DNA from: a phage | Strand: one strand, 5' to 3' | Length of the DNA: 64,000 nt | Sequence record: PZ386961.1 | In this document: piece by piece, positions 1 to 64,000 of the stretch | Numbering within the stretch: the first letter of the stretch is position 1 | Layout of the letters: each line of letters begins with the position of its first letter | Program-made: the position numbers and the translations under genes | Notes under the pieces: generated by a model | What the model was told of the DNA's origin: nothing | Seen by the model: only the letters and a program-made list of their open reading frames with translations | The model's database searches: none

Positions 1-2097
1 CTTCTTAGCTTTTGCGTAGTCAACATAGAAATCTGAAGAGATAGCTTGACCAGTGAACTTTTGAACAATTGCATAACAATCAATCAGGTCAAAGGTGTCA
101 ATACCCCAAGCAATTTCATATACATACTTCAACTCTTCATAATCTGGAACAATAAACAACACGTTACCAGTTGCAGACTTTTTAGTTAAAATAAAGTCAC
201 GAATTGGGTACAAGCCATTTGTCGTATTAGTTGCTAGTGAAGAACTCTCATTAGGCATGTAAGCTTCTAATACAGAGTTTCGGATTCCACCATTCTCTTT
301 GATACGTTGTGCTAAGTCATCCCAATCATATCGTAGTTTCGCATCATGCTTTTCATCAATCTTCTTGTTAGCTGTCTTTGGAGGAACCCACCCTTCAGGA
401 TACTTAGTGAACTGCATATACTCAGGTACACCACGTTCTTTAGCAAGTCTCAAAGAAGCTTCGTGTAAGTAGTAAGAGTGCATTTCAGCAAGCTCATGAA
501 GCTTCGTCTTACCCGCTCTTGAAGAATAGTTCACGTAGTTCTTCGCAAGGTAATGAGCCACATTTGTAAGGCCAATCCCAACAGAACGACGCTTCTGAAC
601 ATGGTTACGCATCGACGGATACGGATAATCCATAAGGTCAATAACGGAGTCAACCATTGCAAGAGCATAATAAGCAACGTCAGCGTATTCATCTTCTGAA
701 ATTCTCCCTGCAACCAAACTAGCTAGGAAGCAAAGAGCCACCTCACCATCCTCTTTCACAGCATCGTCTCTGTAAAGGTCTGTCTCTTTCTCAAAACCAT
801 ACACTGGCAATACAATTTCCATACAAAGATTTGACATCTTCAATGGTTCTTTAAATGGTGTATGTGTGTTTGCATTGTTAGTGAAGAATGGATACACACG
901 ACCTGTAGCATAACGCTGTTGAATAAACAGCTTAGCAATTTCACGAGCCTTGACTCGTCTGTGTTTAACACCTGAATGTACTGCATGACCAACTGCCATA
1001 GCAAACTCATCAGCAGATGCTGTGTAGAACATGTCATAGAGTTTTGGTGCATCTTTGTAAGAGAATAGCAACCAATCTGTATCATACTGAACACACTGCC
1101 AGAAATAATCGTTTGTGCCGAATGAGTAGTCCATCTCATTAATACGTTTAGAAGGAACCGTTGTAGGGTGCTTCAAACGCAGTAAATCTTCAATCTGCGG
1201 GTCTAGAGCAGTGTAGAAGTTATTAGCTGAACCACCACGACTCTTCTGTTTGTTTGCCTCTACAGATGAACGTACAAGCTTGTAATAAGGTAGCTTACCC
1301 ATGTGCTCAATAGTATTTTGACGGATACCATCACCAATAGTGCGAGTCTCCATCAGCATACCAATACCAGCTTGCTTTGTAGTCATGTCATAAGCAATCT
1401 TTGCAGCAATACCAAGTGATTCAGCAGTATCATTTGCCTTAATCAAACAGCATGACGCATAGCCTGATTTAGTTGCTCTTAAACCGTTTAAATAAGGCGT
1501 AGGAGCGTTAATCTTCAGGTCAGATAGGTAAGTGTACAGCTTGATAACATCTTGCAGTCTACGGTGCTTTGGTTGCTTCTCAAAGGCTTTCATAGCCATA
1601 CCCATAAACATAAATTGAGGTGACTCAAAAAGTCTTCCAGTTTTAATATCACGGATACCATACTTGTCTCTGAACTGTTTCAATACTGCATAGCCGTAAG
1701 AGATATCTTTTGAGTGTACGATGTAACCTTGCAGATATTCAAGCTCTTCCTGTGAATAATCCATCTTCTCCCAAAGTCCTGCTCTCTCCATATTTTTAAC
1801 GAAGGTAATCAGTGTAGGAACCTTAGTAAAGCCTCCAAAGGCTTCTTTGTAGATAATACCCAGAAGTAGCCGTCCAGCCATATCTGAGTACTCTTGAGTT
1901 TGTTTATCAACACAAACATCAATCATGGCTTGGTGCATCTCTTTTGTGGTGCAACCTTCATAGACACGTTTCATAGCTTCCATAGTGACTTCTGACCAGA
2001 TAATTCCACGCTTATCTGCCCATGATGCCCATTTATTCAGTCTTTCTGGGTCAAAGCTTACTACTGTACCGTTTGATTTTTTAATTGTCTTAATCAT
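1..2097 (-). CDS. nrdA: ribonucleotide reductase class Ia large subunit (partial; C-terminus lies beyond window start)
   Basis: Own translation of minus strand: ATG at 2095-2097, N-terminal ATP-cone-like region, NLCMEI active-site motif; frame open to position 1 (absent from ORF track because edge-truncated). Confidence 0.85.
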   Translation of the reverse strand, partial: MIKTIKKSNGTVVSFDPERLNKWASWADKRGIIWSEVTMEAMKRVYEGCTTKEMHQAMIDVCVDKQTQEYSDMAGRLLLGIIYKEAFGGFTKVPTLITFVKNMERAGLWEKMDYSQEELEYLQGYIVHSKDISYGYAVLKQFRDKYGIRDIKTGRLFESPQFMFMGMAMKAFEKQPKHRRLQDVIKLYTYLSDLKINAPTPYLNGLRATKSGYASCCLIKANDTAESLGIAAKIAYDMTTKQAGIGMLMETRTIGDGIRQNTIEHMGKLPYYKLVRSSVEANKQKSRGGSANNFYTALDPQIEDLLRLKHPTTVPSKRINEMDYSFGTNDYFWQCVQYDTDWLLFSYKDAPKLYDMFYTASADEFAMAVGHAVHSGVKHRRVKAREIAKLFIQQRYATGRVYPFFTNNANTHTPFKEPLKMSNLCMEIVLPVYGFEKETDLYRDDAVKEDGEVALCFLASLVAGRISEDEYADVAYYALAMVDSVIDLMDYPYPSMRNHVQKRRSVGIGLTNVAHYLAKNYVNYSSRAGKTKLHELAEMHSYYLHEASLRLAKERGVPEYMQFTKYPEGWVPPKTANKKIDEKHDAKLRYDWDDLAQRIKENGGIRNSVLEAYMPNESSSLATNTTNGLYPIRDFILTKKSATGNVLFIVPDYEELKYVYEIAWGIDTFDLIDCYAIVQKFTGQAISSDFYVDYAKAKK

Positions 2098-2111
2098 TTT
2101 TAAATCCTACA

Positions 2112-2137
2112 GATGAAAAGAGCCTCCGAAGAGGCTC
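2112..2137 (-). terminator. rho-independent terminator (GC hairpin gagcctc-cgaa-gaggctc plus T-run)
   Basis: Perfect 7-bp GC stem with 4-nt loop followed by T-run on minus strand, directly downstream of stop of 2144..2479. Confidence 0.6.
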
Positions 2138-2143
2138 CCTAGT

Positions 2144-2479
2144 TTAAATCTTGAAAATTTGCTCATTCTGCCACATATCGTAAAACTTATCGCTTACCTT
2201 TGTGACTGATGAAGTGTGCATACAATTCAGGAACCACGATGATGTGTTGCCATTCATAATTGCTTCAAGCTCTTGTGTAGTGTTCTCATCCATGTCTGCA
2301 ACAACGTAATTACCTCGCATCTTGCAAACAATTCTTCCAAACAAGATTGCACTTCTGCCTCTTCGGTCGTCGCAGTACATAACTGTATCCCCGTGCTTGA
2401 TATCTTGTCCGATACTGTCAACACCTAACTTAGCACCTGAGATGATGTCATCATAAGATAGCTTTTTTGTTTTAGACAC
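2144..2479 (-). CDS. hypothetical protein
   Basis: 111-aa ORF in co-directional operon, followed by terminator. Confidence 0.5.
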   Translation of the reverse strand: MSKTKKLSYDDIISGAKLGVDSIGQDIKHGDTVMYCDDRRGRSAILFGRIVCKMRGNYVVADMDENTTQELEAIMNGNTSSWFLNCMHTSSVTKVSDKFYDMWQNEQIFKI

Positions 2480-2804
2480 GGTATTTCTCCAAGTTTCTTT
2501 TTAGGTACAACCAACCATAGTCAGTCCTTTCTACACCCATAAAGAGTGGAGCCATCACAACTTTACCAAAAGTGTTCCTGTGTTGGCAGATTTCAAAAGA
2601 ATACTCTTTCTCAATATCAATCCCGTATTTGTACAGGACTGCTTTTAAAACTTGTTCATTGTCCAGAAGTGTATCTGGAGTCTCACCATACTTCTCAAGT
2701 AACGGGTCATTCATAAACACCGTCATAGAAATATTATAGTTTGAGAAGTGGCTCTTCTGAGCCACACCTTCTTTATTAATGTTCTGTGAATCCATTATAA
2801 CCAA
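2472..2804 (-). CDS. hypothetical protein
   Basis: 110-aa ORF, short overlap with neighbours typical of phage operons. Confidence 0.5.
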   Translation of the reverse strand: MVIMDSQNINKEGVAQKSHFSNYNISMTVFMNDPLLEKYGETPDTLLDNEQVLKAVLYKYGIDIEKEYSFEICQHRNTFGKVVMAPLFMGVERTDYGWLYLKRNLEKYRV

Positions 2805-3531
2805 CCCCTTTTAACCAGCACTTCAGGTTATTAGCATCATAATTCAGTTTCGGGTATGAGGTTACATGGAACTGCTCACCATCATAGTAGACAATATCTG
2901 CAATCCATAGTCCGTTCTCTTTACAGAAATCTTTATCTGCTTTAGAGGTAATTGGATTAACTTCTACAAAACCATCTACACCCAAATCCTTTAAGCTACC
3001 TACAATACCTTTGCAGATAACGCATGTCTCAGATACTACCACAAAAAGTTCTTGGCTTTCAAGTTCTACAATGTATTCACCAAGCTGTACTTTTGGGAGA
3101 TTCGATTGCTTCATAATCTTCCCATCGGCTACACGAACAATTGCGTACCACTCTTTACCATCAACTACTGACATTCTGACAATACAATCTTGACCAGTAC
3201 GCTTCTCAATATCTGCAAGACGTTTTAAAGCTTCTTCATAATCGTCTGTGTATTTCAGGTCATTATTATGGCAAACAGCTTTCATAGCACCGTTATGGTC
3301 ATGTTGTGACAGGTAAATCAAACCGTCAAGAACATATTGCAAATCTGCCTGAGCATCCAGTGTCTCAATGGGGTCTTTCTCTTCAATTGCTTTTACAAGC
3401 TCTTTTGCTTCTTCAAGCATACACAGAGATTGAGATTTCAAAGACTCCCAATACTCATTACTGTATGGTTGTTTTTGAGTTTTTCCGCAACGAAGATTCC
3501 AGTTTTTTACTGATTCTCTTGAGTTAAACAT
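2776..3531 (-). CDS. putative nucleotide pyrophosphohydrolase (MazG-like N-terminal domain) fused to unknown C-terminal domain
   Basis: N-terminal acidic helix pattern LEEAKELVKAIEE...DAQADLQYV resembling MazG/HisE EExxE..D motifs; context next to RNR. Confidence 0.4.
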   Translation of the reverse strand: MFNSRESVKNWNLRCGKTQKQPYSNEYWESLKSQSLCMLEEAKELVKAIEEKDPIETLDAQADLQYVLDGLIYLSQHDHNGAMKAVCHNNDLKYTDDYEEALKRLADIEKRTGQDCIVRMSVVDGKEWYAIVRVADGKIMKQSNLPKVQLGEYIVELESQELFVVVSETCVICKGIVGSLKDLGVDGFVEVNPITSKADKDFCKENGLWIADIVYYDGEQFHVTSYPKLNYDANNLKCWLKGVGYNGFTEH

Positions 3532-3770
3532 TCGGACTCCTTAAAATATCTGTTAACCTTTAGCTCTCGTGTTTCAATATATTCCAGATGTTCACGTAGC
3601 TCTTGGCGTTTAAGCATTAGGTGCTGCATTTGAGATTCAACAGCTTCAACTTCTTTAATTATCGACTCTCTAGCATTTGCAAGAATGCGCTCAAGTTCTT
3701 CAATCTTACTGTCAACTTTTGCTACATGACTCACAGCTTTACTTTTGTTAAACATTTTATTCTCTCTCAA
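3507..3770 (-). CDS. hypothetical coiled-coil protein
   Basis: 87-aa ORF, heptad-like charged sequence. Confidence 0.4.
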   Translation of the reverse strand: MRENKMFNKSKAVSHVAKVDSKIEELERILANARESIIKEVEAVESQMQHLMLKRQELREHLEYIETRELKVNRYFKESECLTQENQ

Positions 3771-3776
3771 TAGTTA

Positions 3777-4277
3777 TCAAGCACAATTTGCTTTCATTAC
3801 CTTATGGATTCTTTTTTCAGCATCTTCATAAGTTTCTTTGGTAATAAACTTAATTGCTGCAATATTGGCATTGTAGAAGAGTCTGAGCTTAGAGTCAATC
3901 CTTTTTGTCATTACATCGAATTTATGTTGGAGGTTTGCTTCACCATAAACTAGACCACCTTTTGTGTAGTAGGTTTGAATAATGTAAAAGTCAAAAAATT
4001 CTTTTCCAAAGCTCTCAATATCTTTTTTAATATACTCAGAAGAAGTTTCATAAGTCATCCAATCACTCTCCTTAGTGACTACCTTCTTCCGAGTCTTGCC
4101 AGCAACTTTTCTTTTAGTCACACTATTAAGCTGTTTCTTACCCAAATAGTACTGTCCAGTCTTTTTGCAGTACACTAGGTAGACAAAACCAAAGTGCTTT
4201 GCTGGGTCAACTTCACCACATAGTGAAACCCAATGTCCATATTCAGGGCAATTGCCAAAACCTTTTATTTTTCTCAT
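3777..4277 (-). CDS. putative GIY-YIG-like endonuclease
   Basis: Motif FVYLVYCKKTGQYYLGKK resembles GIY-(10 aa)-YIG; adjacent to HNH endonuclease gene. Confidence 0.35.
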   Translation of the reverse strand: MRKIKGFGNCPEYGHWVSLCGEVDPAKHFGFVYLVYCKKTGQYYLGKKQLNSVTKRKVAGKTRKKVVTKESDWMTYETSSEYIKKDIESFGKEFFDFYIIQTYYTKGGLVYGEANLQHKFDVMTKRIDSKLRLFYNANIAAIKFITKETYEDAEKRIHKVMKANCA

Positions 4278-4789
4278 TCATCACCTTTATTAGCAAACTC
4301 TTTGTGTAAACGTTGACGTTCCCTATTTACAACCTCTGCTGCTTCATCAATAGTGTCATAGTTGCCGAAGAAGTAGACCCTCTTCTTAAAAGTTATCTGT
4401 GTAGACCACTTACCATACTGTTTTTTGTAGTACACACCTTTAACACCTGATTTATTGTTCTTATTGAGCAACCTATTGCATTGGTTCTCTGATAACGTAC
4501 ATGCCCTAAGATTTACCCAGCGATTGTCTAGTGTTACATGATTTTTATGGTCAACACACTCAGGTAGGTATCCATCCATATACAGAACGGCTAGGGTATG
4601 TGCATAATAGCCCTTACCAAACAAATAAATTCTGGTATACCCTCTTAAGTTTGTACCTGCAACAGAGCCAATTTTTGTGTGTCTAGCAGATTTCTTAATC
4701 CAAGTAAAGACCCCTGTTTCGGGGTCATAATGTAGGTACTCTTTAAGAGTTTGTTGAGTTAACATTTGGTGTCCACCCATACTTATCAA
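4274..4789 (-). CDS. HNH homing endonuclease with AP2-like DNA-binding domain
   Basis: HNH motif region VDHKNHVTLDNRWVNLRACTLSEN plus C-terminal AP2-like YGKWSTQITF...FGNYDT..EAA; paralog of 14338..14841. Confidence 0.75.
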   Translation of the reverse strand: MISMGGHQMLTQQTLKEYLHYDPETGVFTWIKKSARHTKIGSVAGTNLRGYTRIYLFGKGYYAHTLAVLYMDGYLPECVDHKNHVTLDNRWVNLRACTLSENQCNRLLNKNNKSGVKGVYYKKQYGKWSTQITFKKRVYFFGNYDTIDEAAEVVNRERQRLHKEFANKGDE

Positions 4790-5789
4790 AAGTAAAATCG
4801 TCTTTCTTATTTCTTTCCTGATAAGCTAAGAAGAAGTGTTGCTGCATTAGTTCTAAAGGTGTTCTGGTAATTGTTTGACCATCCCACGAGACATAAGTGT
4901 AGGACTCTTTCTTAGCATAAAGTTCATAGATTGCATCAAGACACTCTTTGTAAGTAGTTTTACCTTCAAGGGCTTTCATTACAGCAACCTTACCAACGCC
5001 CTTTAAACCAAAATAGTTATCTGCATTATCACCAGCCACAGCTTGATAACAAAGAAATTTAAAACCTACACCAACTGTCTTCTTAGCTTTTGGTGTTGAT
5101 TTTATTGGGCAATCCCAAATTTCACCAACGTTGTTATCAGCAATAAAAATTAAAGGTGATTTTTCATAGGTCATATCAATGCAGTAAGTACCTTCAGCTT
5201 GTCGAAGGTCTTTATCAATACTCATTAAGGCAGCCTTTTTACCCATCTTTTCAGCTTTAGCAATAACGATAGAGTCAGCTTCAAATCCATCAAGAATTAA
5301 TTTGAACTCTGGTCTTGACAGAAGGTATTCACGACAAGCGACTAAGTGTGTTGGTGTGACAGCATCTTTACGATTACCTTGATATTGGTGCTCAAGACCT
5401 TTAATGTCTTTATGTTTATGCACACCCTTCTCTGTTAAATAACCTACCCAAGTTCTTTCTTTACCAACAATCTTAAGCCATTCCTGAAGCACCTGTTGAG
5501 TAGCCATGATAGCTTCTTTTTCACTCTTAGCTTCTTTCCAAGTTTGTCTTTCCCATTCATCTTCATCAAATGTCAGGCCAAGCTCTTCCACAAGGATTCT
5601 CTGGTCTGCTAACCATCTTGCAGCATCTTTCGCATTATCAAATGGTTCAGATTCTTCTGCTGTAAGTTTATTGACGTATTTATATTTTGCTTTCTCAACT
5701 ACACAAGAACCTTTATAGGCAATACTGTCAGAGTCAATAAAAACATGTGTAACTGAATCGGGAAGTTTTGTTAATGTGTACTTCTCCAT
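4743..5789 (-). CDS. 5'-3' exonuclease / flap endonuclease (T7 gp6-like)
   Basis: FIDSDSIAY N-terminal acidic motif, SIDKDLRQ and GDNADNYFGLKGVGKV motifs match layout of T7 exonuclease. Confidence 0.7.
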   Translation of the reverse strand: MEKYTLTKLPDSVTHVFIDSDSIAYKGSCVVEKAKYKYVNKLTAEESEPFDNAKDAARWLADQRILVEELGLTFDEDEWERQTWKEAKSEKEAIMATQQVLQEWLKIVGKERTWVGYLTEKGVHKHKDIKGLEHQYQGNRKDAVTPTHLVACREYLLSRPEFKLILDGFEADSIVIAKAEKMGKKAALMSIDKDLRQAEGTYCIDMTYEKSPLIFIADNNVGEIWDCPIKSTPKAKKTVGVGFKFLCYQAVAGDNADNYFGLKGVGKVAVMKALEGKTTYKECLDAIYELYAKKESYTYVSWDGQTITRTPLELMQQHFFLAYQERNKKDDFTFDKYGWTPNVNSTNS

Positions 5790-5851
5790 TATGGCTCTCC
5801 ATATGAAAAAGCCCCATACTAAGTACAGGGCTTTAAAGTAACTTTTAGAGA

Positions 5852-6709
5852 TTAGTCTTCTGTATCGAAGTCTTCATCTTCTTCGTCATCTGGGTCTGGC
5901 AAATCTTCATCATCACCATCATCAGAATCATTCGAAGGTTTGTGGTCTTTTGCATCTTCTTCAGTGATTTCACCGTTATCTTCGACACCATCAAGACCAA
6001 GCATAGCCAGTTCATCTTCATCCAGTTCAGGTTCACCGTTAGCACCGTTACCACCAGTGTAAGGCACAAGAGTATCAATGATAAACTGTTCCTGAATAGG
6101 TTTTGTCAGAACATTGTTCTCAAAAGTATAGAAGTGAGTAGAAAGAATCACACTACCAAAAGAACCGTTACCAACTGCAATATCTGGATGAATTACATCA
6201 TAGTTCTTATCATCTTCATGTTTATCAGATGCTTGAGCTTTGATTTTCTTCATCGGCTGCTTAACAGCTACACGCTTACCATTTACTTCTTCAATAAGCA
6301 TAACAGGGAATGACTGTTTAGCTGTCCATACAGCACCATCTTTATAAGCTGCTGCACGACTTACTTTCAAGATGTAGTAAGTGTCTGCTTCAAAAGGTGG
6401 TTTACAACCAAACTTCTCTTCGAAGTCGTCTGCATCAACTGCTTCAGTAGTAACTTTATCCCAACCTTCTGGGTTTTTCTTAGACTTAGTAAACTCTTTA
6501 AACAGTTTGTTACCGTCTTCTGCCAGAATTGATACGCTGTAGTTACAGTCTTTGCCTGGGAATTTCTTATCAATAGACTTACCTTTTCCCGGACGTGGTG
6601 AAGTGTTCAGGTAATAAAACCAGACATCTTTCAGCAGGTATCGCAGAGTTTGGCGTTCAGTGCCATTGTATTTCTCTACCGGAGCTTTCATTTTAACAAC
6701 TTTAGACAT
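5852..6709 (-). CDS. single-stranded DNA-binding protein (acidic C-terminal tail)
   Basis: 285 aa with highly acidic C-terminus DEDLPDPDDEEDEDFDTED as in T7 gp2.5-type SSBs; sits in replication module. Confidence 0.5.
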   Translation of the reverse strand: MSKVVKMKAPVEKYNGTERQTLRYLLKDVWFYYLNTSPRPGKGKSIDKKFPGKDCNYSVSILAEDGNKLFKEFTKSKKNPEGWDKVTTEAVDADDFEEKFGCKPPFEADTYYILKVSRAAAYKDGAVWTAKQSFPVMLIEEVNGKRVAVKQPMKKIKAQASDKHEDDKNYDVIHPDIAVGNGSFGSVILSTHFYTFENNVLTKPIQEQFIIDTLVPYTGGNGANGEPELDEDELAMLGLDGVEDNGEITEEDAKDHKPSNDSDDGDDEDLPDPDDEEDEDFDTED

Positions 6710-6745
6710 TATTTAAACCTCTATCTCAATTTATGAAGAGTACCA

Positions 6746-6774
6746 ATTCTAGTTTGTTGATACTCTATTGTCAA
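6746..6774 (-). promoter_or_regulatory. sigma70-like promoter TTGACA-N17-TAGAAT
   Basis: Minus-strand reading: TTGACA, 17-nt spacer, TAGAAT; 37 nt upstream of SSB start. Confidence 0.55.
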
Positions 6775-6781
6775 ACATTAA

Positions 6782-6931
6782 TTACTGGAAGTTGTGCTTA
6801 TCTTTAGAAGCTGCTTTACGTGCAGTTTTTCCAGTTCTTACACGCTTCTCTTCATAGTATTTTGCTGGTTTTCCAGCAGTGGCTTTTAAGGAATCCCCAA
6901 AAACTTTTTCAAATGCTTTAGAGTGTTTCAT
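6782..6931 (-). CDS. small basic protein (49 aa), below ORF-track size cutoff
   Basis: ATG overlaps stop of upstream ORF (ATGA coupling); Lys-rich sequence MKHSKAFEKVFGDSLKATAGKPAKYYEEKRVRTGKTARKAASKDKHNFQ. Confidence 0.35.
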   Translation of the reverse strand: MKHSKAFEKVFGDSLKATAGKPAKYYEEKRVRTGKTARKAASKDKHNFQ

Positions 6932-7215
6932 GATATTCTCCGATATACTTGATATTCAAACACATTTTCTTTTATTACAAACAGCCAACCAATATTATGT
7001 TTAGGTATAGTAATAGTGACTGTGATTATGCTGTGATGGAACTTTTCTTCTACCTCAACGCCTCCATCACATTTCATGTAGAGCATTCTATAGAACCTAT
7101 CAACCTTTGTCAAACACTCTTCCTGAAATTCATTTAAACTTTTTTCTTCAAAGAAGGGTATAAGCCCCTCTCTTTTATAACTATCACTCAGTTTCGAATG
7201 GGCAGTCATCTGCAT
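6928..7215 (-). CDS. hypothetical protein
   Basis: 95-aa ORF overlapping primase-helicase 3' end; contains an internal sigma70-like promoter. Confidence 0.35.
   Translation of the reverse strand: MQMTAHSKLSDSYKREGLIPFFEEKSLNEFQEECLTKVDRFYRMLYMKCDGGVEVEEKFHHSIITVTITIPKHNIGWLFVIKENVFEYQVYRRIS
7085..7113 (-). promoter_or_regulatory. sigma70-like promoter TTGACA-N17-TAGAAT (internal to ORF 6928..7215)
   Basis: Minus-strand reading: TTGACA, 17 nt, TAGAAT; same hexamers as promoter at 6746..6774. Confidence 0.5.
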
Positions 7216-9175
7216 CCTCGCTTAATACAGGTGGAATCATTGAGCTTTGACGCTGTTCTTCAGTATAGACTTCACCAGTCTCACGGTCAAACACTTCATC
7301 CTCATAATGAGGTAAAGAGTCGTCATAATGGTCTTCAGCTTCACCAATACCAAACTGTTGACGGATATTTTCTGCTGCACCATCAATGTCAACACCACAC
7401 CCAGAAGCTTTGATAAGACGCCCTGTGTCTGGATTGTACCAAGTATGACCAGCAATACCTGTTGACTTACCATGACGACGACACTTAGTTAACTTTATTT
7501 TTGTCAAGTTTTTCTTAACAGGGTCTGGGTCAACCTTGTTACGCATTAACAGAATGTTGTTCATGGAAATCTGGAAATACGCACCAGAGCCTTTAATATC
7601 CTCTTCAGAGATGTCTCCACCTTCAGAGTTGGCTTTCTGACCACCTGCACTCTTACGAACGTGACAGACGTTAACCTGTGCATACTGGTAGCGTTTGCAA
7701 CGACGCAATAGCTCAGACAAAACTTCCTCTTCATCCGTATCTGAACGTGACAGAGCCAACGTAATAGGGTCAAGAATAATAATCTTACAGTCTAAACTGT
7801 TAACAAGATAGTCAACAAATTCCAGCAGGTTGTCTTGGTCAATCGCCCCTTGATGGTCTACGATGTGGATACGACGACCTTTAGATAGTTCTGCGTGTGC
7901 TTCCTTTAATTCATCCCAATCACGTTCGTCATAAGGAATCTCAGAAATCTGTTTGCTCAGGTGAATTGCACAGAGCATCTCCATCAACTCTTCATAGGTA
8001 TCTTCTACCGGAATTACACCAATATTGTAATCGGTTTCCTTCCAAGCTGAATAAATCATCTCACGAGTGTAAGCTGATTTACCTACTGAAGATGGTGCTG
8101 CCAGAGTTGTAATCTCTCCTAAACCATAACCACCGTAAGTTAGTCTGTTCAAATCCCCGAAAGATTCTGGGAAAGGAATCAAAGGAATCTGACCACGATT
8201 CTTCATTGCCTCAAAACCATCTGCAAAGTTCTTGATACCAGCAGGGCAATAACGAGGTGCGTTGTAGATACGCTGCTTAAATCCTTCCAGAACTGTATCT
8301 TTCTCTTTATAGAACTTTGTCCACCATTCGTTTAGGTCTTTTACACCCTCTGGATACTGGAATAAACGAACCTTCTCAATAGGTAGGATACCAGCAGCCT
8401 CTTTGGTAGCTTTAGCACCTGCTTCATCGTTATCAAAGCACAAGTAAATTTCATCAAATGATGTAATGTACTGATAGTTATCTTTGATAGACTTAATGTT
8501 TGCACCTGACGGAACAGATACGTGACAGTAATTCTTACGACGAGACTTATCTTTAATCGCCAAAGAAGTCATGTAGATTGCTGTCGCACATTCCATCTCA
8601 CCTTCCCAGATGAATAGACGGTTACCACCTTCTGGAGCAATCCATGAGCCGAACATTGCCAGTTCACCTTTAATGTCTCCAACACCACCAGAAAAGTCTT
8701 TTAGCTTACCTCGTAGGTGTTCTTTTGGATGGTCTTCTGGGTAACGGTGACGAACACGGTAGCCAACATGCTCTAGCTTGCCATCTTCATTGCGTTTGTA
8801 AGTTGGGTAGAAATGTGCGTCAATTTCACCGTCACTGTCAATGTCAACCTTGATACCCAAACGCTCAAGAACTTTTGCAGGAATCTTCCTGTCTTTTAAG
8901 TCCATTGCTTCAAGGTTTTCTTTTACATCGTCTAAATCCATTCCACGGAAAGTACGGTTTTTATTGTCTGGACCAGTAGAATAAGTGCTCACGATTTGTC
9001 CTTTATCAAAATCCCACTCTGGGAAACCTTTGTTACAACTAAAGCAAGTCATCGAATAAGAATCATCGTCATGATGATAGATGGAACCAGCATCTGATGA
9101 ACCACAACGTGGACATGCACAATGACCAATAAACTGACCAGCCTCTTTCAATTTACGACCTTTAGACATTAGCAC
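7184..9175 (-). CDS. DNA primase-helicase (T7 gp4-like)
   Basis: N-terminal zinc ribbon CxxC...CxxC, central TOPRIM-like region, C-terminal helicase Walker A APSSVGKS and Walker B IIILDP. Confidence 0.85.
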   Translation of the reverse strand: MLMSKGRKLKEAGQFIGHCACPRCGSSDAGSIYHHDDDSYSMTCFSCNKGFPEWDFDKGQIVSTYSTGPDNKNRTFRGMDLDDVKENLEAMDLKDRKIPAKVLERLGIKVDIDSDGEIDAHFYPTYKRNEDGKLEHVGYRVRHRYPEDHPKEHLRGKLKDFSGGVGDIKGELAMFGSWIAPEGGNRLFIWEGEMECATAIYMTSLAIKDKSRRKNYCHVSVPSGANIKSIKDNYQYITSFDEIYLCFDNDEAGAKATKEAAGILPIEKVRLFQYPEGVKDLNEWWTKFYKEKDTVLEGFKQRIYNAPRYCPAGIKNFADGFEAMKNRGQIPLIPFPESFGDLNRLTYGGYGLGEITTLAAPSSVGKSAYTREMIYSAWKETDYNIGVIPVEDTYEELMEMLCAIHLSKQISEIPYDERDWDELKEAHAELSKGRRIHIVDHQGAIDQDNLLEFVDYLVNSLDCKIIILDPITLALSRSDTDEEEVLSELLRRCKRYQYAQVNVCHVRKSAGGQKANSEGGDISEEDIKGSGAYFQISMNNILLMRNKVDPDPVKKNLTKIKLTKCRRHGKSTGIAGHTWYNPDTGRLIKASGCGVDIDGAAENIRQQFGIGEAEDHYDDSLPHYEDEVFDRETGEVYTEEQRQSSMIPPVLSEDADDCPFETE

Positions 9176-9362
9176 CTCTTCGTTGTAGTTCTGCCTTCAA
9201 TCCATTTTCAATCTTGTCCAGTTCATGAATTTCATCTGCAATCTCTTCCCTTCGTGATTCAACTCTCTTAAGACGTTCAATCATTACCTCATTGGAAAGA
9301 GATGAGAGTTCCACTAAACGGTGGTCAATAACTTTAAAATTGTCTTTTACTCTCATCTTCAT
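9162..9362 (-). CDS. hypothetical coiled-coil protein
   Basis: 66-aa ORF. Confidence 0.4.
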   Translation of the reverse strand: MKMRVKDNFKVIDHRLVELSSLSNEVMIERLKRVESRREEIADEIHELDKIENGLKAELQRRGANV

Positions 9363-9370
9363 TATCTCTT

Positions 9371-10114
9371 TTAAACTTTAATGATGGCTCTTAGCTTGTT
9401 CTCAAGGTCTGCAAGAGTACCATTATTATGAATAATGTCACGCTCATATTTTGTAGAAATCCCATTTTCTGAAACATGTGATGAAACTTTGTCCACATTG
9501 TCTCTTTTTACTTCAATAGTTTGGTGTGCAAATCTACTCAACCATTCAGCTTCAGAGTCAAATCTTAAATCACTGATTAAGACAAAACCATATTGATTTC
9601 TAAGTGAGCACATTTCATGGAATCTAACCATTCTTTTTTCAAGGTCTTTAGACCAGAACTTGTCGCCCATTACTTTACGGACAACTTCAGTACCCCAAAT
9701 CTGTTGAATTTGTCTTGATGAGAATTTATACTTTTTGCTAAACCCCAGACGTGTCAATAGAGTCGGTTTAGCAACCTTCTTAAGCTCCATGATTAATCGT
9801 CCGGTTAACTCTGACATAAGCTTGAAGTCCATATGGTAACGTTCATCTCTGAAGGTGAACTCCATAGCTTCCGTAACTTTAAACATCAGTTCAGGATATG
9901 ATAAGTCAAAAACCTGTGGAGTCTCTTTAGTTTCACCGTACAGGTCATTCCAAGTCAAGTCAAATATCTTTGATGCAGATAGTTTAAGGTTGTCTGCAAA
10001 GGCCATTACAGCAACATTGTATCCGTACTCATCCTCTAAGATGTTCTTCACAATAGAACATGAGGTGTCTTTTCCAGAACGTGCCTTTCCAGTAAATGCT
10101 ATAATATTACTCAT
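9371..10114 (-). CDS. deoxynucleoside monophosphate kinase
   Basis: N-terminal P-loop IAFTGKARSGKDT matching T4 dNMP kinase GVKRSGKDT. Confidence 0.65.
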   Translation of the reverse strand: MSNIIAFTGKARSGKDTSCSIVKNILEDEYGYNVAVMAFADNLKLSASKIFDLTWNDLYGETKETPQVFDLSYPELMFKVTEAMEFTFRDERYHMDFKLMSELTGRLIMELKKVAKPTLLTRLGFSKKYKFSSRQIQQIWGTEVVRKVMGDKFWSKDLEKRMVRFHEMCSLRNQYGFVLISDLRFDSEAEWLSRFAHQTIEVKRDNVDKVSSHVSENGISTKYERDIIHNNGTLADLENKLRAIIKV

Positions 10115-10165
10115 TTTATCTCCATTAATTACTAAAAAGCCCCCAACTAAGGAGGCTTGTAAGAT

Positions 10166-10975
10166 TTATAAAGACTTAGTGTAGTTTCTCAGCAGACTCT
10201 TTTCAGCCATAGCTGAAAGTTGCTTCACAAAAGCATCACCGAAGTTAATGCGTAGTTTCTCTTCAATGATGGAAGCACCAATGTTCACCAAAACATCATT
10301 GATTGCTTGCATACTGACTCCGCCAGTCATCTCTTCAATGAACTCAATACTCACACCCATCATCTGTGAAAGTTGGATTAGTGCAACGATATTCATCATC
10401 GTAGATATAGCTGGAATCATCAGTGCAACTTTCACCTGAAGTGGTTCTATATCAGCTACAGAGTCATTTTCAACAGCTTCTTCCAAAGAATCCTTAGTTT
10501 GCTGGATAATCTCTTTGATTCGTGGGTTTAATTCTTCGACGCCCCAATCAAGTTTTTCATATCGTGAAAGTTTCTCTTCCATGCGCTTCTCAAGAACAGC
10601 CATAACAGCACTCGTTGATGAGATAAGCGTATCAATAATGAAATCAGTGTCCTTAGTCAGCAACAGTTCCTTATCTTCATCTGACATTCTGATATAGTCA
10701 TTCTTTTGCATTTCATAAAAAATGAACTCAGCAAGCGCATCAACACCAACTGCAATAGATGCCAGAGCAAGTGTAGTGTCTGTCAACATCATATTAACCT
10801 GTTCTGCAAAAGCACCGTTATCAGACTTGTCTTTAGGTAGGTTATAGCTTGCAGGCATAAACTGTTCTGTGTAGTTATTACCACGAAGAATCATAGCCAT
10901 GCTTTCTACGGCATTGATTAAAAATGCTTCGTCAATACCTTTTTCTTCAAGCATCTTTTCTACATCGATATTCAT
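10166..10975 (-). CDS. hypothetical protein
   Basis: 269-aa ORF. Confidence 0.5.
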   Translation of the reverse strand: MNIDVEKMLEEKGIDEAFLINAVESMAMILRGNNYTEQFMPASYNLPKDKSDNGAFAEQVNMMLTDTTLALASIAVGVDALAEFIFYEMQKNDYIRMSDEDKELLLTKDTDFIIDTLISSTSAVMAVLEKRMEEKLSRYEKLDWGVEELNPRIKEIIQQTKDSLEEAVENDSVADIEPLQVKVALMIPAISTMMNIVALIQLSQMMGVSIEFIEEMTGGVSMQAINDVLVNIGASIIEEKLRINFGDAFVKQLSAMAEKSLLRNYTKSL

Positions 10976-10976
10976 A

Positions 10977-11399
10977 TTATTTCTCTCTCAGTTGGTTAAG
11001 TTTCTTTCTAGAACATTTTAAGTTTTCGGATGAAGAAAAGTCAAGTGTCTTTTCAGAACGTGGATAATAGTGCCTATCCCAAGAAGTTTCAACATCGTTA
11101 ATCAGTGATGCTAGATTACACAGGTCTGTACCACTTTGCAACCTCTTTTTAAGAGAATCTAGTAAAGCAACTGTATCTTTAGCTTTACGTCTCGCTGTAG
11201 CAACATCTTTCATATGCTCAAATACAGAGCATTTTAAGTCATCTTCATAGTTTTCAGACAACTCTATTTCATGTTGTATATCAACCATTCTCCTGTGATG
11301 GTGAGCATATTCCCGTTGAGCAGCAATGTCAAGTTCTTCCAACTTCTGCAAAGCTCTAACGAAGTCAGCTATGTCTGGGTGAACAAACATTTTCTGCAT
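10977..11399 (-). CDS. hypothetical protein
   Basis: 140-aa ORF, last gene before divergent intergenic region. Confidence 0.5.
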   Translation of the reverse strand: MQKMFVHPDIADFVRALQKLEELDIAAQREYAHHHRRMVDIQHEIELSENYEDDLKCSVFEHMKDVATARRKAKDTVALLDSLKKRLQSGTDLCNLASLINDVETSWDRHYYPRSEKTLDFSSSENLKCSRKKLNQLREK

Positions 11400-11574
11400 G
11401 TAAGCCTCTTTTAAGTAACTATTAAGTTTTAATCTTTTATCTTAACGTATTCTATACGTTATACTTTAAAGCTTTTTAAAAGCTATTAAACAATCTTTTA
11501 AGAGTTTTAAAGTATCTGTATAGTTAAACTGTTAAGTAACCTTTTAAGTAAAAACCCACTTCGCAAAGATTAAC

Positions 11575-11597
11575 ACCTTGTCAAGTACATTGTCAAC
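11575..11597 (+). promoter_or_regulatory. conserved 23-bp motif ACCTTGTCAAGTACATTGTCAAC (two TTGTCAA half-sites)
   Basis: Near-identical copy at 54077..54099; both upstream of first gene of a plus-strand operon. Confidence 0.5.
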
Positions 11598-11656
11598 TTG
11601 CTTTTTATAATTTTTTGCAGTAATGTATGAGGTTAATGATTTTAGAGGGAGTAAAA

Positions 11657-14356
11657 ATGGAAAACGTAGATTTTAAAAACTTACATTTAGTTGGTGATAC
11701 AGAAACTGATGGTTTACTCCTTGAGTTCACTAAAGTTCACGTAATGGCTTTTGCAGACTATAAATCTGACGATGAAGAGCCACCTGTATGGGTCTTTACA
11801 GATGAGCCTATCCTCGGTCACAAGTACACTAAGTACATTAAGGGTGGTTTACGTGAAGGTGTTGAGTTTGCGTTAAAGGCAAAACGACTTTGTATCCATA
11901 ATGGCCTCGGTTATGACTGGTGGGTTTTCAATCACATTGCACCGGATTTATGGAACTTTGATAATCCAAAATGTAAGCCGTGGAGTAATTTCTTTCAGGA
12001 TTCTCTTATTCAGTCTCGTGTTCAGTGGATGGATAGGCCAACTCCAAAAGGCTATAAAGGTGCTCATGGCTTGGCTGCATGGGGTGCTCGTGTTGGTGTT
12101 CGTAAACCAGAGATTGAACATTGGGGTGTGTGGGATGCAGAAATCTTCACTCGTGTTGTAGAAGATATCCGTATTAACGCCAAAACTAAACGGGCACTTG
12201 ATAATGAGTATCTCAAGCTTAAGAAGTGTGGCATAGATACTTATGAAACCTATATGCGAGCTAAAGAAACATCTTTCTGGATGAGTCAACAAGCTATCAA
12301 TGGTTGGAAAGCTGATAAGGAGCTTATGGAGTTTCATGTAAAGGAACTTGACAAGTTGACTAATGAGCTTGCTTCAGAAGTTGAACCACATCTTCCTCCA
12401 ACTATTAAGACCAAAGGTAAAGTCACTGGAGAAGAGTTTGCAAAAGCTTGGAATGAGTATGTTGAAGCATTCGGTCATGCAGATGGACTGAAGAGAATTA
12501 CCAAGTACCCTAAGACAAAGTACCGTCAGCAGGTACGTAACGGTGAGATGCAGACATACGAAATCAAGCCATTTGGTAAGCCAACTACAAAGATTTTTAA
12601 CATTGAAAAGAGAAATTGCTACACCCCAACCAACCCTGTAACTGGTGAAGAGTACAAGGAAGGCTTTGTAGCAATGAAGGATGCTCGTGCAATTTGCAAT
12701 GAGTTGAATGCAAAGATTGGTAAGAAATGCAAAGACTGGAAGCCAGTGAAAACAGTCAAAACTGTGAAGTACTATAACAGTCACGTTGTTAACCACTTTG
12801 AACTTGAGTCAAGTCGCTACACAGGTTTGATTGATGCACCATATACACCAATTGAGTTCGAAGTTTCTCGCATGACTCAGGTAGCAGTTGTTAAAGACTA
12901 CTTGAAATCAGTTGGTTGGATTCCAGATGACTGGAACTACAAGAAAGACTCAGATGGTCGCCCTGTCAAAGTTTGTCGTTTCAAAGACAATAAAAAGATG
13001 ATTACAAAACATCCTAAGTGGCAGGAAATGGTTGAGCGGTGTGGTTTGAGTTATGTTGAACATGAAGGTGTTCAGTACATTGAGCATAACTGGTCCGTGA
13101 AGAAATACACAGATTTGCTTGAACCTTGCTTAATCCGTACTTCACCAAAACTTACTGAATCATCTTATGATACGATTGAAGGTGAGCTTGGACAGAAGAT
13201 TGCTAAGTACTACACTTTGATGCACAGACGCAGAACTATTGAGAACTCAAAGGATGACGAGAAAGGTTGGCTGAACCAGATTCGTCCAGATGGTCGCCTT
13301 AGTGCTGGTGCAATGGTATTTGGTACTTCAACTGGACGTATGACACAATATGGTATTGTAAACGTACCGTCTGGTGCTGCTGTCTATGGGGAACCAATGA
13401 GGGCAGTGTGGATTTGTGAAGAAGGTACAGATATCATCTCCGTAGACCAAAACTCAGCCCAGCTAGTTCTTCTTTGTAACTTTATGGGTGATGAAGACTT
13501 CACTAAAGCGGTAACTGAGGGTAAAGAGTCAGTTGAGTTCACTAAGCAAGATGATGGTAGATACTACTGCAAGCATCTTGACAAGTATCTTAACCCAGAA
13601 ACTGACAAGTATCTGCGTTATGATGCTGAGAATGACCTCTATGAAGTCTACACAGGTACTGATGCACATACACTGAACAGTATTTACTTTGGTTTGAACA
13701 AGGAAGAAGATATTGTTCGTTGTAGGGAGACACAGGATGAGGAACTTCTTCACGAGATTACAAAAGGCCGTAAGAAGGCTAAGAATGGTATCTACGCCCT
13801 GTTATTTGGAGCCGGAGACGAGAAGTTTGCAAAAACTATCAAGGCATCATCTACGGAAGAAGGTGCATTGACTAAACAAACTTACTTTGTGCGTCTGCCT
13901 AAGATTAAAAAGCTTCTGGACAGGTTAGAGGAAGACTTCAAAGCAACTAAGAAAGCACTTGAAGAGGTTTTCGGAAAAACTTCTGCAATTGCCAAAGGTG
14001 GCTATATCAAAGTTGCTGGAGCGTGGTTATGGTGTAAATCTCCACATAAGTTATTGAATTACACACTTATGGGCAGTGAGGCGCAGGTGCAGAATGAGGG
14101 TATTAACTTGGCTAACAGAGAGTTAACAGAGCGCAAGCTTACAGTTCTAAATGGTAGGAAGCCCGCTATTGGTGCTAGGTGGGTCTGTAGTTACCACGAT
14201 GAGGTCTCTTTAGAGGTTCCAACCAAAGATGTACCTGATGTTAAGGAAATTATTGATAGAATGTATGGTCAAGCATCAAAAAATCTTGGATTAAAGAGTA
14301 AGACGCTTGTTACAGGCACTGGTAAGGTAGGTAAGACATGGTACGCCGTACACTAA
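11657..14356 (+). CDS. DNA polymerase, family A (T7-like, with 3'-5' exonuclease domain)
   Basis: Exo I motif GDTETDGL, motif A DQNSAQL, motif B KKAKNGIYALLFG, motif C YHDE; start chosen at ATG 11657 after RBS GAGGGAG. Confidence 0.9.
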   Translation: MENVDFKNLHLVGDTETDGLLLEFTKVHVMAFADYKSDDEEPPVWVFTDEPILGHKYTKYIKGGLREGVEFALKAKRLCIHNGLGYDWWVFNHIAPDLWNFDNPKCKPWSNFFQDSLIQSRVQWMDRPTPKGYKGAHGLAAWGARVGVRKPEIEHWGVWDAEIFTRVVEDIRINAKTKRALDNEYLKLKKCGIDTYETYMRAKETSFWMSQQAINGWKADKELMEFHVKELDKLTNELASEVEPHLPPTIKTKGKVTGEEFAKAWNEYVEAFGHADGLKRITKYPKTKYRQQVRNGEMQTYEIKPFGKPTTKIFNIEKRNCYTPTNPVTGEEYKEGFVAMKDARAICNELNAKIGKKCKDWKPVKTVKTVKYYNSHVVNHFELESSRYTGLIDAPYTPIEFEVSRMTQVAVVKDYLKSVGWIPDDWNYKKDSDGRPVKVCRFKDNKKMITKHPKWQEMVERCGLSYVEHEGVQYIEHNWSVKKYTDLLEPCLIRTSPKLTESSYDTIEGELGQKIAKYYTLMHRRRTIENSKDDEKGWLNQIRPDGRLSAGAMVFGTSTGRMTQYGIVNVPSGAAVYGEPMRAVWICEEGTDIISVDQNSAQLVLLCNFMGDEDFTKAVTEGKESVEFTKQDDGRYYCKHLDKYLNPETDKYLRYDAENDLYEVYTGTDAHTLNSIYFGLNKEEDIVRCRETQDEELLHEITKGRKKAKNGIYALLFGAGDEKFAKTIKASSTEEGALTKQTYFVRLPKIKKLLDRLEEDFKATKKALEEVFGKTSAIAKGGYIKVAGAWLWCKSPHKLLNYTLMGSEAQVQNEGINLANRELTERKLTVLNGRKPAIGARWVCSYHDEVSLEVPTKDVPDVKEIIDRMYGQASKNLGLKSKTLVTGTGKVGKTWYAVH

Positions 14357-14841
14357 CACTTCAAGATTACAAGGATAATTTTATTTACGACCCCGACAAA
14401 GGGGTCTTCTACAACAAGTATGACAGGAATAGACAAGCTAAAGCTGGGCAGATTGCAGGAGGTGCTGATGCTTACGGTTACAAAGTACTTAAATTCAAAG
14501 ATGTCGTAATAAAAATTCATCACCTCGTTTGGTGGTTCGAACATGGTTACAAACCCACTAAGATGATAGACCACATTGATGGTAACAGAAGTAATAATCA
14601 CATTGCTAATCTTAGGGAGACTGATAAATACGGAAATGCACAAAATAGAATAAAGCAGACGACTAATAAATCAGGTTACAAGGGTGTACATTACTTTAAA
14701 GACTGTAATAAGTGGAGGGCAGCTATAACATGCAGAGGTAAAAGGACATCACTTGGTTTATTTGACACACCAGAAGAAGCCCATAAAGCTTACTGTGAAG
14801 CTGCTATTAAACTCCACGGAGAGTTTGCAAAACTAAGTTGA
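14338..14841 (+). CDS. HNH homing endonuclease with AP2-like domain
   Basis: IDHIDGNRSNNHIANLRETDKYGN HNH motif and YKGVHYFKDCNKWRAAI AP2-like; overlaps polymerase stop. Confidence 0.75.
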   Translation: MVRRTLTLQDYKDNFIYDPDKGVFYNKYDRNRQAKAGQIAGGADAYGYKVLKFKDVVIKIHHLVWWFEHGYKPTKMIDHIDGNRSNNHIANLRETDKYGNAQNRIKQTTNKSGYKGVHYFKDCNKWRAAITCRGKRTSLGLFDTPEEAHKAYCEAAIKLHGEFAKLS

Positions 14842-14892
14842 CAAGGTGCTCAGGGAAGAGTACCTTATACTACATCTTGTATAGGAGGGCTT

Positions 14893-15102
14893 ATGAGTCA
14901 CCGTGGAAGAACCCATGCAGCAATGATGAAAGGTGCTTCAAAGGAAACTATTAAGAACCGTAAGCAGAAGTTGTTTGAGAGGATGAACAGGTTAATTGAT
15001 AACTCATCTCTTTCAGGTTCTGAGAAGGTTTTCTTGAAAGGTAATCTGAAAAGCATTGCACAAGAACTTATTGATATTGAGTATTGGAGACATCAAAAAT
15101 GA
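14893..15102 (+). CDS. hypothetical protein
   Basis: 69 aa, ATG preceded by AGGAGGG. Confidence 0.5.
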   Translation: MSHRGRTHAAMMKGASKETIKNRKQKLFERMNRLIDNSSLSGSEKVFLKGNLKSIAQELIDIEYWRHQK

Positions 15103-15317
15103 CACTTTCAGACGTTATTCAGCAACTTCGCGACAACTGCTACACCACAGAGTTGATTCAAGAGATGCTTATTGTGGTAATGCCTAGTAAGTTCTTAAAA
15201 GGTTTTAATCGTGAGGCTTTAAAGGTCGCGCATATCCTTATCGTTGACGGTAAGATTGCAAGAGACCGTACAGGTGTTCTTAAGGGTGAACGTATTGATA
15301 TTCTGGAGTTGATATGA
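15099..15317 (+). CDS. hypothetical protein
   Basis: Internal ATG of track ORF 15084..15317, ATGA coupling with upstream gene. Confidence 0.45.
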   Translation: MTLSDVIQQLRDNCYTTELIQEMLIVVMPSKFLKGFNREALKVAHILIVDGKIARDRTGVLKGERIDILELI

Positions 15318-15449
15318 AGAAAATGTACAGCCTCTGGGGAAGGGTTGGTAAAGGTTTTGACTGGACACTTCTTCGTTCAAACGTTAAACGTAGTGAATTA
15401 CCAGAACTCATCACTCACTATTTAAAAACATACAGAGAGATAGACTATC

Positions 15450-15707
15450 GTGAACAATAAGGTTAAGATTTGTGTGAAAGCAATGGTTGCACTTGGAGTA
15501 ATTTTTCTATCTGGCTGCAACCCATCTTATGAAAACAAAGATGCTTCTTACAGCCTTCCTCCAGAGATGCAAGACTGCAAAATCTACAAACTCAATGGTG
15601 ATGCTATAAGCAGAGATATTGTTGTTGTAAGATGTCCAAATTCTCAAACAACAACATCTTACAACTATGGCAAAAATGGACAATCACACACTACGGTTAT
15701 TGAGTGA
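15450..15707 (+). CDS. putative lipoprotein
   Basis: N-terminal signal peptide with lipobox LSGC. Confidence 0.5.
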   Translation: MNNKVKICVKAMVALGVIFLSGCNPSYENKDASYSLPPEMQDCKIYKLNGDAISRDIVVVRCPNSQTTTSYNYGKNGQSHTTVIE

Positions 15708-15718
15708 GGTTTTCGCGA

Positions 15719-15924
15719 TGGAAGTCTTAGTAAACTACATCTATTGTTATGATGTTGTTCACTCCACTACAACGGTAGCTCAACGTAATCCAATCATCCC
15801 ACGAGAAGGTGAGTTGGTTCGCATTGATGGTTGGACTTACACTGTGGAGAGCATCATTCATAAGTTTGATGTTGCTGGTGATGTTCAAGTTATTGATGTA
15901 GAGATTGGAGGTAAGAGAAAATGA
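15719..15924 (+). CDS. hypothetical protein
   Basis: ATG with upstream GAGG; track ORF starts earlier at non-ATG codon. Confidence 0.4.
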
Positions 15925-16139
15925 CTGTAGAAGATAAATTTAAGAACGCAGTTCTTACAGAAGATGGTGAGCTTGAAACATTCATTCTTCGTGTTGATGG
16001 TAAGTTATTCCGGTGTCGTTGTGGGTCAAACTGTTTCCATAAACCAGATAAAAACGACTTAGAGCTTTACGCATGTAATGCTTGCAACACTTGGTATCAC
16101 TCAGAGGTTAAAAATGACAATTCTGTACAAACAAAATAA
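15921..16139 (+). CDS. zinc-ribbon protein
   Basis: CRCGSNC...CNACN paired cysteine motifs. Confidence 0.45.
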   Translation: MTVEDKFKNAVLTEDGELETFILRVDGKLFRCRCGSNCFHKPDKNDLELYACNACNTWYHSEVKNDNSVQTK

Positions 16140-17217
16140 AGATGGTTCCTTCAACGTCTGGTCATGTGTTGCTGTAGGTGACAAAGTTATCACAACCTAT
16201 GGTAAAGAAAATGGCAAGATGATGTTTGAAGAGTACACAGCAGAGCCTAAGAACATCGGTAAAAAGAATGAGCGTAACGCTGAACAGCAAGCTCTCTTTG
16301 AAGTTACTGCTAAGTATAAAAAGCAAGTTGACCGTAAAGGTTATGCTTACACAAAAGAATCTGCACAGAACACTGAGAAGGTAGGTGTACAACTTGCTCA
16401 CGATGCTGCAAAGGTTAGCCATGCAAAGTATCTGAAGTTCCCTGCTGATGCTCAACCAAAACTTGATGGTGTCCGTTGTAGAATTTCAAGACACTTGAGT
16501 ATTGGCAGTGTATTTACAGCATATTCTCGTGAGAATACTGTTTACAAAATCCCTACTGAACTAATACCTGACATTATGGCAATGTTAAGGCTCCACAAAG
16601 ATGTTGATGAATTTGATGGAGAGATTTATGCTCATGGGTGGGACTTAGAAGATATCGTCTCCATGATTAAAAATGAAGACAATCCTGACCGACATCTACT
16701 CAAGTTTTACTGGTATGATATCTGTGACAGTACTAAGACGTGGCCTGAGCGTAGAGATATCATTGAGACTTCACCATTGAATGACTTTAGAGATGGCTGT
16801 AAAGTTGTCCCTGTTAAGTCTCGTCGTGTAAATTCTTGGGAAGAGTTTGATGAAGCTCATGATAAGTGGGTTGAAGCTAAGTTTGAAGGTGCAATGTACC
16901 GTTCAATCTCTGAAGACTCCTTCTATGAGTGTTGTCACCGTTCATACTTCTTGATTAAGCACAAGAAGATGCACACTGAAGAGTTTAAAGTGACTGGTGT
17001 CAAGACCGATAAACGTGGGCATGGTAAGTTCGTTGTAGAGACTCTTCCTAACGTCTTTGTAGATGTTTCATGGAAAACTACACACGAGAAGAAACAGTAT
17101 CTTGCTGAACATCCTGAAGAGTTTATCGGGAAACCTTTAACGGTTCAGTTCCAGAAGATGACTCGTAAGGGTTCTTTACAGTTTCCTGTTGGGCTAGTTA
17201 TTAGGGATTATGAGTAA
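16114..17217 (+). CDS. ATP-dependent DNA ligase
   Basis: Motif I KLDGVR, motif III FDGEIY, motif IV EGAMYR, motif V LIKHKK; start set at ATG 16114. Confidence 0.8.
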   Translation: MTILYKQNKDGSFNVWSCVAVGDKVITTYGKENGKMMFEEYTAEPKNIGKKNERNAEQQALFEVTAKYKKQVDRKGYAYTKESAQNTEKVGVQLAHDAAKVSHAKYLKFPADAQPKLDGVRCRISRHLSIGSVFTAYSRENTVYKIPTELIPDIMAMLRLHKDVDEFDGEIYAHGWDLEDIVSMIKNEDNPDRHLLKFYWYDICDSTKTWPERRDIIETSPLNDFRDGCKVVPVKSRRVNSWEEFDEAHDKWVEAKFEGAMYRSISEDSFYECCHRSYFLIKHKKMHTEEFKVTGVKTDKRGHGKFVVETLPNVFVDVSWKTTHEKKQYLAEHPEEFIGKPLTVQFQKMTRKGSLQFPVGLVIRDYE

Positions 17218-17220
17218 ACT

Positions 17221-17367
17221 ATGTTCAGTACAGTCATTTTGTTTATACTGGTTGTCTTTGTATTGTCATACGTTGCAAGTAAGCTTTTGGACACATCTTT
17301 TGCAATGGGTGTCTTGTTTACAATCTTTTGTTTCGTGACGCATATAGCTATCAGAACTTTTTTATAA
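17221..17367 (+). CDS. small hydrophobic protein (48 aa), below ORF-track cutoff
   Basis: ATG 4 nt after ligase stop; predicted single-pass membrane peptide. Confidence 0.3.
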   Translation: MFSTVILFILVVFVLSYVASKLLDTSFAMGVLFTIFCFVTHIAIRTFL

Positions 17368-17373
17368 AAGTTG

Positions 17374-17401
17374 TTGACATAGAAAATTTGGTGAGTATAC
17401 T
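17374..17401 (+). promoter_or_regulatory. sigma70-like promoter TTGACA-N16-TATACT
   Basis: Hexamers read directly; lies immediately upstream of repeat element E1-A. Confidence 0.5.
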
Positions 17402-17434
17402 GAGCAGCATAAACCGACGGGTACTCACCAGCAT

Positions 17435-17581
17435 CACTTAAGAGTCTTTTAAAAGGGTTTTTAAGTGATGTCCGGTCGGGTGAGGTAGGGTTAAGTATTG
17501 TCCGGTACGGTAGGGTAAAGTACGGTACGGTAAGGTAAAGTAGGGTATGGGTAGTTAGTCTCAGCTACATTAAAATGAGAC
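17435..17581 (+). repeat. structured repeat element E1-A (header, NGGTN pentamer array, terminal hairpin); candidate ncRNA
   Basis: Header cacttaagagtcttttaaaagggtttttaagtga, ~80 nt of GGTAN-type pentamers, hairpin gtctca/tgagac with loop gctacattaaaa; paralog at 18987..19122. Confidence 0.6.
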
Positions 17582-17582
17582 T

Positions 17583-17715
17583 TACCTTTTTAAAAGGTCT
17601 TTAAAGAGGGTCTTTTAATGAGGTCTGGCGCGGTAGGGTCTGGTCTTGTCCGGTCGGGTATGGCATGGTGTTGTGAGGTATGGGTGGATGGTAGTAGCCA
17701 CGTTAAAAATCTACC
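17583..17715 (+). repeat. structured repeat element E2-A (header, G/T-rich array, terminal hairpin); candidate ncRNA
   Basis: Header ttttaaaaggtctttaaagagggtcttttaatgagg, G/T-rich tract, hairpin ggtag/ctacc with loop tagccacgttaaaaat; paralog at 18852..18986. Confidence 0.6.
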
Positions 17716-17773
17716 AAGTTTCTAAAGAGTCTTCTGTTGAGGGTTCTTTACAAACAACTTAACAATCAACTAA

Positions 17774-18379
<606 letters not shown>

Positions 18380-18381
18380 TT

Positions 18382-18822
18382 ATGAATACAAAAGCATTAG
18401 CAGCAAAGTTTAGTTACGGTGACACTGTATCACACTCTGAGATGGACACCTTCTTAGGTATTGTGAAGCCAACTTATCAAGGTGACATTGTTAAGTACGA
18501 AGATGAAATGAAGGCTTATGCGCTTACACGTCTAAACCGACTTGAGAAGTTTATTGAGAAGCTTCTTAAAGAAGAGAAGATTTATCTGGTTGCTTCAATG
18601 GGTGTTGGTTATCGTGTGGTTGAACCTAAGCATCAAGCAACTATTGCAAAACGCAAAATGTCTGGTAAGATTGGTCGTGCTTTAAAGCAAGCCACTCAAG
18701 CGATTGAGAATGTGAACACTATGGCACTTAGTCATCAAGAACGTTCACGACTGATTGAACAGCAAAATCACTTAGCTGCTATGAAAGCTAATATTAACAA
18801 GCAACGCAGAAAACCTTTCTAA
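18382..18822 (+). CDS. hypothetical protein (flanked by repeat elements)
   Basis: 146 aa from ATG 18382, coupled to upstream gene. Confidence 0.5.
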   Translation: MNTKALAAKFSYGDTVSHSEMDTFLGIVKPTYQGDIVKYEDEMKAYALTRLNRLEKFIEKLLKEEKIYLVASMGVGYRVVEPKHQATIAKRKMSGKIGRALKQATQAIENVNTMALSHQERSRLIEQQNHLAAMKANINKQRRKPF

Positions 18823-18833
18823 GTTGACTAGGT

Positions 18834-18856
18834 AGCCTCTTCGGAGGCTCCTTTTT
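18834..18856 (+). terminator. rho-independent terminator (agcctc-ttcg-gaggct plus T5)
   Basis: GC hairpin with ttcg loop and T-run just after stop at 18822. Confidence 0.6.
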
Positions 18857-18986
18857 AAAAGGTCTTTAAAGAAGGTCTTTTAATAAGGTAAGGCACGGTT
18901 ATGTCAGGTATGGTACGGTACGGTTAGGTAAGGTGAGGCGGAGTAAGGTATGGGTAGTTAATCGGAGCTACATTAAAATTCGATTA
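18852..18986 (+). repeat. structured repeat element E2-B; candidate ncRNA
   Basis: Header nearly identical to E2-A, NGGTN array, hairpin taatcg/cgatta with loop gagctacattaaaat. Confidence 0.6.
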
Positions 18987-19122
18987 CATCACTTAAGAGT
19001 CTTTTAAGAGGGTTTTTAAGTGAGGTGTGGCACGGTAATGTTAGGTAGGGTCAGGTCAGGTCAGGTGAGGTAAGGTAAGGTGATGTATGGAAGGATGGCA
19101 GTAGCCTTATAAAAAATCTGCC
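18987..19122 (+). repeat. structured repeat element E1-B; candidate ncRNA
   Basis: Header nearly identical to E1-A, CAGGT/AAGGT pentamer array, hairpin ggcag/ctgcc with loop tagccttataaaaaat. Confidence 0.6.
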
Positions 19123-19141
19123 AAATAAGCTATAAAATCTG

Positions 19142-19176
19142 TTGACAAGTCAGGTGTTATAGCTTATTTTTATACT
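19142..19176 (+). promoter_or_regulatory. sigma70-like promoter (TTGACA with TATTTT or TATACT -10)
   Basis: TTGACA at 19142-19147; -10 candidates at 17-nt and 23-nt spacing. Confidence 0.35.
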
Positions 19177-19214
19177 CAACGTAATACAAAATTTAATATA
19201 ACTTTGAGGTCATT

Positions 19215-19598
19215 ATGAAAAAGATTTTATTAGCTGCTGCAATGGTTATGGCAATGAATTTATCAGTCAATGCAACAGAACTTCCAAATGTGGACTTATC
19301 AGGTGTTCCAGAGGATACTTGCCAGATTGTAAAAGGTGTTGCTCTGGCCAATGGTGAGCTACTTAAACCAATCTCTGAAGAGTCTTTAACAGAGATGACT
19401 GATAAGGTAACTGACTATCAATATCGCGTTCTTGCAGAGTATTTCCTGCAATCTGCAAATATTAAAGAGAAGCACCATGATGATATTGATGTACAGGCGA
19501 TGCTCAACCACCGTATCCAGTTTAAAGAAGATTTGATGCAAAAAGCTATGTATGGTGTTGAGTATTTCTTAGAAAACAGAAGCTGCACAGGTATTTGA
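19215..19598 (+). CDS. putative secreted protein
   Basis: N-terminal signal peptide MKKILLAAAMVMAMNLSVNA. Confidence 0.5.
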   Translation: MKKILLAAAMVMAMNLSVNATELPNVDLSGVPEDTCQIVKGVALANGELLKPISEESLTEMTDKVTDYQYRVLAEYFLQSANIKEKHHDDIDVQAMLNHRIQFKEDLMQKAMYGVEYFLENRSCTGI

Positions 19599-19599
19599 T

Positions 19600-19812
19600 A
19601 TGGCTCTTAAAAAGTTACATCCCAGAAGCGGTTATGGTAAGATAATTGACGATACAGACGGCTTTACAGTCTTTACAGTCATCTGTCAAGATGATTCACA
19701 GATTGAAAAGGCTCTTGATGATTATCTTAATGATGAACGTGAAAAGGTCAGAGCTACAAACATAGACTCATTAATTGATACTTCACGTAAACGGAAGAAG
19801 AAAGATGAATGA
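19600..19812 (+). CDS. hypothetical protein
   Basis: 70 aa, coupled to upstream gene. Confidence 0.45.
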   Translation: MALKKLHPRSGYGKIIDDTDGFTVFTVICQDDSQIEKALDDYLNDEREKVRATNIDSLIDTSRKRKKKDE

Positions 19813-20104
19813 GGTTTTTGACCCTTATGCTCCACAAGATGATTGGGAGGCTGATAGAGAGGCTGAAATGGAGAGTTATATTTGTCCAATGGATGTAGAC
19901 GAAATGAGAGACTTCGTTGCACATCGTTTTAAGAGAGAGATTAAATCCAGAGGTCTTTCTCAAGAACAAGTTGCTAAAATTTGTGGTATCTCTCAAGCTC
20001 GTGTATCCAACATAATCCACCTCACTGGGAATGTCTCTCTTGAGTATATGTTGGAAGTGTGTGAAAAATTTGGTGTTAATTTCAATTTAAGGTTGGCAGA
20101 TTAA
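19805..20104 (+). CDS. putative HTH (XRE-like) transcriptional regulator
   Basis: C-terminal helix-turn-helix LSQEQVAKICGISQARVSNIIH; start at internal ATG 19805. Confidence 0.45.
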   Translation: MNEVFDPYAPQDDWEADREAEMESYICPMDVDEMRDFVAHRFKREIKSRGLSQEQVAKICGISQARVSNIIHLTGNVSLEYMLEVCEKFGVNFNLRLAD

Positions 20105-20105
20105 T

Positions 20106-20465
20106 ATGAAACGTGAAAACATTATCCACTCTGAAAACTTCGCATTAGGCTTTTATGGTGCACCTACTCACCTTGAAAAGTACTACGGTGTAAAAATTCT
20201 TTCCAATCTCATTATGGCTTACAAAGATGGTAAGATTAAGCACACTGAGAAGAAACGTGTCATGGGCTACATGGCTGTAGGTTCAGCAATCTCGAACATT
20301 AAGCTGGAAACCACTAGCAGTCAGATTGTAAAAGACCACTTCATCAAAGAGCTTTACCATAATCTTGACGGTGTAGATGTTCAGGCTGTTTGGTTGGATG
20401 TTGATGGTTACAACTACACGAGTTTTGTTTTCAAAAACGACGACATTAAGTGCTTGTTCCCATAA
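20106..20465 (+). CDS. hypothetical protein
   Basis: 119 aa. Confidence 0.5.
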   Translation: MKRENIIHSENFALGFYGAPTHLEKYYGVKILSNLIMAYKDGKIKHTEKKRVMGYMAVGSAISNIKLETTSSQIVKDHFIKELYHNLDGVDVQAVWLDVDGYNYTSFVFKNDDIKCLFP

Positions 20466-20478
20466 TAGGTGATTAACT

Positions 20479-20994
20479 ATGATTGATATCTTCTTACAAG
20501 ATGCTCATGCAGACTTCCTTAAAGAGATGCTTAAAAAGTTTATGGCTTCACAGTATGAGAATGAAGCATCTTTTAAAATAGTTACATGTGGCGATGAAGC
20601 TGGTTTTGTTGAGATTGAACATGAAGGTACTGGAAAGACTGTTTGTAAGCTACCTGATAGTATGTTCTCTAGTGCATTCTTAACAAAGACTAGTATAAAT
20701 GTTAAGCTTGTACCTCAGATTGAAACATACTCTGGTACAGATTACCCTAAAGGTTTCAAGTCATTGATGAAGTACTTCTTAGATGACTTTGTGGGTAATC
20801 TTCTGAGGGAGGTAAAAGAAAGTCGTACAGTGTTAACTGTAGAGAACATGGGAGGAACTATAAAGGTTACTTCTGACTGTTTTGTGATGAGCCTCTTCGA
20901 CTTCGTTCCTAAGAACTTTGATGGTATTCTGGATGAAGAAGATGACTGTGTAGACTTTATATTGGTTCTTGAACCAGTTTTTGAGGTTAAATAA
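20479..20994 (+). CDS. hypothetical protein
   Basis: 171 aa, acidic. Confidence 0.5.
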   Translation: MIDIFLQDAHADFLKEMLKKFMASQYENEASFKIVTCGDEAGFVEIEHEGTGKTVCKLPDSMFSSAFLTKTSINVKLVPQIETYSGTDYPKGFKSLMKYFLDDFVGNLLREVKESRTVLTVENMGGTIKVTSDCFVMSLFDFVPKNFDGILDEEDDCVDFILVLEPVFEVK

Positions 20995-21255
20995 ATGAAA
21001 ATTGAACACTGCTATGAGCCTGACGGAACACCTATCCGATGTCCACATTGTGGGTGTACAGACTTACAAGGTGAGGTAAGTGAAATAGTCAACGGTCATA
21101 TTGCTGAAGAAAGTACCCGATGCACAGGGTGTAATGAAATTATCGCTTTCTGGGCTTATGGTTCATACCAACCCTCTCCACATTTTATCTACCATCGTAG
21201 TAAAGTTGTGAAGAGTGTCATCAACTGGTTCATTAAGAAAGGGTTTACAAAATGA
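20995..21255 (+). CDS. zinc-ribbon protein
   Basis: CPHCGC...CTGCN cysteine pairs. Confidence 0.45.
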   Translation: MKIEHCYEPDGTPIRCPHCGCTDLQGEVSEIVNGHIAEESTRCTGCNEIIAFWAYGSYQPSPHFIYHRSKVVKSVINWFIKKGFTK

Positions 21256-21797
21256 TTAAACTAATATTTGCAAGTGGTGAAAACGGTGAATTTGGTACTC
21301 CAACTGGTATGCCGTGGCCTCGACATAAAGAGGATATGCAAGAGTTTAAGAGACTCACTAAAGACAACTTAGTAGTAATGGGTAACGAGACTTTCAAAAC
21401 TCTGGGAAGTAAACCTTTACCTGAACGTGAAAACCTTATCTTAACAAACTCTGTGCCTTATTACGGTATAGATTTTAGTAAAGATGATGTTATGTTTGCT
21501 AAAGCGCATCAAGACTCTTTTGGAGCATTTTTAAAGTATCTTGATAGTAATATTGAAGAAGACGTCTTCGTAATTGGTGGTGTAGGTATTCTTGTCAGTG
21601 CTTTACCGTATGCTGATGTAGTGTTCCATACAGTTTTCCATGAAGTTACTGAAGAGGCAACTGTACATCTACCTTTTGAGAACTTCTTTGACAAGTTGCA
21701 TGACCGTAAAATTTTCGCTAAGATTCAGTCAAAACCATCAGAGGATGGTAAAGCAACTTTTGAAATTTATGTTCCACAAGTAAAAGGACACTTTTGA
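21252..21797 (+). CDS. dihydrofolate reductase
   Basis: IFASGENGEFG...MPWP...VVMGNETF motifs typical of DHFR; adjacent to thymidylate synthase. Confidence 0.8.
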   Translation: MIKLIFASGENGEFGTPTGMPWPRHKEDMQEFKRLTKDNLVVMGNETFKTLGSKPLPERENLILTNSVPYYGIDFSKDDVMFAKAHQDSFGAFLKYLDSNIEEDVFVIGGVGILVSALPYADVVFHTVFHEVTEEATVHLPFENFFDKLHDRKIFAKIQSKPSEDGKATFEIYVPQVKGHF

Positions 21798-21798
21798 T

Positions 21799-22698
21799 AT
21801 GTCACAAGCAGATACAAGTTACAAAAATATCCTGAACCATGTTTTATCCGTTGGTGAACTGCGTACTACACGAACTGGAGATGTTATCTCTGCTTTTGCT
21901 CCACCTCAGTTTCGTTTTGATATGAGGACTGGTTTCCCGCTCTTAACATCTAAACAGGTGTTTACACGGCAAGTTATTGGGGAGGCTTTATGGTTCCTGA
22001 ATGGTGAGAATAAGCTGGGTGAACTTCGTTACCGTACTTGGGGTGAAAATGACGGAGAACGCTGGACTATCTGGTCAGATGATTTTAAACGTTGGTTAAG
22101 CTCTAATTATTCTTCTGAACAAGATTGGTTAGAGGATGCAGGTGGGAGAATCTATGGAGTTCAGTGGAGAAACTTTGAAGGTCATAACGGTTGTGTTGTA
22201 GACCAGCTAGAGACCTTAGTAACGAAGATGAAGGGTGATATCACAGACCGATACATGCTTGTTAATGCTTGGAATGCAGCAGATATCGCAGCAAACTCAA
22301 TGGCTTTAGCACCTTGTCATGTTCTGTTTCAGATTTATATCACTAACGAAGGTGAAGTTGACTTGCAATGGTATCAACGTTCTGTAGACACCTTTTTAGG
22401 GCTCCCATTTAACATTGCGTCTTATGGCTTCATCTTAGAAGTTCTTTGCAAGATGACTGGATACACTCCACGGTACTTGATAGGTGTCTTTGGAGATACT
22501 CAGATTTATCAGAACCATATGAAACAGGTTTATGAACTGATGAACAATGAAGAGTTCCATGCACCAACTTTTGAGATTGGTCTACCACTTAACACTTTAA
22601 GTGACCTGAAACATCTTACTGCAAGTGATTTTATTGGTGGCATTAACAACTACCAACATGCAGGGAAGATTGAAGCACCTCTGTCAGTAGGTAAGTAA
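21799..22698 (+). CDS. thyA: thymidylate synthase
   Basis: Catalytic cysteine context LAPCH and overall ThyA-like sequence. Confidence 0.85.
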   Translation: MSQADTSYKNILNHVLSVGELRTTRTGDVISAFAPPQFRFDMRTGFPLLTSKQVFTRQVIGEALWFLNGENKLGELRYRTWGENDGERWTIWSDDFKRWLSSNYSSEQDWLEDAGGRIYGVQWRNFEGHNGCVVDQLETLVTKMKGDITDRYMLVNAWNAADIAANSMALAPCHVLFQIYITNEGEVDLQWYQRSVDTFLGLPFNIASYGFILEVLCKMTGYTPRYLIGVFGDTQIYQNHMKQVYELMNNEEFHAPTFEIGLPLNTLSDLKHLTASDFIGGINNYQHAGKIEAPLSVGK

Positions 22699-22702
22699 AA
22701 AC

Positions 22703-22738
22703 AAAAAAGGCTCCCGTAAAAAGGAGCCTTAAAATTTT
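22703..22738. terminator. bidirectional rho-independent terminator (aggctcc-cgtaaaaa-ggagcct flanked by A-run and T-run)
   Basis: Hairpin between convergent genes thyA (+) and 22737..23108 (-). Confidence 0.6.
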
Positions 22739-23108
22739 ATTTTTCAGTATTCTTTGTGTTCTTTTCAGTAATAGCTTGCAAGGCTGATACTGATTGGGCC
22801 AGATTGTTCACACTGTCAGAGAATTTATCAAGAGTTTTGGTAAGTTTCGCATTCTCACCCTTAATATTCTCTAACTGGACTTTCTGGTTCTCCATCCCTA
22901 GCTGAATCAGTCTCATGTCAGACTGTAAATCACGAATAGCTGAATAGTTACTTTTGGAATAATTATCTAGCTGCTGTAACTTTGTTGTGACAGATACTTC
23001 TTGCTTACCACTTGAAACTTGCATAGTGGTATACATTCCAATAACACTAAAAATACCAACTACAATTGCACCAATATTATTTTTAAAAGCTTCCTCTAGC
23101 CACTTCAT
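22737..23108 (-). CDS. membrane-anchored coiled-coil protein (possible holin or i-spanin)
   Basis: N-terminal TM helix GAIVVGIFSVIGMYTT then coiled-coil; downstream of tail fibre genes. Confidence 0.3.
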   Translation of the reverse strand: MKWLEEAFKNNIGAIVVGIFSVIGMYTTMQVSSGKQEVSVTTKLQQLDNYSKSNYSAIRDLQSDMRLIQLGMENQKVQLENIKGENAKLTKTLDKFSDSVNNLAQSVSALQAITEKNTKNTEK

Positions 23109-23302
23109 TTATTCTCCCCCTTAAAAGCTTTTTCTAAGTTATCTACGAACTCATCATCAATAGGTGTGTCTGTCTTACTCGCAAGATATCTTGCAAGCTT
23201 AAAGAACACTTTCTCAATCATGTATTCACTTAGAAGGGATAAAATGAGTTTCCAGAAGAAGCTACCTAGATTTTTTAGAAGAATTGCTAGGATTGTAGGC
23301 AT
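23105..23302 (-). CDS. small membrane protein
   Basis: 65 aa with one hydrophobic helix; ATGA overlap with downstream gene. Confidence 0.35.
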   Translation of the reverse strand: MPTILAILLKNLGSFFWKLILSLLSEYMIEKVFFKLARYLASKTDTPIDDEFVDNLEKAFKGENK

Positions 23303-23381
23303 TTAATCACCTCATCAGCCAAGATGGTGAGAATACCCATAAAGAATATTAACACCATCTTAACAATCAGTCAACAAGGGA

Positions 23382-25751
23382 TTAAGCAGTTCTTACCCAA
23401 GCCATTAACTTATAGAACTTGTTAGTAACACTGAATGCTGAACCAGAACCAGTACCACCTGTGTTACCACTAACTGTGTGGCTGTGAGCACCAATACCAA
23501 CAGTGTGGCTGTGAGCACCTGTTGTATTTGTTACACCTGTCCAAGTCCTTGACGCTTGGAAATCAGCAGCAGCACCGTAAGTGAAGTTAGAGCCTGTGAA
23601 GCCATGTGAAGACTGAGAACTACCCATCTTAAACGCACCACTAGCAGTGTAGAATGAACTATTATCACTTCTGAACCAACCAACCACACCAGTAATCTCC
23701 ATAGTACCTCTGTTGTGGTTATGGTTACCAGTTGTACTAGAAGTTTTAGTACCATAATCAAATGACGAAGTAGTCGCAGAGAAACTATGCGTGTGTGAAG
23801 GCAAGTTACCAACAGCTAATGTTACAGAGTCTGAACCACCAGTTGTAGCAACATCTGAACCGTTTGCTGCTGCAATTCTAATAGTTCTACCAACACCATT
23901 GTTCAGGTACGTCCAAGTTAACCCAGGAAGTGCTGTGTTAGGGTTGACATTACTGTTAAACCACGTCACAATCCCTACTGGATAGATTTTATTCAGGTCT
24001 GTAGAGTCACTAATTGCATCTGCAATCTTCTGGTCAGTTTCAGCTTTAGTGTATGCACCGATGTCTGAAGGGGTTGGTTTATCTTTGTCTGTATAGATTT
24101 TAGACCAAGCACTCTCAAAACCATAACCGTCTCTTGCTGACCTATACCAAAAACCGCCATTGTTGTAGTTAAATTTTAACTGAGTTGCTGGTGTAGAACT
24201 GCTACCCTGATACATATGGTAGACCAGTTGTGTTGAACCACCAGATTTCGTTGTAACATTATACAGACCAGTTTTAGCATTCCAAGCAATTCCATCACTA
24301 TCACCTACCTCTGTACCAGAACCAGTAGATACAGCAAGCATGTACCTAGAGTTTGCGACAGATTGCGTATAATATCTAGCATCTAAGTTAGAGAAATCTG
24401 AAGGTTGAATCTGCCCTGCTAGGGTTAATGTCTTATTGATACTTGCAGATGAGTTACCTAAAATTAACCAAGTGCCAGAGAAGCTGTTGTTTAAGGCTAC
24501 ATCAGTAGAATTTGGGTCACCAACACCTAACCACCATCTTGATACATTGGCAGCGTCCTTACCACGAATATACAATGGCCTATTCTGAGTAGAGTTTTTA
24601 ATAACTAAACCTTCACCATCACTAACAACTGTTTGCGCACCATTAAAAGTATTTTGTGCATTAGTTCTTGCAATCGTACTTAATGTTGCTACCGGAATAT
24701 ATCTAGAGTCAATGTTAGCCCAATCTGAAGGTTGGACTTGTCCAGTGATTTGCACAGTTTTATTGATACCAATAGTAGTACCTAGTGAAACCTGTGAACC
24801 TGTAAGGTAGTTATAAATGTTTAGACGTGTCTCGTCAGAATCTGTACCAACATACCATTTATTTGTTCCATCAGACTTCTTACCGAGAATGTAAAGTGCT
24901 GTATTTGCATCAGTATTCTGCAAAGTAATGGCATTAGCATTCTTCTTAGCAACAAGGTTAGTGAAAGTGTTAGCACCTGTAAAAGTATTATTGCCAGCTA
25001 ACTGTGCAAATCTCTGATTAGCAACTGTCTGAGTGAAGTATCTCGCATCTAAGTTAGAGAAATCTGAAGGTTGAACTTGACCAGTGATTGCTAAAGACTT
25101 ATTAACAGAGACATTACTTGCAACAGTCAAGGCTGAGTTGTATTTGTTATTGTACAGCTTTACTTCGTCAGAGCCATTACTACCAATACCAACCCACCAT
25201 CTAGTCGAACCATCTAGGTTTACACCTTCGATATATTGTGCATTATTTGCATTTTGGTTTCTAAGGCGAAGTAAGTTAGCATCACCTTGAATATTTTGAG
25301 TTCCAGAAAATGTGTTTGTGATAGCAAGTCTTGCGTATCTTGCATCATTCTCTTCATTAGTCCTCATACCAAGCTCATTAGGACTTGGCTTATTCAGAGT
25401 ATGATAAACAGTTGCTGACCTTGAAGCATCTGCAATAGTTAGTTTAAGACCATTTGCGTTAATTTTAAAAGTCTTTAAAATATCCCCAATAGTAATCTCA
25501 GAAGAGCCTGTAGGGTCAAATACAGCCTTACCACCATAAAGTAACTTGACAATACCTAAATCCCCCGTCATAGTGCTCCCAGCAATCTGAACAAACCTTT
25601 CTAGTTTGAAGGAAGCTAAGAAGTCTTGATAGGTCATTCTGCGGTCTTCATCACCCAACATTTCAGGTCTTTTCTTAACTCTGATGTGCAATAGGTCTTC
25701 TGAACGAATTGTGTCGATTGAGTTTAATTGACTCAATTTGTAATCTGCCAT
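23382..25751 (-). CDS. tail fibre protein (His-rich HxH repeat tip)
   Basis: 789 aa; C-terminal repeats NLPSHTHSF, GAHSHTVGIGAHSHTV; follows baseplate genes. Confidence 0.7.
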   Translation of the reverse strand: MADYKLSQLNSIDTIRSEDLLHIRVKKRPEMLGDEDRRMTYQDFLASFKLERFVQIAGSTMTGDLGIVKLLYGGKAVFDPTGSSEITIGDILKTFKINANGLKLTIADASRSATVYHTLNKPSPNELGMRTNEENDARYARLAITNTFSGTQNIQGDANLLRLRNQNANNAQYIEGVNLDGSTRWWVGIGSNGSDEVKLYNNKYNSALTVASNVSVNKSLAITGQVQPSDFSNLDARYFTQTVANQRFAQLAGNNTFTGANTFTNLVAKKNANAITLQNTDANTALYILGKKSDGTNKWYVGTDSDETRLNIYNYLTGSQVSLGTTIGINKTVQITGQVQPSDWANIDSRYIPVATLSTIARTNAQNTFNGAQTVVSDGEGLVIKNSTQNRPLYIRGKDAANVSRWWLGVGDPNSTDVALNNSFSGTWLILGNSSASINKTLTLAGQIQPSDFSNLDARYYTQSVANSRYMLAVSTGSGTEVGDSDGIAWNAKTGLYNVTTKSGGSTQLVYHMYQGSSSTPATQLKFNYNNGGFWYRSARDGYGFESAWSKIYTDKDKPTPSDIGAYTKAETDQKIADAISDSTDLNKIYPVGIVTWFNSNVNPNTALPGLTWTYLNNGVGRTIRIAAANGSDVATTGGSDSVTLAVGNLPSHTHSFSATTSSFDYGTKTSSTTGNHNHNRGTMEITGVVGWFRSDNSSFYTASGAFKMGSSQSSHGFTGSNFTYGAAADFQASRTWTGVTNTTGAHSHTVGIGAHSHTVSGNTGGTGSGSAFSVTNKFYKLMAWVRTA

Positions 25752-25797
25752 TATAAATTTTCCTCTTAAAAGGGGCTACAAAGCCCCTGTAAAGAAA

Positions 25798-26973
25798 TTA
25801 AGCTGTTCTCTGCCACACATATACTACAAAAGATGGTTGCTCAACACTGAAAGCTTGACCACCACCAACAGAACCAGATGTTCCTGAGTGTGTATGTTCG
25901 GAGCTAGAAACAGTAACAGACCCTGTATGACTGTGTGAACCAATATTAACAGTGTGGCTGTGAGCACCAATTGCAACAGTATGACTGTGAGCACCAGATG
26001 ATGCAGTTGTACCTGAGAAGCTATGAGTATGAGCACCAGCCAAATCAGTATACACAGCATACCCAACACCAGCATCAGCGGATGCAGTAATAGCATTTGA
26101 CCCACCTCTGTCGTTACCCCTCATAGGTACTCTATGGTTGTGGTTACCAGCATTACTTGTCGTGCCACTAAAAGTGTGGGTGTGAGCACCAGAACTGTCA
26201 GTCGTTTTTGTACCGTAGTCAAAAGTTGATGTACTCTTTGAACCATAATCAAAACTAGAGATAGATACACTTGCAGAGTGTGTATGACCACCACCTGTTA
26301 AATAGATAGAGTGAGTGTGTGCTGGTAAATTATTATTTGTTAATGCTACAGTCTGAGAACCAAACGTTGAACCAACAGGTCTAGAATCTGTATCATAACC
26401 AACTAGTGCTCTACCTTTAGAAACTAACTCCCAAGTACCTCCACAAAGTAAGTAAGTGGATGGGTTAGCTGGATTCACAGATAGATGGATTGTCCCTACT
26501 GGATATGATGCTTGGATAGCTTTGTACAATTTATTGACTGCTTTTGCTGTAGCATATTTATCAGCATCTTCATTATATAAATTAGATGTTGTCCAGTTTT
26601 GAACGTTACTTAAACCAACCTGTGCTTTCGTTGTATTGTGTGGGTTACTTTTATCGTCAATATGTTTCTTAATTAAATTATTCACTTCCTCTGACGACAT
26701 AATTTGTAGATTTGCTCTTGCCTCAGCAACATTCACAATGTCTGACAAGTTATTAGCTGCAACTAATTGAAGAGAGTTAATAACATTATCAAGACCCACT
26801 TGTGATTTAGTTACACCATGAGGATTATTCCTCAGAGATGCGTGAGGTGCTAACAACTGCTCAAGCGTACATCTTTTATCCTCAACACCTTGCTTAAGGT
26901 GGAAGATATCACTCAAATCAATTGGTAAGGCCGCTTGTGGCAAGGCACTAATTTGAATTTCACCTACTGCCAT
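25798..26973 (-). CDS. tail fibre protein, second (paralogous His-rich tip)
   Basis: 391 aa; C-terminal NLPAHTHS..., AHSHTVAIGAHSHTVNIGSHSHT repeats similar to 23382..25751. Confidence 0.7.
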   Translation of the reverse strand: MAVGEIQISALPQAALPIDLSDIFHLKQGVEDKRCTLEQLLAPHASLRNNPHGVTKSQVGLDNVINSLQLVAANNLSDIVNVAEARANLQIMSSEEVNNLIKKHIDDKSNPHNTTKAQVGLSNVQNWTTSNLYNEDADKYATAKAVNKLYKAIQASYPVGTIHLSVNPANPSTYLLCGGTWELVSKGRALVGYDTDSRPVGSTFGSQTVALTNNNLPAHTHSIYLTGGGHTHSASVSISSFDYGSKSTSTFDYGTKTTDSSGAHTHTFSGTTSNAGNHNHRVPMRGNDRGGSNAITASADAGVGYAVYTDLAGAHTHSFSGTTASSGAHSHTVAIGAHSHTVNIGSHSHTGSVTVSSSEHTHSGTSGSVGGGQAFSVEQPSFVVYVWQRTA

Positions 26974-26975
26974 TA

Positions 26976-27278
26976 TTAAGCTCCTACATATTCATATGTG
27001 TAAAGGTTTCTTGTACTTGTTGATGCAGTCCCTGTCTCAGACTTAATGAGGTTCCAGCCATTAGCCACTAAATCTGGTTGCTCAGTTGCATATGAACGAA
27101 CTTCACCAACAGTGCCATTTACTTTATTCAGCAGGTAGTTGATAATATAGTTGAACCACTGTCTACCCATAGGCTCACCCTTTAAAAGACCTGTCTCTTG
27201 AACTTCCGGTGGTGGTAAAACTTTTAACTGATTACCATCAGTATCTACTTCGTTTGTAGACCAATTTAGAACTGCCAT
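26976..27278 (-). CDS. putative tail fibre/baseplate connector protein
   Basis: Position between baseplate and fibre genes. Confidence 0.3.
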
Positions 27279-28132
27279 TAAGAATTTCCTTCTTGTTGTG
27301 ATTTATCTTTTCTGCCTTTGACAATTTGTGCAACCTCAGCCATGATTCCGTATGCACCACCTGCAATAGCTTCTTTACCAACGATGAAATAACCACTCTT
27401 ATTAGACCTATCTACAGTCATATAATCATCGCTCTGTGAGTTTGCTGTTCTGTCAACCTTAAAGTAACCATCAATAACACCAGCATCTGCAAGACTCCCT
27501 ACTAGGTTGGACTCCAGAGAGCCACCAGTGTTATTTGTGACCAGACCTCTGTTAGCATCAGTTACAAACCAGTTCTCTTTATCATCAACAATAGCAAGTG
27601 ATGAATCAGCAACCTCTACAGGTGTCCAAGCGGTCCCATTTAAAGTAACATCTCTTAAGATAACAGCGGAACCAGTGGTTGTTGCAGAAATCTTTGACAG
27701 TGTATACGCAGCATCAAGAACGCTTTTTCTAGTATTAATACGGATAACGATACCACCAGTCTTAGGAGTAATATGCTCAAAAATCTGAGAGAAAGTTGCA
27801 CCATACAATGTCATAATTGCTTTTTGCAAGAATGTTGGAGTAGTATCAGAACGTCTTAGGAAGATTTGGATATAAAGCATAGCTCTATATGTTTCATCAT
27901 CAGCACCTAAAGGTCTAGGAACTTTAATCAGTGAGCCAATATTATCAAGTTGTTGACCTACTGACATCCTGATATTTCTCTCTGTGTGCATCTGCCAGCA
28001 AACATCCTCTAGTGTTTGTAGCTCATCAGTGATTGCTTTCAAGATACTTGTATAGATAAATTTATCTTTAAACTGTGTTACAGTCCTTTCATCAAGTGTT
28101 TTATAATAAACACTATCAATCTTTTCAAACAT
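27278..28132 (-). CDS. baseplate protein (P2 gpI / Mu gp48-like position)
   Basis: Synteny after J-like baseplate gene. Confidence 0.4.
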
Positions 28133-28134
28133 TA

Positions 28135-29603
28135 TTACTCCTTAGTGATGGTATACTGGCTACTTTCCCAAACAGTATATTGGTCACCGTCAACAGTAAT
28201 TCTTGCTGTAGTATATTGTCCGTCACTAGGTGGAACTGATTGGCTGTTTGATAATGCTACTTTCACCTCATTAATCTCAATACCTTTGATTACGTCATAG
28301 ATGTACCCATAAATTCTGTTAGGGATAACATCATTACCAACCTTAAGAGTTCTTCCGTAGGCGTTAATACCTTGCACAATACTATCTCTGATATCTTCTT
28401 CAGGGGTTGTCAAACTTTCTTCGTCATATAATGAGTAAGACACCTTAACAAATGCGTATTTTGGTGTTGGTCTGCTAAAATAGATATTATGTGCCAGACC
28501 ACCTAAATCATAGGCTGTACCAAAAATTGAGCCATAAGCCCTGATACCAGCAGGTTTTGTATCCCAGATTGCTTGAGCAACATTATCATTTTGACCACCA
28601 ACTACAACAATCTTAAAAGATTTTGGTGGAAGACCTTCTGAGTTTGTCTCTTCAGTATCATTCTCAACACCTGAAGCATCTGAGACACCTTGAACTCTTT
28701 TAACAGCAGCTACAATTGCATCCAAAGTCCCTACACCAGTAACTGCTAAGGATTCTAAATATCTCTGTCTAAGTTCTGTGTCAGTTTCTTCGTTTCTACC
28801 AGTTGTTAAGTCATACCTGTTATAAATACTGTCAAGACCATCAACAGTTGTCTCAATCTCAATAAGAGTTCCAGCTAAAGCAGGAATAGCACCAACCTCT
28901 TCAGCTACTACATCTGAGATAGTTGTAATCTTTGTAAAGGTCAGAAACGTTGTCGCAGTGACAACCATAGGGTTTGTTCTTGCAATGATATCACCCTCAT
29001 CTTTATAGACTCTTAATGCGGCTCCATCATTGATAACTTCTGCTTTTGCTACAATACCACCATTAATAGCCTCTGCTAATTTAGTTAGGAGTGTGGTAAT
29101 TGTGTCTGATGAGGTTGGTTTATACGAGAAAATAACGTTATCAATAATAATAACATAATCTGCATCAGTTCGTAAAGAGTTAACTTCAAGAACAGCTTCA
29201 ACACAATATGATGGGGTAAGGGTAATATTGTTAACTGGATAAAAGATATTTCCAGCAGTACTTCTCAATCTTGTTGTTGAAGAGATGGTAGCACCAGTTG
29301 TTCCAGTAAACTCAACCTGACCCCTTGTTGCCTGAGCAACATATCTGTATACAGCATTCAAAGCTGTAATATCATCAAGGTTAAATCCTTCAGCCTTGTC
29401 AATTGTCCCGCCGTCATAGATTTCTGATAGAATCTCATGTGTATCTGCTAAAGACCTTGCAATTGAAGCTAGGAAGAGACCTAATTGGCTATCTTCAGAA
29501 ACGTCAAGGTTTGGTGAAATATCTCTAAGAAGTCTTGATTTGATATTATCAAAAATTTCCTGATATCTTAGAGTTTGTAATCCTGTTGTAGTTAATCCTG
29601 CCA

Positions 29604-29604
<1 letters not shown>
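28135..29604 (-). CDS. baseplate protein J-like
   Basis: 489 aa, position after W-like gene in conserved spike-W-J-I order. Confidence 0.5.
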
Positions 29605-34988
<5,384 letters not shown>

Positions 34989-34989
<1 letters not shown>

Positions 34990-35228
34990 TACATTTTTCC
35001 TGCTCTTCTAAGTTCGTTGTAAGCAATTTCCTCTTTATACGACCTCTGAATCTCAAGAAATTGTCTCAATGATAATAAATCAGAGAATGTCATAGCAAAG
35101 AGTTGGTCAAGTGTTTCTTTACACCCTTCCATACCATAAATAGCAAGCACAAATTTCATCTCGTCTGCTTCTTCATAGGTTGCCTCTACAGCAGCATCAG
35201 TTAGTGGTGTCTGTAGAGTGTTACCCAT
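34989..35228 (-). CDS. tail assembly chaperone, -1 frame extension (GT-like)
   Basis: Frame open upstream to about 35309, overlapping 3' end of 35231..35629; slippery heptamer TTTTTTC. Confidence 0.5.
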
Positions 35229-35230
35229 GT

Positions 35231-35629
35231 TTACTGAGAAGTTAGGCTTTTGAAAATGCTTGCTTCGAAAAAACTTCCGAAGTTTGCCTCCAGCGCAAAT
35301 GCTAAGTAATCAATAAACTCACCGTAGTTTGCTTGGAAGTACGTATCAATATTAAGTGGGAAGTCATCAACAGTTGCCCCTTGAAATAATAAGGTTGCCA
35401 TCTCTTCAAGGTTAATTTCTTCAATTCTGTCAAAACAAGCTTCAACAAGTTCTTTAAATGGAACCATTGGAGCTTCTTTCTTGTCTTTATCAGTCAGACT
35501 TGATAGCATCTGTGCAAAGGTTGGAACAACAATTTTACCCAACTTCATAGACATCTTAATACCATCTCTTGCCCCAAGCAGAACAATATTTACTTTCTTA
35601 CCATTAATTACTCTAGATTCTGTTTTCAT
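35231..35629 (-). CDS. tail assembly chaperone (G-like)
   Basis: 132 aa between tube and tape measure. Confidence 0.55.
   Translation of the reverse strand: MKTESRVINGKKVNIVLLGARDGIKMSMKLGKIVVPTFAQMLSSLTDKDKKEAPMVPFKELVEACFDRIEEINLEEMATLLFQGATVDDFPLNIDTYFQANYGEFIDYLAFALEANFGSFFEASIFKSLTSQ
35267..35273 (-). promoter_or_regulatory. candidate -1 programmed frameshift slippery site T_TTT_TTC
   Basis: Heptamer in zero frame of upstream chaperone ORF; -1 frame continues into 34989..35228. Confidence 0.45.
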
Positions 35630-35650
35630 TGTGATTCCTTAATACTTTTA

Positions 35651-35689
35651 AAAGAAACAAAAAAGGGGAAGACCTTTTAAAGTCTCCCC
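35651..35689 (-). terminator. rho-independent terminator after tail tube gene
   Basis: GC stem ggggagac/gtcttcccc followed by T-run on minus strand. Confidence 0.5.
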
Positions 35690-35702
35690 CTTATAGGATT
35701 TA

Positions 35703-36149
35703 TTAAACACTTGACGCTGGAATTGTAGAAGTATAGTCTAGCTTCTCACAACCAAAAATCCAAGTTTTAGAGTTCTGGTCACGACCAAGTTCAATCTGTG
35801 GTAATTCCTGCAACCAAGCATTAATACCAGTTGCCAGAACAGAGCCTGATGGGTCGTAGATTACGAAGTTAGAAGAGATATCTTCTTCAAGTTCCATATT
35901 GTCTTGTTTAGCTTGAATTGCAGAAAGCATCTGGTTAGAGAGAGAAGTCTGCATTAGCTCAATCTCAATAGTACCTGTCTTGTCTGCATTTCTTGTCAGA
36001 GCAACTTGACCACCTGCACCTACAACTGGTGTCACAAGTGGTGATGTTCTCTGTAGACGTAAGAATGAGTCTGGGGCAAAGCCTTCAATGGCAATACCAT
36101 TCCAGCTACACACAACGTCTTTAGGGGAATATTGCTGATACATAGCCAT
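35703..36149 (-). CDS. tail tube protein
   Basis: 148 aa directly downstream of sheath gene. Confidence 0.6.
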   Translation of the reverse strand: MAMYQQYSPKDVVCSWNGIAIEGFAPDSFLRLQRTSPLVTPVVGAGGQVALTRNADKTGTIEIELMQTSLSNQMLSAIQAKQDNMELEEDISSNFVIYDPSGSVLATGINAWLQELPQIELGRDQNSKTWIFGCEKLDYTSTIPASSV

Positions 36150-36164
36150 TCCAATTTACCTCTA

Positions 36165-37517
36165 TTATTCGTAAGCCACTGTACCTTTCAAGTCAACATC
36201 CAAGATAGCCCCTGCTAAGATACCTGCGAAGGTAACATCTTTCAGGATACGAGCTTTCTTGTCTGCTAAAGCAACTTGAGAGGCTTTAGGAACATTAACT
36301 GTGTAAGATGACAGGAAGTTTCTGTTGACTGCTCTTTGCAGAGAGGTTTCAATGACTTGACGAATACGGGTAATACCAGTATCATCATAAGTAATCTTAC
36401 CACCCTTCTGGTTAATTAGCAAGTCTCTCAGAGAAGTTTTCAGGTCTGATTCTAACCAGTCAACACCACGGATGATATCAATCCATTCCCCACCAGAAGT
36501 AATCCCTCTACGAACCACTGGAACACCACCATCAAGGTCAATAAAGTTACAGTGACGTGCATCTAAAGCTGACTTCTGAATACTTGTCAGAGGTCTCTGA
36601 TTAGATGGCTGTAGAGAAGCAGCTACGCCAGTTAACTGTGCATTACCCCAAGCAATTGAACCTGCATCATACGGAGCACCATAAGCAATGTATGCCATTT
36701 CTGGATAGTCTTCTGCTGCTGTGTGATGCCACAAGCAAACGGTACGAGTGTACTGACTCTTAGTAAGCTGTGCTGGAACATCATTTGCACTAGCTAATTC
36801 TGTGCCTTGTAGGGCTGTTACATCGGAGTTAGCTGTAAAGAAAATCTTCTTGCGAGCTTGAATCTCAGAAGCCATTGCTAAGACAAACTGTTGAGTTCTG
36901 TCTTCTGCTGCAATGAAATACCAGTCAGTTGAGTAAGCTTCAATAGCTGCCAGAGCAGTCGATGCTGTGTCAGCAGTAGTACTTGCAATTGATACTGTTT
37001 GTGCTGTAGAAGTCACCTTCACGAAGTCATTATCACCAGCTTTGGTAATTACCATTGTTGCTGAACCACCAGCACCAGTTACATTGACGGTAACAAGGTC
37101 TTTTACAGAAGGCTCTGCTTCAATCTGAGTTTTAAGCTGCTGTAGCACCTTCTCAGCAGTATCTTCTGACTGTGAAGTGTACTGGAATGGCTGAGAAACT
37201 CCACCGCTCACAGCTACAGTTAAAGAATAGTCGGTGCTCTCAGTAACCTCATCAGGAATTGATACAGTGTACTGCATAGCACGTCTACCAATATAAAGCT
37301 GAGTTACTTTAGGAGTCTGACTCCAAAGTTGTTTAGCAGCCTTATATGCAGCAGAGTTTTCATCGAAATCTTCAGCAACTTCAGTTAAGGAAGTGTAACC
37401 ACGGACTCTTTCTTCAAAGTTATCTGTTGAAGCTAAAAATAGTGGTAGCCCAAAACCTTCTCTTGTAGTTCCTGCGGTGTTCAATGTAATATCTACATTA
37501 ACAATTGGATTCCACAT
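36165..37517 (-). CDS. tail sheath protein
   Basis: 450 aa, N-terminal TTREGFGLPLFLASTD-type sheath signature; precedes tube gene. Confidence 0.65.
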   Translation of the reverse strand: MWNPIVNVDITLNTAGTTREGFGLPLFLASTDNFEERVRGYTSLTEVAEDFDENSAAYKAAKQLWSQTPKVTQLYIGRRAMQYTVSIPDEVTESTDYSLTVAVSGGVSQPFQYTSQSEDTAEKVLQQLKTQIEAEPSVKDLVTVNVTGAGGSATMVITKAGDNDFVKVTSTAQTVSIASTTADTASTALAAIEAYSTDWYFIAAEDRTQQFVLAMASEIQARKKIFFTANSDVTALQGTELASANDVPAQLTKSQYTRTVCLWHHTAAEDYPEMAYIAYGAPYDAGSIAWGNAQLTGVAASLQPSNQRPLTSIQKSALDARHCNFIDLDGGVPVVRRGITSGGEWIDIIRGVDWLESDLKTSLRDLLINQKGGKITYDDTGITRIRQVIETSLQRAVNRNFLSSYTVNVPKASQVALADKKARILKDVTFAGILAGAILDVDLKGTVAYE

Positions 37518-38117
37518 TTATTTTACCCCTTTGGAGTCTACATCTAGATGGATAGTATATTCTGGTGGCTCTTGTCCTTCTTCGTAAACTAATTCACCAT
37601 CAACAATGACACGTTCAATAATACCTCCACGTTCATCTTTCAGGACTGAATTTTTTACAAGAGTTACAACAAGAGGTGCAGAATTTTCGAAATCTGTATT
37701 AAGATAAGTGTAGTCATTTGGGATAGCTCCAGTGTCTAGAACTGTAGCTCCTGTCTCTTCAAGAATTAAATCTCTGACTGAACTCATCTCTAATCGTTGT
37801 TTAAGCTCAAGCATAATACTGTGAGCACCTTTACCATTTACCGTAATTAATACTGGAATCTGAAAAGCAATTCTGTAGCAAACTACATCATCCTCAACAA
37901 ACTTATCAAGAACCCAACCATAAGGTGTTGCAGCATCTTGACAATATACGGTAATAAATGGCTGGTCAGGTTTTAAACCTTTGTCATTTGAGTTATCAGA
38001 AGGGTAAGCTCTAATTACGTTTGGTCTATTATTTTTATCACGAGCTAGTCTGTGACCAATAACATCCACTAAGGTTCTAACTAGACCTTTTTCAAGTTCT
38101 GCTGTTTCTAACTGCAT
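37518..38117 (-). CDS. putative tail completion / sheath terminator protein
   Basis: Position between neck genes and sheath. Confidence 0.35.
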   Translation of the reverse strand: MQLETAELEKGLVRTLVDVIGHRLARDKNNRPNVIRAYPSDNSNDKGLKPDQPFITVYCQDAATPYGWVLDKFVEDDVVCYRIAFQIPVLITVNGKGAHSIMLELKQRLEMSSVRDLILEETGATVLDTGAIPNDYTYLNTDFENSAPLVVTLVKNSVLKDERGGIIERVIVDGELVYEEGQEPPEYTIHLDVDSKGVK

Positions 38118-38493
38118 TCATTTTATCCCTTCTAATAATGATATATTCATAATGGGACGTATGGGCTAATTGCTGTGACCAATCCATAGTCATAAATACT
38201 TCATACTCATGACCGTCAATCATAACAATGTCAGACTCATTCCACTCTACATCATCTGAAGTTCTAAGTTTATATGTAGTATACAGGATTCTTGTATCGG
38301 TAAGCCTGATACCTTCCGGTAAAGCAATCTGTGTACCATTCTTTACAGAACCTTTGATATATGGCTGGATATTACCTTTGCAGTTAACCTCTACAATATC
38401 TTGTGAAGCTACCCAATCACCATCATCATTGTAATAACCGTCTTCAGAGACTTTACGCTTTACTACAAAGCTGTGTCTGTTTAAGAGTCTCAT
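38092..38493 (-). CDS. putative head-tail joining protein
   Basis: Synteny. Confidence 0.35.
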   Translation of the reverse strand: MRLLNRHSFVVKRKVSEDGYYNDDGDWVASQDIVEVNCKGNIQPYIKGSVKNGTQIALPEGIRLTDTRILYTTYKLRTSDDVEWNESDIVMIDGHEYEVFMTMDWSQQLAHTSHYEYIIIRRDKMNAVRNSRT

Positions 38494-38972
38494 TTCTTAA
38501 TACCCTTCTTAGTAGAAATTTTATAAGCAAGGTTATCCCTTAAGTCACCTGTCTCAACAAGAGGTGCATTAAAGCCTTTTTTCTTGACTGTGGAAGGTGC
38601 GTTAGGAGGGAGTATAGCAGAATTACCAAAACCTCTTTTAATTGCCTTTTGAGCATCCTTTGCAAATGCTTCTAAAGTATTTGAAGGGTCTGTGTTGAGA
38701 CTGCTAAGTTGCTTATATAGATTCTTCTTAGTCTGCTCTAACAAGGTCTGTTTGTTTAGCATCATAGTGATTTCAAACAACCTACGATATACTTTACCAG
38801 AAGCTGAAGGAACCCCAATAACTTCTTGTAAATACATTAAAGCAGGATAAGAAAAACCAGAGCTATGTTGACCTTGTTCTTGAAAATACCCAACTTGAGC
38901 ATTAGCCGTTTGCAAGTTCTTCATAGCCCCGACTAATTTTGCTCTAGCGGGGTGAATAACCCTTTTAACCAT
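38490..38972 (-). CDS. putative neck / head completion protein
   Basis: Synteny. Confidence 0.35.
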   Translation of the reverse strand: MVKRVIHPARAKLVGAMKNLQTANAQVGYFQEQGQHSSGFSYPALMYLQEVIGVPSASGKVYRRLFEITMMLNKQTLLEQTKKNLYKQLSSLNTDPSNTLEAFAKDAQKAIKRGFGNSAILPPNAPSTVKKKGFNAPLVETGDLRDNLAYKISTKKGIKK

Positions 38973-39421
38973 TATTCATCTCGCTCGATAATAAATACGC
39001 CATTAACACGGTTGCAGTAATCTCTGCCTTCGTATCTGGCAGCATCACCATATTCTGTGTATTTCTTGACAGAGCAAGGATTTTGACGACGCATGTCAAT
39101 ATCACACTGATTAATACCACCTGCATAGGGCAGTCCTGAAACAGAGCTTTTAACAAGGTCATCATAAACAGCTTTCAGAGATTTGAATCTGGAAGAGTTA
39201 CGTAAATAAACACCACCAACCTTCTCATCTCCCATCTTGGCTACTTGAAAGAGTAAATATTTAAGAGCTTTGATGGCTGCTTTCTTTTCATCCTTTCCAG
39301 ATTCTAGATAGAACCACTCTAGCACAGACTGTTCAATAAGAATTTCATCATTATTGGTGTCTGTGCAGAGGATTCTTACTCTATCAAGAGGGTTATTGGC
39401 TGGGTCGCCTGTATAGCACAT
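38972..39421 (-). CDS. putative head completion protein
   Basis: Immediately downstream of major capsid gene. Confidence 0.35.
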   Translation of the reverse strand: MCYTGDPANNPLDRVRILCTDTNNDEILIEQSVLEWFYLESGKDEKKAAIKALKYLLFQVAKMGDEKVGGVYLRNSSRFKSLKAVYDDLVKSSVSGLPYAGGINQCDIDMRRQNPCSVKKYTEYGDAARYEGRDYCNRVNGVFIIERDE

Positions 39422-39442
39422 TCATAACCCTCCTTAAGAATA

Positions 39443-40549
39443 TTAGTCTGGTTTAGCGTCAGAACGAACGTCTACCAGCAACTGAGGACGTGTGCAGTAT
39501 GGCAGCATGTAAGAGTGAGCTTCGAAGTCAATACCTTCATCACGGTCTTTTTCGTATTCGAATACGTACAGTTCCTGACCAAGTGTATTTGCGTAACCCA
39601 TCTTAGGGCATGGGCCATAAGCCACTTCGAAGATGTTGTTTGCTTCACCCAGCATAGAAACGTTAGGGAAAGCGTGTCCTACACCAACCTCTGCACCAGC
39701 ACCATCAATGCTCACCAGAGTATGAACCTTACCACGCTTGTCTTTGAACTTACCGTTGTACTGGACAAACTTAACACCACCGTAGTAGAAAGTGTTCATG
39801 TGAGCCTGAACGCCGTCAGTACCACCAGTTCTCAGAGAACCAGTAATCTGTTGCCAAGCCAGCGGAGTCTGCTGTGCAAGATAAGCGTCACGAATCTTAG
39901 GGTGTTTAACCAGTTTGCTGAAGAATAAGCGGTCAACAACTACGTGAATTTCTTCACCGTTGATTACAGTGCCAGTCTTAGCTTCATCTTCCATGTGCAT
40001 ACGCAGTTCTTCAATAGCAGCGTCAATGTCAGCATTAGGGTTGTCAAGGTCGAAGTAAACAGTCTTCTTCTCAACGTCGAACTGCTTGTACAGGTCAGCA
40101 TACAGAGTACCACGAGCATCAACAACTTTACCCTTCAGAGCTTGCATAAACAGGAACTCACGAGTAATATCGAACTTGGTACGAATCTTCATCAGCTTCT
40201 TAGCACGTACTACAGCTTCAGTAGTCAGTTCGTTTGCAGTGCCTGGCTGACGTACACCCTGAATTTCATCAGGAGTAATGCTTTCAACTTCTTTGAAGTA
40301 CATCATTGGGAAGCTGATTTGACGAACACGCTCAGGTGCGCTAGTCTCTGCTTTACGGCTATCACGGTCTACCGCATCAAGCAAGCTAACATCCCAATCA
40401 GTCAAGTCCATAAGGAAAGTAGTTTGGGTGATTGGTGCTGAACGGAACAGACCTAAGTTGGAAATATACCCATAAGTATTTGGGATAGACTGGACTTCAC
40501 CAGTCAGGTCAGCAAGGAAAAATCTGCTTTTTTCAGAATTAGTCAACAT
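39443..40549 (-). CDS. major capsid protein
   Basis: 368 aa, position after protease-scaffold and decoration genes (lambda C-Nu3-D-E order). Confidence 0.7.
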   Translation of the reverse strand: MLTNSEKSRFFLADLTGEVQSIPNTYGYISNLGLFRSAPITQTTFLMDLTDWDVSLLDAVDRDSRKAETSAPERVRQISFPMMYFKEVESITPDEIQGVRQPGTANELTTEAVVRAKKLMKIRTKFDITREFLFMQALKGKVVDARGTLYADLYKQFDVEKKTVYFDLDNPNADIDAAIEELRMHMEDEAKTGTVINGEEIHVVVDRLFFSKLVKHPKIRDAYLAQQTPLAWQQITGSLRTGGTDGVQAHMNTFYYGGVKFVQYNGKFKDKRGKVHTLVSIDGAGAEVGVGHAFPNVSMLGEANNIFEVAYGPCPKMGYANTLGQELYVFEYEKDRDEGIDFEAHSYMLPYCTRPQLLVDVRSDAKPD

Positions 40550-40582
40550 TGTAAAATTCTCCAGAATGTCTTATTATTGTTA

Positions 40583-40960
40583 TTACAGGCCAGTTGGTAC
40601 GAAATCAATACCTTTAGCAGCCAGAGCTGTCTTGACTGCATCAGCATCAACACCTGATTCAAGAGTAAGCAGGTCTTTTAGTTCTGCGTCACGGTAAATA
40701 CCAACAACTTTCAACTGACCGTGGTAAGACAGTTGTAGGTCTGCGTAAAAGTTAACGATACATACAGAATCAGCCTGAGCTTCTTCCCCTGCTGCAACTT
40801 TAGTACCATCTGCTTTCAGGACTTCACCTACACGGTATTCTGTTGAAGCAACTGGAGTGTACTCTTTGCGAGAGTGACCTGTTGGGGTAACCTGTTCCCA
40901 AAGAATGATATCATTCAGAGGTTCTCTTTTACCTAAGTGAGTAAAACCTTCATATGCCAT
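40583..40960 (-). CDS. head decoration protein (lambda gpD-like position)
   Basis: 125 aa between protease and capsid genes. Confidence 0.4.
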   Translation of the reverse strand: MAYEGFTHLGKREPLNDIILWEQVTPTGHSRKEYTPVASTEYRVGEVLKADGTKVAAGEEAQADSVCIVNFYADLQLSYHGQLKVVGIYRDAELKDLLTLESGVDADAVKTALAAKGIDFVPTGL

Positions 40961-40971
40961 TATTGTGTTCC

Positions 40972-42318
40972 TTATTTGATAAGAGATTTTAGAGCATTCT
41001 GGAGAGCCAGTTTGCGTTGTTCAGCGGTGTCTTCGGAAGCATTCTTAGCTGGTTCTTTTTCTTCTTCAACCAAATCAGCTTCGCCGTCATTACCCATTTC
41101 TTCCATAGCATTAGAATGTTCAAGAACAGCACCAGCAGTTTCTTTCAGCTTGGTAATTTCTGATTCTTTTTCTTCCATTGCAGAAGCATGGGACGCGATA
41201 GTTTCATTAAGTTTCTGGTTAGCACCTTCCATAGCATTCATAAACAGAACACTCAGAGGGTTATCAAGACCAGCACCTAAAATAGTCGTTGCAGCTTCTT
41301 TTGCATCAAATCCAAAAGCTTCAGCAGAAGCAGAAATCTTATTAGTCAAATCTGACAAAGCAGCTTCCTGTTCTTTGGCTTTCATTTGAGCAACCTGAAG
41401 ACGCAAAGCCTCTAGTTCTTGCTTTTCTTGTTCAGTCATTTCTTCACCTGAATTGTTAACGTTTAAACTTACAGGAGCCTCTTCAGAACCTTGTAAGTAA
41501 TTTAAGAAATCATCTTGAGACATGATTGAGTTAATTAAACCAAGTTCAAGAGCTTCCTGAGCAGAATAAACATTCGCCTCAGTATTCTTTACAGCTTCTT
41601 CAGAGATATTACGAGCTTCAGCTACAAAACCTGTAAAGGTTGCGTAGGTATCATTAATTCTCTTTTGAAGTCTTTCTTTGCTTTCTTCTGAAAGTGCTTG
41701 GAATGGTGAACCCATACCTTTAAACTCACCAGCTTTGATGACGTTAATTGTTACGCCATTCTTTTCAAATGCCTTAGTTAATTCCTGATGAACCATGATT
41801 ACACCAATAGAACCAACATCTGCATCTGGTGATGCAATAATTTCTTCAGCAGAAGATGCAAGAGCATATGCAGCGGAACAAGCGAACTCATCTACATAAG
41901 CAATAATTTTCTTTTGGCCTCTTGAAGCCATGATGTGACGTGCTAATTCAAAGCAACCTGAAGCTTCACCACCACCAGAATCAATATGCAGAACAATAGT
42001 CTTGATTGACTCATCTGCTAAAGCTTCGTCAAAGCCTCTACGTAAACCCTCATAAGAGCTTAATCCACCTGTACACATTGCATCAATGAACGTCATACGA
42101 TGAGTTAAACCACCCATAATAGGGATAATAGCAATGTCATCTTTTACTTTTAAAAGACTTCTTGCGTCACCTTTGGGTTTATCAAAGTTTACTGCTGCTT
42201 GGACATCACCCAGCAATCTGTTATTCACATAAGTTGCTGCTGAGTGAGCTAATGATTCAGTGGCTAGTAAAGGTTGGTTGAATAATCTATCAGCAAGTCT
42301 GAAGATATTCGAACTCAT
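40972..42318 (-). CDS. prohead protease (S49/ClpP-like) fused to scaffold-like C-terminal coiled coil
   Basis: Peptidase-like core IAYVDEFACSAAYALASSAEEIIASPDADVGSIGV; C-terminal coiled coil. Confidence 0.7.
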   Translation of the reverse strand: MSSNIFRLADRLFNQPLLATESLAHSAATYVNNRLLGDVQAAVNFDKPKGDARSLLKVKDDIAIIPIMGGLTHRMTFIDAMCTGGLSSYEGLRRGFDEALADESIKTIVLHIDSGGGEASGCFELARHIMASRGQKKIIAYVDEFACSAAYALASSAEEIIASPDADVGSIGVIMVHQELTKAFEKNGVTINVIKAGEFKGMGSPFQALSEESKERLQKRINDTYATFTGFVAEARNISEEAVKNTEANVYSAQEALELGLINSIMSQDDFLNYLQGSEEAPVSLNVNNSGEEMTEQEKQELEALRLQVAQMKAKEQEAALSDLTNKISASAEAFGFDAKEAATTILGAGLDNPLSVLFMNAMEGANQKLNETIASHASAMEEKESEITKLKETAGAVLEHSNAMEEMGNDGEADLVEEEKEPAKNASEDTAEQRKLALQNALKSLIK

Positions 42319-42329
42319 TTTTACTCACC

Positions 42330-42662
42330 CTATTTGTTTAAATCTACAGAGACTGAAGAGATAACATAAATACCTTCTTCAGCAAAGAATTGAGGTTTGC
42401 TAAGAGCACCAGTTGCCACGCATTTATCGTTAGCATCCCACAAGCTATAGTGTGAGACCGTTGCAGAAGCTGGAACAGTAATATTAACTGTGTCTTCTGA
42501 GGCAATTAAGCCGTTATCCGGTTCAGAAAAATAAATAGCCACTGGCTGAGTAACCTTATTTGCTGTAGGGTCTGCCGTTGGGTCTACATTGTGTAAAATA
42601 ATAGTCGTTGGGGTTAGCGTGGCGAGGATTTTATTCTTACCATCAATAGTTAATGTTCCCAT
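42330..42662 (-). CDS. hypothetical protein (head module)
   Basis: 110 aa between portal and protease. Confidence 0.4.
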   Translation of the reverse strand: MGTLTIDGKNKILATLTPTTIILHNVDPTADPTANKVTQPVAIYFSEPDNGLIASEDTVNITVPASATVSHYSLWDANDKCVATGALSKPQFFAEEGIYVISSVSVDLNK

Positions 42663-43162
42663 TAATTAAACCTTACTTTTTGTTTAAGGACTGTTGAATG
42701 GTTACCAGATTCATCTACCACATTTACAATCATATCATATACTTTACCTTTGACAAGTACTTTGTAATCATTTTGTGAAAAAATGTATTCAAGTCTGTTT
42801 GTTTCTTTATTAACTGTCATTGGAGATTGAAATGCAGTATCGAGGGTAATGAAAGCGGCTTCAATGCTATTAACATTGACACGTTTATTCTCGCAGTTAT
42901 ATAACTTTACACCCAAAAGGCATGAACTGTCAAATGGAATTTTAACAATTTCACTACAATTTCCTGAAATAAACGGTTTTCCACTCATTGGTGCATCAAG
43001 TAACCTGCAAATAGTGAAAACGTCAGAGACTCCACCATCACTAACATAACCTGAAAGGCTGACCCTTGAGCCAGCCTCTACAGATAACTTATCAGTGATG
43101 ATAAGGACACCCCTATACGAATGCACTCGTGTAGCATTTGAAATAGAGATAACTTCAGCCAT
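42662..43162 (-). CDS. hypothetical protein (head module)
   Basis: 166 aa between portal and protease. Confidence 0.4.
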   Translation of the reverse strand: MAEVISISNATRVHSYRGVLIITDKLSVEAGSRVSLSGYVSDGGVSDVFTICRLLDAPMSGKPFISGNCSEIVKIPFDSSCLLGVKLYNCENKRVNVNSIEAAFITLDTAFQSPMTVNKETNRLEYIFSQNDYKVLVKGKVYDMIVNVVDESGNHSTVLKQKVRFN

Positions 43163-44637
43163 TATTTATTTGCCTTATTTGCTGTGCTTGGGTCTTTCGC
43201 TGAAGGTGTCTTTGCAGTACCTTCTCCAGCGGTCTTATAACCATCTCCTGAACGGCTTTGGCTATTTGGAGAAAGCTTTTCAGATACTGGCTGAGACTCA
43301 TCAGCAGGAGGAAGACCAATATGCTCTCTAAGTTTGTTAGATAGCTCTTTGTCAACTTCCAAAGCACCTACTGCAACAGTCTTCTGAATATAAGAACCAA
43401 TTGCTTCAAGGTCTGGAGTTTCGATATCATCGTATGTGATTTGTACATGTTCTTCATCATCCCACATATTAAGAGCATAAGTCTGTGCAACTAAATCACG
43501 GTTAATTACGTTCTTAATTTGCTTCAGCAGAATATCTACTGACATTGCTAATAGGCTTGTCTTAGAATCTGCAAGAGAGAATGAACCATATTTTGACTGA
43601 CCCATAGCAAGAACATCTGACATAAATGCCATCATAATTTGCTTGGAATATCTGTCAATGATAGAACCTGTATCATATGCTTTAGCACCCTGTCTAGAAA
43701 CTAATGAGAACTCGAAAATATCCTCTTTAGTATCTGGGTCGATATATCTAGGCCAGATTAAACCTGCTCTGTCATTAGCAATCATATCATTAACAACAGT
43801 TTTGCAGTATTGTACGAAAGCTTTCTTTTCAGGTTCTGCATTTTCATCCAGATAATCTGGTGGCAAACCAATCTTTGGCATACCTACCAAGTCTCTTGAA
43901 ACACCAACAGCTTCGTACTCTTCAATCTGAACTTTATACTTCCACGGTACATAAGCATTAAGTAATGGTGAACGACCCTCTGGGTTTCCATATTCATCGT
44001 CATACTTAAACAGCATGAATTTAGCTCGTGGAAGTTTTCTTGTTAGCGGTCTTTCTCCAAGATTAATTGCTCCAGCAATATGTGAAACATTTCTCAGATT
44101 CTGCCTAACACCTGTAACTTTTCTAAAGTCTTCGTCAAAATACCACTTATCAAGTGTTGATTGGTTTCTGATTGGTAATTTAGCCCATCCAATTAGACCA
44201 TCATCAAATTTAGACTGGTACTTTCCTTTTTTACCCTGACGCTTCTTATAAACTTTCTCGTTAACACAGAACCCATAAGTACAGAATGACATTACAGAAT
44301 TAATAAAATCTGCCCAATCATGCTCCATGTCATCCATTAAAGAATTAAAGAAGTCTGCTCTTTCAAGCATTTTAGGGTCTTGCTCTTTTCCCTTTGGAGG
44401 TACGAATCTCCAGTTGACTTTTCTGACAAACATCTTAATAATATTTACAGATGCTGCTACAGCAGGGTCACGCATCATTAATTGGAAAGTTTTAATACTT
44501 TCAGGGAACCTTAGTGCCTGACGAGGTTCTTCATAGATTCTTCCATTCTTAACCTTCAGACCCAAAGAACCTACTTCACCCATTCTAAATGGTGGTAAGC
44601 TTTCTTGTGTTTCTGTAATATCTGCCATTCTTCTCAC
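43162..44637 (-). CDS. portal protein
   Basis: 491 aa immediately downstream of large terminase. Confidence 0.7.
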   Translation of the reverse strand: MRRMADITETQESLPPFRMGEVGSLGLKVKNGRIYEEPRQALRFPESIKTFQLMMRDPAVAASVNIIKMFVRKVNWRFVPPKGKEQDPKMLERADFFNSLMDDMEHDWADFINSVMSFCTYGFCVNEKVYKKRQGKKGKYQSKFDDGLIGWAKLPIRNQSTLDKWYFDEDFRKVTGVRQNLRNVSHIAGAINLGERPLTRKLPRAKFMLFKYDDEYGNPEGRSPLLNAYVPWKYKVQIEEYEAVGVSRDLVGMPKIGLPPDYLDENAEPEKKAFVQYCKTVVNDMIANDRAGLIWPRYIDPDTKEDIFEFSLVSRQGAKAYDTGSIIDRYSKQIMMAFMSDVLAMGQSKYGSFSLADSKTSLLAMSVDILLKQIKNVINRDLVAQTYALNMWDDEEHVQITYDDIETPDLEAIGSYIQKTVAVGALEVDKELSNKLREHIGLPPADESQPVSEKLSPNSQSRSGDGYKTAGEGTAKTPSAKDPSTANKANK

Positions 44638-44644
44638 CTAGCTA

Positions 44645-46261
44645 TCAACGTCTAAGCCCCTCATATGGGTTTCCTCTCACTAAGTCTGTGTGAGCACCCA
44701 TTGATGGTGGCTTGAATAATTTAACTTCGTTAAGACTGTTGAAAGCATCACTGGTAGCATCCACTTGGTCATCTTTAGTTTTACCATCACCACAAAAACC
44801 TTCAAGTTCTTGAAAGTAAGCTTCGTTCCAACTACCTCTCAAGACTTTTACAAGTCCAGCTTCAGAAGCAGCAGAAAACCCCGCAAATCGGGTAACTTTG
44901 TCTTTATTTGTTGGTTTAGCTCTTGCTCGATAACCTTTCTCGGCAAGTTTCCTGATGAGGGATGTTGCGTAGGATTTACCAGCAGCGCCTGGGTCTTGAG
45001 GGATAAAAATACCAGTTCGCTTACCGTCACTTTCAGCAGTCAAATTAATTTGTGTTTCGACTCCAGAGGGTCTATCTCTAAATCTTACTACATCAATGAT
45101 ATAATAGCAACCGTCTTTTTTAGATTTACCCATCTTAACACCTGCTGTCCAGTCTGGATTAGGGTTAATCTCAGATGGTAAAGTTGCTGCTAAGTCCCAT
45201 GCTCTGACATCAAATACATCTTCTGGGAGTGAATCAACAATTTCACACCATTGTCTTTGCCAATAGTTTGAACCTTCTGCACGAGCCTTCCAGTTACCGA
45301 AACGAAGTCTTGCAACGTTTACAGGGGTGTTGTTTTCCAACTTACCACGATATTTAGGTTCTAGGAAGTCAAGAATTGGGTTATCATCAATCGTACCAGA
45401 GATGAATGTATATGTTTGAGGAATCTCAAGAGGAAACATTTCAAGAATCTTGTCTCTCTCCCAATCAGAAACCATCACACCATCGTTCATTACATACCAA
45501 CGAATACGACCACACTTTTCAGGGTCTGGATAACCTTCTTCATCTAAGAATGGCTCTACCCAATCGTAAATAAAGTGGTCTCTGTCTGGGTTCATAGAAA
45601 TCTTCATGTATGAATCACCTTCAGCACCAGAACGTAGACGGGTTTGTAGGTATGAAATCTGTGAAGCAGAGAAGTGTGTACCTTCGTCAAAGTAAATAGC
45701 TGAGTATTCAATACCCTGATGACCTTCAGCGTGCTTTTCAAGTTCTAGGTAGGTAAACTTGATAGTTGCCCCAGAAGGGAATGTGATAGTCATTTTCTGC
45801 TCGTGAGGAATCCCACCAAACTTACCAAATAGTTTCTTTGCAGCAGGCCATAAACCACCTTGTAGCTGTGTTGTATTTCGACGGAAATATACAGCATTAT
45901 AGTTAGGGTCTTCAATAAATCTTAAAGAGTCCATTAACAATGCAGCAGTTTTACCAGCACCAGCAGCACCACCATAAAGAACCAAGTCAGCATTAGTATT
46001 TAAAAAGACCTCTTGAGAACCCGGCTGAGGGGCTACATAATTCTTATCAGTCATCAATTTAAAGATAAGGCGAACTTGGTCTGGTGTGTATCTTAATAAA
46101 GTCAGAATTTGAGTTGGAAGGAATTTAGAGGGGTCTTTACCGAATGATTTGATAATTTCTTTTACTTCATCAGAAAGCCCCAACTCTCCAGCTAGGACTT
46201 TCCTAACATCTTCCACTCGCTTCTGCTTAACAGCATTTAAGTCCATTAAGCGCCTCCGCAA
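44645..46261 (-). CDS. terminase large subunit
   Basis: Walker A LYGGAAGAGKTAAL, C-terminal nuclease-like region; followed by portal. Confidence 0.85.
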   Translation of the reverse strand: MRRRLMDLNAVKQKRVEDVRKVLAGELGLSDEVKEIIKSFGKDPSKFLPTQILTLLRYTPDQVRLIFKLMTDKNYVAPQPGSQEVFLNTNADLVLYGGAAGAGKTAALLMDSLRFIEDPNYNAVYFRRNTTQLQGGLWPAAKKLFGKFGGIPHEQKMTITFPSGATIKFTYLELEKHAEGHQGIEYSAIYFDEGTHFSASQISYLQTRLRSGAEGDSYMKISMNPDRDHFIYDWVEPFLDEEGYPDPEKCGRIRWYVMNDGVMVSDWERDKILEMFPLEIPQTYTFISGTIDDNPILDFLEPKYRGKLENNTPVNVARLRFGNWKARAEGSNYWQRQWCEIVDSLPEDVFDVRAWDLAATLPSEINPNPDWTAGVKMGKSKKDGCYYIIDVVRFRDRPSGVETQINLTAESDGKRTGIFIPQDPGAAGKSYATSLIRKLAEKGYRARAKPTNKDKVTRFAGFSAASEAGLVKVLRGSWNEAYFQELEGFCGDGKTKDDQVDATSDAFNSLNEVKLFKPPSMGAHTDLVRGNPYEGLRR

Positions 46262-46267
46262 ATAGAA

Positions 46268-46468
46268 TTATTCAGAGTCTGTAGCAGTCTCTTCTTTCTT
46301 AACTTCGAACTTTGCATCAACAGCATCAAGAAGTGCATCCATAGATGCTTCTTTAATATCAATACCTGTTGCTACAGATAGTCTGTCTGCAATTGCCATG
46401 ATAGTATTCTGCATAAACTCTAACTTCTTGTTAGCTTCATAAAGTTCTTTATAAACGGTCTCGCTCAT
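46268..46468 (-). CDS. hypothetical small acidic protein upstream of terminase
   Basis: 66 aa. Confidence 0.4.
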   Translation of the reverse strand: MSETVYKELYEANKKLEFMQNTIMAIADRLSVATGIDIKEASMDALLDAVDAKFEVKKEETATDSE

Positions 46469-46504
46469 TATGTTTTCTCCAAATAGTTAACCATGTTTCC
46501 CCTT

Positions 46505-46528
46505 AAAAAAGACGGCACAGAGACCGTC
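46505..46528 (-). terminator. rho-independent terminator
   Basis: Stem gacgg/ccgtc followed by T6 on minus strand. Confidence 0.45.
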
Positions 46529-46593
46529 AAGGAGAAACCACAATGTACGTCAGAGACATACTGTATAAGTCTTCTTATAAAGTATAACTCTGT

Positions 46594-46653
46594 AAAAAAG
46601 CCCTGTCTAAAAATACTCTTCGGTAGCGAAAGGAAGAATACTTATAGCAGGGC
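46594..46653 (-). terminator. terminator-like long hairpin at 3' end of tRNA cluster
   Basis: Stem gccctg/cagggc enclosing nested hairpin, followed by T6 on minus strand, downstream of tRNA-Cys. Confidence 0.45.
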
Positions 46654-46690
46654 ATTATTATTATTTTAATTGAGAGAGAGTAAAATAACT

Positions 46691-46766
46691 TGGAGAATCC
46701 GAAGGGACTCGAACCCTTATAAACCTGTTTTGCAGACAGGCACATAGCCATTTCTGTCACGGATTC
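46691..46766 (-). tRNA. tRNA-Cys (anticodon GCA)
   Basis: Manual fold: acceptor gaatccg/cggattc, loop ctGCAaa, T-loop ttcgagt, discriminator U, encoded CCA. Confidence 0.75.
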
Positions 46767-46770
46767 AAAT

Positions 46771-46863
46771 TGGAGGAAGATACCAGACTTGAACTGGTAC
46801 ACCGATTTCTCAGCTACTGGCAGTTTAGCAAACTGCTCCCTTACCTTTTAGGGTTAATCTTCC
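46771..46863 (-). tRNA. tRNA-Ser (anticodon GCU), class II
   Basis: Manual fold: acceptor ggaagat/atcttcc, loop ttGCTaa, long variable arm, about 90 nt. Confidence 0.7.
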
Positions 46864-46865
46864 AT

Positions 46866-47600
46866 TTATTTCTGTAATGCGTTCTTCATTTCTGGTGTTG
46901 CAATAGTGTCAATTACACCAGTTTTACAAGCATCATCAAACCAGTCTGGTAAGATACCTGCTAAGAACCCATTGATATTCGTTTTAAGGTACTCTGCAAT
47001 AAGAGCAGCTTCTTCTTCAATCATCTGCACAACTTCATCTGCATAAGCTGTAATCTTTGAGATACCTTCATTAATCTTACTAACAGCTTGGTTAGCTAAA
47101 TCAGAAATAGTATCAAGACCTTTGTCAATAGCGTCTTGTAAGTCACTTAACACACCATTAACACCGTCTAGTGCACTGTTAATCGTATCAATAGCTTTTT
47201 GACCATACTCTGTAGCAACACCCATAATACCACTAAATGGTGTACAGCCAACTTGTTCACCTGCTGCACCCATAACATTAGAGTAACCTTTTGCTACCTG
47301 CATACGTGATGAAAACTCATCAATGGACTTTTGACCGTAATCTGTTAGTGTTTTGGTGGTTGATGTAGTGCTTGTCAGACTCGTGGTAAAGCTGTTAAGC
47401 AGAACTGTTGTAAGTCCAGCAGCAACAAGCTTATCCTTTACTGTAGGGTCTGATACAGAGCTAATAGAGCTTACAAGTGATGTAGAGGCAGCTACGGTTC
47501 CACCGAGAACTGCTGCACCAGTAATAAGGGGGTTAGAAAACCCTTTACCTGTTTTTAAGAGATTGAAAATCTCCTTACCTTGTTCTGTCATCTCTTTCAT
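46866..47600 (-). CDS. hypothetical Ser/Thr-rich protein embedded in tRNA cluster
   Basis: Start moved to ATG 47598-47600 because the track start (GTG 47663) overlaps a tRNA. Confidence 0.45.
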   Translation of the reverse strand: MKEMTEQGKEIFNLLKTGKGFSNPLITGAAVLGGTVAASTSLVSSISSVSDPTVKDKLVAAGLTTVLLNSFTTSLTSTTSTTKTLTDYGQKSIDEFSSRMQVAKGYSNVMGAAGEQVGCTPFSGIMGVATEYGQKAIDTINSALDGVNGVLSDLQDAIDKGLDTISDLANQAVSKINEGISKITAYADEVVQMIEEEAALIAEYLKTNINGFLAGILPDWFDDACKTGVIDTIATPEMKNALQK

Positions 47601-47616
47601 TAAGCACCTTTGAAAT

Positions 47617-47693
47617 TGGTAGTCCAGTGGGATTTGAACCCTCTTCTCATGTTTTTCAGACACGCGCTTTAACCATATAAGCTACTTGGACTA
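47617..47693 (-). tRNA. tRNA-Phe (anticodon GAA), non-canonical D-arm junction
   Basis: Manual fold: acceptor tagtcca/tggacta, loop ctGAAaa; extra nucleotides between acceptor and D-stem. Confidence 0.45.
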
Positions 47694-47698
47694 TAAAT

Positions 47699-47774
47699 TG
47701 GGGTGACCTACGGGATTTGAACCCGTATAGACCATGTTCACAGCATGGGTCATTACCATTTATGATAAGGCCAC
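47699..47774 (-). tRNA. tRNA-His (anticodon GUG)
   Basis: Manual fold: loop ctGTGaa, discriminator C, T-stem acggg/cccgt. Confidence 0.7.
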
Positions 47775-47805
47775 ATTTAAGGACTCTCGTAAGAATCCTT
47801 AGAAG

Positions 47806-47881
47806 TGGCAGCGGCATAAGGATTTGAACCTTAATAGGACAGCTTCAGAGACTGCTGCATTGCCAGTTATGCTATACCGCT
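47806..47881 (-). tRNA. tRNA-Gln (anticodon CUG)
   Basis: Manual fold: loop ctCTGaa, discriminator G, D-stem gcat/atgc. Confidence 0.65.
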
Positions 47882-47886
47882 AAATT

Positions 47887-47965
47887 TGGTACTCCATATC
47901 GGATTCGAACCGATACATAACACAGATTTTAAGTCTGGCCTCTCTGCCAATTGGAGTAATGGAGC
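47887..47965 (-). tRNA. class-I-like tRNA with leucine anticodon UAA (putative tRNA-Leu without long variable arm)
   Basis: Manual fold: loop ctTAAaa, discriminator A, T-loop ttcgaat, D-loop ccaattggcagag shared with the 48947 and 49526 tRNAs. Confidence 0.45.
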
Positions 47966-47967
47966 AT

Positions 47968-48043
47968 TGGCGGGGGATGTTGGAATTGAACCAACTTCTT
48001 CGATTTCAAAGACCGAGGTTTTAACCTTGTAAACTAATCCCCT
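47968..48043 (-). tRNA. tRNA-Gln (anticodon UUG)
   Basis: Manual fold: loop ctTTGaa, discriminator G, unpaired 1-72. Confidence 0.65.
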
Positions 48044-48051
48044 TTAAATCT

Positions 48052-48609
48052 TTACTTTCTCAGTGGATGAATAAAGAATGCCAACATAACTCTTTCCCTT
48101 GAGAATGCTCTTTCTTCTGGGACAACACTTTTAAGTTTCCATCCAACATAAATTCTCCAGTAAAACTGTTTACCGAAGACTTTAATTGATGGGATAAAAG
48201 CGAATAATCCCCAAGCATTACTGTTCCACATTAGGAGATAACCAGTCTGATTATCTTCAGGGTTAGAACTTACGTTGATATTACCTTTCCACTTAGTAAC
48301 ATCTCTTACATCTCTTCCTAATACATGGTAAGAGAAGTTATAAGCTTTGTTTCTCCAGAGCCATCCGACTCTTTGCATGTAGACACCTAGTTTACCAATC
48401 CATCTAATATTAGCCCATCTTTTAACGTGACCTTCATCACCATCAATTGGGTTGTCATATGTCTCCATCCATCTGAACCCGAAAGGTAAGTGTCCTTTCT
48501 TCTCACTGTAGAATGGAACTACAAAAGGTGCTAAGATAACTGCTAAGATTGCTGCAAATGGCTCTAACAAAGCTAAGAAAATCCATGAAGCATACTTTAA
48601 GTATCTCAT
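48052..48609 (-). CDS. hypothetical Trp-rich membrane protein embedded in tRNA cluster
   Basis: 185 aa, N-terminal hydrophobic helices. Confidence 0.5.
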   Translation of the reverse strand: MRYLKYASWIFLALLEPFAAILAVILAPFVVPFYSEKKGHLPFGFRWMETYDNPIDGDEGHVKRWANIRWIGKLGVYMQRVGWLWRNKAYNFSYHVLGRDVRDVTKWKGNINVSSNPEDNQTGYLLMWNSNAWGLFAFIPSIKVFGKQFYWRIYVGWKLKSVVPEERAFSRERVMLAFFIHPLRK

Positions 48610-48848
48610 TGTCTAATCCTCGTAAGGAGGTAAATGTTATTATTCGTTTCTAAACCTTCTGGTAAAACTGTCTCAAAAATAACACTCTTCAGATGTCTAC
48701 CACCAAAACAATCACGTATAAATCTTTCTACTCTAGCGTGGTCACATAAGTATCCCACTTTTAAGAAAATGTGGTGTTCAACACCAATGACCCTGACAAA
48801 CTCAATACTCTCACAGTTTTCATGTTCAACTACTGTTAATGTTTGCAT
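48606..48848 (-). CDS. hypothetical protein embedded in tRNA cluster
   Basis: 80 aa, ATGA coupling with downstream gene. Confidence 0.45.
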   Translation of the reverse strand: MQTLTVVEHENCESIEFVRVIGVEHHIFLKVGYLCDHARVERFIRDCFGGRHLKSVIFETVLPEGLETNNNIYLLTRIRQ

Positions 48849-48865
48849 AGTATCACCTTTTTATC

Positions 48866-48941
48866 TGGCGCAGGATAAGGGATTCGAACCCCTATTAACA
48901 GCTTCGTAGACTGTTGCTCTTTCCATTTGAACTAATCCTGC
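48866..48941 (-). tRNA. tRNA-Arg (anticodon ACG)
   Basis: Manual fold: acceptor gcaggat/atcctgc, loop ctACGaa. Confidence 0.7.
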
Positions 48942-48946
48942 AAAAT

Positions 48947-49024
48947 TGGTGTTCCAAGACGGATTCGAACCGTCACTAATACAAGGTTTGAGCTTGCATC
49001 CTCTGCCAATTGGGATACTGGAAC
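48947..49024 (-). tRNA. class-I-like tRNA with leucine anticodon CAA (putative tRNA-Leu without long variable arm)
   Basis: Manual fold: loop ctCAAac, discriminator A, paralogous D-arm to the 47887 and 49526 tRNAs. Confidence 0.45.
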
Positions 49025-49025
49025 A

Positions 49026-49100
49026 TGGTACTCACTAAAGGACTTGAACCTTTTTCTTCATCTTGTAAAGGTGATGTTTTACCATATAAACTAAGCGAGT
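49026..49100 (-). tRNA. tRNA-Val (anticodon UAC)
   Basis: Manual fold: loop ttTACaa, D-stem gttt/aaac, discriminator A. Confidence 0.65.
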
Positions 49101-49196
49101 ATGAAAGAGGTCTGAAGTTGTGCCGCTAACTCAACTTCGTGGAATTTGTTACGGTCTTCAGTTGACTCAAAGCGGTCTTTCACTTGACCTCTGAAT
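49101..49196 (-). other. structured non-tRNA spacer inside tRNA cluster
   Basis: Nested inverted repeats agaggtc...gacctct and gaagttg...caacttc; no T-arm. Confidence 0.3.
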
Positions 49197-49273
49197 TGGT
49201 GCTGCTCACAGGACTCGAACCTGCATTTCCATCCTTACAAGGGATGTGTAATAGCCAATTATACGAAAGCAGC
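49197..49273 (-). tRNA. tRNA-Thr (anticodon UGU)
   Basis: Manual fold: stem catcc/ggatg, loop ctTGTaa. Confidence 0.7.
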
Positions 49274-49279
49274 ATTGTT

Positions 49280-49354
49280 TGGAGCATCCAGAGGGAATCG
49301 AACCCTCAACCTCAGTTTGGAAGACTGTAATTTTCCCGTTTAAACTATGGATGC
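49280..49354 (-). tRNA. tRNA-Gly (anticodon UCC)
   Basis: Manual fold: loop ctTCCaa, discriminator U. Confidence 0.65.
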
Positions 49355-49360
49355 ACTAAT

Positions 49361-49436
49361 TGGTGGAGAAGCAGGGAATTGAACCCTGTACTTAAGTTTG
49401 CAAAACTTATGTTTTAACCATGTAAACTACATCCCC
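49361..49436 (-). tRNA. tRNA-Ala (anticodon UGC)
   Basis: Manual fold: loop ttTGCaa, G3-U70 wobble pair, discriminator A. Confidence 0.75.
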
Positions 49437-49442
49437 ATTGTT

Positions 49443-49518
49443 TGGTACAGGTGGAGGGAATTGAACCCATCGTCTTACTGATTAAGAGTCAGCCGCATAA
49501 CCATTTTGCTACACCTGC
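49443..49518 (-). tRNA. tRNA-Lys (anticodon CUU)
   Basis: Manual fold: loop ctCTTaa, discriminator A; imperfect T-stem shared with the 50741 paralog. Confidence 0.55.
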
Positions 49519-49525
49519 ATTAATT

Positions 49526-49602
49526 TGGTACACCTAGAGAGATTCGAACTCACACTGAGCAGATTCTAAGTCTGCTGCCTCTACCAGTTGGGCTATAGGT
49601 GC
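49526..49602 (-). tRNA. class-I-like tRNA with leucine anticodon UAG (putative tRNA-Leu without long variable arm)
   Basis: Manual fold: perfect stem gcaga/tctgc, loop ctTAGaa, discriminator A, about 74 nt. Confidence 0.5.
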
Positions 49603-49858
49603 ATTAAATCTTTTTAGAGAACTTCTAAGAACCTGAGCAACAAGGTTCCACAACAAGCGACTAATAACCTTAGAAGCCCTCTAAAAAGACCTAAATAGGT
49701 CTTTGCATAGTCTTGTTTAATCCGGTGACTAGAACCTTTGGAGAGCTTGATATTATCTCTTCTCCGTGACACCTACTAGGTGCTTTGACAGTGCACGACA
49801 ATACACGAGGGATAAACCGACAATGCGAACAAGCATGGACGGAGTAAATCTTATTAGG

Positions 49859-49946
49859 CGGTAAGTAAAGGAGTCGAACCCTCACCGTATCTCTACAGTG
49901 GCAACTGTTTTCAAGACAGTTTGGCTACCATTAGCCGCTACCTACC
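49859..49946 (-). tRNA. tRNA-Ser (anticodon UGA), class II
   Basis: Manual fold: loop ctTGAaa, long variable arm, 3-bp D-stem, discriminator G, CCA not encoded. Confidence 0.65.
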
Positions 49947-49959
49947 CCTAATAAGACTT

Positions 49960-50042
49960 TGGCATGGGACGGAGGAGTTGAACCCCTTTGAAACGGTGTT
50001 GGAAGCCGTTGCTCATGCCTTAGAGTCTTAACATCGTCCCAT
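49960..50042 (-). tRNA. tRNA-Trp-like (anticodon CCA), non-canonical (about 8 extra nt between acceptor and D-stem)
   Basis: Perfect acceptor atgggac/gtcccat, stem aacgg/ccgtt with ttCCAac loop, D-region too long for standard fold. Confidence 0.35.
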
Positions 50043-50184
50043 ACTATAATTCGAAGCTTACCGTATTATCTCAACACTGTAAAGCCCCTTCTCAGATTAT
50101 TTACATGTTCTGGAAAACATGAGATACAGACCACCTCCCTACAGGAAGACCCGCTTAGGTCGTCTAAGTAATCTGCTAACTATT

Positions 50185-50261
50185 TGGCACACCCTACAGG
50201 ATTCGAACCTGTAACTCAATGATTAGAAGTCATTTGCTCTGTCCAGTTGAACTAAGGGTGC
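50185..50261 (-). tRNA. tRNA-Arg (anticodon UCU)
   Basis: Manual fold: stem aatga/tcatt, loop ctTCTaa. Confidence 0.7.
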
Positions 50262-50463
50262 ATTAATCTTTAAAGACTCTCTTAGAAAGCCCTTAAAGAT
50301 GCCCACCTTATTAATCATACCGTGGGCGAGTACGCCAAATTCTTTGATGAGGGATTGGAAGACCTCACTGGTGTTTAGCCTATCAAGCTACTGCCAGAAA
50401 AACATTGTCGTTTGCATTTATTTTAAATTTGCAAAATAGACGCTACGCAACGAAAACTAAGGT

Positions 50464-50492
50464 TACTATAAAGTAGTCACATCTCAATGTCA
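50464..50492 (-). promoter_or_regulatory. sigma70-like promoter TTGACA-N17-TATAGT inside tRNA cluster
   Basis: Minus-strand hexamers read directly; faces tRNA-Arg(UCU) and downstream tRNAs. Confidence 0.5.
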
Positions 50493-50507
50493 ACAACTTT
50501 ATTGAAA

Positions 50508-50583
50508 TTGGTACTGGTAGGTGGAATCGAACCACCGATGTTCCCTTATCAGGGGAGTGTTATAACCTTCTTAACTATACCAG
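50508..50583 (-). tRNA. tRNA-Ile (anticodon GAU)
   Basis: Manual fold: loop ctGATaa, D-stem gtta/taac, discriminator A. Confidence 0.7.
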
Positions 50584-50584
50584 C

Positions 50585-50661
50585 TTGGAGGTTCAGATGG
50601 GAATCGAACCCACATTCATAGGGCTTATGAGACCCTTGCATTACCTTATCTGCGACTGAAC
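50585..50661 (-). tRNA. tRNA-Met (anticodon CAU)
   Basis: Manual fold: acceptor ggttcag/ctgaacc, loop ctCATaa. Confidence 0.6.
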
Positions 50662-50740
50662 CAGAATAAGTACCCTAGTTAGAGAAACTGTTGAGTGGGT
50701 GTTTCCAGCCGCGCAGGTGTTTCTCAGTTAAGGGTGAATT

Positions 50741-50816
50741 TGGTAGAAGTGGAGGGATTCGAACCCATCGCCTGTCAGATTAAAAGTCTGCCGCATCACC
50801 ATTCTGCTACACTTCC
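50741..50816 (-). tRNA. tRNA-Lys (anticodon UUU)
   Basis: Manual fold: loop ctTTTaa; sequence paralog of the 49443 tRNA. Confidence 0.55.
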
Positions 50817-50820
50817 ATTA

Positions 50821-50963
50821 AATTATCTTTGTAGATAAGCTACCCAGACTTGCTTAAGGTCTGTAGCGATGTGCCTTTTGGGTTTAAATCTAGAATTTAC
50901 CCTTTCACCCTTTGTGGTCGCATACTCACAGGTAAGCTTAATAACTTATCTACAAAGATAATT
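50821..50963. repeat. 19-bp perfect inverted repeat (aattatctttgtagataag / cttatctacaaagataatt) enclosing about 105 nt
   Basis: Both arms read directly at 50821-50839 and 50945-50963. Confidence 0.6.
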
Positions 50964-51017
50964 ACCAGACCGTTGTTTATCATCTTAAGTGCTACCATTA
51001 CACCAACTCGACATCTG

Positions 51018-51050
51018 CCGAGTGAAGGAATCGAACCTTCGCCTTTTCTT
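51018..51050 (-). other. isolated tRNA T-arm-like module (gaagg-ttcgatt-ccttc) followed by hairpin actcg/cgagt; tRNA fragment or tRNA-like ncRNA
   Basis: No matching 5' acceptor strand nearby. Confidence 0.3.
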
Positions 51051-51243
51051 TACCGGAGAAATAGATTGTTTAAAGTTTGCTGTAAACGGTCTTCTGTAAA
51101 TTTGTTGAGCCAGACCAAGTTTTAAATTTTCAAAATTAAATTGGCTTGAAATTTCATACATTCTTGCTGTATTTGGTCTTCTGCTCCTTTAAAGAATACT
51201 CGTAAGAACTCTTTAAGGGAGGGGCTAAATAGCCCTCTCAAAA

Positions 51244-51321
51244 TTGGCGGTTACGAAGGGATTTGAACCCTCATCATCTCCCGTGACAGGGGAGTATTTT
51301 AACCAAATTAAACTACATAAC
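51244..51321 (-). tRNA. tRNA-Asp (anticodon GUC)
   Basis: Manual fold: stem ctccc/gggag, loop ctGTCac, discriminator G. Confidence 0.7.
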
Positions 51322-51326
51322 CTTTA

Positions 51327-51414
51327 TTGGTGTGCCGTGTAGGAGTCGAACCTACCGAGTCTCAATGACAAGGGATTTACAGTCCCCACCGCTACCATCT
51401 ACGGGATAACGACA
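51327..51414 (-). tRNA. tRNA-Tyr (anticodon GUA), class II
   Basis: Manual fold: loop ctGTAaa, long variable arm, discriminator A. Confidence 0.65.
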
Positions 51415-51424
51415 CATTTAAATT

Positions 51425-51501
51425 TGGCGGTTAGTCAGGGATTCGAACCCTGTGCCATTCGCTTAACAGGCGACCGCACATACCTTATGTGCTTCCTAAC
51501 C
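51425..51501 (-). tRNA. tRNA-Asn (anticodon GUU)
   Basis: Manual fold: loop ctGTTaa, discriminator G. Confidence 0.65.
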
Positions 51502-51584
51502 ATGTTTAGTATTACCAGACCGTATCTTTCAATTTTTCCGCTAAAAATTTAATAAGTATTGCTGTAAACGGTCTTCTGTAAATT

Positions 51585-51660
51585 TGGAGGCGGGTGCAGG
51601 AGTCGAACCTGCCGATACCATGCTAATGAGACATGTGAGACGCCCTTTCTCTATACCCGC
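51585..51660 (-). tRNA. tRNA with CAU anticodon (initiator Met or Ile2-type)
   Basis: Manual fold: loop ctCATta, unpaired 1-72, D-stem gaga/tctc. Confidence 0.5.
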
Positions 51661-51752
51661 AATTCTTAATGACCAGACCAAATCTCTTCTTTGTCCGATT
51701 TACCTTCAGATGAATAAGATTAAGTTTGCTGTAATTGGTCTTCTGTCAAAAC

Positions 51753-51830
51753 TGGCGTTCCAGAAGGGATTTGAACCCTCAAATATCCACTTTGAAAGAG
51801 TGGTGACTTTACCATTTTGTCCACTGGAAC
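51753..51830 (-). tRNA. tRNA-Glu (anticodon UUC)
   Basis: Manual fold: stem ccact/agtgg, loop ctTTCaa, discriminator G. Confidence 0.7.
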
Positions 51831-51837
51831 ATTAATT

Positions 51838-51914
51838 TGGTCTCTGTTGGAGGACTTGAACCTCCGGCCTTACCGCCCCAAACGGAACGCTCTACCAAGC
51901 TGAGCTAAACAGAG
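51838..51914 (-). tRNA. tRNA-Pro (anticodon UGG)
   Basis: Manual fold: acceptor ctctgtt/aacagag, D-stem gctc/gagc, loop ttTGGgg. Confidence 0.65.
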
Positions 51915-52032
51915 ATAAACTTTTCAAACTCTATGTAACCACTTTAACATTATTTTTTAGTGGTTGTCAAGAACTTTTTTAAAATATTTTTCAGTATCTT
52001 AGAAAAGCTCTCATTTCGTTTCTATGTAGAAC

Positions 52033-52061
52033 ATATTAAAGGGTATTAAACACATTGTCAA
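52033..52061 (-). promoter_or_regulatory. sigma70-like promoter TTGACA-N17-TAATAT upstream of tRNA cluster
   Basis: Minus-strand hexamers read directly; about 110 nt upstream of tRNA-Pro. Confidence 0.5.
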
Positions 52062-52079
52062 TACCCTTTTTAAAACTTT

Positions 52080-53495
52080 TTACCAGATATAACGGTCAAT
52101 CATTACTGCTTTGAGCATTACACTGATTGGGTCAAACTTCTCACCACCAAGCAGAGCTTTTAAAGTGGCTGGAGAGAACCCTGATACCATTGCTACACCG
52201 TTATCCTTAATAGATACTTCGCAAGTGCCATTACGGTTTGCTAAGTACCAGAATACCAGTTGTGGCATCTCATATCCAGATTTTTCGTACTTATCTCGAA
52301 TTGCTTCAAAGTTTGTACGACCATTAGCACCATCAACCTGATTAAACTCCATATCAGAGAAGATAATAAGCTTACTTGGCATATCTTTCTGAGTCAAGTT
52401 GTTTCTTTTACCTGTTTCAAGAATGCGGTCAAAAGCTGCTTGTAAGTTAGTTGAGCCATATTCAACGTGTCGCATCACCTGACGATGACGGTTTCGTAAA
52501 TCACCACTCAGTTCGATGAAGTGAGGGTTTGTCGAATAAACCATCAACTCATTCTTAAAGCAACCTGTATTGCGTTCTGCTACATACAAGGCAAGTGATA
52601 CACCAATATCCAGAGCAGTAATGGAGCCAAAATTCACCCAAGACATTGAACTTGATACATCAGACATACACAAGATGTTTTCACCTTCTGCCATCCAGTT
52701 TGGTAGTGCTTTCCACTGCTCATTAGCAACATCTGCATTACCATACTTGACAGATTTAATCACATCGTATGGGTAAACAGCACCAGCGTTAATCTTAGTC
52801 TCACCTTTTGATAAGGACTCGATGTAAGCTTTGTAACGCTCTCCATCTTTACGGTTAAACAGTTTTTGGTAACGTGCAGCAGCAAGTGAAGGAATCTTAC
52901 TGTAGTCAATCTTACCAAACTCATTAGCAGAGATTTTTTGCTCAACTGTATCAGATAGTGCAGACAACAGTGTGCGGTACTCTTTCTCACTCAAGTTGGC
53001 AAACTTGCAGAAACGTTTTACAAACTGCTTATGACGTGGTTTGACTCGTGGTAACCACTTAGCCGCCAAACCTGCTGTTGCAGGGTCTAGTAATGCTGCT
53101 TCTAAATGCTTGAAGGCATCTGTCTCGAAACGAGTACCTACAAAGATTTTGAAGTCATCAAAACGACCAAGTTCTGCAATCTTATCCATAATGCGAAGAA
53201 CCTGCGTAGGCTCTAAAACTTTATCTTCAATTGCTTGAAGCAAAACAGTTCTGAAGGCTTTACGCTCACCCATACCTTCTCGTACATCTCGCATATGAAG
53301 CAAAATACGAACTGCAACATCAACATCCTCACGCAAAGCTTTGTAGAACAAGTCTGGTAAGATTTCTACATTGCTACGGCTTGAACCAGCAGCTTTGTAA
53401 AAGTCTACAAGAGCAGACATTGATGAAGTATGGTTTACAGCACCATTTTCAGTTCGACCTGCATGAAGGTGCGCATGTTTAAATAATTCGCTCAT
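52080..53495 (-). CDS. vWA-domain protein with helical N-terminal domain (Ro60/TROVE-like or DUF2828-like)
   Basis: C-terminal MIDAS motif in ILCMSDVSSSMSW (DxSxS) and downstream IIFSDMEF; N-terminal about 270 aa helical. Confidence 0.5.
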   Translation of the reverse strand: MSELFKHAHLHAGRTENGAVNHTSSMSALVDFYKAAGSSRSNVEILPDLFYKALREDVDVAVRILLHMRDVREGMGERKAFRTVLLQAIEDKVLEPTQVLRIMDKIAELGRFDDFKIFVGTRFETDAFKHLEAALLDPATAGLAAKWLPRVKPRHKQFVKRFCKFANLSEKEYRTLLSALSDTVEQKISANEFGKIDYSKIPSLAAARYQKLFNRKDGERYKAYIESLSKGETKINAGAVYPYDVIKSVKYGNADVANEQWKALPNWMAEGENILCMSDVSSSMSWVNFGSITALDIGVSLALYVAERNTGCFKNELMVYSTNPHFIELSGDLRNRHRQVMRHVEYGSTNLQAAFDRILETGKRNNLTQKDMPSKLIIFSDMEFNQVDGANGRTNFEAIRDKYEKSGYEMPQLVFWYLANRNGTCEVSIKDNGVAMVSGFSPATLKALLGGEKFDPISVMLKAVMIDRYIW

Positions 53496-53576
53496 ATTTT
53501 ACTCTCTTCTCTCATTTGTTGTTTGATGTGACAGACTTTAGAGCAACTTTATAAAGTCTGTCAACATCTTTTAAAA

Positions 53577-53948
53577 TTATTTTTTAAGGGTTGCAACAGC
53601 AGAGAACGTTGGTTTGTTATCTGTCTGAGACTGACCACCGTTATCAGGGGTCTTCTTAGTGTCTGCTGCAATTGCTTTCATCTCACCTGCTGAGTGAGTC
53701 ATGATAGTTTTACCAGCCTCCATCATCGACTTCAGGTTTACATCGTCAGTCGTCAAACCGAACTCTGCAAGTTTAGCAGCATCCCTTGTAACAATTGCCT
53801 CAAACAACTTTGCAGCAAACTCAGCAGAATTATCAATGGTCAGTTGAGCTTTTACAAGTGAGCTTTTGTTACGAGAGCCTTTTGGTCTTCCAGATGGGTT
53901 TCCAGACTGGCCTTTTTTAAACTGGCCTTTGTTTGTTCTGTTTTTCAT
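53577..53948 (-). CDS. hypothetical protein with N-terminal basic GNPSGRPKG motif
   Basis: 123 aa; N-terminus NKGQFKKGQSGNPSGRPKGSRNK. Confidence 0.45.
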   Translation of the reverse strand: MKNRTNKGQFKKGQSGNPSGRPKGSRNKSSLVKAQLTIDNSAEFAAKLFEAIVTRDAAKLAEFGLTTDDVNLKSMMEAGKTIMTHSAGEMKAIAADTKKTPDNGGQSQTDNKPTFSAVATLKK

Positions 53949-54076
53949 TGGTATGCCTCTTATAAGACCTCTTAAAAGGCTTTTAAGATAAAAGATAGAT
54001 ATCCAGAAAGATATCTGTTTAAATAGCCTTTTTAGAGGAACCTTTTAAGTTATCTTCTAAGTATTTATAAGCCTAC

Positions 54077-54099
54077 ACCTTGTCAAGTACTTTGTCAAC
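54077..54099 (+). promoter_or_regulatory. conserved 23-bp motif ACCTTGTCAAGTACTTTGTCAAC (second copy)
   Basis: Matches 11575..11597 at 22 of 23 positions; about 100 nt upstream of first plus-strand gene of this block. Confidence 0.5.
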
Positions 54100-54197
54100 A
54101 ACTTTTTTAACTTGCAATAGTTCTTGACTTGTTGTATGGATTACTGTACCATCTTACTTAAAGCTGTAGGTCTGCCTTGTTCTACAAAGGAGACTTA

Positions 54198-54359
54198 ATG
54201 AGAAAATCAAATAAACCGAAGAAAGGTAAGAATACCAATCACTGTAAGGAATCAAAAAGGGTAGAGTTAATCTACTATTCATCCTCTGAAATTGGTCTGT
54301 ACCTGTTCTTTCAAAATTACAGAAGACAAGAGGATTATCTATGTGTAGTTCCCAATTAG
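54198..54359 (+). CDS. hypothetical small basic protein
   Basis: ATG 54198 with upstream AAGGAGA; track ORF starts at TTG 54177. Confidence 0.4.
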   Translation: MRKSNKPKKGKNTNHCKESKRVELIYYSSSEIGLYLFFQNYRRQEDYLCVVPN

Positions 54360-54574
54360 AAATCGCAGATATTATAGATTTATATCAAACTGCAAAGAGT
54401 CATGGCTATATAACCTCAATTGGAAAGAATAGTCACTATGATGCTTTGACTGGAATGTATTTCAGGGCAATGGCTCAATCTAGTGAACAACACTTAATGG
54501 TTTCTTCCAGTGAGTTTACTTCGTTTCTCTATTGCAGCAAAATTATAAATCGCAGGAGAACTGAAAAATGTTAA
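54341..54574 (+). CDS. hypothetical protein
   Basis: 77 aa. Confidence 0.45.
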   Translation: MCSSQLEIADIIDLYQTAKSHGYITSIGKNSHYDALTGMYFRAMAQSSEQHLMVSSSEFTSFLYCSKIINRRRTEKC

Positions 54575-55158
54575 CAGTAAGTTTTAATTACAATAGTGAT
54601 GGCTCTGTATCAATCAACTCACCTTATTCAAATGACCTATTGAAAGAGTTGGTTAACCAGTGTGATAGAGGTCTTCACTACGTTCCAAAGTCTTTTAAAC
54701 AAAAGACTATTGCTAATAACTTGATGCGTGTAACTGTAACCACATCAAACCCAAACTATGACATTGATAGTGAAAGCCCATACTCATTAGTAGCTCTCGG
54801 TGAAGGAAGTCAGTTCAAACTTGTATGTCACGACTCTGAAACCTTCCTGAAGGTATTTTCCAATCTTATCCACAATAACAAGTACACATATGTTGATGGT
54901 AGTGCAAACTTCTATCCTGCAAACTACACTTGTTTGCTAATTGACAATATGAGAAACAGCAAACAAGAACCTACTGAAATCTCATTTGATGTGAACTCTA
55001 GTCCAGGCGCAGAAACAAGTAATAACTTTGATATGAGTTACGCACTATCACTTAGTAAGAAATCCGAGTTCATTGATTATGTCAATGGATTTGGTTTTAA
55101 GTTTGACGAGAGCATGAATCTCAAAAAGCTTAAGAACCTACTTAAGACCAAAGCTTAA
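54568..55158 (+). CDS. hypothetical protein
   Basis: 196 aa. Confidence 0.5.
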   Translation: MLTVSFNYNSDGSVSINSPYSNDLLKELVNQCDRGLHYVPKSFKQKTIANNLMRVTVTTSNPNYDIDSESPYSLVALGEGSQFKLVCHDSETFLKVFSNLIHNNKYTYVDGSANFYPANYTCLLIDNMRNSKQEPTEISFDVNSSPGAETSNNFDMSYALSLSKKSEFIDYVNGFGFKFDESMNLKKLKNLLKTKA

Positions 55159-55321
55159 GTGTAAACAGGGGCTAACGCCCCTTTATCTATTTATAAGGAT
55201 ATTTAATGAAGGCTAAGAGTGCAAAGACTTTTATTGCTTCCTACAATCCTATATCCTCTCCGTGGAGAATGGTGAAAAATACAATCTTAACGATGTTATT
55301 TCATCACCTTTAACATGGAGA

Positions 55322-55576
55322 ATGAGTAGATGGCCTGAAGAGGATATTACACCAACTGCCGAGCAACCTACCTATAACCCAGACATTAAACTCCCAGATT
55401 CAGATAAGTTATTATACCCAATGTTCCACATTGTTGGGCTTGGTACGTTTCTTATGGATATCCAGTATGTAATTGGTAAGGGTTATAAAGTTGAAGGTAT
55501 TGTTGTTGGTGATGTGTCTCCACAACATAAAGGCTATTTCAGATTAAACGCACGTTTAGAGGCTAAAAAGAAATGA
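55322..55576 (+). CDS. hypothetical protein, paralog of the N-terminal domain of the Ig-like repeat protein
   Basis: Start at ATG 55322 after GGAG; WPEEDI...DSDKLLY...FLMDIQYVI..LNARLEAKK aligns with N-terminus of 55573..56709. Confidence 0.45.
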   Translation: MSRWPEEDITPTAEQPTYNPDIKLPDSDKLLYPMFHIVGLGTFLMDIQYVIGKGYKVEGIVVGDVSPQHKGYFRLNARLEAKKK

Positions 55577-56709
55577 TTAAAGCAAAGACTTACCCAGACT
55601 TCAAAGAGTTTGTAAAGGGCTTCGTTGCAAATGTAAAGGCTGGTAAGAGATATGATTTTAGAACATATCAAGAGGCTATTTTGCCACTTACTTATAGTTC
55701 GTATTGGCCTGAAGCTGATATTGCAGAAGTTGAAGAGTTTGACTACAAACCAGCCTATAAAGTCCCATTTAGTGATGAGTTGCTTTACAGCATCGGTGCT
55801 CAAATGAGAACTTCTGATTTCTTCATGGATTTGCAATATGCAATTATCAATGGTAAAGACGTTGATACTGTTTATTGTGAATGGTTGGCAAGAGTTAAAC
55901 CATTCTCAATGTTAAATGCTAAGTTAAAGGATGCTATCAAACCACCATCAATCACTCAGCAACCAACCAATCAAACAGTAAATGAAGGTGGTGCATTTAC
56001 CTTAAGTATTGTTGCAGTTAATGCCACAGGGTATCAGTGGAAGAAGGGTGGTGAAGATATCACTAGTGCTACCTCTGCAACTTACACAAAACAGTCAGTG
56101 GTTCCTTCTGACGCTGGTTCATATACCTGTGTTGTATCTGGGGGGGGTGGGACAAGTGTCACATCAGATGCAGCAACAGTTACTGTGAATGCCTTACCAG
56201 TGATTACCAAGCAACCTTCTAATCAGACCGTTAATGAAGGTGGAAACATCAGCTTAGCAGTTACTGCAACAGGTGCAACTGGTTACCAATGGAAGAAAGA
56301 TGGTTCCGACATCCCTTCAGCTACAAAGGCCACATATAGCAAATCTGGTGCACTTCCAGCAGATGCTGGCTCATACACTTGCGTTGTAACAGGTGCTGGA
56401 GGTTCGGTTACTTCTAACCCTGCAACTATCACAGTAAACGCACTACCAGTGATTACTCAGCAACCAACAAATCAAGAAATCACAGAAGGTGAAACCTTGA
56501 CACTAAGTGTTGTAGCTACTGGTGCAACAGGCTATCAGTGGAAGAAAGATAACGTAAACATTCCTAGTGCAACTGCTGCAACTTACACCAAAGAAAGTGC
56601 AACGAGTGCAGATGATACTGGTTCATACACTTGTGTAGTTACTGGTGCAGGAGGTTCAGTAACCTCTAATGCCGCAACAGTTACTGTTAATCCAGTAGGA
56701 GGTGAATAA
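55573..56709 (+). CDS. Ig-like (I-set/Big-type) repeat protein
   Basis: Three tandem ~90-aa repeats with QPxNQTVNEGG...GATGYQWKK...SATxATYTK...AGSYTCVV; contains a G8 homopolymer at 56140-56147. Confidence 0.6.
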   Translation: MIKAKTYPDFKEFVKGFVANVKAGKRYDFRTYQEAILPLTYSSYWPEADIAEVEEFDYKPAYKVPFSDELLYSIGAQMRTSDFFMDLQYAIINGKDVDTVYCEWLARVKPFSMLNAKLKDAIKPPSITQQPTNQTVNEGGAFTLSIVAVNATGYQWKKGGEDITSATSATYTKQSVVPSDAGSYTCVVSGGGGTSVTSDAATVTVNALPVITKQPSNQTVNEGGNISLAVTATGATGYQWKKDGSDIPSATKATYSKSGALPADAGSYTCVVTGAGGSVTSNPATITVNALPVITQQPTNQEITEGETLTLSVVATGATGYQWKKDNVNIPSATAATYTKESATSADDTGSYTCVVTGAGGSVTSNAATVTVNPVGGE

Positions 56710-57173
56710 TGCAACTATCAAAGAAGGGTCTAGAGGCTATTAAATTCTTTGAAGGTCTTGAGTTAGAAGCCTACAAAGATTCTGCCGGAATCCCAACAAT
56801 TGGTTACGGGACAATCTGTATTGATGGAAGACCTGTCAAAATGGGTATGAAGATTACTGAGGAACAGGCTGAACAGTATCTTCTTGCTGATGTTGAAAAG
56901 TTTGTCAGTGCAGTCAACAAAGCAATCAAAACCCCAACCACTCAAAATGAGTTTGATGCCCTTGTTAGTGAAACATACAACATCGGTATCACGGCTATGC
57001 AGGACTCTACATTTATCAAGCGCCACAACGCTGGTAATAAGGTAGGTTGTGCAGAAGCTATGCAGTGGTGGAACAAGGTAACGGTCAAAGGTGAGAAGGT
57101 CACTTCAAACGGTCTTAAAAACAGACGCAGAATGGAAGCTGATATTTACCTTGACAGTGTATACCCAAAGTAA
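56709..57173 (+). CDS. lysozyme (endolysin, GH24-like)
   Basis: N-terminal FEGLELEAYKDSAGIPTIGYG signature. Confidence 0.85.
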   Translation: MQLSKKGLEAIKFFEGLELEAYKDSAGIPTIGYGTICIDGRPVKMGMKITEEQAEQYLLADVEKFVSAVNKAIKTPTTQNEFDALVSETYNIGITAMQDSTFIKRHNAGNKVGCAEAMQWWNKVTVKGEKVTSNGLKNRRRMEADIYLDSVYPK

Positions 57174-57182
57174 TATCTTCAT

Positions 57183-57210
57183 AGGCTCCTTCGGGAGCCT
57201 TTTTTATTTT
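57183..57210 (+). terminator. rho-independent terminator (aggctcc-ttcg-ggagcct plus T-run)
   Basis: GC hairpin with ttcg loop and tttttatttt just after lysozyme stop. Confidence 0.65.
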
Positions 57211-57224
57211 CTAAGGAGAAAGCT

Positions 57225-57623
57225 ATGAAACTTTGGGCTAGTGACTTTGGAACTTTTAAGTACACTCGTAATGGCTCGCTTGTACGCATTGTCGGGAACA
57301 ATGTGGTTTCAAGAGGTGACAAGGTATATACACGGTTTACTGTAGAGCTTGTTGAACTGTCACCTATTGAGTCTGTGAACAATGGCCTGTTCAAGTTTGA
57401 GACTTACAATGTCAACGAACATGGACAATTCAACCCTCTTGGTGAAAGTGGACTTGATATTATTTCAGAGCACCCATTGACAAAAGAGCAACTCGCAAGT
57501 TATTATAAAAATGTTCTGGAAAGGCAGTTAGCAACACATGAACAAGAAGCTAACTATCATTTACAACATTGCGAAGCTTTAAGAGCAAAAATCGAACAAG
57601 CAGAGAGAGGTTTTTATGAATAA
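57225..57623 (+). CDS. hypothetical protein
   Basis: 132 aa, ATG after AAGGAGA. Confidence 0.5.
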   Translation: MKLWASDFGTFKYTRNGSLVRIVGNNVVSRGDKVYTRFTVELVELSPIESVNNGLFKFETYNVNEHGQFNPLGESGLDIISEHPLTKEQLASYYKNVLERQLATHEQEANYHLQHCEALRAKIEQAERGFYE

Positions 57624-58014
57624 AGATGTTAGAGATATTCAAGTAAAAGTTGACACGTTTGGGCATGATGGCCGTGAAGACGCTGGTCTTGCTGATGCAG
57701 TAATCTTTGAGTGTAATGGTAATATCTGCCTTCGTTTTACAGGCTCAGGTAGCACACTACGTAGGATGCGAGATGATGCAGATGGCTGCCCTGTATTTGG
57801 CTGGTATGATATGGAGTTCCCTCTTTACGCCATCCATTATCCAGATGGTGGAGAAGACTGGACAACTCAATCAATCCGTGATGAGCTTAATGGCATTCCA
57901 GTTGAGCAAGAAGAGCAAGAGTCTGTTGAACTCACCTTCACTTTTATCAAAGAAGAGAAAGTAGGTGACTTGTCAGTAACTGAAGCAATTCAAGTCTCAC
58001 AGGTTATTCGTTAA
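57616..58014 (+). CDS. hypothetical protein
   Basis: 132 aa. Confidence 0.5.
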   Translation: MNKDVRDIQVKVDTFGHDGREDAGLADAVIFECNGNICLRFTGSGSTLRRMRDDADGCPVFGWYDMEFPLYAIHYPDGGEDWTTQSIRDELNGIPVEQEEQESVELTFTFIKEEKVGDLSVTEAIQVSQVIR

Positions 58015-58307
58015 TGAGTAAAGTACAGGTTGTTTTCCCTATTTGTGACTTCTCACTAGAGCGTGAACTTGACCTGTACGAAGAAATTACTGACGAAATT
58101 ATCTGGTCTGTTGTAGAAGAGGCTATCAAGAAGCTGTATGGTGGCCTCTTAAATCCATCAAGTAAGAAGTTAAGCACTAAGCAAGTAGCTGACCCATATG
58201 TTTCATATGATGCCTACAACAAGCCTTTTGAAAATACCTGCTTTGACCTTATGGTAGGTAATAACAAAGTCAACTATTTCTTCGTCAGAGAGTTTAACGA
58301 TGAGTAA
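58014..58307 (+). CDS. hypothetical protein
   Basis: 97 aa. Confidence 0.45.
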   Translation: MSKVQVVFPICDFSLERELDLYEEITDEIIWSVVEEAIKKLYGGLLNPSSKKLSTKQVADPYVSYDAYNKPFENTCFDLMVGNNKVNYFFVREFNDE

Positions 58308-58644
58308 GCTCCATGTCACAGTATACAAAAACTTCTCAGATATCAAAGAGTCTTTAACAAATAAGCTTGACTTACAACGTAAAAGACTCTTTTTAATGTA
58401 TGACATAGACAACTACAACCATCCTAAAGAGTTTAACTACAAAGATGGTACAAAGGTTGTTGAGTTTGAAGATTCTGTGACGGTATATGTCAAGCATGAC
58501 TTACCAGCAAAGTACATAGGGATGCTAGAGTACTACATATTCAAACATACTGGTATGCGTGGTGAGTCTGTTAAGATATCTTCTATAGAAGTTTTTGAGA
58601 AACCTAACACACAACTTAAAAAGTATTTAATGAGGAAACTGTAA
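58300..58644 (+). CDS. hypothetical protein
   Basis: 114 aa. Confidence 0.45.
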   Translation: MSKLHVTVYKNFSDIKESLTNKLDLQRKRLFLMYDIDNYNHPKEFNYKDGTKVVEFEDSVTVYVKHDLPAKYIGMLEYYIFKHTGMRGESVKISSIEVFEKPNTQLKKYLMRKL

Positions 58645-59225
58645 TGTCAGAAGAACATGAGCATATCCAACCAGAAGTTACATTAGTAAAACATTTCGGA
58701 AATGTAGAAGGCTGTGTAGCACTTTTTCAAACCAACATCAATTCTCCAGTCAAACTGTGCAAATTGACGATAAACACAAACAATATCAGTGTATGTGTGA
58801 ATGAAGAAGTCCAGTACTTCAAATTCAATGATAAAGAGGTTGATGCTGCACTATTAAAGTACAGAGCAAATCTTGAAAAAGATATTGACCATAAAGAGGT
58901 GGTGAGTCTCTTTGCAGACCTTCATAAGCTTCTTGATAAGGTTGAAAAAAGAACATATTACATGAATAATGGCTCAATCATCACTACCATGATTTCACCA
59001 TGTATCTCTGAGCCAATCTTCACAGATGATGGTGCTTACTATGTTGTAGCATCGGCAGTATCTGATTGGTGGTTAAAGAATAACGCACTGAAGACAGTGA
59101 TTGAGGCTATCAGAGAACACATCCCTACATTTAGCCCGTGGAAAGGCAAAGGTGATGAATTTATCGCACTATTGAGTGAAGAGAGCAACAAGCGCAGTGC
59201 ATTACTGCCTAAAAAATACTCTTGA
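58644..59225 (+). CDS. hypothetical protein
   Basis: 193 aa. Confidence 0.5.
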   Translation: MSEEHEHIQPEVTLVKHFGNVEGCVALFQTNINSPVKLCKLTINTNNISVCVNEEVQYFKFNDKEVDAALLKYRANLEKDIDHKEVVSLFADLHKLLDKVEKRTYYMNNGSIITTMISPCISEPIFTDDGAYYVVASAVSDWWLKNNALKTVIEAIREHIPTFSPWKGKGDEFIALLSEESNKRSALLPKKYS

Positions 59226-59309
59226 CCGAGTATACAATATTGATTATGATGGGGGCTATCGAGAGGTAGTTCCCTTTTTTAGTTTCTTGAGAAGATACGT
59301 GGTGAAAGA

Positions 59310-59528
59310 ATGAAAAAACTAACTACAGTTGAAGATTACTACAAACTGTCCTTGTTAGAACAGTATCGCAGAAGCCAGAATATCAGAAAATGCTATGGTA
59401 AACACGCTGAAGGTGATTTTTACCATTGTTACGATGCAGATTTAAAAGGTGTAACACCTAGAGGAAAAGTTCTGCAAAGATTTGTTGACCTTGAATGGAA
59501 CAAGAGATTGAGAGGGGTTGGAAAATGA
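59310..59528 (+). CDS. hypothetical protein
   Basis: 72 aa. Confidence 0.45.
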   Translation: MKKLTTVEDYYKLSLLEQYRRSQNIRKCYGKHAEGDFYHCYDADLKGVTPRGKVLQRFVDLEWNKRLRGVGK

Positions 59529-60028
59529 TTTACGAAGAAAGATATAAGATAGATTACCAGAAGACTGGTCATCATGTCTCTTTAAGAGTAACCAAACCAA
59601 ATGGAGATACCGGTATCATAGCACATTTTGGTGGTGATTATTGGTATGGTACAGGTTGCTTTGAAGGCTACACTCAAGAATACTTGAAAGCTTTCTACAG
59701 AGACTTTACAAATGACTACAACAGAGTTGTTGACGAAAAGAATAAGTGCATTAAGCATGAACACCATGCCAGAGGTTGTTTAAGTACGGTAATGGTACTG
59801 GCATTTTTCCTAGCAACATTACTGGCAGTATCAACAATCAGTTCCATAGCTCAAGACTTAACCATTACACAGATTACTGCAAAGGTATATGATGTTTGGT
59901 ACTTGTATGCTGTCCCTTTAGTTGGTATTATCATCGCACTAATGAGATTCAGAGTTCATAAGAAACGGCTTAAGGACTCTGAGGTTAAACTTGAAGAGGT
60001 AAGTAAAGAATGCAACCTACAATTATAG
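59525..60028 (+). CDS. hypothetical membrane protein
   Basis: Start at ATG 59525 (ATGA coupling); two C-terminal hydrophobic helices. Confidence 0.45.
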   Translation: MIYEERYKIDYQKTGHHVSLRVTKPNGDTGIIAHFGGDYWYGTGCFEGYTQEYLKAFYRDFTNDYNRVVDEKNKCIKHEHHARGCLSTVMVLAFFLATLLAVSTISSIAQDLTITQITAKVYDVWYLYAVPLVGIIIALMRFRVHKKRLKDSEVKLEEVSKECNLQL

Positions 60029-60104
60029 CTGTATGTGTTCGTTTTGCAATCGCTGAAATGATTAACAAGGCAATCTTGAAAGATGCCTATGGAGAAACTA
60101 AGTA

Positions 60105-60329
60105 ATGATTAAGACACCTGTACCAATTTTTGGATTTCCTTCTATAGAAGAGTTCAAAGTTTATCTTGACAAAAACTTCTACAATGAGCAGCCTGTTACT
60201 TTGCTGAAGAGTGACTTATCAGAGCTTCTTGATATGGTTATCAAGGCAACTTCTGAGAAGGAACCTGAGCAGAAAGCTGAGAAGAAGACTAGTAAGAAAT
60301 CCGATAAGAAGACTGAAAAGTCTGAGTAG
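60105..60329 (+). CDS. hypothetical protein with Lys-rich C-terminus
   Basis: 74 aa. Confidence 0.45.
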   Translation: MIKTPVPIFGFPSIEEFKVYLDKNFYNEQPVTLLKSDLSELLDMVIKATSEKEPEQKAEKKTSKKSDKKTEKSE

Positions 60330-60382
60330 TAACTTGAGGGGTTACTTGATAGCCCCTTTGTAGAAACTTAGAAGGTAGCGAA

Positions 60383-60805
60383 ATGAAAGAGCTTATTGGT
60401 AAAAGATTGACAGTTTACTGCTCTAAAACAAAGAAACCACTTACTTCTGTGAAGGTCTTTGATGTTGACACCACTGGTGTAGAGTACCCAATCCAATGCA
60501 CAATAATTACTCCATTCCATGCAGATGATATGGATTTTAAAGAGTGTGAAGTGATATCTTTTAATGCTGATGGGTATTGGAGAGGTAAGTTAAACAAGCA
60601 ATCAGAAGATTTTGATATGCAAATCCTTATCAATGAAGGCTATATTGGTGTAAAAGATATCCTCGTAGAAGCCTATGAAGAAGGTATAATTGATATTGTG
60701 CATGATGTTGAAAAAGCTTTAAAGCTTGTTATGCCGCATTTAGAATCTGGAAAGCTGACTTTAGAGATGCTTAATAGGATTATTCGGAGAGCTTATGAAA
60801 ATTAA
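60383..60805 (+). CDS. hypothetical protein
   Basis: 140 aa. Confidence 0.5.
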   Translation: MKELIGKRLTVYCSKTKKPLTSVKVFDVDTTGVEYPIQCTIITPFHADDMDFKECEVISFNADGYWRGKLNKQSEDFDMQILINEGYIGVKDILVEAYEEGIIDIVHDVEKALKLVMPHLESGKLTLEMLNRIIRRAYEN

Positions 60806-61259
60806 AGAAGTAGTGCAAAGAGCAATGCTTGACAATTCTACTAAAGATGAGATGTACACAGAAATTTGTGATAAGTTGAACTGCTCAAGACATGCTGCTA
60901 AGGTTCTTGTACATTGTTTTATTTGGGAATGCTCAGAAGCCTATATGAAACACGTAGCTTTTGAGAGTTCTCATTTACTCGGTGATGTAAAAATAGGTGT
61001 AGCACTAAAAGAGCCTGAGATGAAAACAGTACCTAAGGTCGGTAATGTGTATAAACTAAAAAATTTTATTACAGGCGAGATTGTTGCAGAAGGTGAAGTG
61101 CAACAGGTTTATCATGATGGTAAATATCTGTTTAAGATATTCGAGTATGATAGTCGTTACAGACACTTATGTGGTATTACATTTTTAGTTTCAGAGGATG
61201 ACCTCATCAAGAACAATAGTAATAAATTCGCAGTACCAGAATATCAAGTTTTACGATAA
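60795..61259 (+). CDS. hypothetical protein
   Basis: 154 aa. Confidence 0.5.
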   Translation: MKIKEVVQRAMLDNSTKDEMYTEICDKLNCSRHAAKVLVHCFIWECSEAYMKHVAFESSHLLGDVKIGVALKEPEMKTVPKVGNVYKLKNFITGEIVAEGEVQQVYHDGKYLFKIFEYDSRYRHLCGITFLVSEDDLIKNNSNKFAVPEYQVLR

Positions 61260-61272
61260 TGGTGTGATAGAT

Positions 61273-61821
61273 ATGGAAAAAGATAACTTAAAAGATGTTG
61301 AAGGTAACTATCTAGTCCTTGACTGGAAGGATGTTCGGGAAGCACTCTCTGAAGAAAATCTTGACTGGTTCGAACAAATTATCTTTGCAGTACGGCATAA
61401 CCGAGAAGTTGAAAATGGTAAAGAGCCACTTGAAGGAATATTTGTAGAGAAGTCTTATCCGTTCTATGAAGACACTTTGCAGAAAGTTAAAATGTACTTT
61501 AAACAGAAGAACCGTAAAGTGGTCACTATGGTATCTCTTGGTGGACAGAGTATGTCTGTGATGGAAGATATCAACCCTAAGAGACCGAGTAAAGGCGTTT
61601 GTATAAAAATCACAGGTCATGAAGAGTATATCTCAGTAGATGACTTTAGAGCATTCTGTAGTGGTTCTTGTGTCTTTAATGGTTTTCACTATGATATCCG
61701 AGTGTACCCAATCAAGGGAGATGATATCATGATGCAGGTATTCGATAATAACAATGGATTTACTCATTTTTATCAGACAACCAAGTCATCATTGAAAACA
61801 GTTCTGGAAACACTGATTTAA
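61273..61821 (+). CDS. hypothetical protein
   Basis: Start at internal ATG 61273; 182 aa. Confidence 0.45.
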   Translation: MEKDNLKDVEGNYLVLDWKDVREALSEENLDWFEQIIFAVRHNREVENGKEPLEGIFVEKSYPFYEDTLQKVKMYFKQKNRKVVTMVSLGGQSMSVMEDINPKRPSKGVCIKITGHEEYISVDDFRAFCSGSCVFNGFHYDIRVYPIKGDDIMMQVFDNNNGFTHFYQTTKSSLKTVLETLI

Positions 61822-61832
61822 AATATCTTAAG

Positions 61833-61860
61833 AGCCTCCTTAATCGGGGGCTTTTTAATT
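61833..61860 (+). terminator. rho-independent terminator-like hairpin plus T5
   Basis: agcctcc...gggggct stem (one G-U) followed by ttttt after last plus-strand gene. Confidence 0.45.
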
Positions 61861-63393
61861 TTTATAAAATTTATCGGTTGTCCCAACCGCTGGGTCACCA
61901 TCATATGTGAATAAAATATCTACCCTTCTTAACAACCTTCTTAATCTTACTCTCTATATAGTTATATAGTACTATATAGTATCTTAGTATCTATCTAGTG
62001 GTCTTAATAGCCCCTCTGTATAGCCCTTCTAAACACTCTTCTAACAAGCCTTCTTAACAACCTATACAATCACCTTAACCATCTCTCTATACGCTCTTAG
62101 AAGCCTCTATACACCTCTTAATCTCTAGGTAAGCTATGTTACCCTCTATAGGTGTTCACTAGGAAATACTAAACCTCTATATAGACTGTTTTAACAAACT
62201 TAACAGGAATATCTTTACAGACCTTATCTCACAAGGTCTAACACGGTACTAACAAGGTATCTTATAAGCCTGTTTATGCCTGTATTTTTAAAAGACTGTA
62301 TAGGTAATTATTCAGATTTTTAAAATTTTTATAAAATAGGACTATCAAGTCATTTTTTAGGGTCTTTGAAGGAACTCAAAAATATCTGTAGAAGATGTAT
62401 ATCTGCTTGGTAGCCCTTAACATCCCTGTAACATCCCCTTTGCAGAATTTTAAAGTATCCTTAACAATCTCTTAACAACTCTCTCAAGTTCTTAACATCT
62501 CTTCAGAGGTCTTAACAGATTCTTAACAGAACTAACAAGGTTGTAACAAGTTCTTAACAGTTGATACATGGGCTTTACAGAATCTTAACAGATGACTAAC
62601 AAGAGCTAACAAGTTAATTTTAAAGAGTTATTTTGTTAAGATAATTAACAAGTTTCTAACAAGTGTTTAATCTTTTTAACAAGCTATTAACATGGTCACT
62701 ACTCTTTTCTTATCGTTCCCTTTGCTTCTTAGTGATTCTTTAAACATACCTCTTAAAAGCTCTCTATAGCTCCTTGTAAGCTCTTTTAAGCCTCTTCCTA
62801 GTATTTACCCCTCAACTGTATGGATAGCTCTTTATAGGGCTTTACAGAGGCTTTTAAGGATATGCCAAAGACTCTTACAAGGCTTTTACGTGGTCTTAAC
62901 AGAGATTTAACAAGGGGCTAACAAGTCTCTAACAAGCATAACTATGTAGGGTTTGTTAAGAAATTGTTAAGGGGGCTAGCATTTACGTAACTTTTAAGCT
63001 ACTTTCTAAGTAACTTTAAAGCCCCTATAACATACTTTTTAGTGACTATCAAGGGGGTTGTTTAGTTATTCACAAGATACTAATCAGCCTATAAGCTTAC
63101 ACCCTTATAAGATTCTTTTAAGGCTCTGGGAAGCTCTATAAAGGGCTTTTTAGAGTGGGTTAATATGATTGCTTAAGTTAGGTTGATAAGGCTGTTATAG
63201 AGCTTTATAGAGCGTTTTAGTGGTTGCCCTTCCCTTTCGGGTTATGGGCTTTTATTTAAGTTGATTTGATAAGAGGTTATAGAGTAGACTATAGAGTTAT
63301 TGCTTTTAAGGTACGGGATAGATTCTATCGAATTAGTGGGATAGATTCTGGAAAGGGAAGGGAAAGGGTTGTATAGAGGCTATTACAGAGACG
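61861..63393. repeat. 1.5 kb repeat-dense non-coding region (CTTAACAG/CTAACAAG iterons, CTCTATAG and TATATAGT repeats, palindromes)
   Basis: No ORF of 60 aa or more; many short direct repeats read directly. Confidence 0.6.
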
Positions 63394-63443
63394 TAAAAAA
63401 GCCCCTATGAGATAGATTCTATCGAATCAATATAAAGGGGCTG
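63394..63443 (-). terminator. rho-independent terminator (agcccct...aggggct plus T6) with palindromic loop GATTCtatcGAATC
   Basis: Minus-strand stem followed by T-run downstream of 63481..63729. Confidence 0.5.
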
Positions 63444-63480
63444 TAAAGGTATCTGGGGCTAAATAGCCCCGTTGCGTCGA

Positions 63481-63729
63481 TTAGTTGTAACCTTGTTTGC
63501 TGTAGTACAGAGAGATAATCAAGTCACCCCAATAATGGTAGTGAGATTCCTCGTTTATGGCTTCTTTTACAGCGTCCTTCCAAAAGTCATCGGTAGGGCT
63601 ATAATCTGGTATCACCTGCTGAATCAGCATTTTGATAAGGTCAAAGGTATTGTCTGTTCCACCGATATCGAATTTTGCATCAAGTTGGTGGCAGCCATAA
63701 GCATTAACAGTTACGCGGATAGTTGACAT
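63481..63729 (-). CDS. hypothetical protein
   Basis: 82-aa minus-strand ORF followed by terminator; preferred over overlapping plus-strand ORF. Confidence 0.45.
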   Translation of the reverse strand: MSTIRVTVNAYGCHQLDAKFDIGGTDNTFDLIKMLIQQVIPDYSPTDDFWKDAVKEAINEESHYHYWGDLIISLYYSKQGYN

Positions 63730-63796
63730 AATTTAGATTCTCCAGTTTAGGACTTTACTTAGTGGGAAGGTTAATCCCTCCCCGTTGATTAGTAAT

Positions 63797-64000
63797 TTAC
63801 TGCATGTTGGCGTAGGTTGCAAGTCTTTTTTCGTTGTATTTTGTCAGAATCTCACAAGATAATACATCGTACTTTGTAATAGCGTTGCCTTTGTCGAGGT
63901 CAAAAAAGCCAAATGTTTTACCATCTTTGAATCCGACAACTTCATAAGATTCTTTGACGATTTCACCATTGAACAAATCGCTTTCGATACGGTGAAATAA
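63797..64000 (-). CDS. hypothetical protein (partial; N-terminus beyond window end)
   Basis: Own translation: frame open from position 64000 to stop at 63797-63799, ends ...KRLATYANMQ. Confidence 0.4.
   Translation of the reverse strand, partial: LFHRIESDLFNGEIVKESYEVVGFKDGKTFGFFDLDKGNAITKYDVLSCEILTKYNEKRLATYANMQ

What the first reader, a model, noticed from the sequence alone, without database searches (positions are those of the whole stretch)
51018..51130. Orphan tRNA T-arm module followed by a hairpin, next to a conserved motif repeated three times
A perfect T-arm (gaagg-ttcgatt-ccttc) has no matching acceptor 5' strand, and is followed by hairpin actcg/cgagt. The motif ttgctgtaaacggtcttctgtaaatttg recurs at about 51078, 51548 and 51722 in inter-tRNA spacers, sometimes with ccagacc. 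These may be processing signals, promoters or parts of tRNA-like ncRNAs.
Basis: seen in the sequence. Interest (0 to 1): 0.45.

Follow-up and report, generated by a model that had tools for sequence, protein, structure and literature searches.

The report
Phage Y-RNA-like RNAs beside Ro60-like gene
The "orphan T-arm" is the core of a circularly permuted tRNA-like RNA, and the repeated motif is the shared handle of four small RNAs lying just downstream of a Ro60-like protein gene; the same gene-plus-RNA pairing turns up in more than a hundred other phage and bacterial loci and closely resembles a class of amoeba RNAs thought to be unique to them.

Summary
The window is a Felix O1-like phage, and its 26-tRNA cluster is on the minus strand. 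The T-arm is real. Its "missing" 5' acceptor strand lies 4 nt downstream, followed by a D-arm, so this is a permuted tRNA-like fold (T arm, closed acceptor stem, D arm). The closed stem changes on both sides between genera. The repeated motif occurs four times, not three. With CCAGACC it forms a terminal helix next to a single-stranded UUACAGCAA box.

The gene heading the cluster (52080-53495, minus strand) has a Ro60 fold. It is the ortholog of Bas63 gp130, whose authors only guessed that Y RNAs lay among the tRNAs.

Stem-CAGCAA units sit beside homologous genes, on the same strand, in three samples:
- 31 units in 15 phage records (about 1 expected)
- 83 units in 75 viral contigs (about 5 expected)
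- 145 units in 80 bacterial loci (about 4 expected)

Some long units elsewhere match Rfam YrlA in the tRNA-like core but lack its GNCGAA motif. Short units resemble Dictyostelium Class I RNAs.

Best reading: these are Y-RNA-like partners of a divergent Ro60. Binding and expression are not tested.

The parts
52080..53495 (-). Ro60-like protein gene (471 aa): helical DUF2828 region plus a C-terminal vWA domain (DUF7788) with an invariant DxSxS MIDAS-like motif. Ortholog of Bas63 gp130.
   Evidence: Pfam and PHROG 850 'RNA-binding protein'. Invariant D279/S281/S283. AF2 model with pLDDT 89.9. The Foldseek top 11 PDB hits are all Ro60/TROVE over the full length, with TM up to 0.65. bas63_0130 has the same size and position.
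51670..51748 (-). Unit A, a short Y-like RNA: UGAC-AGA-AGACCAA-UUACAGCAA ... UUGGUCU-G-GUCA. It lies between tRNA-Glu and tRNA-Met, 5 nt after one and 9 nt before the other.
51512..51581 (-). Unit B, a short Y-like RNA: UUAC-AGA-AGACCGU-UUACAGCAA ... ACGGUCU-G-GUAA. It lies between tRNA-Met and tRNA-Asn.
   Evidence: It is the top hit in the whole window for a covariance model built without any Ounavirinae sequence (24.4 bits, E 7e-4).
51107..51186 (-). Unit D, a short Y-like RNA: GAGC-AGA-AGACCAA-AUACAGCAA ... UUGGUCU-G-GCUC.
   Evidence: Its helix is invariant across genera.
50962..51099 (-). Unit C, a long Y-like RNA with a permuted tRNA-like domain. The same outer helix (UUAC-AGA-AGACCGUU / AACGGUCU-G-GUAA) encloses a five-way junction.
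   Evidence: The RNAfold minimum-energy structure gives exactly these helices. 97.8% of pair cells are paired across 14 variants, against 42-54% in slid controls.
51077..51085 (-). UUACAGCAA box of unit C, single-stranded and directly 3' of the 5' helix strand.
   Evidence: Invariant in 14 Ounavirinae variants. CAGCAA is invariant in 23 units from 8 other phages.
51045..51061 (-). Anticodon-arm-like hairpin UUUCU-CCGGUAA-AGAAA. Its loop varies in sequence and in length.
   Evidence: Loop variants are CCGGTAA, CGGTAA, CTGGTAA, CTTATAA, CTATAAA and CTATGAA.
51024..51040 (-). T-arm GAAGG-UUCGAUU-CCUUC.
   Evidence: The stem is invariant; one loop position shows G/A in one variant.
51006..51023 (-). 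Closed acceptor-like stem (AS): ACUCGGC-AGAU-GUCGAGU, 7 bp.
   Evidence: Changes on both sides: ACACGT/GCGTGT in Suspvirus and some Mooglevirus, ACCCTTC/GAAGGGT in Mordin. Three pairs change on both sides, 18 cells, 0 of 500 shuffles reach this.
50989..51003 (-). D-arm GUGU-AAUGGUA-GCAC, preceded by UG at the position of tRNA nucleotides 8-9.
   Evidence: A14, G18-G19 and A21 equivalents are present (read from the sequence).
50821..50963 (-). Unit E, an adjacent, strongly structured RNA with a stem of about 25 bp. Whether it belongs to the system is uncertain.
   Evidence: z-score -6.4. 22-nt inverted repeat (I1). Stem changes on both sides between genera. An inner hairpin loop reads CUUAAGCAA, which resembles the box (read from the sequence).
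51941..52061 (-). Two sigma-70-like sites between the Ro60-like gene and tRNA-Pro: TTGACA-17-TAATAT and TTGACA-18-TAAAGT. A third lies at 53564-53535, upstream of the gene.
   Evidence: These are consensus matches only, and the total count is not above the shuffle expectation.

Best explanation
The region encodes four small non-coding RNAs of the Y-RNA kind. They are the likely RNA partners of the Ro60-fold protein encoded directly upstream on the same strand.

Shown here:
- Each RNA closes its ends in a helix whose sequence varies but stays complementary.
- The 5' strand of that helix is followed by a conserved, unpaired (U)UACAGCAA box.
- The 3' strand is followed by an unpaired G.
- One RNA (unit C) carries, inside this frame, a circularly permuted tRNA-like domain: anticodon-arm-like hairpin, variable region, T arm, closed acceptor stem, D arm. 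This is the domain layout of bacterial YrlA.
- This RNA module accompanies homologs of the protein gene across distant phages and bacteria.

Inferred:
- The RNAs are transcribed with the tRNA cluster. They are cut out by the tRNA-processing enzymes acting on the flanking tRNAs, because units A and B start 4-5 nt after one tRNA and end 9-11 nt before the next.
- The helix, the box and the trailing G form the binding site for the Ro60-like ring. This replaces the GNCGAA motif that canonical Ro60 recognises.
- The variable loop is an effector module. In unit C it presents a tRNA elbow (intact T-loop and D-loop). That could recruit a tRNA-recognising enzyme such as RNase P, the CCA-adding enzyme, or an exoribonuclease as in Ro60-Y RNA-PNPase complexes. 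It could also act as a decoy for such an enzyme.
- The particle then acts on RNA quality control or counter-defence during infection.
For: **Structure of unit C**
- It is the RNAfold minimum-energy structure.
- 97.8% of cells are paired, against 42-54% in slid controls. The closed stem changes on both sides in 3 pairs (sequences).
- The strict T-AS-D detector gives no false positive among the 26 tRNAs of the window.

**Protein**
- High-confidence model.
- Its 11 best PDB matches are all Ro60/TROVE, including a phage Ro60.
- Mycobacteriophage homologs are annotated 'Ro-like RNA binding protein'.
- Bas63 gp130 was independently called Ro60-like.

**Association of the stem-CAGCAA units with the gene, on its strand**
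- 31 same-strand, 4 opposite, 1.2 expected in 15 phage records.
- 83, 12 and 5.3 in 75 IMG/VR loci; 60 units lie within 700 nt of the gene.
- 145, 13 and 4.3 in 80 bacterial loci.
- Scrambled hexamers give 8-25 hits against 228 for CAGCAA.

**Kinship with YrlA**
- Long units in Enterococcus and mycobacteriophages have the same frame plus T-AS-D.
- They match Rfam YrlA end to end at 35.8-47.8 bits, E down to 1e-7.

**Hold-out test**
- A model built without Ounavirinae ranks unit B first in the window.

**Context in other phages**
- An RtcB-like ligase or an RNA ligase lies near the gene in Listeria and Erwinia phages.
Against: - There are no expression, end-mapping or binding data for these RNAs.
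- gp130 alone, from a plasmid or inserted in T7, counters the Ppl defence. So at least that activity does not need the phage's own RNAs.
- The window's unit C is not detected by Rfam YrlA even at E<=10.
- No relative reaches YrlA's gathering score of 69 bits.
- The hold-out model finds only one of the four window units.
- The units used for the stem covariation count were selected for perfect stems, so the 100% pairing there is circular.
- 4 of 15 phage lineages (large T4-like and jumbo phages) show no unit within 3 kb of the gene.
- The Ro60 fold rests on a predicted model, not a solved structure.
Confidence: 0.68

Rival explanations
1. The helix-plus-box units are cis-acting elements of the operon transcript, not free trans-acting RNAs. 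They could be RNase III/E processing sites, stabilisers, or sites through which the Ro60-like protein regulates its own mRNA and the tRNA precursor.
For: The units directly abut the gene, either upstream or downstream: 60 of 79 non-genic units lie within 700 nt. In the window they sit inside a polycistronic tRNA cluster. No separate promoter was found for each unit.
Against: - Tandem arrays of up to 8 units with different stems look like multi-gene RNA families rather than a single regulatory site.
- One unit carries a complete tRNA-like domain, as the free YrlA RNA does.
- Flanking tRNA processing would release the units in any case (inference).
Confidence: 0.17
2. The T-arm region is debris: remnants of two adjacent tRNA genes (the 3' half of one, the 5' half of the next) decaying in a tRNA cluster, with no function.
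For: - Rfam tRNA gives a sub-threshold hit at 51016-51080.
- One record annotates a 131-nt 'tRNA-Thr GGT' here.
- In Mordin and Cronobacter S13 the loop of the closed stem begins with a discriminator base plus CCA, like a tRNA 3' end. This fits an origin from a tRNA dimer.
Against: - The two 'halves' are mutually complementary, and the helix is kept through changes on both sides in three genera.
- The T and D arms are nearly invariant, while the spacers around them diverge.
- The same permuted layout recurs beside homologous genes in phages of Mycobacterium, Enterococcus and Cronobacter, and in metagenomes.
Confidence: 0.04
3. Unit C is a genuine permuted tRNA gene that is matured into a decoding tRNA, as in the red alga Cyanidioschyzon.
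For: The 3' half lies upstream of the 5' half with a perfect 7-bp acceptor pairing. An anticodon-arm-like hairpin is present.
Against: - The 'anticodon loop' varies in sequence and even in length (6 or 7 nt) among close relatives, and position 33 is C.
- The break lies between the D-arm and the anticodon arm and is closed by a conserved long-range helix carrying the box.
- No circularisation machinery is known in these hosts (general knowledge).
Confidence: 0.03
4. The repeated motif and its inverted partner are the terminal inverted repeats of a miniature mobile element that has spread in the tRNA spacers.
For: There are four copies with inverted termini in one 700-bp stretch. The content between the termini varies.
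Against: - The termini differ between copies in a compensating way (GT/AC against AA/TT; UUAC/GUAA, UGAC/GUCA, GAGC/GCUC). That is selection for pairing, not for a transposase site.
- There are no copies elsewhere in 64 kb.
- The positions are orthologous and stable across genera.
- Across 170 loci the units are strand-locked to one gene family.
Confidence: 0.03

Closest known systems
YrlA, the bacterial tRNA-like Y RNA (Rfam RF02553; Chen et al. 2014, PMC4201824)
   Same: - Encoded within 4 kb of a Ro60-type gene, on the same strand.
- The 5' and 3' ends pair.
- The internal domain runs variable region, T arm, closed 'acceptor' stem-loop, 2 nt, D arm.
- The 7-bp closed stem matches M. smegmatis YrlA, which RNase P cleaves.
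- Relatives of the window's unit in other phages align to the YrlA model across its whole length.
   Different: - The protein-binding module is different: helix + UUACAGCAA + G, instead of a GNCGAAN0-1G motif near the 5' end. In the Rfam alignment the outer helices do not pair, and the match starts after the box.
- There is an extra anticodon-arm-like hairpin.
- The partner protein belongs to a divergent Ro60-fold family (DUF2828 + DUF7788), with no Pfam TROVE hit.
- The RNA is embedded in a tRNA cluster.
Dictyostelid Class I RNAs (Rfam RF01414; Kjellin et al. 2021, PMC7919456)
   Same: - A terminal stem of 6-7 bp, variable in sequence but compensating.
- The conserved 11-nt CCUUACAGCAA box directly after the 5' strand.
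- A conserved (A)AG start and a CUG(U) end.
- Length of about 50-65 nt with a variable loop.
- Many copies per genome (compared).
- Phage units score 23-31 bits with the curated model, always at units found independently.
   Different: - No unit reaches the gathering score of 41.5 bits. The window's own units are weak matches (14.7 bits).
- In the window the end reads CUGG, and there is an extra outer 4-bp helix.
- Class I RNAs are eukaryotic, have their own DUSE promoter, were reported as unique to Dictyostelia, and their only proven binder is the RRM protein CIBP/Rnp1A.
- I could not check whether Dictyostelium has a DUF2828-type protein.
Thermus phage phiLo Ro60 with Yrl1 and Yrl2 (PMC12135203; PDB 9KOP, 9L5Y)
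   Same: A phage-encoded Ro60-fold protein with phage-encoded Y-like RNAs next to the gene. These structures are the best structural matches of the window's protein.
   Different: The phiLo RNAs were recognised by a CGAA motif in a bulge and have no tRNA-like domain described. Sequence identity of the proteins is about 16-17%.
Bas63 gp130 (PhageMaP preprint, 10.1101/2024.10.10.617714)
   Different: They suggested that some annotated tRNA genes might be Y RNAs and identified none. The candidates found here are unannotated spacer elements. In Bas63 they lie under two small opposite-strand 'hypothetical protein' calls.

Membership tests
YrlA (RF02553) | Encoded within about 4 kb of a Ro60 ortholog, on the same strand | tested here: met
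   Unit C lies about 1 kb downstream of the Ro60-fold gene, and both are on the minus strand. Caveat: the protein is a divergent Ro60-fold family, not a Pfam TROVE hit.
YrlA (RF02553) | tRNA-like domain in the order V region, T arm, closed acceptor-like stem, D arm | tested here: met
YrlA (RF02553) | GNCGAAN0-1G motif near the 5' end (the presumed Ro60 contact) | tested here: not met
   The only match (GGCGAAG at 51043) overlaps the T-stem and is not conserved; relatives read GGAGAAG or GGTGAAG. The 5' region carries UUACAGCAA instead.
YrlA (RF02553) | Reaches Rfam's gathering score (69 bits) | tested here: not met
   No hit for the window at E<=10. Related long units in other phages score 28.7-47.8 bits.
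YrlA (RF02553) | Bound by the Ro60 protein; modified or cleaved by tRNA enzymes | not testable with these tools
   Needs immunoprecipitation, EMSA and RNase P assays.
tRNA (RF00005) | Cloverleaf with the 5' and 3' ends paired in the acceptor stem; passes the Rfam cutoff or ARAGORN | tested here: not met
   24.7 bits against a cutoff of 29, with the 5' acceptor positions unpaired. No ARAGORN call.
tRNA (RF00005) | Conserved 7-nt anticodon loop with U33 | tested here: not met
   The loop varies in sequence and in length, and position 33 is C.
Dictyostelid Class I RNA (RF01414) | Short terminal stem joining the 5' and 3' ends, with compensatory variation | tested here: met
   Note that the stems were pre-selected for pairing.
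Dictyostelid Class I RNA (RF01414) | 11-nt motif CCUUACAGCAA adjacent to the 5' stem strand | tested here: inconclusive
   The window has 9 of 11 (UUACAGCAA) in three units and AUACAGCAA in the fourth. The exact 11-mer occurs in many metagenomic relatives.
Dictyostelid Class I RNA (RF01414) | Reaches Rfam's gathering score (41.5 bits) | tested here: not met
   14.7 bits in the window. The best relatives score 29.6-30.7 bits.
Dictyostelid Class I RNA (RF01414) | Dictyostelid gene with the DUSE promoter element about 60 nt upstream | tested here: not met
   This is a phage genome, and the units lie inside a bacterial-type tRNA operon.
Ro60 / TROVE protein | HEAT-repeat ring followed by a vWA domain with a MIDAS motif | tested here: met
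   Predicted fold, full-length Foldseek matches to Ro60 structures, invariant DxSxS. This is based on a model, not a solved structure.
Ro60 / TROVE protein | Sequence membership in Pfam TROVE | tested here: not met
   Only DUF2828 and DUF7788 are reported at E<=10. No PDB sequence hit. No NCBIfam hit.
Permuted tRNA gene (Cyanidioschyzon type) | 3' half upstream of the 5' half, matured through a circular intermediate into a decoding tRNA | tested here: inconclusive
   The order is met. A conserved anticodon is not. Circularisation cannot be tested here.

The most novel reading that the evidence does not exclude
The helix + CCUUACAGCAA + CUG(U) module is the recognition element of an unrecognised, very widespread branch of Ro60-like proteins (DUF2828 + vWA) in bacteria and phages. 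The dictyostelid Class I RNAs belong to the same RNA family. These are abundant, developmentally regulated, of unknown mechanism, and were reported as unique to social amoebae. On this reading they would be the Y RNAs of a eukaryotic DUF2828-type protein, perhaps acquired from bacterial prey. The uncharacterised protein DDB_G0281243, which co-purified with Class I RNA DdR-21, is the obvious candidate.
Probability: 0.35. Interest if true: 0.92.

Novelty: new variant of a known kind. Interest (0 to 1): 0.8.

Why it matters
- **It supplies concrete RNA candidates.** Bas63 gp130 is a phage counter-defence protein with a demonstrated phenotype, but its mechanism is open.
- **It shows a second RNA code for Ro60-type proteins.** Ro60-fold proteins of the DUF2828 type come with their own RNA family, which uses a recognition module different from canonical Y RNAs. 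The pairing is seen in well over a hundred phage and bacterial loci.
- **It corrects annotation.** In Felix O1-like genomes these RNAs are currently missing, called as odd tRNAs, or covered by spurious small ORFs.
- **It makes the Dictyostelium question testable.** If the resemblance to Class I RNAs reflects real kinship, a twenty-year-old question (what those RNAs bind and do) could be tested directly.

Tried and rejected
- **Rfam at permissive thresholds on the unit.** No family covers it. The sub-threshold tRNA hit explains why some records call a tRNA here.
- **tRNA or tRNA-with-intron reading.** Rejected: the proposed 5' acceptor does not pair.
- **Promoter reading of the motif.** One weak match at one copy only.
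- **Sequence search of the protein against the PDB, and wide Pfam, NCBIfam and PADLOC scans.** Nothing beyond the DUF names. Only the fold comparison was informative.
- **AFDB fold search to look for eukaryotic or Dictyostelium homologs.** The library was unavailable.
- **Literature and supplement searches for DDB_G0281243, DUF2828 and the motif.** No domain information and no prior description were found.
- **Avesson 2011.** The paper is not held.
- **GNCGAA motif search.** One non-conserved chance match.
- **Hold-out covariance model.** It has low information content and recovers one of four window units, so it is supportive but weak.
- **Strict T-AS-D detector in Yersinia phage P778 and in large T4-like phages.** No module was found near the gene.

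Full report
**What is in the sequence.** The window is a Felix O1-like myovirus (Felixounavirus): 299 phage records match the region, the best at 98.8% identity. ARAGORN finds 26 tRNA genes, all on the minus strand, between 46691 and 51914. The finding therefore has to be read on the minus strand.

On that strand the T-arm is GAAGG-UUCGAUU-CCUUC (51040-51024). It is followed by ACUCGGC, a 4-nt loop and GUCGAGU, which is a perfect 7-bp helix. Next come UG and a D-arm, GUGU-AAUGGUA-GCAC. So the 5' acceptor strand is not missing. It lies downstream of the 3' strand, which makes this a circularly permuted tRNA-like fold with a closed acceptor stem. Upstream of the T-arm there is also an anticodon-arm-like hairpin (UUUCU-CCGGUAA-AGAAA).

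The whole unit is enclosed by a long-range helix. RNAfold returns exactly this five-way junction as the minimum-energy structure.

The repeated motif has four copies, not three. The composite AGAAGACC-N2-4-TACAGCAA occurs four times in 64 kb, all on the minus strand within 650 nt. All four units share the frame NNNN-AGA-AGACCNN-(U/A)UACAGCAA ... NNGGUCU-G-NNNN. Both helix segments differ between copies in a compensating way: GU/AC against AA/UU, and UUAC/GUAA, UGAC/GUCA, GAGC/GCUC.

**Conservation.** The Asp-to-Lys spacer aligns across Felixounavirus, Suspvirus and Mooglevirus. The T and D arms, the outer helix and the box are essentially invariant. The closed acceptor stem is ACUCGGC/GUCGAGU, ACACGU/GCGUGU or ACCCUUC/GAAGGGU.

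On 14 distinct variants, including viral-contig sequences, 97.8% of pair cells are paired, against 42-54% when the partners are slid. Three pairs of the closed stem change on both sides (18 cells; 0 of 500 shuffles reach this). The other helices never vary within this subfamily, which on its own says nothing either way.

The loop of the anticodon-like hairpin varies in sequence and in length (6 or 7 nt), so it is not a decoding anticodon. One GenBank record calls a 131-nt 'tRNA-Thr' here. Others place small opposite-strand ORFs over it.

**The neighbouring gene.** The 471-aa ORF at 52080-53495 (minus strand) heads the tRNA cluster.
- It carries Pfam DUF2828 and DUF7788 and belongs to PHROG 850 'RNA-binding protein'.
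- A 45-sequence alignment shows an invariant DxSxS motif typical of vWA MIDAS sites.
- The AlphaFold model is confident (pLDDT 89.9, pTM 0.89).
- Its eleven best Foldseek matches in the PDB are all full-length Ro60/TROVE structures: Thermus phage phiLo Ro60, Xenopus Ro60 with and without RNA, and Deinococcus Rsr. TM reaches 0.65. Only isolated vWA domains follow.
- Sequence searches alone give no such link.
- tblastn finds homologs in 710 phage records. The mycobacteriophage ones (31-34% identity, E down to 1e-77) are annotated 'Ro-like RNA binding protein'.

**The RNA module travels with the gene.** A weak Rfam hit first drew attention to the 'stem + UUACAGCAA' feature, and the same model then hit next to Ro-like genes in other phages. 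I therefore scanned for a fixed geometry: a 7-nt strand, 3 nt, CAGCAA, 10-170 nt, then a perfect complementary 7-mer.

| Sample | Same strand as gene | Opposite strand | Expected (shuffles) |
|---|---|---|---|
| 15 phage records of distant lineages | 31 | 4 | 1.2 |
| 75 independent IMG/VR loci (protein 38-47% identical) | 83 | 12 | 5.3 |
| 80 bacterial genome/MAG loci | 145 | 13 | 4.3 |

- In the phage records, 30 of the 31 units abut the gene, in 11 of 15 lineages. These include phages of Mycobacterium, Listeria, Staphylococcus, Enterococcus, Fusobacterium, Campylobacter, Aeromonas, Vibrio, Cronobacter and Yersinia.
- In the IMG/VR loci, 52 of 75 carry a unit. 60 units lie within 700 nt of the gene, and 71 of 83 are followed by G.
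- In the bacterial loci, 64 of 80 carry a unit, and 129 of 145 are followed by G.
- Scrambled hexamers of the same composition give 8-25 hits on either strand, against 228 for CAGCAA.
- Arrays reach about eight units, each with a different self-complementary stem.

Caveat: because the scan demands a perfect stem, the 100% pairing in the 23-unit alignment is partly built in. The independent evidence is the enrichment, the strand bias and the position.

A covariance model built from those 23 units, with no Ounavirinae sequence, ranks the window's unit B first in all 64 kb (24.4 bits, E 7e-4). It misses the other three, which have longer inserts.

**Two size classes.** Unit lengths are bimodal, about 46-65 nt and about 90-135 nt. 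Long units in mycobacteriophages Rumpelstiltskin and CicholasNage, Enterococcus phage ZJGS3 (two units) and Cronobacter phage S13 enclose the same T arm, closed stem and D arm as the window's unit C. In the 75 viral-contig loci, ten such modules lie on the gene's strand against two opposite, and four are nested in a strict frame.

Rfam's curated YrlA model aligns end to end to three of these long units: 47.8 and 35.8 bits in ZJGS3, 39.8 bits in CicholasNage, with E down to 1e-7. All are below the 69-bit gathering score. In the alignment the tRNA-like core matches. The outer helices that carry YrlA's GGCGAAUG motif do not pair, and the match begins just after the CAGCAA box. The effector domain is therefore YrlA-like, while the presumed protein-binding module is different.

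Chen et al. define YrlA by four features: proximity to Ro60, same strand, the T/AS/D domain and the GNCGAAN0-1G motif. The window's RNA meets the first three and fails the fourth. In Mordin and S13 the loop of the closed stem starts with a discriminator base plus CCA. [quoted passage not shown]

**Most likely mechanism.** *Shown:* a conserved, structurally constrained RNA family, strand-locked and adjacent to a Ro60-fold gene family, with one member carrying a YrlA-type tRNA-like domain.

*Inferred:*
- The RNAs are made from the tRNA operon transcript. Perfect TTGACA sites lie upstream of the gene and between it and tRNA-Pro, but such matches are not above chance overall.
- Units A and B begin 4-5 nt after one tRNA and end 9-11 nt before the next. 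RNase P and the 3' tRNA-processing enzymes would therefore release them with their helix ends nearly flush.
- The helix, the unpaired box and the trailing G are the Ro60-like protein's binding site.
- The loop is an effector module. In unit C it offers an intact tRNA elbow (U8, A14, G18-G19, U54-U55-C56, A58 equivalents are read from the sequence) to a tRNA-recognising factor.
- By analogy with Ro60-Y RNA-PNPase particles and the phiLo system, the particle would tether or gate a nuclease, or act as a decoy.
- An RtcB-like ligase near the gene in a Listeria phage and an RNA ligase in an Erwinia phage fit an RNA repair or quality-control setting.

Against an obligatory role: gp130 alone rescues T7 from Ppl.

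**The Dictyostelium resemblance.** Kjellin et al. describe Class I RNAs as follows:
- 42-65 nt long
- a 6-bp terminal stem of variable, compensating sequence
- a conserved 11-nt motif directly after the 5' strand
- a conserved AAG start and CUGU end
- many genes per genome
[quoted passage not shown] Many carry the exact CCUUACAGCAA.

Rfam's Class I model hits nine of the units found independently, at 23.1-30.7 bits, always on the gene's strand. None reaches the 41.5-bit gathering score, and the window's own units are weak (14.7 bits). The printed E-values are multiplied by 4227 families. For a hypothesis fixed after the per-family values would be about 4000 times lower (inference).

One Class I RNA was pulled down with four proteins, one of which, DDB_G0281243, has no known function. 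I could not obtain its sequence or check whether Dictyostelium has a DUF2828 protein. DUF2828 genes are mentioned for plants and a tardigrade. This link is therefore a hypothesis, not a finding.

**Verdict.** The element is best described as a new variant of the Y RNA/YrlA kind: a family of Ro60-like-associated RNAs with a different recognition module, here embedded in a phage tRNA cluster. I found no prior description in Rfam 15 or in the searchable literature. The closest prior statement is the speculation in the PhageMaP preprint.

Noticed in passing
window 50821-50963 (-): A separate, very stable structured RNA (unit E) lies directly after the tRNA-like unit. It has a stem of about 25 bp and a z-score of -6.4. 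The stem changes on both sides between genera while the interior diverges. An inner hairpin has the loop CUUAAGCAA (CUUUAGCAA in other genera), which resembles the box. Some Felix-like phages lack this segment (matches stop at query position 295).
   Followed up: partly
window 51187-51244 (-): Two hairpins immediately after tRNA-Asp are invariant across three genera: GAGAGGGCU-AUUU-AGCCCCUC, and a 17-bp stem with a UACG loop. The second overlaps the outer helix of unit D, so alternative pairings are possible.
   Followed up: no
L014 4395-4637 (Cronobacter phage S13); L019 2716-2830 (Vibrio phage PhiImVa-1): Normal-order tRNA-like genes of 113-121 nt lie next to the Ro-like gene. Each has an insertion of about 45 nt in the anticodon/variable region. 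The insertion contains UUAACAGCAA in PhiImVa-1 (annotated as a suppressor tRNA) and UAUUCAGCA in S13. Rfam tRNA scores are 41-57 bits; ARAGORN finds none in S13 (it was not run on L019). This may be a third way of joining the box to a tRNA body.
   Followed up: partly
L013 929-1480 (Listeria phage LP-083-2): A ROOL RNA match (87.4 bits, just under its cutoff of 99.1) lies about 1 kb upstream of the Ro-like gene. An RtcB-like ligase lies 1.3 kb downstream.
   Followed up: no
window 50262-50567 (-): Weak matches to tmRNA (15.9 bits) and permuted tmRNA (29.2 bits, E 0.0045, full model length) lie in the tRNA-free gap between tRNA-Arg and tRNA-Ile, partly overlapping tRNA-Ile. ARAGORN calls no tmRNA.
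   Followed up: no
L049 1249-1523 (Bas63), and several other records: Small opposite-strand 'hypothetical protein' ORFs (for example bas63_0137 and bas63_0138) are annotated over the conserved RNA region. They are probably spurious calls.
   Followed up: partly
L092 4924-4978; L108 4928-4982: Near-threshold matches to the cyanobacterial sRNA NsiR1 (37.7 and 38.6 bits, cutoff 39) lie a few hundred nt downstream of the Ro-like gene in two viral contigs, just after stem-CAGCAA units.
   Followed up: no
window 46866-47663 and 48052-48609 (-): Two protein genes of unknown function (DUF7217, DUF7338) are embedded within the tRNA cluster on the same strand.
   Followed up: no
L130-L209 (bacterial genomes and MAGs): The Ro60-like gene with its RNA units is common in Clostridia and other gut and environmental bacteria, including contigs of 0.3-2.4 Mb. 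I did not determine whether these are prophages or chromosomal systems.
   Followed up: partly

What the first reader, a model, noticed from the sequence alone, without database searches (positions are those of the whole stretch)
52080..53495. vWA/MIDAS protein (possibly Ro60/TROVE-like) encoded beside the tRNA cluster and tRNA-like fragments
The C-terminus has a MIDAS DxSxS motif in a vWA-like fold; the N-terminal ~270 aa look helical. That arrangement is known from Ro60/Rsr proteins, which partner with tRNA-like Y RNAs, and from phage DUF2828-type proteins. Its position next to tRNA-like oddities (orphan T-arm, non-canonical tRNAs, structured spacers) makes an RNA quality-control or RNA-repair module plausible, but the TROVE assignment is unverified.
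Basis: partly seen in the sequence, partly recalled or inferred. Interest (0 to 1): 0.7.

Follow-up and report, generated by a model that had tools for sequence, protein, structure and literature searches.

The report
Phage Ro60-like protein with partner RNAs
The gene encodes a divergent relative of the RNA-binding Ro60 protein in a Felix O1-type phage, and the tRNA cluster next to it holds four small RNAs of an undescribed phage RNA family that accompanies this protein family in very different phages and closely resembles the enigmatic 'Class I' RNAs of social amoebae.

Summary
ORF 52080-53495(-) encodes 471 aa with a helical N-terminal region, a C-terminal vWA domain and a complete, invariant MIDAS motif.

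The window is a Felixounavirus. The protein is 98% identical to Bas63 gp130, which a 2024 preprint called Ro60-like and showed to counter the Ppl defence system. The protein call is therefore not new.

The RNA partner is new. Four elements lie in the tRNA spacers 0.3-1.1 kb downstream on the same strand. Each has a terminal stem (5' AG ... CUG 3') followed directly by UACAGCAA. Element D also encloses a permuted tRNA-like domain in the YrlA order.

A covariance model built only from distant phages recovers all four. Across 76 other loci it gives 79 hits, all on the gene strand, with strong stem covariation. A model built only from Dictyostelium Class I RNAs finds the same phage elements (best E 1.7e-5; 34 of 35 hits on the gene strand).

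Best reading: a variant Ro60/Y-RNA-type ribonucleoprotein used in counter-defence. Binding is inferred, not shown.

The parts
52080..53495 (-). Gene for a 471-aa Ro60-like protein of the DUF2828+DUF7788 family, the orthologue of Bas63 gp130
   Evidence: ORF; Pfam and PHROG matches; 98% identity to bas63_0130; Ro60 fold
52692..53495 (-). N-terminal TROVE-like helical (HEAT-repeat) domain, about aa 1-268
52080..52691 (-). C-terminal vWA domain (Pfam DUF7788)
   Evidence: Pfam DUF7788, aa 274-455, E 1.8e-42. hhalign to the Ro60 alignment over aa 232-450, probability 89.7%, E 1.8e-6
52647..52661 (-). MIDAS DxSxS motif (D279, S281, S283), completed by T349 and D381
   Evidence: Invariant columns in alignment A1
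51670..51748 (-). RNA element A (short form): UGAC-AGA-AGACCAA|UUACAGCAA...UUGGUCU-G-GUCA. It fills the spacer between tRNA-Glu and tRNA-Met
   Evidence: Pattern search and fold. Model R1: 27.1 bits, E 2.9e-4. Rfam Class I model: 19.7 bits, sub-threshold
51512..51581 (-). RNA element B (short form). It fills the spacer between tRNA-Met and tRNA-Asn
   Evidence: R1: 33.1 bits, E 1e-4 in the whole 64-kb window and E 1.3e-5 with filters off. The outer stem UUAC/GUAA becomes UUGC/GCAA in two relatives, a compensatory change
51107..51186 (-). RNA element C (short form)
   Evidence: R1: 19.0 bits; pattern search and fold, z -2.24
50962..51099 (-). RNA element D (long form). The same terminal module encloses an anticodon-arm-like hairpin, a T arm (GAAGG-UUCGAUU-CCUUC), a closed acceptor-like hairpin (ACUCG...CGAGU) and a D arm (GUGU-AAUGGUA-GCAC). 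This is the module order of YrlA
   Evidence: Sequence reading; fold; R1 23.0 bits, E 2.3e-3; tRNA model 24.7 bits on the 3' two-thirds. The acceptor-like hairpin covaries among Ounavirinae
53535..53564 (-). Promoter-like site TTGACA-18-TAAAGT immediately upstream of the gene
   Evidence: Consensus scan, 10 of 12 positions. Consensus match only
52033..52069 (-). 12-bp hairpin directly after the stop codon, containing promoter-like TTGACA-17-TAATAT
   Evidence: sequence reading
51941..51970 (-). Promoter-like site TTGACA-18-TAAAGT ahead of tRNA-Pro. It suggests the tRNA and small-RNA array is transcribed independently of the gene
46691..51914 (-). Cluster of 26 canonical tRNA genes in which elements A-D are embedded. 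The flanking tRNAs would supply processing sites
   Evidence: ARAGORN and Rfam

Best explanation
The ORF encodes a divergent Ro60-type protein: a TROVE-like HEAT-repeat ring closed by a vWA/MIDAS domain, belonging to the DUF2828/DUF7788 branch. It most likely forms a ribonucleoprotein with four phage-encoded small RNAs (A-D) embedded in the first spacers of the adjacent tRNA cluster.

Proposed course of events:
1. The gene and the tRNA array are transcribed from separate sigma-70-like promoters.
2. Processing of the flanking tRNAs (RNase P at the 5' ends, 3' trimming) releases A-D as RNAs of about 70-140 nt.
3. The protein binds their common terminal module, which is a covarying 7-8 bp stem starting 5'-AG and ending CUG-3', followed directly by single-stranded UACAGCAA. 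This plays the role that the CGAA-bulged stem of Y RNAs plays for canonical Ro60.
4. The variable part of the RNA, including the YrlA-like tRNA mimic in D, acts as the effector or tether. It would engage host RNA-processing, decay or tRNA-directed enzymes, or act as a decoy.
5. The net effect is counter-defence. The 98%-identical Bas63 gp130 neutralises the Ppl system.

What is shown here: the fold, family membership, orthology to gp130, the existence, structure and covariation of the RNA family, and its tight strand-specific linkage to the gene family.
What is shown by others: the anti-Ppl phenotype.
What is inferred: protein-RNA binding, release by tRNA processing, and the effector mechanism.
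For: Protein:
- Confident AF2 model.
- The top 12 Foldseek PDB hits are all full-length Ro60.
- hhalign to Ro60: E 1.8e-6 over aa 232-450, with GAVYPYDV aligned to the Ro60 RIHP motif and DVSSSM to DVSGSM.
- Invariant MIDAS and many invariant Arg/Lys in the helical domain.
- A plant DUF2828 protein carries the UniRef name 'TROVE domain-containing protein'.
- 98% identity and identical position to Bas63 gp130. That protein is reported as Ro60-like, and as a Ppl counter that also rescues T7 (PMC11482910).

RNA:
- AGAAGACCNNNTACAGCAA occurs 4 times in the 64-kb window, all in the cluster on the gene strand; expected 0.09.
- All four elements fold with the same terminal architecture, and the outer stem covaries between copies.
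- In 97 loci, TACAGCAA occurs 157 times on the gene strand and 9 times on the other.
- Model R1, trained only on non-Ounavirinae phages, finds B and C as the only hits in the whole window. With filters off, A-D are the top four hits.
- In 76 other loci R1 gives 79 hits at E<=1, all on the gene strand, in 52 of 75 DUF2828 loci. Most lie within about 50-450 nt of the gene ends. There is none at the canonical Ro60 locus of Bxz1.
- Stem covariation: 91.5% paired against 60.0 +/- 1.4 in shuffles; 185 double-change cells against 60 +/- 5.7; slid controls score 0.104 or less against 0.758.
- A long-form element 120 nt upstream of a DUF2828 gene matches Rfam YrlA over the full model: 38.2 bits, E 7.5e-5.
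- The acceptor-like hairpin of element D covaries in Ounavirinae.

Context:
- The gene recurs beside tRNA clusters, RtcB, Rnl2 or other RNA ligases, and CCA-adding enzyme in unrelated phages.
- Precedent: the canonical Ro60 of phage phiLo binds two adjacent phage-encoded Y-like RNAs and attenuates host PNPase (PMC12135203).
Against: - No binding experiment exists.
- Pfam TROVE does not match, and the N-terminal domain alone shows no significant profile similarity to Ro60 (E 0.41).
- Rfam YrlA does not match element D even at E<=10.
- Window elements score modestly with R1 (19-33 bits). The alignment used for covariation was fitted to the model.
- gp130 expressed alone from a plasmid rescues T7 on Ppl, so the anti-Ppl activity may not need the phage RNAs.
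- 23 of 75 loci had no R1 hit at E<=1 with default filters.
- In many phages the element lies in the 5' or 3' UTR of the gene, which also fits cis-regulation.
- The fold energies of A, B and D alone are not exceptional (z -1.3 to -1.4).
Confidence: 0.7

Rival explanations
1. The protein works alone as a protein-level inhibitor. For example, its MIDAS face could bind Ppl or another host protein directly. The conserved RNA elements would then be cis-acting sites (autoregulatory operators in the gene's UTRs, or processing or stability signals) rather than trans-acting partner RNAs.
For: gp130 alone rescues T7 on a Ppl strain (PMC11482910). In many loci the element lies immediately upstream of, or overlapping, the gene's start region (L004 4961-5010, L009, L010, L012, L005). 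vWA/MIDAS domains commonly mediate protein-protein contacts.
Against: In the window and in all Ounavirinae the elements are separated from the gene by a hairpin, two promoter-like sites and tRNA genes, and they occur in 3-4 copies. Long forms carry a full tRNA-like domain recognised by the YrlA model, which a simple operator would not need. Even a cis-operator reading still implies that the protein recognises this RNA module.
Confidence: 0.2
2. Elements A-D are only tRNA-cluster spacers: degenerate tRNA remnants, RNase processing signals or terminators, with no functional tie to the neighbouring gene.
For: They exactly fill the spacers between tRNAs. Element D partly scores as a decayed tRNA at 24.7 bits. 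Tandem tRNAs are known to mimic YrlA in searches (PMC4201824).
Against: The same module lies beside DUF2828 genes in phages with no tRNA within 5 kb: Fusobacterium Fnu1 (L010) and Mycobacterium phage Rumpelstiltskin (L011). Hits show a 79:0 strand bias and cluster at the gene ends. No hits occur in the other 20 tRNA spacers of the window. In D, the 3' acceptor strand pairs with the following 5' strand and this pairing covaries, which is unexpected for two unrelated tRNA fragments.
Confidence: 0.07
3. It is an ordinary Ro60 orthologue whose Y RNAs are hidden among the annotated tRNA genes, as the PhageMaP authors suggested.
For: Ro60 fold. Y RNAs mimic tRNAs (PMC4201824).
Against: ARAGORN tRNA genes with standard anticodons. 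23 match the Rfam tRNA model above its gathering score, and in two further scans the Ser, Tyr and Met genes score only below threshold. Rfam YrlA and Y_RNA find nothing in 45-55 kb, although the YrlA model does detect the known Y RNA beside canonical Ro60 in Bxz1. Pfam TROVE and vWA_Ro60 do not match. Canonical Ro60 phages (356 records) and DUF2828 phages (710 records) fall in largely different host groups.
Confidence: 0.05
4. It is a structural or assembly vWA protein (virion component or chaperone cofactor).
For: Some phage vWA proteins act with MoxR ATPases in assembly (PMC7824862). The gene lies between lysis/tail genes and the terminase region.
Against: There is no MoxR partner nearby. 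The best structural matches are Ro60, not structural proteins. The Bas63 virion cryo-EM paper does not mention gp130. The gene is linked to RNA elements and RNA-repair genes.
Confidence: 0.03

Closest known systems
Ro60/Rsr with Y RNAs (bacterial YrlA; Xenopus, human and Deinococcus Ro60; Thermus phage phiLo Ro60 with Yrl1/Yrl2)
   Same: The same two-domain ring architecture (HEAT/TROVE plus vWA with MIDAS) by structure comparison. Partner-RNA candidates are encoded within about 1 kb on the same strand. The long-form RNA has the YrlA layout: a terminal stem enclosing T arm, closed acceptor hairpin and D arm. Like phiLo Ro60, it is encoded by a phage.
   Different: It belongs to different Pfam families (DUF2828+DUF7788, not TROVE+vWA_Ro60). 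The N-terminal domain has no significant sequence similarity to Ro60. The RNA recognition module is a stem plus UACAGCAA, not the GNCGAA/CGAA bulged stem. Most partner candidates are short RNAs without a tRNA-like domain. The host range is largely complementary to that of canonical phage Ro60.
Bas63 (JohannRWettstein) gp130, from the PhageMaP preprint PMC11482910
   Same: Orthologue: 98% identity, the same length, and the same position directly upstream of tRNA-Pro. It was already described as structurally Ro60-like and as a counter of the Ppl defence system.
   Different: That work did not identify RNA partners; it guessed that some annotated tRNAs might be Y RNAs. The spacer RNA family described here is additional.
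Dictyostelium Class I RNAs (Rfam RF01414; Kjellin et al. 2021, PMC7919456)
   Same: The same design: a conserved 5' G preceded by A, a 6-8 bp covarying terminal stem, the motif (CC)UUACAGCAA directly after the 5' strand, a variable A-rich loop, a total length of about 50-70 nt, and a 3' CUG(U). A model built only from dictyostelid sequences finds the phage elements (best E 1.7e-5; 34 of 35 hits on the gene strand). Some dictyostelid members also carry T-arm-like inserts.
   Different: The Rfam model scores stay below its gathering score (14.7-20.3 bits in the window, up to 31.9 in other phages, against 41.5). Class I RNAs are Pol III-type genes reported as unique to Dictyostelia. Their known direct binder is the RRM protein Rnp1A/CIBP. 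A dictyostelid DUF2828 protein was not confirmed here.
Eukaryotic and giant-virus DUF2828 proteins (plant T31B5_30/UCP015417, Mimivirus L728)
   Same: The same Pfam family, with shared N-terminal motifs: TENG...SS...D(F/L)FF and R(D/G)xRxGxG(E/K).
   Different: The eukaryotic proteins are longer (about 560-740 aa). No function or RNA partner is known for them.

Membership tests
DUF2828/DUF7788 protein family (Pfam PF11443+PF25043; PHROG 850) | Match to both Pfam models above the gathering score, plus a full-length PHROG match | tested here: met
   102.2 bits against a cutoff of 29, and 145.6 bits against 27.1. PHROG 850: E 1e-183 over positions 1-471 of 476
Ro60/TROVE family (Pfam PF05731 + PF25045) | Sequence match to the TROVE and vWA_Ro60 models | tested here: not met
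   No TROVE or vWA_Ro60 hit at E<=1. No Ro60 hit in PDB sequence searches with the sequence or the profile. The N-terminal profile-profile comparison gives E 0.41. Canonical Rsr homologues all carry PF05731+PF25045
Ro60/TROVE family | HEAT-repeat horseshoe closed by a vWA domain (ring fold) | tested here: met
Ro60/TROVE family | vWA domain with MIDAS, homologous to that of Ro60 | tested here: met
   hhalign probability 89.7%, E 1.8e-6 over aa 232-450. Invariant D279, S281, S283, T349 and D381
Ro60/TROVE family | Binds a Y RNA through a conserved stem, and binds misfolded RNA in the central cavity | not testable with these tools
   Only genomic linkage to a candidate RNA family is shown
YrlA Y RNA (Rfam RF02553) | Covariance-model score at or above the gathering score of 69 bits | tested here: not met
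   No YrlA match to element D at E<=10. A related long-form element in L034 reaches 38.2 bits, E 7.5e-5. Positive control Bxz1: 32.5 bits
YrlA Y RNA | Module order: terminal stem, T arm, closed acceptor-like hairpin, D arm; encoded within 4 kb of the Ro60 gene on the same strand | tested here: met
   Element D, from sequence, fold and alignment. It lies 1 kb downstream on the same strand
YrlA Y RNA | GNCGAA(N)G Ro60-binding motif near the 5' end | tested here: not met
   Reading, elements A-D and the related elements carry UACAGCAA at that place instead. No pattern search for GNCGAA was run
Dictyostelium Class I RNA (Rfam RF01414) | Covariance-model score at or above the gathering score of 41.5 bits | tested here: not met
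   Window elements D, A and B: 14.7, 19.7 and 20.3 bits. Other phages: up to 31.9 bits
Dictyostelium Class I RNA | 5' G, short covarying terminal stem, 11-nt motif CCUUACAGCAA after the 5' strand, variable loop, 3' CUG(U), about 60 nt | tested here: met
   Consensus of 52 unique phage elements. Pair 2 is G-C in 73 of 74 sequences. The Dicty-only model R2 gives 14 hits at E<0.01, and 34 of 35 hits are on the gene strand. In the window the motif is (U/A)UACAGCAA and the stem has an extra AGA bulge
Ppl counter-defence protein (Bas63 gp130) | Orthology to the experimentally tested protein | tested here: met
   460 of 471 residues identical, with identical synteny
Ppl counter-defence protein (Bas63 gp130) | Relieves Ppl-mediated restriction | not testable with these tools
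   Reported for gp130 only (PMC11482910)

The most novel reading that the evidence does not exclude
The stem-plus-UACAGCAA RNAs are the cognate 'Y RNAs' of the whole DUF2828 branch of Ro60-like proteins, which spans phages, giant viruses, plants, fungi and algae. On this reading the Dictyostelium Class I RNAs, reported as unique to social amoebae and of unknown mechanism since 2004, are members of the same ancient RNA class. The prediction is that Class I RNAs act in a Ro60-like RNP with a DUF2828-type protein. One candidate is the uncharacterised DdR-21 pull-down protein DDB_G0281243. Phages would then deploy this RNP against host defence.
Probability: 0.35. Interest if true: 0.9.

Novelty: new variant of a known kind. 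Interest (0 to 1): 0.8.

Why it matters
1. It gives the experimentally validated anti-Ppl factor gp130 a concrete candidate RNA cofactor, with defined sequences that can be mutated. This turns a vague suggestion ('some tRNAs may be Y RNAs') into a testable mechanism.

2. It defines a second, widespread type of Ro60-like RNP with its own RNA recognition module. The protein family occurs in 710 of about 50,700 phage records (Escherichia, Salmonella, Vibrio, Listeria, Staphylococcus, Campylobacter, Enterococcus, Mycobacterium and others). The tRNA-like effector domain of YrlA appears to be shared between the two types, which suggests modular evolution of Y RNAs.

3. The unexpected match to Dictyostelium Class I RNAs offers a direct, checkable hypothesis about the partner and mechanism of an abundant eukaryotic ncRNA class whose function has been open for two decades. 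It may also point to a function for the uncharacterised plant and fungal DUF2828 proteins.

Tried and rejected
- The Pfam TROVE model, NCBIfam, and PDB sequence searches with the sequence and with the profile showed nothing Ro60-like by sequence.
- hhalign of the N-terminal halves alone, in local, low-mact and global modes, was not significant.
- An Rfam scan of 45-55 kb for Y RNA or YrlA found nothing. YrlA on element D alone also found nothing.
- The conserved 28-nt insert of the two long tRNA-like genes of Cronobacter phage S13 was searched in the window and the loci. It is absent outside S13, so it is not the shared element.
- I tried to establish whether Dictyostelium DDB_G0281243 is a DUF2828 protein, and failed. 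The afdb50 fold library was unavailable. Avesson 2011 is not held. The supplements have no domain information. The only paper naming the gene is the Kjellin preprint. A plant-profile search of representative proteins, with cluster look-ups, reached plants, algae, fungi and an aphelid, but no dictyostelid appeared in the top 150.
- A search for giant-virus DUF2828 loci with the plant profile returned nothing.
- I considered, without running a search, that TTGCTGTAA (the reverse complement of the motif) is a MotA-box-like middle promoter. I rejected this because it would be on the wrong strand, the element occurs in phages that as far as I know lack MotA, and the stem covaries.
- The promoter and terminator scan is not enriched over shuffles overall. 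Only the three sites with a perfect TTGACA are mentioned, as consensus matches.
Full report
**1.

The reported ORF (52080-53495, minus strand, 471 aa) is real. Its DNA is 97-99% identical to more than 100 Felix O1-like phages (Felixounavirus; best match 98.7% to phage fjerdesal). In those records it is annotated variously as 'vWFA protein', 'RNA-binding protein' or 'hypothetical protein'.

It lies 165 nt upstream of a same-strand cluster of 26 tRNA genes. A conserved DUF5681 gene precedes it. Pfam assigns DUF2828 and DUF7788 above their gathering scores, and PHROG 850 ('RNA-binding protein') matches end to end.

In a 60-member alignment whose members are 40-89% identical to the query, D279, S281, S283, T349 and D381 are invariant, so the MIDAS motif is complete. 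Many Arg/Lys residues of the N-terminal part are invariant too.

**2. Is it Ro60/TROVE-like?**

By sequence the answer is only partly yes.
- Pfam TROVE does not match at E<=1.
- PDB sequence searches find no Ro60.
- Canonical Rsr homologues carry PF05731+PF25045, not the domains found here.
- A profile-profile comparison with a 27-member Ro60 alignment is significant only for residues 232-450 (probability 89.7%, E 1.8e-6). That alignment pairs GAVYPYDV with the Ro60 'RIHP' helix and DVSSSM with DVSGSM.
- The N-terminal halves alone give E 0.41.

By structure the answer is clear.
- The AF2 model is confident (pLDDT 89.8, pTM 0.89).
- All 12 best Foldseek PDB hits are full-length Ro60 proteins: Xenopus, human, Deinococcus Rsr and Thermus phage phiLo (E 3e-8 to 3e-6). 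The vWA-only proteins begin at E>2e-3.

The protein is a structural Ro60 relative from a distinct sequence family. One plant DUF2828 protein even carries the UniRef name 'TROVE domain-containing protein'.

**3. Prior art**

Bas63 (JohannRWettstein, MZ501086) gene bas63_0130 occupies the same position, directly upstream of tRNA-Pro. Its product is 98% identical to the window protein.

The PhageMaP preprint (PMC11482910) reports four things about gp130:
- it has 'high structural similarity to Ro60';
- its deletion cripples Bas63 on a strain carrying the Ppl defence gene;
- gp130 from a plasmid, or inserted into T7, rescues T7 on Ppl;

Homologues in Mycobacterium phages are annotated 'Ro-like RNA binding protein'. 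The Ro60-like call for the protein is therefore already known. No later paper in the library adds to it. The Bas63 virion structure paper does not mention gp130.

**4. Looking for the RNA partner**

No annotated tRNA looks like a Y RNA. ARAGORN tRNA genes with standard anticodons, and most score as standard tRNAs in Rfam. Rfam finds no Y RNA or YrlA in 45-55 kb. As a positive control, the same library detects YrlA 190 nt upstream of the canonical Ro60 gene of mycobacteriophage Bxz1.

Reading the minus strand revealed four repeated spacer elements: A 51748-51670, B 51581-51512, C 51186-51107 and D 51099-50962.
- Each has an outer 4-bp stem that differs between copies in a compensatory way: UGAC/GUCA, UUAC/GUAA, GAGC/GCUC.
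- Each then has an AGA bulge and an inner stem AGACCNN/NNGGUCU.
- Directly after the 5' strand comes (U/A)UACAGCAA.
- The 19-nt pattern occurs 4 times in 64 kb, against 0.09 expected.
- A and B exactly fill the tRNA-Glu/Met and tRNA-Met/Asn spacers.

D additionally encloses an anticodon-arm-like hairpin, a T arm (GAAGG-UUCGAUU-CCUUC), a closed acceptor-like hairpin (ACUCG...CGAGU) and a D arm (GUGU-AAUGGUA-GCAC). This is the permuted order that defines bacterial YrlA (PMC4201824; Rfam consensus). The acceptor-like hairpin covaries among Ounavirinae: ACUCG/CGAGU, ACACG/CGUGU and ACCCUUC/GAAGGGU. The Rfam YrlA model itself does not score D.

**5. The element follows the gene family across distant phages**

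tblastn finds the protein family in 710 phage records from many host genera. Canonical Ro60 occurs in 356 records, mostly from actinobacteriophages.

In annotated relatives the gene recurs next to tRNA clusters, RtcB, Rnl2 or other RNA ligases, and CCA-adding enzymes. The motif UACAGCAA, preceded by a stem strand whose complement lies 30-130 nt downstream, appears beside the gene in Yersinia, Vibrio, Aeromonas, Cronobacter, Campylobacter, Fusobacterium and Mycobacterium phages. Some of these have no tRNA nearby.

In 97 loci (937 kb, all oriented with the gene on the plus strand), TACAGCAA occurs 157 times on the gene strand and 9 times on the other. Fifty-two unique short forms give the consensus 5'-(A)AG-R-N5-6 | (Y)UACAGCAA | variable A-rich loop | N5-6-Y-CUG-3'.

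I built covariance model R1 from 19 elements of non-Ounavirinae phages only.
- In the whole window it returns only B (33.1 bits, E 1e-4) and C.
- With filters off over 8.5 kb, the top four hits are B, A, D and C. The next hit scores 12.9 bits.
- In 76 further loci it gives 79 hits at E<=1, all on the gene strand, in 52 of 75 DUF2828 loci (37 loci at E<=0.01). There is none in the Bxz1 Ro60 locus. Most hits lie within a few hundred nt of the gene ends.
- On the resulting alignment, 91.5% of cells pair, against 60.0 +/- 1.4 in shuffles.
- Double-change cells number 185, against 60 +/- 5.7.
- All 8 pairs covary, and slid registers score 0.104 or less against 0.758. The alignment is model-fitted, which inflates these values somewhat. 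The slide control and the strand bias are not affected by that.

Long forms with a T arm, a closed hairpin and a D arm occur in many lineages. One of them, 120 nt upstream of a DUF2828 gene (L034 3751-3881), matches Rfam YrlA over the full model: 38.2 bits, E 7.5e-5 in a 61-kb search. The family therefore combines a YrlA-type tRNA-like effector domain with a different terminal module.

**6. Resemblance to Dictyostelium Class I RNAs**

The only Rfam family that touches the short forms is Dicty_Class_I_RNA (RF01414). It always scores below its gathering score: 14.7-20.3 bits in the window and up to 31.9 in other phages, against 41.5.

Published descriptions of Class I RNAs match the phage design point by point (PMC7919456):
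- length 42-65 nt;
- a conserved 5' G preceded by A;
- a short covarying stem;
- the 11-nt motif CCUUACAGCAA directly after the 5' strand;
- a variable remainder;
- a 3' CUGU whose C pairs with the 5' G.

As a test, I built model R2 from 30 dictyostelid sequences only, taken from that paper's supplement. Over 761 kb of phage sequence it gives 35 hits at E<=1, of which 34 are on the gene strand. Fourteen hits have E<0.01, and the best is 35.9 bits at E 1.7e-5. All 34 gene-strand hits lie beside the DUF2828 gene and nearly all coincide with R1 elements. The window's own elements are too divergent for R2 with default filters.

Some dictyostelid Class I RNAs also carry T-arm-like inserts, for example asu_can_20 and ppa_can_99.

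Class I RNAs were reported as absent outside Dictyostelia. Besides the RRM protein Rnp1A/CIBP, the proteins pulled down with DdR-21 include an uncharacterised protein, DDB_G0281243. Whether that protein, or any dictyostelid protein, belongs to DUF2828 could not be established here. DUF2828 does occur in plants, green algae, fungi, an aphelid and mimiviruses.

**7. Mechanism, with its status**

Shown here:
- the fold and the family;
- orthology to gp130;
- a structured, covarying RNA family tightly linked to the gene family in a strand-specific way;
- four copies in this window.

Shown by others:
- the anti-Ppl phenotype of the orthologue;
- a canonical phage Ro60 that binds adjacent phage Y-like RNAs and attenuates PNPase (PMC12135203).

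Inferred:
- the protein binds the stem plus UACAGCAA module;
- A-D are released by processing of the flanking tRNAs, after transcription from the promoter-like sites at 52061 and 51970;
- the variable part or tRNA-like part engages host RNA enzymes or acts as a decoy;
- this RNP contributes to counter-defence.

The main caveat is that gp130 alone rescues T7 on Ppl. The RNAs may therefore be dispensable for that particular activity, or host RNAs may substitute for them.

**8. Verdict**

The finding is real and the Ro60-like reading is supported. The protein assignment itself is already in the literature for a 98% identical orthologue. What was not previously described, as far as the searchable literature and Rfam 15 show, is the cognate RNA family and its resemblance to Class I RNAs. 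I classify it as a new variant of a known kind, a Ro60/Y-RNA-type RNP, with a high-interest speculative extension.

Noticed in passing
L006 6895-7015 and 7025-7137; L005 2494-2610; L007 8787-8905: tRNA-like genes of 113-121 nt near DUF2828 genes in Cronobacter and Aeromonas phages. They match the full tRNA model (40.9-56.9 bits), but in the two S13 genes whose alignments were shown a 52-55 nt insert replaces the anticodon loop, and ARAGORN does not call any of the four. The L005 insert contains CCUUACAGCAACC, so a Class I-like module appears to be grafted into a tRNA body. The two S13 inserts share a 28-nt core not found elsewhere.
   Followed up: partly
Supplement 48 of PMC7919456 (asu_can_20, ppa_can_99): Some dictyostelid Class I RNAs contain T-arm-like sequences (CCUAGGUUCGAUCCCUAG; UUGGUUCGAAUCCGA) inside the loop. 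This parallels the phage long forms and YrlA. A loop motif UUCAAUUG is also shared between dictyostelid RNAs (dfa86, dla7) and Aeromonas phage elements (L005).
   Followed up: partly
window 52038-52069 (-): A 12-bp hairpin directly after the stop codon of the Ro60-like gene has a perfect -35 TTGACA and a TAATAT -10 embedded in it. It could be a combined terminator-like and promoter stem-loop at the head of the tRNA array.
   Followed up: no
window 53577-53948 (-): A 123-aa gene with an N-terminal GNPSGRPKG motif, annotated as DUF5681 in Felix O1 RefSeq, is the conserved same-strand upstream neighbour of the Ro60-like gene in all Ounavirinae examined. A gene of similar size sits in the same position in Yersinia phage P778. 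Any functional link is unknown.
   Followed up: no
window 49603-49856, 49947-50184, 50262-50508 (-): Three spacers of about 240-250 nt in the tRNA cluster do not contain the stem plus UACAGCAA element. One region gives only weak tmRNA-like Rfam hits. Felix O1 and Sf16 carry HNH homing endonuclease genes inside their tRNA clusters, so these spacers may be empty or decayed insertion sites, or they may hold other ncRNAs or promoters.
   Followed up: no
L089 7710-8201: A phage-encoded tmRNA (Rfam 87.3 bits) lies 2.3 kb downstream of a DUF2828 gene in an uncultivated viral contig.
   Followed up: no
L012 (Listeria LMSP-25), L008 (Erwinia Kaldavass), L005 (Aeromonas 4_4572), L006 (Cronobacter S13): RNA-repair genes recur within a few kb of the DUF2828 gene: RtcB 'tRNA-splicing ligase', RNA ligase or Rnl2, and tRNA nucleotidyltransferase. 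This echoes the rsr-yrlBA-rtcBA arrangement of Salmonella.
   Followed up: partly
Protein P0427 (Prunus armeniaca): UniRef names one plant DUF2828 protein 'TROVE domain-containing protein'. This suggests that an automatic profile already bridges the two families for some members.
   Followed up: no
window 51187-51244 (-): Between tRNA-Asp and element C lies a short GC-rich hairpin (GAGAGGGCUAUUUAGCCCCUCCC) that looks like a terminator or processing hairpin. Its role relative to elements C and D is unknown.
   Followed up: no

Follow-up and report, generated by a model that had tools for sequence, protein, structure and literature searches.

Background

The capsid decoration proteins closest to the one considered here are known from the phages Bas63 and Sf14, where cryo-EM shows the capsid-binding domain (CapBD) of the protein, named Hex-Dec in Bas63 (PDB 9NCF chain S) and gp20 in Sf14 (PDB 9C2D/9C3A chain S), on 60 of the 80 hexamers of a T=9 capsid (PMC12609058, PMC11821841). 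Sf14 gp20 is anchored to Asp221 of the MCP by salt bridges from two arginines, R79 and R107, and was also detected in the Sf14 virion proteome (PMC11821841); Felix O1 gp36 was detected in the Felix O1 virion proteome with 44% coverage. T4 Hoc is like these proteins in being a monomeric and dispensable decoration of the hexamer centre, proposed to serve adherence or aggregation, whereas its order is reversed, with the capsid-binding domain at the C-terminus after N-terminal Ig domains. Moreover, compared with Hoc the CapBD of Hex-Dec is larger, topologically distinct and pseudo-C2-symmetric (PMC12609058), and Hex-Dec binds only some hexamers.

Another kind of system that bears on this locus is the homopolymer contingency locus, a coding run of at least 6 nt in which a slip by +1 or -1 truncates a non-essential protein. 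The poly-G tracts of Campylobacter phages are loci of this kind. The A-runs in T2 agt and T4 rIIA are others (10.1101/2025.10.21.683753).

Here we describe a locus in a stretch of 64,000 nucleotides (PZ386961.1; the whole of it is called the window below), which comes from a Felixounavirus, namely a Felix O1-like myophage. As a joint reading we find it quite probable that the locus is a late cassette with a Hex-Dec capsid fibre, in which a run of eight G (G8) is accidental and an upstream paralog, selected but dispensable, is frameshifted in this genome.

The Hex-Dec gene and its surroundings

The gene, its domains and its surroundings are located as follows.

55573-56709, + strand: Hex-Dec ORF, 378 aa
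55573..55941, + strand: CapBD of Hex-Dec, aa 1-123, by match to 9NCF_S and 9C2D_S
55942..56193, + strand: Ig-like domain 1, aa 124-207, by Pfam
56194..56442, + strand: Ig-like domain 2, aa 208-290, by Pfam
56443..56709, + strand: Ig-like domain 3 (aa 291-373) with a 5-aa tail and the stop, by Pfam
56709..57173, + strand: endolysin (Phage_lysozyme, GH24), third gene of the putative cassette, tightly coupled
55167..55182, + strand: terminator-like GC hairpin with a T-rich tail, putative 5' cassette boundary, between an upstream 196-aa ORF and the paralog
57183..57200, + strand: terminator-like hairpin and T tract, putative 3' end of the cassette

Judged by its sequence, the 378-aa protein is a Hex-Dec / Sf14 gp20 protein, a Hoc-like capsid decoration whose structure has already been solved in relatives. 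In phmmer the full-length protein matches 9NCF_S (Bas63 Hex-Dec) with E 1.1e-255 and 9C2D_S (Sf14 gp20) with E 2.9e-170, and aa 1-123 alone match them with E 7e-78 and 7e-69, respectively. The CapBD is about 96% identical to that of Bas63 and about 90% to that of Sf14, and just as in Bas63, Sf14 and Felix O1 gp36 it contains R79 and R107 and is followed by I-set Ig repeats; both MCP-contact residues (R79 at 55807-55809, R107 at 55891-55893) are retained with AGA codons. Pfam finds three Ig_3/I-set stretches (aa 124-189, 209-288 and ~291-372), compared with four Ig domains in Bas63 and two in Felix O1. Both the ORF and these stretches agree with a preliminary description of the locus, which had reported a 378-aa protein with three tandem Ig-like repeats; its suggestion of a surface decoration or adhesion factor also holds well, as close homologs are placed on the capsid by cryo-EM and are virion-associated by mass spectrometry.

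The capsid position and the function proposed for the protein here are carried over from homologs with a CapBD identity of 90-98%. Hex-Dec would be a monomer whose CapBD occupies the middle of each pentamer-proximal (quasi-3-fold) hexamer, 60 in all, the 20 true-3-fold hexamers being left empty, and its three Ig domains would form a flexible acidic fibre pointing outward. By analogy with T4 Hoc, this fibre may let the particles adhere weakly to surfaces or mucus, or control their aggregation; such a Hoc-like adhesive role has the standing of a proposal in the literature too. No sequence homology of Hex-Dec to Hoc was found outside the Ig region, the phrog_2973 and phrog_4069 matches covering aa 121-372 only. 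T5 pb10 (PDB 5LXK, 8ZVI) is similar in the Ig region (E about 1e-11), but contains just one Ig domain; between its capsid-binding domain and the CapBD no similarity is detectable, the match being limited to query aa 216-374. The Ig repeats of Hex-Dec were not picked up at the DNA level by Tandem Repeats Finder, and since their nucleotide identity is 61-69% and no exact match exceeds 14 nt, recent gene conversion among them is not evident.

Three genes would make up the late cassette, i.e., a gp37-type stand-alone CapBD paralog, Hex-Dec (gp36 / Sf14 gp20-type) and the endolysin, with the terminator-like hairpins as its probable edges and stop/start codon overlaps joining the neighbouring genes. 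In Felix O1, the list of rho-independent terminators includes the counterpart of the 5' hairpin (PMC3185647 Table 2). The paralog stop overlaps the Hex-Dec start as ATGA, which is kept among relatives, and the Hex-Dec stop overlaps the endolysin start as TAATG. The position of Hex-Dec directly upstream of the endolysin gene is the same in Pr103Blw, DE17, Sf14, VpaE1 and Felix O1, and as in Bas63, Sf14 and Felix O1 the gene abuts the endolysin, with the MCP gene (counterpart at 39446-40549) about 15 kb away, so that Hex-Dec stands outside the structural module.

A stand-alone copy of the capsid-binding domain

The gene upstream of Hex-Dec matches phrog_4463 (E 3e-73), and has the same position and the same ATGA overlap as its relatives Felix O1 gp37 and Sf14 gp21 (FDI99_gp021; uncharacterised, 123 aa); unlike them, the copy here is frameshifted at codon 7.

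55195..55199, + strand: Shine-Dalgarno AAGGA serving the paralog start at 55206, conserved in all relatives
55206..55313, + strand: authentic paralog start by comparison with relatives, now a 35-codon out-of-frame ORF (MKAKSAKTFIASYN...HHL*)
55223..55225, + strand: A3 run, frameshift site at paralog codon 7 (GCAAAAGAC to GCAAAGAC)
55223..55576, + strand: paralog body (Felix O1 gp37 / Sf14 gp21 / phrog_4463), residues 7-123 and stop, by homology

The paralog and the N-terminal domain of Hex-Dec are 33% identical (BLASTP, E 2e-16), and phrog_4463 and phrog_3995 cross-hit, which upholds the earlier view that the upstream ORF is a copy of this domain. The extent of ~85 aa given with it has to be enlarged, because the homology spans about 114-119 aa and thus the whole 123-aa domain is duplicated. 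When an AlphaFold2 model of the paralog was searched with Foldseek, 9c2d_S was the top PDB match and the sole one of high probability (E 3.6e-3, prob 1.00), the next having E about 1; the model is poor (pLDDT 58, shallow alignment of 23 sequences) and only the top match is used.

The paralog was probably born when the 5' part of Hex-Dec, which codes for the CapBD, was duplicated in tandem, an event that would be placed in the common ancestor of Felixounavirus, Mooglevirus and Suspvirus; the gene is absent from Kolesnikvirus. It is found in 233 of 253 Ounavirinae records, leaving about 8% without an intact copy, and natural losses exist in the deletion lineage of mio and Z31. Its dN/dS is 0.12, compared with 0.045 for the CapBD, and in Felix O1 genes 36 and 37 both peak in expression at 60 min. 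The paralog is a genuine gene which is selected, late-expressed and dispensable. At the Hex-Dec anchor sites, R79 is replaced by G, while at R107 nearly all aligned copies have Q, a few have H and one has R. Moreover, gp37 is missing from the 17 reported virion proteins of Felix O1, though smaller proteins were detected, an absence that refers to Felix O1 only and to one shotgun proteome of 2010 with a 25% coverage cut-off. The product is therefore most likely not a stoichiometric virion component and most likely lacks the anchoring contacts of Hex-Dec. The paralog is neither mentioned nor recognised as a CapBD copy in the Bas63 and Sf14 structure papers (PMC12609058, PMC11821841), and Sf14 gp21 does not appear in the supplement of the Sf14 study.

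A different role, which we consider unlikely, would be that of a capsid component or a decoration regulator, either sitting on the 20 true-3-fold hexamers or acting as a transient hexamer or prohead cap that sets the occupancy of 60/80. The fold family common with the CapBD, the late co-transcription and translational coupling with Hex-Dec, the purifying selection and the pI of 7.8 (slightly basic, against 5.5 for the acidic CapBD) would all suit such a role, and the paralog differs exactly at the two positions that are said in the Sf14 study to fit only quasi-3-fold hexamers. However, two cryo-EM studies have no density on the other hexamers, although their maps are icosahedrally averaged and 20 paralog copies on 3-fold axes could have escaped notice; gp37 is absent from the Felix O1 virion list, and the phages remain viable in the records that lack the gene as well as in this genome, which has no intact copy. 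If the paralog did partner Hex-Dec, capsid decoration would be altered in the natural knock-outs formed by the A3 alleles and by the mio/Z31 deletion lineage.

As for its expression in this genome, every checked relative with an intact copy has its ATG at the equivalent of 55206, together with AAGGA, so the start at 55322 assumed in the preliminary description is an internal ATG. Here 55206 opens a dead-end ORF and the gene body lies in another frame, because one A was lost (A4 to A3), and the paralog is predicted to be knocked out or strongly knocked down. This frameshift had passed unnoticed in that description. A -1 slip at GCA_AAG would give back the exact wild-type paralog, which we regard as a minor possibility; no heptameric slippery site is found at GCA_AAG, and slippage on AAG should be damped since the phage encodes tRNA-Lys(CUU). 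Re-initiation at GTG 55262 or at ATG 55322 was also considered and rejected, neither codon having a usable Shine-Dalgarno sequence. The site reads A4 in all relatives but one lineage, including 19 of 19 IMG/VR contigs, and the A3 allele is also found in two Logan contigs (L034 and L035) from a phage about 10% divergent. Among 83 CDS counterparts, the paralog is the sole frame break.

The G8 tract in the first Ig domain

56140..56147, + strand: G8 homopolymer, codons GGG GGG GGT in S-G-G-G-G-T, Gly-rich F-G turn of Ig-like domain 1

The tract, whose position reproduces exactly that in the preliminary description, is the sole homopolymer of at least 7 nt within the 64 kb. One run of the G8 type is observed while 0.08 are expected, with at least one in 5 of 100 dinucleotide shuffles; for A7/T7 runs, none is observed in the window against 45 +/- 10 expected. 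The genome otherwise purges long homopolymers. In all 23 aligned relatives G8 is absent and the tract is interrupted, as GGAGAGGG or GGGGAGGG, with the codons GGA GAG GGT/GCT (G-E-G/A) at the site. The tract occurs in no phage record (219 records; a tally of 10 is also given), has no exact match in IMG/VR, and in a metagenome scan allowing variable tract length only GGAGAGGC was returned; moreover G7 is found in 0 of 40 related loci. Thus no tract-length variant of the site appears in any collection searched, in which the exact 378-aa protein itself is in no second record. G8 is derived from an ancestral GGAGAGGG by a synonymous change of GGA to GGG, common to Pr103Blw, and a subsequent change of GAG to GGG; the latter (E to G), in the F-G turn, distinguishes this protein from those of Bas63, Sf14 and Felix O1. 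In all likelihood the tract is a young accident, a one-off mutation particular to this genome, and no maintained or evolved switch.

An 8-nt run is plausible as a mutational hot spot (10.1101/2025.10.21.683753), and G8 is probably a slippage-prone local hot spot of indels, whose slips may be frequent enough to affect the phenotype despite its youth. By translation, the slippage products have 204 aa for G7 and 216 aa for G9, and in both the CapBD is kept and the fibre lost. The truncation by slipped strands supposed in the preliminary description is hence arithmetically right, whereas a maintained switch is not sustained, the tract being unique and without length variants.

It might be argued that G8, the paralog A3, or both are sequencing or consensus errors, and that the true phage has GGGGAGGG and an intact gp37-type gene. 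The two are singletons against about 250 related genomes and lie less than 1 kb apart. Sequencing errors typically take the form of miscalls next to homopolymers or of 1-nt deletions within them. On the other hand, one frame break in 83 CDS counterparts does not indicate an error-ridden assembly, and in the comparison with Pr103Blw all remaining isolated 1-nt indels seem to be intergenic when their positions are mapped onto the annotation of that phage. Moreover, the same A3 allele is present in two independent Logan assemblies, and A4 is too short for a common Illumina error site. We find the explanation by errors unlikely.

Far less probable is that G8 is an adaptive contingency locus, where polymerase slippage would reversibly flip the virions between 'hairy' (Ig fibre) and 'bald' (CapBD stub) forms as bet-hedging. 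G8 is similar to the known loci as a coding run of sufficient length whose slips truncate a non-essential protein, and it is longer than the T2 and T4 SSRs of at least 6 nt for which contingency behaviour was shown (10.1101/2025.10.21.683753). In addition, it is the sole such run in a genome otherwise without them, the CapBD survives in both the +1 and the -1 product, and a shortened Hex-Dec is viable in nature, as in Z31 (134 aa) and in the forms with one Ig domain. Unlike the known loci, however, G8 is unconserved, without observed length variants and placed in a genome strongly depleted of long runs: no relative has the tract, no length polymorphism was seen anywhere searched, no other record has the exact protein, and two point substitutions account for the run. 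The genus varies instead by indels of whole domains. In fact, the real diversification of the Hex-Dec family is the gain or loss of entire Ig modules, from 1 to 4, giving lengths of 210, 294, 372-378 and 461 aa among relatives; Hex-Dec has 211 aa in FO1a compared with 294 aa in Felix O1. With G8 taken as an accident of this genome, it is at most a handy case for testing homopolymer instability where long runs are otherwise avoided.

Implications

Hex-Dec is called 'tail protein' or 'major tail protein' in PHROG 3995 and the majority of GenBank records, a reading with next to no chance of being right and hence discarded, since the label stems solely from Ig-domain similarity, the homolog sits on capsid hexamers by cryo-EM, and the Bas63 authors call it a mis-annotation. 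In annotation, Hex-Dec should read capsid decoration, and the gene product named 'hypothetical' or 'tail' upstream of it should read CapBD duplicate. Felix O1-type phages serve in diagnostics and biocontrol for Salmonella and E. coli, and Hex-Dec, much like Hoc, clearly offers itself as a display scaffold. Hex-Dec being already known, the paralog is the only little-studied part of the locus. With both anchoring arginines swapped, it may offer a lead on why only 60 of the 80 hexamers are decorated, and this genome, the A3 allele in Logan and the deletion lineage of mio and Z31 are natural knock-outs that bear on its role.

Phage identity and layout of the cassette

A 1.7-kb query across the locus matches 219 phage records, nearly all of them Felixounavirus, with Escherichia phage vB_EcoM-Pr103Blw as the best match (96.9%). 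Counterparts of 81 of the 83 annotated Pr103Blw CDSs expected in the window are present, the other two being small ORFs without a match there, and the counterparts run in a single frame from residue 1 or 2 with the sole exception of the upstream paralog treated below. The window is therefore of Felix O1-like myophage origin, and its assembly is clean. When aligned to the linear Pr103Blw record, positions 60650-64000 match its two ends (2384-17 and 88421-86864), and therefore the window crosses what in the reference arrangement are the genome terminus and the terminal-repeat region.

Stop/start codon overlaps link three genes, namely the paralog, the capsid decoration protein Hex-Dec and an endolysin, and terminator-like hairpins flank them, the first matching a listed Felix O1 terminator (PMC3185647). 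Divergent from this cassette, a 471-aa DUF2828/vWFA protein (52080-53495, minus strand; annotated 'RNA-binding protein' in Sf14) adjoins a cluster of 26 tRNAs at 46691-51914, which includes two tRNA-Lys genes.

Features of the window
49443-49518, minus strand, tRNA-Lys(CUU), within the 26-tRNA cluster
50741-50816, tRNA-Lys(UUU), within the 26-tRNA cluster
55167-55182, terminator-like hairpin, 5' flank of paralog, Hex-Dec and endolysin
57183-57200, terminator-like hairpin, 3' flank of the same three genes
Hex-Dec residues 124-207, Ig1
Hex-Dec residues 208-290, Ig2
Hex-Dec residues 291-373, Ig3

A capsid decoration protein of variable length

The ORF at 55573-56709 encodes the 378-aa protein with three tandem Ig-like repeats of the preliminary description, and Pfam sees the repeats as three Ig_3/Ig_2/I-set stretches. 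In a sequence search of the PDB the protein matches chain S of 9NCF (E 1.1e-255), which is Hex-Dec of phage Bas63 (PMC12609058), and chain S of 9C2D/9C3A (E 2.9e-170), which is gp20 of Shigella phage Sf14 (PMC11821841), while the first 123 aa alone, namely the capsid-binding domain (CapBD), give 7e-78 and 7e-69, respectively. The protein represents a new allele in a family whose structure is already solved, and both CapBD anchor arginines, R79 and R107, are encoded in the window (55807-55809 and 55891-55893). The homologs sit only on the facet-edge hexamers adjoining the pentamers, with one copy per asymmetric unit and thus 60 of the 80 hexamers occupied, and their Ig domains are flexible and not resolved in cryo-EM (PMC12609058, PMC11821841). 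Moreover, Sf14 gp20 (PMC11821841) and Felix O1 gp36 (44% coverage) belong to the virion proteomes. These results bear out the earlier suggestion of a surface decoration or adhesion factor, which had already been published for these homologs. A reading as 'tail protein' was rejected, this widespread label being a mis-annotation according to the Bas63 authors (PMC12609058). Hex-Dec works like T4 Hoc, yet it lies outside the Hoc family: its domain order is reversed, and its 'Hoc-like' PHROG matches are confined to the Ig region.

According to the Bas63 authors (PMC12609058), the number of Ig domains ranges from one to four among Felixounavirus species, and in 28 loci we found Hex-Dec lengths of 210, 294, 372-378 and 461 aa. 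Within the single species Felixounavirus felixO1 the protein has 211 aa in FO1a (one Ig) versus 294 aa in Felix O1 (two Ig), and therefore whole Ig modules are gained or lost over very short evolutionary timescales. Some isolated phages also have truncated variants, such as Z31, whose Hex-Dec has 134 aa and consists of CapBD only. In the window the Ig domains share 66-70% protein and 61-69% DNA identity with each other (55942-56691). Exact nucleotide matches between the repeats reach at most 14 nt, which would limit homologous recombination between them. More distantly, Erwinia Kolesnikvirus phages carry a gene set of gp009, a CapBD+Big_2 protein and an endolysin; in Erwinia phage M7 (2001-2621) a Big_2-type domain replaces the I-set Ig domains after CapBD. 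CapBD itself is a tiny family: an exhaustive profile search among 1.84 billion representatives gives 12 clusters at 50% identity, of which two are stand-alone forms and most others are fusions to Ig, Big_2 or low-complexity tails.

Origin and stability of the G8 tract

The run of eight G lies exactly at 56140-56147, as had been described. It is the sole homopolymer of at least 7 in the window, where the next G run is 5 and A/T runs reach 6 at most; A7/T7 runs are absent against 45 +/- 10 expected from dinucleotide shuffles. Such strong depletion of long homopolymers suggests that slippage-prone tracts are selected against in this phage lineage, and against it the lone G8 is conspicuous. For G8/C8 the shuffles have a mean of 0.08 matches, with at least one match in 5 of 100. 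The tract occupies the Gly-rich F-G turn of Ig1, where most relatives read TCT GGA GAG GGT/GCT GGA/GGG (S-G-E-G/A-G), Pr103Blw reads GGG GAG GGT GGG and the window GGG GGG GGT GGG; thus G8 formed from short G runs through a synonymous point substitution and a second one that changes E to G. In Ig2 and Ig3 the corresponding turns are TGAGGS, with codons GGT/GCT/GGA.

A -1 or +1 slip at G8 is computed to give products of 204 or 216 aa, which keep CapBD and lose the Ig1 G strand with Ig2-3, so that the truncation proposed in the preliminary description is sound as arithmetic. Since runs of at least 6 behave as reversible indel hot spots in T2 and T4 (~7e-4 at agt; preprint 10.1101/2025.10.21.683753), G8 is by analogy probably unstable. 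A contingency locus is recognised by maintenance of the tract and polymorphism of its length, and G8 shows neither. Neither G8 nor any length variant occurs in 23 aligned loci or in the 10 phage records matching a 111-nt query; an exact search of IMG/VR gave no G8; a tract pattern of variable length, scanned against metagenomes, gave no G8 or length variant, both of its two matches being GGAGAGGC; G7 is absent from 40 related loci, the whole Pr103Blw genome among them; and no other record of the exact 378-aa protein was found. Phase variation at G8 is physically possible and evolutionarily unsupported. As this genome purges long runs, G8 looks like a young, probably transient accident or, less likely, an error of the consensus.

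A frameshifted duplicate of the capsid-binding domain

The upstream ORF is indeed a paralog of the Hex-Dec N-terminus (33% identity over 114 aa, E 2e-16); the duplicated unit, given before as ~85 aa, is the whole domain of ~120 aa. It belongs to phrog_4463 (E 3e-73; 123 aa), and the family start is the ATG equivalent to 55206, with AAGGA upstream, the previously assigned start at 55322 being an internal ATG. Missed at that stage, a 1-nt deletion in the A run (GCAAAAGAC to GCAAAGAC, A4 to A3 at 55223-55225) breaks the frame (55206-55576) at codon 7, and therefore the conserved ATG opens a 35-codon dead-end ORF while residues 7-123 lie in another frame. The frame is intact in 29 of 29 relatives, and all 19 IMG/VR contigs have A4.

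The paralog is the sole frame-broken gene among the 83 Pr103Blw CDS counterparts examined, and when mapped onto the Pr103Blw annotation, the remaining isolated 1-nt indels between the two genomes appear intergenic. The same A3 allele recurs in two independent Logan assemblies, ERR11774199 and ERR11774264, of a phage ~10% divergent, where the paralog is called as a 104-aa GTG-started ORF; the database holds further damaged alleles: one form is 88 aa long, others have deletions of 9 and 12 aa, and one is frameshifted at its N-terminus. Considering these observations together, we think that the deletion is real and the paralog dispensable. No usable SD was found at the internal starts 55262 and 55322. 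A -1 slip of tRNA-Lys at GCA_AAG would, we infer, regenerate the exact wild-type paralog; the phage's own tRNA-Lys(CUU), the cognate AAG reader, should reduce such slippage at A_AAG sites including this one.

Of 253 Ounavirinae records searched by tblastn, 233 have the paralog, among them Felix O1, Sf14, SUSP2 and Mordin, while 20 have only the CapBD of Hex-Dec; in all 26 loci found with both genes, an ATGA overlap joins them. The three paralog-less genomes examined (mio, Z31 and an IMG/VR contig) share one common remnant of ~150 nt, ~190 nt upstream of the Hex-Dec start, in which the start is destroyed and an internal deletion has occurred while the 3' end with the Hex-Dec SD is kept. The loss comprises a lineage of ~20 records. 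In Erwinia Kolesnikvirus phages no paralog lies upstream of the CapBD+Big_2 gene, and therefore either the duplication is younger than the split from these phages or they have lost the paralog.

Possible role of the paralog

With dN/dS of 0.12, versus 0.045 for CapBD and 0.12 for Ig1, the paralog is under purifying selection. Aligned paralogs carry an invariant Gly at the R79 position, and at the R107 position nearly all have Gln, with His in a few and Arg in a single case; the pI is 7.8 (slightly basic) versus 5.5 (acidic) for CapBD. A poor AF2 model (pLDDT 58) has 9c2d_S as its top and sole high-probability Foldseek match in the PDB (E 3.6e-3, TM 0.52). Felix O1 genes 36 (Hex-Dec) and 37 (paralog), whose numbering was confirmed on FO1a, reach maximal expression at 60 min alongside structural genes. 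The gp37 protein is not among the 17 proteins of the Felix O1 virion, though proteins of 9.7 and 11.7 kDa were detected, and the paralog product is probably not a stoichiometric virion protein. Both cryo-EM studies report no density on the remaining hexamers and leave the paralog gene unmentioned (PMC12609058, PMC11821841). It seems unlikely that the paralog is a hidden partner in capsid decoration, one that would cap the 20 true-3-fold hexamers or set Hex-Dec occupancy. In our reading it is a real, late and dispensable gene, whose product shares the CapBD fold and not the anchoring contacts. Altogether, the capsid-binding domain has in the paralog a true and conserved duplicate, as yet unstudied, which has been knocked out in this genome.

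Follow-up and report, generated by a model that had tools for sequence, protein, structure and literature searches.

What is a repeat-rich non-coding gap of about 1.66 kb, placed between two convergent transcription units, doing in the compact genome of a phage? The DNA investigated here, referred to as the window, is the whole stretch of 64,000 nucleotides of sequence record PZ386961.1. It belongs to Felixounavirus (Felix O1 / wV8-like myovirus), and its region 61500-64000 matches 257 phage records, the best at ~90-92% identity. The + strand genes stop at 61821 and the - strand genes stop at 63481; the gap (61822-63480) is without an ORF of at least 40 aa between 61821 and 63472, the longest ORF being 36 aa. 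The gap is kept, bearing no annotation, in wV8, Felix O1 and other records. It is not discussed in the Felix O1 and wV8 genome papers, and no data are reported for this region in the PhageMaP paper on Felixounavirus Bas63. An initial inspection of the letters (the sequence-only reading) had described the gap as dense with iterons and palindromes and had suggested a replication origin, a packaging site or genome end, or a regulator binding array. Every element that it listed was recovered at its place and above chance.

A sensitive search that took only the non-coding DNA as query placed the start or the end of several GenBank records within the gap. In Pr103Blw (MW481326) a 'short direct terminal repeat region' is annotated at 1-581 and 87841-88421, and this 581-bp direct terminal repeat (DTR) was called by PhageTerm (PMC8303462). 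Aligned to the window it corresponds to 62409-62976, the DTR of the window being one 11-bp unit shorter (568 bp). Exact redundancy between record start and record end, with the same border nucleotides, was detected in CRP22 (579 bp), E9 (580 bp) and Ro111lw (613 bp); for the E9 group a PhageTerm DTR call has been published (PMC11737134). Terminal redundancy in these four related records, from at least three laboratories, ranges over 579-613 bp, and two of the four are stated PhageTerm DTR calls. The borders of the relatives could be mapped to the nucleotide, at 62409 and 62976 of the window. The first base of the pEP20 record is the equivalent of 62409 and its last base the equivalent of 62408. 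In many further records the upstream gene lies ~1.2 kb from the record start, indicating a shared opening point. In the original Felix O1 paper 'short terminal repeats' were deduced from PFGE compared with the sequence length, and the genome was opened at rIIA by convention; the Mushroom and Moogle records, also opened at rIIA, were uninformative on termini.

The mapped borders of the relatives divide the gap into a left flank, a DTR and a right flank. The identical border nucleotides in the four records and in pEP20 argue for fixed ends, and the suggestion of a genome end or packaging site, made from the letters alone, was strongly supported by these termini inside the gap. We conclude that the gap is probably the concatemer junction, or genome-terminus region, of a Felix O1-like myovirus. 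This terminus reading is well supported; by homology with the DTR of the relatives, to which the corresponding sequence of the window is 86-91% identical with identical borders, the phage of the window should have the same ends.

Published packaging calls for Felix O1-like phages disagree, and most GenBank records are opened arbitrarily. For SEP1, another Felixounavirus, pac-type headful packaging was reported from PhageTerm with no mapped site (PMC13431587); the first base of its record falls within a gene. We rejected a headful pac site for the gap: four relatives have two fixed borders and an exact repeat at constant position, and the headful claim for SEP1 is unmapped. In the results table of the PhageTerm paper two samples are marked as Nextera libraries, and for these no single terminus was called (PMC5557969). 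Libraries of the Nextera type are a possible explanation for the discordant packaging calls.

Features of the gap and the terminase gene, with positions in the window. Chromosome ends and DTR are predicted from related genomes.
Feature	Position	Strand	Evidence and remarks
Rho-independent terminator, end of + strand operon	61830..61855	+	Terminator scan; DNA fold 61822-61900, z = -3.1
Left unique flank of junction	61856..62408	.	Outside terminal redundancy of Pr103Blw, CRP22, E9 and Ro111lw; + strand C-rich, GC skew ~-0.24
Array of five CTCTATA units	61952..62181	+	Left flank
AT-rich block, GC 24%	62272..62371	.	Just outside left DTR border; GC in 50-nt windows; conservation 0.92-0.93
Predicted DTR, 568 bp	62409..62976	.	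Alignment to Pr103Blw DTR; exact redundancy in CRP22, E9 and Ro111lw; pEP20 start
Left border element GGTAGCCCTTAACA, predicted left chromosome end	62409..62422	+	27 nt, TGTATATCTGCTT directly followed by GGTAGCCCTTAACA, invariant in 12 genomes
Array 1: 17 TAACA cores, unit YTAACAR, modal spacing 11 bp	62418..62694	+	PWM; best period 10.3 bp, R = 0.82, null 99th percentile 0.65
Array 2: four units, spacing exactly 11 bp	62893..62937	+	In phase with array 1
Pair of inverted units with right border element (GCCCCCTTAACA on - strand) at its end, predicted right chromosome end	62953..62976	-	PWM, alignment
Right unique flank	62977..63394	.	Alignment and conservation; + strand G-rich, GC skew ~+0.27
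Array of five CTCTATA units, mirror of left-flank array	63196..63378	-	Right flank
Inverted pair CCCTTCCCTTT	63227-63237 (+), 63352-63362 (-)		Exact match
Palindromic mini-insert GATAGATTCTATCGAAT, copy 1	63317..63333	.	Exact copy; presence varies among relatives
Terminator hairpin then T-run, end of - strand operon	63397..63441	-	DNA fold 63385-63480 (-), z = -4.3
Palindromic mini-insert GATAGATTCTATCGAAT, copy 2	63411..63427	.	Exact copy; within loop of - strand terminator hairpin
Second hairpin near - strand operon end	63456-63471	-	DNA fold
TerL, large terminase subunit	44645..46261	-	Pfam Terminase_6N (2e-43), Terminase_6C (4e-33); ~16 kb from DTR

Both predicted ends carry the same short element. 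CCCTTAACA has only two copies in 64 kb and these are inverted, at 62414 (+) and 62965-62973 (-), sitting 5 and 3 nt inside the left and right DTR borders. The borders lie 8 and 6 nt from their TTAACA, which makes the symmetry imperfect. The sequences across both borders were invariant in 12 of 12 genomes and were also found in phiSUSP1. Most relatives have three inverted units at the right border, whereas the window has two, one 11-bp unit fewer. For Felix O1-like phages we predict a simple end rule, in which the left border falls between ATATCTGCTT and GGTAGCCCTTAACA, and the right border between TGTTAAGGGGGC and TAGC. Hairpins as in the T7 right-end model were not found at the DTR borders (z = -0.6 and +1.9).

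Between the borders the dominant feature is a directional repeat, and the octamer clusters of the sequence-only reading held up when they were counted. The rest of the window predicts 2.7 copies of TAACA for the gap, which has 29 (strand bias 29:5); CTAACAAG occurs 8 times (0.04 expected). Twelve of the 30 window matches to YTAACARG fall inside the gap, all 12 on the + strand. Base autocorrelation of the gap gave peaks at lags 10-11, 20-23 and 31-35, with z up to 7.6 against control windows of the same size, and coding controls displayed a 3-bp period only. A PWM built from TAACA sites detected 24 units in 62414-62973, namely 18 in 62414-62695 and six in 62893-62973. All 21 TAACA cores of the DTR (17 + 4) are on the + strand and phase-coherent at ~10.4 bp over 520 bp (R = 0.79, null 99th percentile 0.64), a phase that is kept by core spacings of 9, 20 and 31 bp beside the modal 11 bp. 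This coherence places the sites on one face of the helix.

In an alignment of 12 genomes (Felixounavirus and Mooglevirus) conservation was 0.98 in the cores versus 0.84 in the linkers (p = 1e-8), and the commonest indel longer than 2 nt was 11 bp, not a multiple of 3. The combination of conserved cores, drifting linkers and 11-bp indels is incompatible with coding and has the appearance typical of binding sites. Border-to-border DTR length in 32 distinct genomes, including metagenomic contigs, took values of ~569, 580, 591, 602, 613, 623... bp; it was quantised at 11.0 bp (Rayleigh R = 0.80, compared with a maximum of 0.67 in 2000 random simulations), and each genome has 18-23 + strand cores. 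We also scanned IMG/VR for four TAACAR at 11-bp spacing, and the more than 120 loci obtained were for the most part short, perfect and unrelated tandem repeats. These were rejected as homology, since the pattern is best explained as selecting among many 11-bp tandem arrays.

A second motif occupies the flanks. Of 14 matches to CTCTATA in the window, 12 fall in the gap, and 7 were counted there against 0.07 expected from the rest of the window; TATATAGT has 3 copies in the gap. In 13 of 13 genomes the left flank holds 3-5 copies on the + strand and no copies on the - strand, and the mirror-image arrangement of the two flanks likewise holds in 13 of 13 genomes examined. The midpoint of the innermost copies is at ~62688, within ~4 bp of the DTR centre at 62692. 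As a result of the mirror-image flanks both mature ends would read inward alike, in the order border element, DTR, ~205-290 bp, TATAGAG array. Neither the TAACA-type nor the CTCTATA motif forms any other cluster in the 64 kb window. The GC skew changes sign inside the gap (-0.24 in the left flank, -0.12 in the DTR and +0.27 in the right flank), which reflects the mirror-image flanking arrangement. The GC-skew analysis that had been proposed as a check was uninformative, as skew follows gene orientation. Mean conservation of the left unique flank was 0.91 (12 genomes). In comparisons with Mooglevirus and Suspvirus, identity was 73-84% over the three parts of the gap and 54-68% in the neighbouring genes. 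The gap of phiSUSP1 was for a time considered compositionally foreign; this was withdrawn, the gap having 35% GC and the local flanks 37-39%.

The inverted pair cccttcccttt/aaagggaaggg, singled out from the letters, is present as an exact match. It is probably not a functional hairpin, because its second arm lies in the least conserved stretch of the gap and is not kept complementary in relatives. The two copies of GATAGATTCTATCGAAT are exact as well. Relatives have an identical GCCCC...GGGGC terminator stem without the palindromic insert, and in wV8 the homologous site of the + strand terminator is annotated as a terminator. A structured non-coding RNA was rejected: there was no Rfam family (an E-value search of the gap gave two sub-threshold, chance-level matches only), 11-bp indels are frequent and the borders form no stable folds. 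A sigma-70 promoter scan of the gap found 8 sites versus 6.8 +/- 3.0 in shuffles, so that promoters were not enriched. With this result, and with motifs that cluster nowhere else in the window, the regulator binding array of the sequence-only reading gained no specific support.

Which protein could read these repeats? The TerL of the window is of the T4-type Pfam family, whose relatives include phages with other packaging modes. Sequence searches against Pfam, PHROGs and PDB, covering the ORFs upstream of TerL and those next to the gap, recognised no small terminase or other DNA-binding protein. These ORFs gave only families without known function (DUF7217, DUF7338 and several PHROGs) and no PDB relatives.

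DTR ends are generally formed in three steps: a fixed position on the concatemer is recognised, staggered nicks are made, and the repeat is duplicated by 3' extension (PMC5557969). Following this route, virion DNA of the phage is predicted to begin at 62409 and to finish at 62976 one genome length later, with the 568-bp DTR at both ends, while each concatemer junction would carry one DTR copy. In the virion the right unique flank would lie just inside the left-end DTR, and the left unique flank just inside the right-end copy. Terminase would recognise the junction and nick the two borders on opposite strands, and 3' extension would duplicate the DTR. From the conservation and phasing we infer that the YTAACAR repeats are protein-binding sites read by the packaging machinery: the 21 phased units could together present, along one face of the helix, a platform of many sites to a hypothetical oligomeric recognition factor resembling a small terminase. 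The two inverted CCCTTAACA copies may position the nuclease, presumably TerL, at each cut, and the CTCTATA arrays ~205-290 bp outside the borders are probably part of the same assembly. It seems likely to us that the gap is best read as genome terminus plus packaging-recognition platform, analogous to the CCTAAAG arrays of T7. A further step, which we regard as speculative and rather unlikely, would make the DTR a modular wrapping platform: a small protein polymerises on ~20 YTAACAR units, the inverted CCCTTAACA copies act as caps and the CTCTATA arrays as outer clamps, and the repeats are counted as a ruler that sets the cuts 570-660 bp apart. If true, it would add a new type of packaging signal and reveal the DNA-recognition subunit so far missing for a large therapeutic group of myoviruses.

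Of the other explanations, a replication origin, alone or beside the terminus, survives best, and we consider it unlikely. Here the iterons would bind an initiator, the block at 62272-62371 would unwind and the mirror arrays would mark a bidirectional origin. The part of this proposal that stood is the conserved AT-rich block adjoined by direct repeats, as in the iteron origins of lambda (ori), P1 (oriR) and pSC101, a feature that is not specific to origins; the layout also has dyad symmetry around its centre. Enrichment of DnaA boxes, IHF sites and an adjacent initiator gene did not turn up. Two relaxed DnaA-like boxes (TTATTCACA) do lie in the flanks, at 61906 (-) and 63066 (+), and in two unrelated viral contigs (L061 and L090) TTAACAG iterons of 11 bp come right after a perfect DnaA box. 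However, the box at 63066 overlaps a TTCACAAG unit variant, and the DnaA-box-like TTWTNCACA occurs 11 times in the window, two of these in the gap, against 11.5 expected. The gap has no IHF consensus site, the polymerase and primase-helicase genes are ~50 kb away, and the ORFs flanking the gap match only families without known function and contain no replication domain. The 11-bp units with their 6-8 bp core are shorter than classical iterons of 17-22 bp, and GC skew, tracking gene orientation, cannot place an origin. Unlike iteron origins, the arrays sit at the mapped ends of relatives, and their nucleotide-exact match with these termini is explained without an origin.

Still less probable, in our view, is an array for a phage or host protein outside packaging that would coat both ends, for exonuclease protection, end bridging, ejection control or transcriptional insulation of the convergent operons from each other. 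That a protein binds is indicated by the helical phasing and the conserved cores, which do not specify the protein; small dimeric proteins bind phased 11-bp iterons in plasmid centromeres such as R1 parC, and both mature ends would show the same layout. Nevertheless, a candidate protein was not found, strong terminators already insulate the operons, and the two inverted CCCTTAACA copies, found nowhere else in the window and placed exactly where the cuts are predicted, point to cutting machinery and not to a passive coat. Finally, it is very improbable that the repeats are degenerate tandem units, neutral and prone to slippage, that build up where the genome has its only large non-coding stretch, with the termini located there for unrelated reasons: 11-bp units are frequently gained and lost, unrelated viral contigs commonly contain short tandem arrays of 11-bp units and small palindromic inserts come and go in the gap, but the cores are near-invariant against drifting linkers, compensating 9- and 20-bp spacings hold the ~10.4 bp phase, conservation across three genera is higher in the gap than in the adjacent genes and the mirror-image arrangement is kept in 13 genomes.

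Reading the gap as genome terminus and packaging platform has practical sides. Felix O1-like phages are widely used in Salmonella and E. coli typing, biocontrol and therapy. Termini fixed at a conserved sequence give a simple rule to orient and complete their genomes, and for engineering the same rule shows which 1.7 kb to leave intact. The repeat architecture offers a concrete DNA bait for the recognition protein. A few GenBank annotations and genome reports already imply where the DTR lies, and an element of this kind is known. What appears to be undescribed in the literature searched is its internal architecture: units phased with the helix, a length that is quantised, inverted elements at the borders and flanking arrays in mirror image. 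The Felixounavirus records and papers on the homologous DTR (Pr103Blw, and the record ends of Ro111lw, E9 and CRP22) give the repeat length only and describe no internal repeats, border elements or flanking arrays.

Multi-site terminase regions are known from several phages, among them lambda cosB (R1-R3 and IHF), SPP1 pacL/pacR and P1 pac, in which seven TGATCR hexamers flank the cut. In these phages the repeated elements beside the cleavage position are believed to serve in loading an oligomeric small terminase and in bending or wrapping the DNA. These regions comprise 3-7 elements over 100-200 bp and yield cohesive or headful ends, whereas the gap carries over 20 elements in 570 bp, has two predicted cut sites 568 bp apart, and contains no IHF site and no Dam-type motif. 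A likeness in working principle is found in the R1 parC / ParR centromere, where ten 11-bp iterons on one helix face support a cooperative protein-DNA filament. In contrast to R1 parC, the element in the gap does not belong to a plasmid, has no nearby partition genes and shows no sequence relationship to it.

The junction of T7 and T3, with its terminal repeat of 160/231 bp, provides the closest parallel. In T7 (NC_001604) the 160-bp terminal repeat lies amid 13 copies of CCTAAAG, all in one orientation (13:0), or 18 copies including the variants ATAAAG and TTAAAG, and a regular 13-bp array is found just inside the left repeat. Shared with the Felix-type junction are a short exact DTR, whose position is probably fixed in the Felix-type phages too, a non-coding junction and dense strand-biased repeats of 7-8 bp in and beside the terminal repeat. 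This relation is an analogy and not homology, as there is no sequence similarity. The differences are several. The Felix-type main array is inside the DTR, while the T7 arrays are beside the repeat; its period is ~10.4-11 bp, one helical turn, versus 13 bp in T7; and the DTR is ~3.5x longer, with a length quantised by unit number. The flanking arrays consist of a second motif in mirror image, whereas the T7 arrays run in one direction. No phage promoters or RNA polymerase are evident at the Felix-type junction, which belongs to a myovirus whose TerL is of the T4 type and in which no gp18-like small subunit could be recognised. To our knowledge the function of the T7 arrays is unproven, a question that has stood since T7 was sequenced, and the Felix-type junction now offers a second independent system beside T7 in which the role of junction repeat arrays can be addressed.

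The terminal non-coding gap of phiSUSP1 (Suspvirus; L019, 4119-5812) was aligned with that of Michonne (Mooglevirus; L014, 1402-3003). The two gaps were 89% identical, whereas the gene upstream of the gap was only 71% identical between the same phages. This difference suggests that the gap is either under very strong constraint or that the terminal region may have been exchanged between genera.

Within the gap alignment we identified a palindromic mini-element of 23-27 nt with the core GATAGATTCTATC, often followed by GAAT. Its presence or absence as well as its position varied from genome to genome, and one of the copies in the window was located inside the loop of a minus-strand terminator hairpin. 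In its behaviour the mini-element resembles a small mobile insert or the footprint of a homing endonuclease. A second palindromic insert of approx. 22 nt, ATTGGTAACAATACCAAT, was found in three relatives at three different sites and was absent from the window. Small palindromic insertions seem to accumulate in the terminal region. Additionally, Pr103Blw, CRP22, VpaE1 and SP2 carried a 32-nt insert with GTTACTTAACAGTAAC at ~62131 (window numbering).

Features located in the window and in the aligned gaps of its relatives
Feature	Position	Strand	Source
471-aa protein with DUF2828 and DUF7788	window 52080-53495	-	domain search
378-aa protein with three immunoglobulin-like domains	window 55573-56709	+	domain search
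Mini-element GATAGATTCTATC	window 63317-63333, 63411-63427; partial copy 63340-63349		gap alignment
Mini-element GATAGATTCTATC in relatives	~62389 (window numbering) in pEP20 and VpaE1		gap alignment
Mini-element GATAGATTCTATC in relatives	~63054 (window numbering) in SP2; gap start in Michonne		gap alignment
Insert ATTGGTAACAATACCAAT	wV8 ~62635; CRP22 ~63225; VpaE1 ~62725 (window numbering)		gap alignment
Promoter-like site TTAACA-17-CATAAT with TG upstream	window 63704-63732		sigma-70 promoter scan

To the right of the gap, the intergenic segment at 63731-63801, situated among small minus-strand genes, matched the Pr103Blw record twice, at separate sites close to its right end. The segment is the counterpart of the DR direct repeats of wV8, which are annotated between early genes. 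Such repeats probably represent multiple copies of early cassettes with a promoter or regulatory role. In another Felixounavirus, Bas63, a Ro60-like protein, gp130, is described as encoded immediately upstream of the tRNA genes (PhageMaP preprint); the 471-aa protein of the window may correspond to it.

Arrays with 11-bp spacing were also observed in contigs of unrelated viruses. In two IMG/VR contigs (L061 and L090), 5-6 TTAACAG units at this spacing directly followed a perfect DnaA box, TTATCCACA, a layout that looks like that of a replication origin. Perfect tandem arrays of GTTCTTAACAAG were present in L091-L093, and perfect tandem GTAACAAGGTT arrays with CTCTATATAGG ahead of them in L064, L068, L070 and L077, all of them unrelated contigs.

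For the majority of Felixounavirus GenBank records, the opening point is either arbitrary or rIIA. These records could be re-oriented with the help of the conserved border sequences identified in this analysis, which span both ends of the direct terminal repeat (DTR). Published packaging calls for Felixounavirus conflict, with headful pac packaging reported for SEP1 (PMC13431587) versus a short DTR in other reports (PMC8303462, PMC11737134).
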